NCBI GenBank assembly: GCA_037440825.1
Contig: JBBITJ010000028.1
Coordinates: forward strand, 1 to 9,084
Direction of reading: 5' to 3'
DNA: 9,084 bases
From: Candidatus Micrarchaeota archaeon
GTDB lineage: Archaea; Micrarchaeota; Micrarchaeia; Anstonellales; Bilamarchaeaceae
Shown here: positions 1 through 9,084 of the stretch, in pieces
How positions within the stretch are numbered: position 1 is the stretch's first letter
Layout: every line of letters starts with the position of its first letter
The notes under the pieces: generated by a model
Database searches by the model: none
What the model saw: the letters and a program-made list of their open reading frames with translations, nothing else
What the model was told of the DNA's origin: nothing
Position numbers and translations under genes: made by a program

Positions 1-1602
1 TCAGCTAGTTTTCTTGTTCTTCAGCGCAGCCTTGAGCAGCGCCACGAAAAGCGGGGCGGGCTTCTCCAGCCTGCTCTTCAGCTCAGGATGCGCCTGCGTA
101 GCGATTCCGAAGCTTTCCTTCCATTCAACCATTTCGGTGATTTCGTTCTTCGGATGTATCCCTGAGATCACGAGTCCGGCTTCAACCAGTTTGGAAACGT
201 ATGCCGGATTGACTTCATACCTGTGCCTATGCCTCTCGTATATTATCTCCTCCCCGTAAGCTTCGAATCCCACCGTGCCCTTCTTCAAATGCATCTCGTA
301 AGCCCCCAGCCTCATGGTCGCCCCTTTCTTCACTATCTGCTTCTGCTCCGGAAGTATGTCTATCACGGGGTGCGGAGTTTTGTCGTCGAATTCCGTGGAA
401 TTGGCGCCCTCGAGCTTCGCCACGTTGCGGGCGTACTCCACTGTCATGAGCTGCACTCCCAGACAGAGCCCGAGGTAGGGGACGCCGTGCTCCCTCGCGT
501 ACTTTATAGCTGAAATCTTGCCCTCTATCCCGCGCTTCCCGAACCCGCCGGGAACAATTATCGCATCATATCCCTTCAATATCTCAGCAGGATCTCCCTT
601 CTCTATCTTCTCCGCGTCTATCAAATCGCAGTGCGCCTTCGCGTTAACCTCCGCGCCTGAATGCACGAGCGCTTCGGAGACGCTCACGTAAGCGTCCTTC
701 ACTTTGGTGTACTTGCCTATGAGCGCGACCTTGAGCGAGTGCTTGGGATTCTTTATCCTGTCCGTGCGCTTCTTCCATTCGCCCCAGTCTGCCTCCTTCT
801 TCTCGTCCAGCCCGAGCTTCCTGGCTATGACGGCGTAGATGCCCTGCTTCTCCAGCACGAGCGGCAATTCGTAAACCGTTTCCACGAAGGGATCGTCAAG
901 CACCGCGTCCTTGTCCACGTTGCAGAACATCGCAATCTTCTCCTTCGCGTCCTCGCTGATCTCCTCCTGCTCCCTGGTGATTATGATTTCGGGCTTGATT
1001 CCCATTGAAAGAAGCAGGCGGTTCGCCTGTTGCGTGGGCTTGGTCTTCTGCTCCCCTGGCGAGATGCTCGGAACGTAGGTCAATTGCACGAACACGACTT
1101 TCTCCTCGCTTGCCAGCTGCCTCGCCGCCTCGAGGAAATAGCTGTTCTCCAGGTCTCCCACCGTGCCTCCGACTTCCAGCAGCACCACGTCTGCCTTCGT
1201 CTCCGAGGCGTATTTCCGCACCCTCTCCTTTATCTCGTCGGTAAGATGAGGGATGAACTGGACGTCCCTTCCCAGATAGTCCCCGCGCCTCTCCTTCTCT
1301 ATTATGGTCTGGAAGAGCTTCCCTCCTGTTATGCTCGCGCTTCCCGGTAGGCTCTGGTTCAGGAACCTTTCATAAGTTCCGAAATCCATATCCACTTCAG
1401 TGCCGTCGTCCAAAACGAACACTTCTCCGTGCCTGAACGGATTCATCGTCCCGCAGTCCACGTTCAGGTAGCCGTCGAACTTGAGCGGGAATGCCCTGTA
1501 TCCCCGCGTCTGCAGGATCTTGGCTATCGAAGATGTTACTATACCTTTCCCAAGACCGGACATTATAGAACCAGTGACCACTATGTATTTCGTTCCAGCC
1601 AT
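1..1602 (-). CDS. pyrG: CTP synthase (glutamine-hydrolysing)
   Basis: ~533-536 aa ORF with TGSIMSGLGKG, DCGTMNPFRHGEVFV, EVGGTVGDLE, KTKPTQ, VPGGFGKRGIEG, GLCLG (catalytic Cys), ERHRHRYEVN and HPE motifs. Start is either ATG at 1602 (MAGTKYIVVTG) or ATG at 1611; stop TGA at 3..1. Confidence 0.98.
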   Translation of the reverse strand: MAGTKYIVVTGSIMSGLGKGIVTSSIAKILQTRGYRAFPLKFDGYLNVDCGTMNPFRHGEVFVLDDGTEVDMDFGTYERFLNQSLPGSASITGGKLFQTIIEKERRGDYLGRDVQFIPHLTDEIKERVRKYASETKADVVLLEVGGTVGDLENSYFLEAARQLASEEKVVFVQLTYVPSISPGEQKTKPTQQANRLLLSMGIKPEIIITREQEEISEDAKEKIAMFCNVDKDAVLDDPFVETVYELPLVLEKQGIYAVIARKLGLDEKKEADWGEWKKRTDRIKNPKHSLKVALIGKYTKVKDAYVSVSEALVHSGAEVNAKAHCDLIDAEKIEKGDPAEILKGYDAIIVPGGFGKRGIEGKISAIKYAREHGVPYLGLCLGVQLMTVEYARNVAKLEGANSTEFDDKTPHPVIDILPEQKQIVKKGATMRLGAYEMHLKKGTVGFEAYGEEIIYERHRHRYEVNPAYVSKLVEAGLVISGIHPKNEITEMVEWKESFGIATQAHPELKSRLEKPAPLFVALLKAALKNKKTS

Positions 1603-1646
1603 AGGGAACATAGTTGAGCGCAGGCTAATTTAATCCTTCCTTTTCC

Positions 1647-1674
1647 TTCCGAACGGAATATTCCGGATTTAAAT
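1647..1674. promoter_or_regulatory. Divergent pyrG / HTH-CBS promoter region: TTCCG/CGGAA palindromes and TATA-like TTTAAAT
   Basis: TTCCG-AA-CGGAA at 1647-1658, perfect palindrome CGGAATATTCCG at 1654-1665, and TTTAAAT at 1668-1674, 23-29 nt before ATG 1697 (leaderless spacing). Confidence 0.55.
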
Positions 1675-1696
1675 TTATTCCCTTCGTAATCGGAAC

Positions 1697-2251
1697 ATGT
1701 TCCCCGATCTTTCGGAAATAAAGAAGCGCCGCGTGCGTCTCGACCTCACGCAGAAGAGGCTGGCGCAGATAGCCGGAGTGTCGCAGAGCCTAATCGCGAA
1801 GATAGAGTCCGGGAAGATAGATCCGAGCTACTCTTCAGCGAGGAAGATATTCGGCGCTCTGGAGGGGTTCGTGCACGAGGAGAACAAGACCGCGCGGGAC
1901 ATCATGAGCCAGCACGTGCTTTCGGCCTCGCCGCAGGAGCCGCTGCGCTCCGTGCTTGAAACGATGCGCAAGAGGAACATAGAGCAGATGCCTGTTATGG
2001 AGAAGGACGCGGTGGTGGGAAGCGTGAGCGAGGACAGCATAGTACATTTCCTTTCGACTTACAAGGGAAGCAGGAACATCCTGGACCTGAAGGTGGGGGA
2101 CGTGATGGCCGAGTCGTTCCCGATAGTGAAGGAGGACGCGAACTACCGCCTGCTTCTCGAGCTTTTGAATTACAACCGCGCCGTATTGATAGCGAGGAAA
2201 GGGAAGGTCGTGGGAATAGTAACCAAGACCGACCTGCTCAAGACGCGATGA
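1697..2251 (+). CDS. XRE/Cro-type HTH transcriptional regulator with C-terminal CBS pair (COG3620-like)
   Basis: N-terminal HTH (LTQKRLAQIAGVSQSLIAKIESGKIDPSYS) followed by two CBS repeats (ARDIMS...MPVME...VVGSVSE; VGDVM...VVGIVTKTDLL). Confidence 0.92.
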   Translation: MFPDLSEIKKRRVRLDLTQKRLAQIAGVSQSLIAKIESGKIDPSYSSARKIFGALEGFVHEENKTARDIMSQHVLSASPQEPLRSVLETMRKRNIEQMPVMEKDAVVGSVSEDSIVHFLSTYKGSRNILDLKVGDVMAESFPIVKEDANYRLLLELLNYNRAVLIARKGKVVGIVTKTDLLKTR

Positions 2252-2267
2252 ACATGAAAATCAGCAT

Positions 2268-2321
2268 TCCCTTTTCTTTTAAAAGAAAAGACCTGAGTGA
2301 TCCACCCCAAAAGAAAACGAA
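2268..2321. repeat. Dispersed hairpin element, copy A (free-standing)
   Basis: TCCCTTTTCTTTTAAAAGAAAAGACCTGAGTGATCCACCCCAAAAGAAAACGAA. Contains the 20-bp palindrome CTTTTCTTTTAAAAGAAAAG (2271-2290) and aligns with 6583-6642. Lies between convergent genes, so its oligo-T tracts could also act as terminators on both strands. Confidence 0.8.
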
Positions 2322-2369
2322 GCGAGCGTATGCGAGCGATATTGGAGGGGGATTTCGGAGGAACACTGG

Positions 2370-2418
2370 AACCTAAGGGGGAACGCACGATTCCAGCAAA
2401 TATGTTCCCCCTTGGGTT
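2370..2418. repeat. Inverted repeat (15-bp stem) next to the tRNA-Ala 3' end
   Basis: AACCTAAGGGGGAAC (2370-2384) pairs with GTTCCCCCTTGGGTT (2404-2418), with one T-G position and a 19-nt loop. Confidence 0.75.
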
Positions 2419-2423
2419 TGTGA

Positions 2424-2495
2424 TGGACTCAGAGGGATTCGCACCCTCGGCCCCTCGCGTGCAAGGCGAGTGCTCTGCTGCTGAGCTATGAGCCC
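2424..2495 (-). tRNA. tRNA-Ala(UGC), 72 nt, CCA not encoded
   Basis: Reverse complement folds as GGGCTCA TA GCTC AGCAGCA GAGC A CTCGC CTTGCAC GCGAG GGGCC GAGGG TGCGAAT CCCTC TGAGTCC A. Anticodon TGC (2463-2461), G3:U70 alanine determinant, A73. TTTATAAA at 2526-2533 is about 30 nt upstream. Confidence 0.95.
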
Positions 2496-2604
2496 ATAAT
2501 TAGCGCATCTCTTACTCTGTGAAAATTTATAAAACGCACATTTAAATCGGGCGCTGCCCTAACAGTTGTTGCAGGCAAATGTTTTGTACTGTAAGGTTGA
2601 TGCG

Positions 2605-3273
2605 ATGATGGCTAACAAGAAGGCTCTGGCTGCCGCGAAGGCGCTCGAATCGATCGAGGAAGGCAAGACCATAGGGTTGGGCTCAGGGACCACTGCAGCG
2701 GAATTCATCCAGCTCCTGGGAGCGAAAGTGGATGCCGGATTCAGGATCGACTCCTGCGTCCCAACTTCATTCGATTCGAGGATACACGCGATAAAATGCG
2801 GGCTCTCCCGCTACCTCTGCGACCCGGACCAGGTGAAGAAGATAGACGTCGCGGTGGACGGCGCGGACGCCGTTGGCGAGAATTATGTGATAAAAGGCGG
2901 AGGCGCTGCGCTCACAAGGGAGAAGGTGGTCGCGTACAACGCCGAGGAATTCATAGTCATAATAGACGACAGCAAGCTCATGAAGGGTTCCAAGGCGACC
3001 GTGGCGCTGGAATGCATAAAATTCTCCGCGCCGTTCGTGCTGCGCACCCTGCGCAAGCTGGGCTACGACGCAGCGATTCGGGTAGGAACCGGAAAAGTGG
3101 GGCCCATCATAAGCGACAACAACAACTTCATCGTGGACGCCAAGATGGAGATAAAAAACGCGGCCAACTTGGAGGCGATGCTGAACAACATTCCAGGTGT
3201 CCTTGAGAATGGGATTTTCACGAAATTCGACCGTGTGATAGTTGGCGACGAGAAAGGGGCGCGCGAACTCTAG
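2605..3273 (+). CDS. rpiA: Ribose-5-phosphate isomerase A
   Basis: IGLGSGTT, VPTS, DVAVDGAD, IKGGGAALTREKVV, SDNNNFIVD and IPGVLENGIF motifs. Start most likely ATG 2605 or 2608, after AAGGTTGA, not the TTG at 2566. Confidence 0.96.
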   Translation: MMANKKALAAAKALESIEEGKTIGLGSGTTAAEFIQLLGAKVDAGFRIDSCVPTSFDSRIHAIKCGLSRYLCDPDQVKKIDVAVDGADAVGENYVIKGGGAALTREKVVAYNAEEFIVIIDDSKLMKGSKATVALECIKFSAPFVLRTLRKLGYDAAIRVGTGKVGPIISDNNNFIVDAKMEIKNAANLEAMLNNIPGVLENGIFTKFDRVIVGDEKGAREL

Positions 3274-4451
3274 TGTTTCGCCCGCACTCTCCACAGCATC
3301 AGCACCGCGACCGAGACGCTGATGATGAACGAGAACACGAACGCGCCGTTCATGCCGAAAATGCTCCACTCCCAGAGCGCGCCTGCTATCAGGTTCGCAG
3401 GAAGCACGAGCACTCCGGTTATGCCCTGATAGAATCCTATCGCAGTCCCGTAGCTGCCGTTCTCCACGATCCTCGCTACGAAAGCGCGCGGGGTCGTTTC
3501 CACTATTGAAGTCACAAACCCCAGGATCGCGAAGAACAGCAGGAAAAGCCAGTCGTTCGCGAACGCGAAGCCCGCGAGCGCGATTGCGAAAAGGACGCAC
3601 GCCGCAGCCATCATCTTCCTTCCGCCCAACCGGTCGGTGAGCATTCCTACCGGGATCGCGGATGCCGTGTAAACTATGTTGTATATCGTATATCCGAGAA
3701 GCGTCAGGAGTACGCTGCTCGTTATTCCCTGCGCCTTGAGTATGAAGAACGGGACTCCGAACTGTGCGAGCGCAAAAAGAGAGCCGAAAATCGCGATGCT
3801 CCTGTAGCTCTCGTTGCCCCACGTGCTCCTTATTATTCCTCTCCTGGTTCCCAGCTCCTTGCGGTCTACGTCGGTTGCGTACTTCCATATCGCCACAACC
3901 CCTATCGCAGCCGGAACCACCGCGAGCACGAATATCGACCTGTACGTCTGCTCTTCCCCGATCTGGGGAAGAAGGTATGCGATGAGCCCCATGGTGATTA
4001 GCGGCCCTACCATCGCTCCCGCAGCATCCATCATCTTCCTGAATCCGAAAGCGGTGCCGAGGTTGTTCTTTCTCTCGCTGTACGTTATTATCGCGTCCCT
4101 CGGCACTCCGCGTATGCCCTTGCCGAACCTTTCCACCATCTTTATTCCAAGGACCTGGTGCCAGCTGGTCGCGAACACGAAGAATATTTTCATTATCGAG
4201 GAGACGAAGTAGCCGAACGTGCTTATCCTCTTCCTTTCCCCGACCCGGTCGCTCACGTACCCTGAGAGCGCCCTGAGCACGGCGACTATGAAATTGGACA
4301 CGCCTTCTATAAGCCCTATTACGAACGCGTTCGCGCCGAGCACGTTCATCAGGAAAAGGGGCATTATCGGGGTGATCATCTCGCTGCTTACTTCGACCAG
4401 GAAGCTCGTGCTCCCAAGCACAACGCTGTTGCGGCTGAGCTTTATGGTCAT
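3270..4451 (-). CDS. Major facilitator superfamily (MFS) transporter
   Basis: 393 aa, about 12 hydrophobic segments, motif A-like SGYVSDRVGERK and GMLTDRLGGRK, plus ERFGKGIRGVPRDA. Substrate unknown. Its stop overlaps the rpiA stop in CTAG (3270-3273). Confidence 0.93.
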   Translation of the reverse strand: MTIKLSRNSVVLGSTSFLVEVSSEMITPIMPLFLMNVLGANAFVIGLIEGVSNFIVAVLRALSGYVSDRVGERKRISTFGYFVSSIMKIFFVFATSWHQVLGIKMVERFGKGIRGVPRDAIITYSERKNNLGTAFGFRKMMDAAGAMVGPLITMGLIAYLLPQIGEEQTYRSIFVLAVVPAAIGVVAIWKYATDVDRKELGTRRGIIRSTWGNESYRSIAIFGSLFALAQFGVPFFILKAQGITSSVLLTLLGYTIYNIVYTASAIPVGMLTDRLGGRKMMAAACVLFAIALAGFAFANDWLFLLFFAILGFVTSIVETTPRAFVARIVENGSYGTAIGFYQGITGVLVLPANLIAGALWEWSIFGMNGAFVFSFIISVSVAVLMLWRVRAKH

Positions 4452-4472
4452 AAGCCGTTTTCGGGAAACCTG

Positions 4473-4480
4473 TTTAAATA
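4473..4480. promoter_or_regulatory. Putative shared bidirectional TATA box
   Basis: TTTAAATA in the middle of a 50-nt spacer; the palindromic TTTAAA core is 22-27 nt from ATG 4451 (-) and 24-29 nt from ATG 4502 (+). Confidence 0.55.
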
Positions 4481-4501
4481 CATTGTTCCAGGATTTAGGA
4501 T

Positions 4502-4993
4502 ATGCTTGAGGTTCCGGAAGCGCTCAGGGCTGAGCTGAAGAAGCCGCTGGGCGAATTGATGGGGATGGACGCGTTCATCTCCGAGTACGGGAAATCCAGG
4601 ATAATCTCCGTAGGCGACATAGTCACGCTCTCCCTATTGGAAAAGGGAATAAGGCCGTTCCTGGCTGCCTACGATTTCAGGAGCATGCGCCACGACATAG
4701 AGAAGCGGATGAGGGAAAGGATAAAGGGCGCCTATTCCACATACTCCACTGCAAGGAACCCGCCCGGCACGATAACAGAAGAGCTCGAGGCCGCGGCCGC
4801 GTCCATGGCAGGGAAAGGCGGCGCGCTTTACGTGGAAGGCGAGGAGGACCTCGCTGCGCTGGTTTTCATGCGCATCTCCCCCGAGGGCTGCGTGATAGTG
4901 TACGGCCAGCCGGACGAAGGCGTCGTGGCCGTGGAATGCAACGAAAAAAGCAGGAGAAAAGCTGAGCTGATTCTTGGAAAGATGAAAAAATAG
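4502..4993 (+). CDS. GTP-dependent dephospho-CoA kinase family protein (DUF359/UPF0218)
   Basis: LRAELKKPLG, ISVGDIVT, NPPGTIT, VEGEEDLAAL and VYGQPDEGVV motifs typical of this archaeal family. Confidence 0.9.
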   Translation: MLEVPEALRAELKKPLGELMGMDAFISEYGKSRIISVGDIVTLSLLEKGIRPFLAAYDFRSMRHDIEKRMRERIKGAYSTYSTARNPPGTITEELEAAAASMAGKGGALYVEGEEDLAALVFMRISPEGCVIVYGQPDEGVVAVECNEKSRRKAELILGKMKK

Positions 4994-5006
4994 GGCCGGG
5001 AAATAT

Positions 5007-5198
5007 CTAGCTTCCTCCGCCCTTGCCCAACATGTAGAGAAGCACGTAGGATATGAGCGTCGTGCCTATCCCAACGCCCGCCAGGATCATGTTGTCGGTT
5101 TCCCCGCGGACGGTTATCCACATGTAGACGACGCCTGTCCCTATGAGCAGCGCGGCTATGAACCTTATCGCGTTCATTATCGCCTTGCCAGCCGACAT
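5007..5198 (-). CDS. Small membrane protein with two predicted TM helices
   Basis: 63 aa from ATG 5198 (or GTG 5201), preceded by SD-like GAAGGTG. Two hydrophobic stretches: FIAALLIGTGVVYMWI and ILAGVGIGTTLISYVLLYML. Confidence 0.75.
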   Translation of the reverse strand: MSAGKAIMNAIRFIAALLIGTGVVYMWITVRGETDNMILAGVGIGTTLISYVLLYMLGKGGGS

Positions 5199-5238
5199 CA
5201 CTGCACCTTCAAATCTGGTCCCGCGTGCTGCGCGGCAT

Positions 5239-5490
5239 TCACTGCTCGCCGCCTGCCTGGACTTTCGCCACGACTATTACGTCTTCGACGGATTTCACGT
5301 TCTTGTACATCACGCTTTTCTCCCTGAGCACCCTCTTCGCGTCCTCCTTGGAAGACGGGAGCGGCTCGAGAAGCACCCTTACCACTTCGCCGCTTTCCGT
5401 GTCGAGGATGAAATCCTGCGCGTTGCCTATGAACTTACCGCTGTCGGTAAAAATATCCATTCCGTACATCCTGGATAGCTTCGTCGTCAT
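5239..5490 (-). CDS. PRC-barrel domain protein
   Basis: 83 aa with LSRMYGMDIFTDSGKFIGNAQDFILDTESGEV...VKSVEDVIVV, typical of archaeal single-domain PRC barrels. SD AGGTGA at 5500-5495. Confidence 0.88.
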   Translation of the reverse strand: MTTKLSRMYGMDIFTDSGKFIGNAQDFILDTESGEVVRVLLEPLPSSKEDAKRVLREKSVMYKNVKSVEDVIVVAKVQAGGEQ

Positions 5491-5560
5491 TGTTTCACCT
5501 TATCTGGTATGCCGTTGAAATCTCAACGTCGCCTATGCGTTGTTTATTGGGTGTTTAATT

Positions 5561-6022
5561 TTAAATTGTTTCTATGAGTTCAGCCTCGCTGTCCTCCTTG
5601 AAGTTGCCCAGCACTATCTTGGTGTTCACCCTCTGCACGCCTTCCACGCTGTTTATGTCGTTCACCAACCGCCCCAATGTGTCTATGTCCTTGCATGTCA
5701 CTATCGCTATGCCGTCGTATTCCCCGGTGGTGCGGTAGGCGTGGTGCACGTAGGGCATCTTCGCCACCTTCCTCATCGCGACGTCGGTCTTGCCTTCTAT
5801 GTCTATTTGTATTATGGCCGTTATCGCGTACCCTAGCTTCCTGAAGTCGAACACGGCCGTGTAGCGGGTTATCACGCCCTCCTTCTCCATCCTCCGCATG
5901 CGTTCTATTACAGTATTTGGATGGATCTTCAGCTCCTTCGCGATCTCCCTGCTGGAAAGCCGGGCATTCCTGCCCAAAAGCCGCAGGATTCCCACATCCT
6001 TCGCATCGTAGTCGTAAGCCAT
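5561..6022 (-). CDS. Lrp/AsnC family transcriptional regulator
   Basis: wHTH (DAKDVGILRLLGRNARLSSREIAKELKIHPNTVIERMRRMEKEGVITRY) plus RAM domain (YRTTGEYD, INSVEGVQRVNT). ATG 6022 is favoured, with TTTTTAAA (-) at 6054-6047. Confidence 0.94.
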   Translation of the reverse strand: MAYDYDAKDVGILRLLGRNARLSSREIAKELKIHPNTVIERMRRMEKEGVITRYTAVFDFRKLGYAITAIIQIDIEGKTDVAMRKVAKMPYVHHAYRTTGEYDGIAIVTCKDIDTLGRLVNDINSVEGVQRVNTKIVLGNFKEDSEAELIETI

Positions 6023-6025
6023 GCT

Positions 6026-6064
6026 TATACATTTGTATAGCAATAATTTAAAAATCTATACAAA
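6026..6064. promoter_or_regulatory. Inverted TATACA/TGTATA repeats around the Lrp-gene TATA box
   Basis: TATACA-TT-TGTATA at 6026-6039. TTTGTATAG (6032-6040) and CTATACAAA (6056-6064) form a perfect 9-bp inverted repeat bracketing TTTAAAAA (6047-6054). Confidence 0.55.
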
Positions 6065-6138
6065 AATCCTGAAAAAACTGGAAAACTTATATATACTTAT
6101 GAAACGTCCTATTACCTGGCAATAGCCGAGGTGGGAGC

Positions 6139-6233
6139 ATGAAGGAAATTGAAGCGAAGCGGGAGGCGAACAGGATCATGGCAGAGTTCGACTCCACCAT
6201 AAGGAACTACGGCACCACTTCGGTACGTTTTGC
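6139..6233 (+). CDS. Hypothetical protein, 5' fragment only (runs into assembly gap)
   Basis: TATA-like TTATATATA near 6087-6095, SD GAGGTG at 6128-6133, ATG 6139, and about 31 codons (MKEIEAKREANRIMAEFDSTIRNYGTTSVRF) before the Ns. Confidence 0.6.
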
Positions 6234-6333
6234 NNNNNNNNNNNNNNNNNNNNNNNNNNNNNNNNNNNNNNNNNNNNNNNNNNNNNNNNNNNNNNNNNNN
6301 NNNNNNNNNNNNNNNNNNNNNNNNNNNNNNNNN
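6234..6333. other. Assembly gap (exactly 100 N; true size unknown)
   Basis: A run of 100 N is the usual placeholder for a gap of unknown length. Confidence 0.97.
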
Positions 6334-6421
6334 CATTTTTTAAAGTTTTCCCATCTATATGTAATTACGCCTGATTCTCGATTTGCCTGTATTCCGTTTG
6401 GGGTGTGGGGAAATCAAGGAA

Positions 6422-6455
6422 AAACCGCTAGGGGGCTCTGCCCCCTAAGAGGTTT
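6422..6455. repeat. GC-rich hairpin immediately upstream of tRNA-Leu
   Basis: TAGGGGGC-TCT-GCCCCCTA (6429-6447), extended by AAACC (6422-6426) / GGTTT (6451-6455). Confidence 0.7.
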
Positions 6456-6499
6456 GTCTGCAGGGATGGCGGAGCCCGGTCAATCGCGCCAGACTCAAG

Positions 6500-6544
6500 G
6501 TTTCGTTCCGGAACGCAAAACGCAGAACCCGGAACACATAAGCA
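6500..6544 (+). other. tRNA intron 1, canonical position 37/38 (45 nt)
   Basis: Follows CAA-G37. BHB-like: CTCA (32-35) against TAAG (6539-6542), 3 of 4 pairs. Internal stem GTTCCGG (6505-6511) / CCGGAAC (6529-6535). Confidence 0.88.
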
Positions 6545-6576
6545 ATCTGGTGTCCTAGCGGCTACGAAGGTTCAAA

Positions 6577-6660
6577 CACATATCCCTTTTCTTTTTGCGA
6601 AAAGAAAAGGTCTAAGTGGTTCGCCCCAAAAAGAAAAACGAACTGCTGGTATGGTGGAAA
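6577..6660 (+). other. tRNA intron 2, non-canonical T-loop position 59/60 (84 nt)
   Basis: Central helix TTCA (6571-6574) pairs with TGGA (6655-6658). 3-nt bulges are AA|C and AA|T. Flanked by the T-stem and by CATATC (6579-6584) / GGTATG (6648-6653) after one A-G mismatch. Confidence 0.85.
6583..6642. repeat. Dispersed hairpin element, copy B (inside tRNA intron 2)
   Basis: TCCCTTTTCTTTTTGCGAAAAGAAAAGGTCTAAGTGGTTCGCCCCAAAAAGAAAAACGAA, with an 11-bp stem (6585-6595 / 6600-6610). Same orientation as copy A at 2268-2321. Confidence 0.8.
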
Positions 6661-6674
6661 TCCTTCTCCCTGCA

Positions 6675-6685
6675 TTTTTATTCTT
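6675..6685 (+). terminator. Oligo-T tract after tRNA-Leu (possible archaeal terminator)
   Basis: TTTTTATTCTT directly after discriminator A6674. Confidence 0.45.
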
Positions 6686-6887
6686 GCTTCAATTACGACT
6701 CAATCGTTTGCCGATGCGTCGCTAATTCAAAGAGGCGTTGTCCCGCACTCAGGGTGTAGGAGGGCACCTGAAGCTTTCTTACAATATTCTAATTACTTAT
6801 GTGTTGTTTTTAAATGTGTCTATCCGTGTAATAATCACGGACCAGCCGCAAATTGCTTTTTTATACCTTCTCCAAGAAACAAAATCC

Positions 6888-8105
6888 ATGACCGAGTCTG
6901 CGGAAATCTGGAACGACGCTGCAAAGTCATTGGAGTTCCAGCAGAACTATTCAGGCTCCGCCTCGTGCTACGAGCGCGCGATCAGGTTCGGGGACGACAA
7001 TCCGCGCACGCTGGTCAACCTCGCGGTCTCAAACCTCCACCTCTACGAATTCTACAAGGACGACAAGTATCTCGCCTCTGCCAAAGGATACCTCGTATCT
7101 GCATTGGAGAAGGAGCCTGACAACCCGAGGATACACCATTACCTCGGGTTGGTCTACGTTTCCCTGGGCGAGAAGGAGCTGGCAGCGGACGAGTTCTTCA
7201 GCGAGGGCGAGAAGCAGGTCGAGGAGAGCAGCGAGCTACTCTTCCGCTTCAACCTCAACATAGAGACCCTGGTGTACGAGAGCAGGAAGCAGGACGTCTA
7301 CGAGCTTTTCCCCGATCCTGCCTTGTACAAGGTGTTCGACCTAGTGAAGAGCTTCCCCTTCGACAGCGCGCTGTTCGAGAGCCTCAAGGAGACTTACGGC
7401 AACCGCGACAGCTCCTCCCTCCTCGCGCTCTACCTCCGCTCGATATATTTCAAGGTCTTCGACGACCGCAAATTCTCGCAGGAGCTCGGGCTGAAGGACG
7501 AGCAGTCCAAATGGGAAGCCCTGCTGGTGTTCTTCGTCAGGGGCATAACTGCGGAATCCAAGGCGCTGGTGAAATCAGCGCTTCTTCCCGGCGGCTCGCT
7601 GGACGTTTCGAAACTGCCTGCGTACACGAAGCTGCTGGTGGGCAGGTACAGGAGAGAAATTCTCTCTTCCACATACTCTCGCCAGAGCTTCGAGGCCCTA
7701 ATCGACCTGCCCATGAGGAAGCTGGAAGCCCTGGACAAGGCGTGCGAGATTTCCTCCGATCCCAAAGGAGGGGTGCGGCAGCTCGTGAAGGCGATGAAAA
7801 CGCTTGCAAAGGTAGGGCTGGCGCGCATGAAGGGAGGGGAGCTTTCCCTTTCCCCCCAGCTCGTTTCAGGGCAGGAAGGCGCAGAGCGCGTCCAGTCTGA
7901 CCTCGCCAAGGGCGAATGCGGCCGCCAGCTCTTCCTGGAGCTCAATTCCCTCTTGAGGAAGAAGAGGTTCGAGTACGCGCTCGACCTCGCGAAGAAGATC
8001 CGGGCGCTGTACGAGGAAGCCGAAGCGCTGTATTACACCAGGGAGATAATTTCTAAAATAGCGCTCAGCGAGGAGGAGAAGTTCGCCATCCTCTCGGAAG
8101 CCTGA
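6888..8105 (+). CDS. Hypothetical alpha-helical protein with N-terminal TPR-like repeats
   Basis: 405 aa from ATG 6888, with TTTTTATA at 6858-6865 at leaderless spacing (the TTG 6738 extension looks non-coding). TPR-like segments: ASCYERAIRFGDDNPRTLVNLA and ALEKEPDNPRIHHYLGLVYVSLG. Confidence 0.8.
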   Translation: MTESAEIWNDAAKSLEFQQNYSGSASCYERAIRFGDDNPRTLVNLAVSNLHLYEFYKDDKYLASAKGYLVSALEKEPDNPRIHHYLGLVYVSLGEKELAADEFFSEGEKQVEESSELLFRFNLNIETLVYESRKQDVYELFPDPALYKVFDLVKSFPFDSALFESLKETYGNRDSSSLLALYLRSIYFKVFDDRKFSQELGLKDEQSKWEALLVFFVRGITAESKALVKSALLPGGSLDVSKLPAYTKLLVGRYRREILSSTYSRQSFEALIDLPMRKLEALDKACEISSDPKGGVRQLVKAMKTLAKVGLARMKGGELSLSPQLVSGQEGAERVQSDLAKGECGRQLFLELNSLLRKKRFEYALDLAKKIRALYEEAEALYYTREIISKIALSEEEKFAILSEA

Positions 8106-8135
8106 TTGGCAGTTTGGGCTTTTCGACCGCGCTTA

Positions 8136-9084
8136 TCAGATCTGCTTCGCGCAGAGGTTCTCTATTATGGGGAAGTTTGCCGTGCAGTTTATCTTGTTCC
8201 CGCTCACCTGCACGAACCCGTTGGCGCTCACAGACATGGTTCCGTTGCCGGTGAGCCCAAGTATTTCGAGGAACATGTTCTGCTGCGCGAGCCCGCCGTA
8301 GCCCACGGTCCCGTAATCCACTATTGCCAGGGCGTCGTCAACGTACGTCCAGCTGAAGCTTCCGTCCACCATGGCTTCACAGTCCGCGACCGCGCCGGTG
8401 CTGTCGTAGCAGACCGCGGTGAAGTTGTATGTTCCGGGGAAATCGAGCACCAAGGGCCCATCTATAGAGCAGTTCTCGTGCGAGCACGGTATGACTTCGA
8501 CAGCGTAGTTGTTCACCGGGTTGGTGTCGTTGGCTCCAGAGGTGAGGTTGGTCATTATCCCTATGTATGCCGAGCCCATGCAGTCGTAGTCGTCCGTGGC
8601 GCGCACGTATGACTGCCCCATGAGCAGCGCGGGGACCGTATATGACTGCCACGGCGGATTCGTTTCCTGGCAGTTAACCAGGAGGTTGTCTGCGCAGTGC
8701 ACGATCGCTATGTCGAGTTTGGACTGCGCGAATATGTCCGTGGTGCCCACGTTCGTGACCGTCACGTTGGCGTATCCGGTCTCGTTCTGCGCCATGAACG
8801 TGTCGTTGGGGGTTATGGTGAGCCCGAGGTCCACTCCTTCGGTTATGGTCGTGAATATGTCGTCCGACGCGCTCGTGGTGTTAGTGCACGTCGGGTCTGT
8901 GGTGCTCACGTACACCGTGATGGTGACGTTCTGCGGCTGCGTGCCGCCGCTGTAATCGAGCGTGCCGTTGAATCCGTACGTCTGCCCGACCGTGAGCAGG
9001 AACGGAAGCGAATCGTCCGTGGTGAATGTGAATCCCGGGCTGGCCGCGAACGAGTCCACGTATATGTCAACGTTGCCGCTGTTG
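8136..9084 (-). CDS. Secreted/surface glycoprotein-like protein with CARDB/Ig-like domain (5' end outside window)
   Basis: The frame stays open to the window edge (...NSGNVDIYVDSF). Thr/Asn/Val-rich and acidic, CARDB-like ANVTVTNVGT...DTNPVNN, 12 N-x-S/T sequons and 10 Cys in the visible part. Confidence 0.75.
   Translation of the reverse strand, partial: NSGNVDIYVDSFAASPGFTFTTDDSLPFLLTVGQTYGFNGTLDYSGGTQPQNVTITVYVSTTDPTCTNTTSASDDIFTTITEGVDLGLTITPNDTFMAQNETGYANVTVTNVGTTDIFAQSKLDIAIVHCADNLLVNCQETNPPWQSYTVPALLMGQSYVRATDDYDCMGSAYIGIMTNLTSGANDTNPVNNYAVEVIPCSHENCSIDGPLVLDFPGTYNFTAVCYDSTGAVADCEAMVDGSFSWTYVDDALAIVDYGTVGYGGLAQQNMFLEILGLTGNGTMSVSANGFVQVSGNKINCTANFPIIENLCAKQI

What the first reader, a model, noticed from the sequence alone, without database searches (positions are those of the whole stretch)
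6577..6660. A dispersed miniature element sits inside a tRNA T-loop intron and also occurs free-standing near another tRNA
Seen: 6583-6642 (inside intron 2 of tRNA-Leu) aligns with intergenic 2268-2321. 48 of 54 aligned bases are identical, all six substitutions are transitions in an 18-nt non-homopolymeric core (ACCTGAGTGATCCACCCC vs GTCTAAGTGGTTCGCCCC), and there is a 4-nt loop indel plus two 1-nt A-run indels. Deleting 6583-6642 leaves a compact 24-nt intron (CACATA+CTGCTGGTATGGTGGAAA) that still folds (CATACT/GGTATG) and keeps the BHB. Established: archaeal EndA recognises only the BHB structure, so intron interiors tolerate cargo, and excised archaeal introns can circularise. Inference: a non-autonomous MITE/REP-like element landed in a pre-existing intron as a safe haven, or excised intron RNA is a vehicle or source of the repeat. 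No target-site duplication or transposase is visible here, and the low-complexity tracts inflate the identity.
Basis: partly seen in the sequence, partly recalled or inferred. Interest (0 to 1): 0.85.

Follow-up and report, generated by a model that had tools for sequence, protein, structure and literature searches.

The report
Triplex-type repeat module in tRNA introns
The repeat inside the tRNA-Leu intron is real and belongs to a large family of small three-armed, probably triple-helix-forming modules that sit in and beside tRNA genes of tiny DPANN archaea, which offers a new handle on how archaeal tRNA introns arise.

Summary
6583-6642 and 2268-2321 align as described (48/54, six transitions, three indels). 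The local score is 58, against 22.2±2.5 (max 34) for shuffles. The host gene is a two-intron tRNA-Leu(CAA).

The repeat is not a two-copy curiosity. 66 hits are archaeal, mostly DPANN MAGs, and 41 of those 66 resolve to tRNA introns or tRNA flanks.

The unit has three arms: pyrimidine arm, loop, complementary purine arm, linker, second purine arm. Where arms are asymmetric, the third arm mirrors the second (45 mirror, 3 direct). Stem changes keep one strand all-purine. This matches "intrastrand triplex" repeats known in bacteria (PMC4666352).

Homology between the window copies, and with a Micrarchaeota tRNA-Leu intron (L109), covers almost the whole intron. So the module is the intron's body, not cargo dropped into an older intron. 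Copy A holds the only oligo-T tracts between two convergent genes.

Function and mobility are inferred. Nine related copies are bracketed by 14-23-nt direct repeats, four ending exactly at tRNA termini. Interest 0.7; new variant of known kinds.

The parts
6460..6674 (+). tRNA-Leu(CAA) gene with two introns. Exons are 6460-6499, 6545-6576 and 6661-6674. A T5 run follows directly at 6675.
   Evidence: The in-silico spliced 86-nt product is called tRNA-Leu(caa) by ARAGORN. The unspliced gene is missed by ARAGORN and Rfam. T-runs are listed.
6500..6544 (+). Intron 1 (37/38, 45 nt). It has no module and its own 7-bp hairpin, 6504-6510 / 6529-6535.
   Evidence: Sequence, splicing test, no CM match.
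6577..6660 (+). Intron 2 (59/60 in the T-loop, 84 nt). The whole intron equals module copy B plus short flanks that close the BHB.
6584..6596 (+). Copy B, pyrimidine arm Y (C3 T4 C T5).
   Evidence: CM match 6572-6643, 53.5 bits.
6600..6610 (+). Copy B, purine arm R1, complementary to Y (hairpin with loop 6597-6599).
6611..6627 (+). Copy B linker, holding five of the six transitions (the sixth is at 6610). Its 3' part pairs either with the 5' flank (lower stem) or with 6639-6647 (second hairpin).
   Evidence: (I10).
6628..6638 (+). Copy B, second purine arm R2 (A5 G A5), preceded by CCCC.
2269..2280 (+). Copy A, pyrimidine arm Y. It holds the first T4 runs after the stop codon of the HTH-CBS gene (2249-2251).
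   Evidence: CM match 2257-2323, 49.1 bits.
2281..2290 (+). Copy A, purine arm R1 (no loop between the arms).
2291..2308 (+). Copy A linker.
2309..2317 (+). Copy A, purine arm R2. On the minus strand it is the first T4 run downstream of tRNA-Ala.
2422..2496 (-). tRNA-Ala(TGC). Its 3' end faces copy A, 104 nt away.
   Evidence: ARAGORN, Rfam tRNA 65.1 bits.
1697..2251 (+). HTH_3 + CBS-domain protein gene, convergent with tRNA-Ala. Copy A lies 17 nt after its stop.
   Evidence: Pfam. A 46%-identical homologue in L066 is followed by a module and a convergent tRNA in the same layout.

Best explanation
WHAT IT IS.
Both window copies are members of a widespread family of small structured modules. 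The order on one strand is: CC, a pyrimidine arm (about C T4 C T4), a loop of 0-8 nt, a complementary purine arm, a 10-22-nt linker that usually ends in CCC(C), then a second purine arm. Together with 6-12 nt on the 5' side and 12-85 nt on the 3' side, this unit forms tRNA introns in DPANN archaea. These lie at the T-loop most often, and also at the anticodon loop and D-arm. The unit also sits just beyond tRNA ends.

HOW IT FOLDS.
The first two arms form a hairpin. The third arm is constrained to be the mirror image of the second. That is the rule for a third strand lying antiparallel on the purine strand, as in a class II 'intrastrand triplex' motif. The complementary strand would form a U.A-U / T.A-T type triplex.

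HOW IT MOST LIKELY WORKS (inferred).
1. It is a DNA-level, insertion- and duplication-prone structured repeat.
2. It persists in tRNA genes because its flanks complete a BHB with conserved tRNA loops, for example intron-end TGRAA with T-loop TTCA. The splicing endonuclease therefore removes it. Alternatively it lies outside the mature tRNA.
3. In this window, copy B is the body of intron 2.
4. Copy A is an old intergenic copy whose arms supply the only oligo-T tracts for the convergent HTH-CBS gene and tRNA-Ala. It probably serves as their bidirectional terminator.

SHOWN VERSUS INFERRED.
Shown: family membership, tRNA linkage, hairpin covariation, mirror covariation, and flanking direct repeats in relatives.
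Inferred: actual triplex formation, which strand and which nucleic acid folds, mobility, and terminator use.
For: FAMILY.
- By record title, 66 of the 119 loci held are archaeal: 20 Micrarchaeota including Anstonellaceae, 8 Aenigmatarchaeota, 5 Iainarchaeum/Diapherotrites, 4 Altiarchaeota, 3 Nanoarchaeia/Pacearchaeota/Norongarragalinales, 20 unnamed archaea, and 6 with other labels.

CONTEXT of the 66 archaeal seeds.
- 12 lie in T-loop introns.
- 11 lie inside ARAGORN-called canonical-position introns.
- 11 lie 1-10 nt after a tRNA 3' end on the same strand.
- 4 face the 3' end of an opposite-strand tRNA at 4-84 nt.
- 2 lie 44-61 nt upstream of a tRNA.
- 1 lies in the D-arm.
- That is 41 of 66 resolved; 25 are unresolved.
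- All 23 resolved intron copies are in tRNA sense.

EXTRA COPIES.
- A covariance model found 22 further top-strand, full-length matches at E<=5e-4 in 500 kb.
- About 21 of the 27 whose contexts I read are tRNA-linked by eye.
- The tRNA-Leu genes of L033, L046 and L059 each carry two modules.

HAIRPIN.
- 92.9% of cells are paired.
- 9 of 12 pairs show double changes (65 cells), and 0 of 500 shuffles reach this.
- The inner 10 pairs change only between U-A and C-G (22 cells, plus 1 G-C). One strand therefore stays all-purine.

MIRROR RULE.
- Among asymmetric-arm hairpins with a third arm matching at least L-1: 45 mirror, 3 direct, 10 ties. With a margin of 2 or more: 13 versus 1.
- Cognate mirror match is 0.987 against 0.914 for non-cognate, permutation p<=1e-4. 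A perfect mirror occurs in 22 of 28 variant-arm modules, against a perfect direct repeat in 9 of 28.
- Bacterial repeats caught by the same scan obey the rule with arms up to 25 nt: 27 mirror, 0 direct, 11 ties.

LOWER STEM.
- The 5' flank pairs better with its own linker: -4.13 versus -3.00 kcal/mol, p=2e-4, n=90.

DNA-LEVEL EVENTS.
- 12 of 66 seeds have direct repeats of 14 nt or more beside the module, and 9 of these bracket it.
- The distal repeat starts exactly at a tRNA terminus in L035, L105 and L066 (3' ends) and in L037 (5' end).

WINDOW.
- The first T4 runs downstream of both convergent genes lie in copy A.
- The same gene-module-convergent-tRNA layout occurs in L066, whose HTH-CBS protein is 46% identical.

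LITERATURE.
Against: - The two window copies have mirror-symmetric arms (A4GA4, A5GA5). They cannot show the mirror rule themselves; it is family-level evidence.
- No triplex has been demonstrated. The R1-R2 linker (10-22 nt) is longer than the 1-6-nt loops used to define such motifs (PMC4666352).
- That paper states that purine-motif triplexes do not form in RNA. A triplex in the sense pre-tRNA is therefore doubtful, and the folding strand is unknown.
- The bottom strand folds better as RNA (74 versus 18 of 93), but G+U composition confounds this.
- The seeds were ascertained with the window's own arm sequences, and the scan was truncated. Context proportions are therefore biased, and 25 of 66 contexts are unresolved.
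- Some ARAGORN long-intron calls are unreliable: the isotypes called for L022, L045 and L092, and the opposite-strand calls in L043 and L054.
- Copies within one genome are diverged rather than near-identical. Recent transposition is not shown.
- No transposase or integrase was found in the window, and there are no direct repeats at the window copies.
- T4CT5 in the sense strand of intron 2 should itself promote termination if T4CT4 does so in copy A. The terminator reading and intron tolerance pull against each other.
- Conserved position next to the HTH-CBS gene in a distant relative suggests a host function rather than a selfish one.
Confidence: 0.5

Rival explanations
1. Host cis-element. 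The module is primarily a factor-independent, bidirectional transcription terminator or insulator for tRNA genes and their convergent neighbours. It gives one T-tract on one strand and two on the other, with non-B DNA structure reinforcing the block. Intron copies would be secondary captures of trailer sequence.
For: - 11 of 66 seeds begin 1-10 nt after a tRNA 3' end, where archaeal oligo-T terminators lie.
- In the window, the first T4 runs downstream of both convergent genes lie in copy A.
- The same layout is kept in L066 at 46% protein identity.
- That archaeal RNA polymerase terminates at oligo-T is recalled knowledge.
Against: - At least 23 copies sit in sense orientation inside tRNA introns, where efficient termination would destroy the tRNA.
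- tRNA-Leu uses a plain T5 at 6675 as its own presumptive terminator, yet carries T4 and T5 inside intron 2.
- Termination needs T-runs only. It explains neither the complementary arm nor the mirror rule.
- According to PMC4666352 (passage read), E. coli elements of this architecture showed no terminator activity.
Confidence: 0.2
2. RNA-level element. The hairpin plus A-rich third arm acts in the pre-tRNA or in the excised (possibly circular) intron or trailer fragment. It could be a self-contained fold that keeps a long insert from mispairing with exons and presents the BHB. It could be a protein-binding platform, or a stable small RNA made by tRNA-processing enzymes, as C/D-box RNAs are from tRNA-Trp introns.
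For: - All 23 resolved intron copies are in tRNA sense.
- 11 trailer copies are in the same orientation, so both contexts would release the same RNA.
- The lower stem covaries with its own flank.
- Intron 2 folds well: -23.4 kcal/mol, z -2.9.
- There is precedent for functional cargo in archaeal tRNA introns (PMC4090602, passages read).
Against: - The sense RNA has one pyrimidine arm and two purine arms. A purine-motif triplex is reported not to form in RNA (PMC4666352, passage read), which leaves the mirror rule unexplained.
- If transcription stops in the T-rich first arm of trailer copies, the other arms are never made.
- 4 seeds plus window copy A lie antisense to the adjacent tRNA.
- No Rfam family matches.
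Confidence: 0.2
3. One reading: a non-autonomous MITE/REP-like transposable element that landed inside an already existing short T-loop intron.
For: - Module-free T-loop introns exist: L098:432, 46 nt, and a 13-nt 59/60 intron in ARMAN-2 (PMC3239211).
- The canonical intron of tRNA-Leu(CAA) lacks a module in the window but carries one in L046 and L059. The module is therefore gained or lost within an intron position.
- The in-silico deletion leaves a foldable 24-nt intron.
Against: - There are no true terminal inverted repeats, because the third arm mirrors rather than complements.
- There is no fixed target duplication, and no transposase domain in the window.
- Homology with copy A and with L109 spans nearly the whole intron, including the closing helix.
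- No orthologue with an empty 59/60 intron was found, although the search was biased towards module carriers.
Confidence: 0.08
4. Chance resemblance of two low-complexity A/T tracts.
For: 36 of the 48 identities lie in homopolymer-rich arms.
Against: - Score 58 versus a maximum of 34 in 200 dinucleotide shuffles.
- 12 of 18 linker positions are identical, with only transitions.
- There are dozens of relatives with the same architecture and with covariation.
Confidence: 0.01

Closest known systems
Intrastrand triplex motifs of prokaryotes (class II; PIT elements / BoxC / TMECO; Holder et al. 2015, PMC4666352)
   Same: Three consecutive blocks on one strand in the order pyrimidine, purine, purine. 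The second block is complementary to the first, and the third is placed to lie antiparallel on the second. They are multi-copy, intergenic and of unknown function, and are associated with local rearrangements. The bacterial repeats caught by the same scan are plain A/T-rich examples.
   Different: The archaeal module is A/T-rich and has a long second linker (10-22 nt versus 1-6). That linker carries a lower-stem strand and a CCC(C) tract. The module is tied to tRNA genes and is spliced out as a BHB intron. My searches of the held library found no paper that links such motifs to tRNA introns or to archaea specifically.
Families of similar tRNA introns spread among different tRNA genes ('large-scale intron transposition', Thermoproteales; Fujishima et al. 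2010, seen only as cited in PMC4090602 and PMC3239211)
   Same: [quoted passage not shown] BHB junctions make them harmless. The mechanism is unknown but thought to act at the DNA level.
   Different: The lineage differs (DPANN rather than Thermoproteales). The family here has a defined structured core with three-way covariation. It also occurs in tRNA trailers, leaders and other intergenic sites, and some copies are bracketed by direct repeats of tRNA termini.
MITEs and REP/BIME-type bacterial repeats
   Same: Small (60-150 nt), non-coding, multi-copy and hairpin-forming, found in non-coding DNA.
   Different: No terminal inverted repeats, no fixed target-site duplication and no cognate transposase were seen. 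Copies within a genome are diverged and each keeps its own compensating arms.
C/D-box sRNA nested in the archaeal tRNA-Trp intron (PMC4090602)
   Same: A long archaeal tRNA intron carrying a conserved structured insert that is released by the splicing endonuclease.
   Different: There are no C/D boxes and no Rfam match. The insert occurs in many tRNAs and positions, not in a single one.
ENE/MALAT1-type U.A-U RNA triple helices (recalled; reviews listed were not read)
   Same: The complementary strand of the module reads U-rich, U-rich, A-rich in the order needed for such a helix, with a single C/G interruption.
   Different: That strand is antisense to the tRNA in every intron copy. No transcript is known, and there is no match to Rfam ENE families.

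Membership tests
Intrastrand triplex motif, class II (PMC4666352) | Three homopyrimidine/homopurine blocks on one strand in the order Y, R, R | tested here: met
   Both window copies and 94 archaeal modules. Stem changes keep the strands pure: U-A/C-G only in the inner 10 pairs, plus 1 G-C.
Intrastrand triplex motif, class II (PMC4666352) | Block 2 is Watson-Crick complementary to block 1 | tested here: met
   92.9% of cells paired, 9 of 12 pairs with double changes, 0 of 500 shuffles as high.
Intrastrand triplex motif, class II (PMC4666352) | Block 3 matches block 2 read backwards (antiparallel purine-purine register) | tested here: met
   Family level: 45 mirror, 3 direct, 10 ties; permutation p<=1e-4. 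In the two window copies the arms are mirror-symmetric, so the feature is met only trivially.
Intrastrand triplex motif, class II (PMC4666352) | Short loops (1-6 nt in the ITxF definition) | tested here: not met
   The first loop is 0-8 nt. The second linker is 10-22 nt in the archaeal modules, and 18 and 17 nt in the window.
Intrastrand triplex motif, class II (PMC4666352) | Triplex actually forms (CD, NMR, footprinting) | not testable with these tools
   No tool here models base triples.
Archaeal BHB tRNA intron | Removal yields a canonical tRNA | tested here: met
   The 86-nt product is called tRNA-Leu(caa).
Archaeal BHB tRNA intron | Bulge-helix-bulge at both splice sites | tested here: met
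   An hBHBh' can be drawn by hand. The MFE fold gives a close variant. Cleavage itself is not testable.
MITE | Terminal inverted repeats | tested here: not met
   In asymmetric copies the 3' arm is the mirror of R1, hence not the reverse complement of the 5' arm.
MITE | Target-site duplication of fixed length | tested here: not met
   None at the window copies. In relatives, 12-23-nt repeats of variable length occur in a minority of copies.
MITE / REP-RAYT | Cognate transposase (DDE, Y1/HUH) in the genome | not tested
   Only the window's ORFs were scanned, and no such domain was found. The genome is not available.
Transposed tRNA-intron families (Fujishima 2010, as cited) | Similar intron sequences in different tRNA genes and at different positions | tested here: met
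   The same linker subfamilies occur in Met, Arg and other tRNAs, and in D-loop, anticodon-loop, T-loop and trailer positions.
C/D-box or H/ACA guide RNA in an intron | Box motifs / covariance-model match | tested here: not met
   No Rfam match at E<=1 in the window other than tRNA-Ala.
Archaeal oligo-T terminator (copy A) | First T-run directly downstream of the gene end | tested here: met
   T4 runs at 2272 and 2277 after the stop at 2251. T4 runs at 2317, 2312, 2289 and 2284 on the minus strand after tRNA-Ala. Termination itself is not testable.

The most novel reading that the evidence does not exclude
DPANN archaea harbour a lineage-wide class of tRNA-gene-specific mini-insertions whose core folds into an intramolecular triple helix. 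These units create new BHB introns by inserting next to conserved tRNA loops, and otherwise leave duplicated tRNA ends behind. The triple helix would be required for their propagation, or for control of tRNA transcription. That would make them the first natural triplex-based mobile introns, and a concrete answer to how archaeal tRNA introns arrive.
Probability: 0.3. Interest if true: 0.88.

Novelty: new variant of a known kind. Interest (0 to 1): 0.7.

Why it matters
How archaeal tRNA introns are gained is an open question. A 2026 preprint on Asgard tRNA introns concludes that "how they arrive remains open" (10.64898/2026.10.13.758758, abstract read).

Three things make the question testable here:
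- A recognisable, structured unit makes up introns at several positions of many tRNA genes across DPANN phyla.
- The same unit occurs outside tRNA genes.
- In some copies it is bracketed by duplicated tRNA termini, which gives comparative genomics and biochemistry something concrete to work on.

The finding would also give intrastrand-triplex repeats their first clear genomic niche, together with strong covariation evidence for a third strand. On the practical side, it explains why standard tRNA finders miss these genes.

Tried and rejected
- Known RNA families: Rfam at E<=1 found only tRNA-Ala in the window. A second scan of 20 small loci found only tRNAs and one weak SRP-like hit, and proved too insensitive for intron-split tRNAs.
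- C/D-box or H/ACA guide: no boxes found. CUGA and GUGAUC in copy A are not kept in copy B.
- Alternative-hairpin switch (Y pairing with either R1 or R2): rejected. In asymmetric copies R2 is not Watson-Crick complementary to Y.
- Split tRNA in cis, with a promoter in R2: rejected. The distance from R2 to the 3' splice site varies from 12 to 74 nt, and the 3' piece would be only 14 nt.
- Viral or plasmid origin: intron 2 has no blastn match in the phage or plasmid collections. The low-complexity filter was on.
- Strand choice from folding energy: the bottom strand folds better, but this is confounded by G+U content, so it was not used.
- Brute-force excision plus ARAGORN with long introns allowed gave many spurious isotypes. 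It was replaced by the stricter runs and a structural T-loop test. The first version of that test was too permissive (231 hits); the second gave 26.
- Possible derivation of the linker from T-arm sequence (13/16 match at 2430-2445): not pursued, and within chance (6 of 200 shuffles).
- Taxon of the window: not established. It is only inferred as Micrarchaeota-like from L109 and L066.
- Not checked: the window's own genome (absent from, or beyond, the truncated scan), metagenome and viral contig collections (closed), and any transcript data.
Full report
1. THE OBSERVATION.

The two stretches are in the sequence as described.
- The local alignment has 54 aligned columns, of which 48 are identical.
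- There are six substitutions, all transitions inside the 18-nt stretch between the purine tracts.
- There is a 4-nt loop indel and two single-A indels.
- The alignment scores 58, against 22.2 ± 2.5 (maximum 34) for 200 dinucleotide shuffles of the intron searched against the rest of the window.
- The repeat finder lists the pair as D6.
- No third copy exists in the window.

The host gene is real, although ARAGORN and Rfam do not see it. Cutting out 6500-6544 and 6577-6660 gives an 86-nt sequence that ARAGORN folds as tRNA-Leu(caa). At 59/60 a canonical helix-bulge-helix-bulge-helix can be drawn. The MFE fold is a close variant.

Copy A therefore resembles nearly the whole intron.

2. SURROUNDINGS (Pfam; tRNA-Ala).

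Gene order in the window:
- CTP synthase (-)
- an HTH_3/CBS protein (+, 1697-2251)
- copy A (2269-2317)
- tRNA-Ala(TGC) (-, 2422-2496)
- ribose-5-phosphate isomerase
- an MFS transporter
- a DUF359 protein
- a PRC-barrel protein
- an Lrp/AsnC regulator
- an AT-rich spacer
- tRNA-Leu (+)
- a TPR protein

No transposase or integrase domain was found.

Copy A lies between two convergent genes. The first runs of four or more T downstream of each of them are the arms of copy A. tRNA-Leu has its own T5 directly after the discriminator base. It nevertheless carries T4 and T5 in the sense strand of intron 2.

3. RELATIVES.

119 loci are held.

By record title, 66 loci are archaeal:
- 20 Micrarchaeota, including Anstonellaceae
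- 8 Aenigmatarchaeota
- 5 Iainarchaeum/Diapherotrites
- 4 Altiarchaeota
- 3 Nanoarchaeia/Pacearchaeota/Norongarragalinales
- 20 unnamed archaea
- 6 labelled Methanobacteriota, Thermoplasmatales or Methanophagales

The other 53 loci are bacterial MAGs. The window's own genome was not among the loci returned.

The nearest relative is L109, a Micrarchaeota MAG. There, a tRNA-Leu(TAG) has a T-loop intron 89% identical to intron 2 over 55 nt, with the same flanks.

4. WHERE THE ARCHAEAL COPIES SIT.

I combined three tests: ARAGORN on intact flanks, ARAGORN after trial excisions, and a structural test for T-loop introns. The structural test requires a G53-ending T-stem, TTCRA, a matching 3' stem and a 7-bp acceptor stem.

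Of the 66 seeds:
- 12 are T-loop introns (11 by the structural test, plus L018 by the excision test).
- 11 lie inside introns that ARAGORN places at the anticodon loop. Two of these are confirmed by Rfam. Several isotype calls are doubtful, and one looks like a D-loop site by eye.
- 11 begin 1-10 nt after a tRNA 3' end on the same strand.
- 4 face the 3' end of a tRNA on the other strand at 4-84 nt. Window copy A does the same at 104 nt.
- 2 lie 44-61 nt upstream of a tRNA.
- 1 is in the D-arm.

That makes 41 of 66 resolved and 25 unresolved. Several of the unresolved have tRNA-like flanks by eye. All 23 resolved intron copies are in tRNA sense. Two further opposite-strand ARAGORN calls (L043, L054) look unreliable.

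The ascertainment is biased: the pattern came from this window and the scan was truncated.

5. MORE COPIES NEARBY.

A covariance model of 63 copies was searched over 500 kb of archaeal loci plus the window.
- It found 88 matches at E<=5e-4. 68 are seeds and 20 are further matches, of which 18 are full-length top-strand copies with diverged arms and 2 are reverse-strand matches overlapping seeds.
- About 21 of the 27 whose contexts I read are again in or beside tRNA genes (by eye).
- The tRNA-Leu genes of L033, L046 and L059 each carry two modules.
- Among the six non-seed T-loop introns I judged credible, two carry variant modules, three carry short or degenerate ones, and one (L098:432, 46 nt) carries none.
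- ARMAN-2 has a 13-nt 59/60 intron (PMC3239211, passages read).
- The window's intron 1 lacks a module, while the same position in L046 and L059 has one.

6. ANATOMY AND COVARIATION.

The consensus is CC, pyrimidine arm, loop, purine arm, G, linker, CCC, purine arm.

(a) Hairpin (the alignment is fitted to the model, which favours it somewhat).
- 92.9% of cells pair.
- 9 of 12 pairs show double changes (65 cells). No shuffle of 500 reaches this, and slid registers fall to 60-76%.
- In the inner ten pairs the changes are only U-A to C-G (22 cells, plus one G-C). The 3' strand therefore stays all-purine. A plain hairpin does not need this restriction.

(b) Third arm.
- An independent scan took every pyrimidine/purine hairpin in the archaeal loci. 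It asked whether the next purine tract matches the middle arm read forwards or backwards.
- Among asymmetric arms with a good third arm: 45 mirror, 3 direct, 10 ties. With a margin of two or more: 13 versus 1.
- Examples include T3CTCT4 / A4GAGA3 / A3GAGA4 (L047) and T5CT3CTCT / AGAGA3GA5 / A5GA3GAGA (L071).
- Cognate third arms fit the mirror better than those of other modules: 0.987 versus 0.914, p<=1e-4.
- A perfect mirror occurs in 22 of 28 variant-arm modules, against a perfect direct repeat in 9 of 28.
- The bacterial repeats in the same haul obey the rule with arms up to 25 nt: 27 mirror, 0 direct, 11 ties.

(c) Lower stem.
- The 5' flank pairs with its own linker better than with others: -4.13 versus -3.00 kcal/mol, p=2e-4, n=90.

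A mirror relation excludes an alternative-hairpin switch. To my knowledge it has one structural rationale: a third strand aligned antiparallel to the purine strand, or the parallel pyrimidine version on the complementary strand. The window's two copies have mirror-symmetric arms, so they fit the rule only trivially.

7. WHAT IS KNOWN.

Holder et al. 2015 (PMC4666352; abstract, sections 15-16 and passages read) describe four classes of intrastrand triplex motif.
- Class II is pyrimidine, then purine, then a reverse-Hoogsteen purine at the 3' end.
- Such motifs are far more common in prokaryotic genomes than in scrambled genomes.
- One G/C-rich family (BoxC/PIT/TMECO) forms a triplex in vitro, has no known function, and marks rearranged loci.
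- They state that purine-motif triplexes do not form in RNA, while pyrimidine-type ones do.

The review PMC4090602 (passages read) gives three relevant points:
- Introns are 11-129 nt, with medians of 12-25 nt.
- There is a C/D-box RNA in the tRNA-Trp intron.
- Fujishima et al. 2010 proposed that similar introns in different Thermoproteales tRNA genes reflect DNA-level intron transposition by an unknown mechanism.

Six full-text searches found no paper that links triplex-type repeats to tRNA introns, or that describes a conserved module in DPANN tRNA introns. This holds for the held library only.

8. SIGNS OF DNA-LEVEL EVENTS.

- 12 of 66 seeds have an exact direct repeat of 14 nt or more with one copy within 45 nt 5' of the pyrimidine arm. 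In 9 of these the repeats bracket the module, with the distal copy 64-127 nt from the arm's start.
- The distal copy begins exactly at the 3' end of an opposite-strand tRNA in L035, L105 and L066, and exactly at the 5' end of a same-strand tRNA in L037. L061 looks alike.
- In L113 the distal copy is the start of a protein gene. L011 and L094 are tandem copies.
- The repeats vary in length, so they are not classical transposase footprints. They could be att-like duplications, products of template switching at a stalling structure, or relics of intron loss. I cannot decide between these.
- Neither window copy has such repeats.
- Copies within one genome are diverged, so nothing shows recent movement.

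9. COPY A IN CONTEXT.

A 46%-identical HTH-CBS gene in L066 (Micrarchaeota) is likewise followed, on the same strand, by a module and then a convergent tRNA. The site is therefore old and possibly useful to the host. Together with the T-run positions, this supports a terminator role for copy A. Intron copies cannot share that role without harming the tRNA.

10. VERDICT.

- The 'dispersed element' reading is supported. The MITE mechanism and the 'landing in an older intron' are not.
- The best account is a tRNA-linked member of the intrastrand-triplex class of repeats that forms the body of BHB introns and tRNA flanks in DPANN archaea.
- Hairpin and mirror constraints are shown. Triplex formation, the folding strand, mobility and function are inferred.
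- Confidence in the composite explanation is 0.5. Confidence in family membership and architecture is about 0.9.

Noticed in passing
L035:10001-10047, L105:301-347, L066:407-449, L037:1710-1752, L061:9739-9783 and flanks: Module-bearing segments of about 90-160 nt are bracketed by 15-23-nt exact direct repeats. The distal copy is the terminal stretch of a tRNA gene: the 3' end on the opposite strand in three loci, the 5' end on the same strand in two. Other loci (L011, L055, L094, L113) have similar repeats of non-tRNA sequence.
   Followed up: partly
L020, L031, L051, L052, L063, L064, L074, L095, L118, L119 (Selenomonadaceae MAGs); also L014, L015, L021, L023 (Clostridia MAGs): Multi-copy bacterial repeats have the same pyrimidine / purine / mirror-purine layout but much longer arms (up to 25 nt, perfect mirror) and very short linkers. 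Arm sequences differ between copies while the three-way relation is kept.
   Followed up: partly
window 2375-2413: A 10-bp G+C-rich hairpin (2375-2384 / 2404-2413, 19-nt loop) lies between tRNA-Ala and copy A. Comparable G+C-rich hairpins lie between reverse-oriented modules and the neighbouring tRNA in L017, L035, L040 and L107.
   Followed up: no
window 6500-6544: Intron 1 of tRNA-Leu(CAA) has no module, only its own 7-bp hairpin. The same intron position in the tRNA-Leu(CAA) genes of L046 and L059 carries a module, so module presence is polymorphic at one intron site.
   Followed up: partly
window 6460-6674: Neither ARAGORN nor the Rfam tRNA model detects this two-intron tRNA gene. The Rfam model also missed the T-loop-intron genes in L080, L084, L098 and L109, so tRNA sets of such genomes will be under-called by standard tools.
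   Followed up: yes
window 1697-2251 and L066:675-1220: The HTH_3 + CBS-domain protein gene is followed by a module and a convergent tRNA in both the window and a Micrarchaeota MAG, at 46% protein identity. In L066 a short cysteine-rich reading frame seems to lie between the gene and the module.
   Followed up: partly
window 6000-6450: An A+T-rich stretch (G+C about 0.32, against about 0.55 elsewhere) lies upstream of tRNA-Leu. It has a 27-nt imperfect inverted repeat (6028-6054 / 6337-6363) flanking a 74-codon ORF with no Pfam match.
   Followed up: no
L008:9771-10135: One tRNA gene has a 132-nt T-loop insert that holds a forward module followed by a second, reverse-oriented, weaker module (L008:10062-10123, 27.8 bits).
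   Followed up: no
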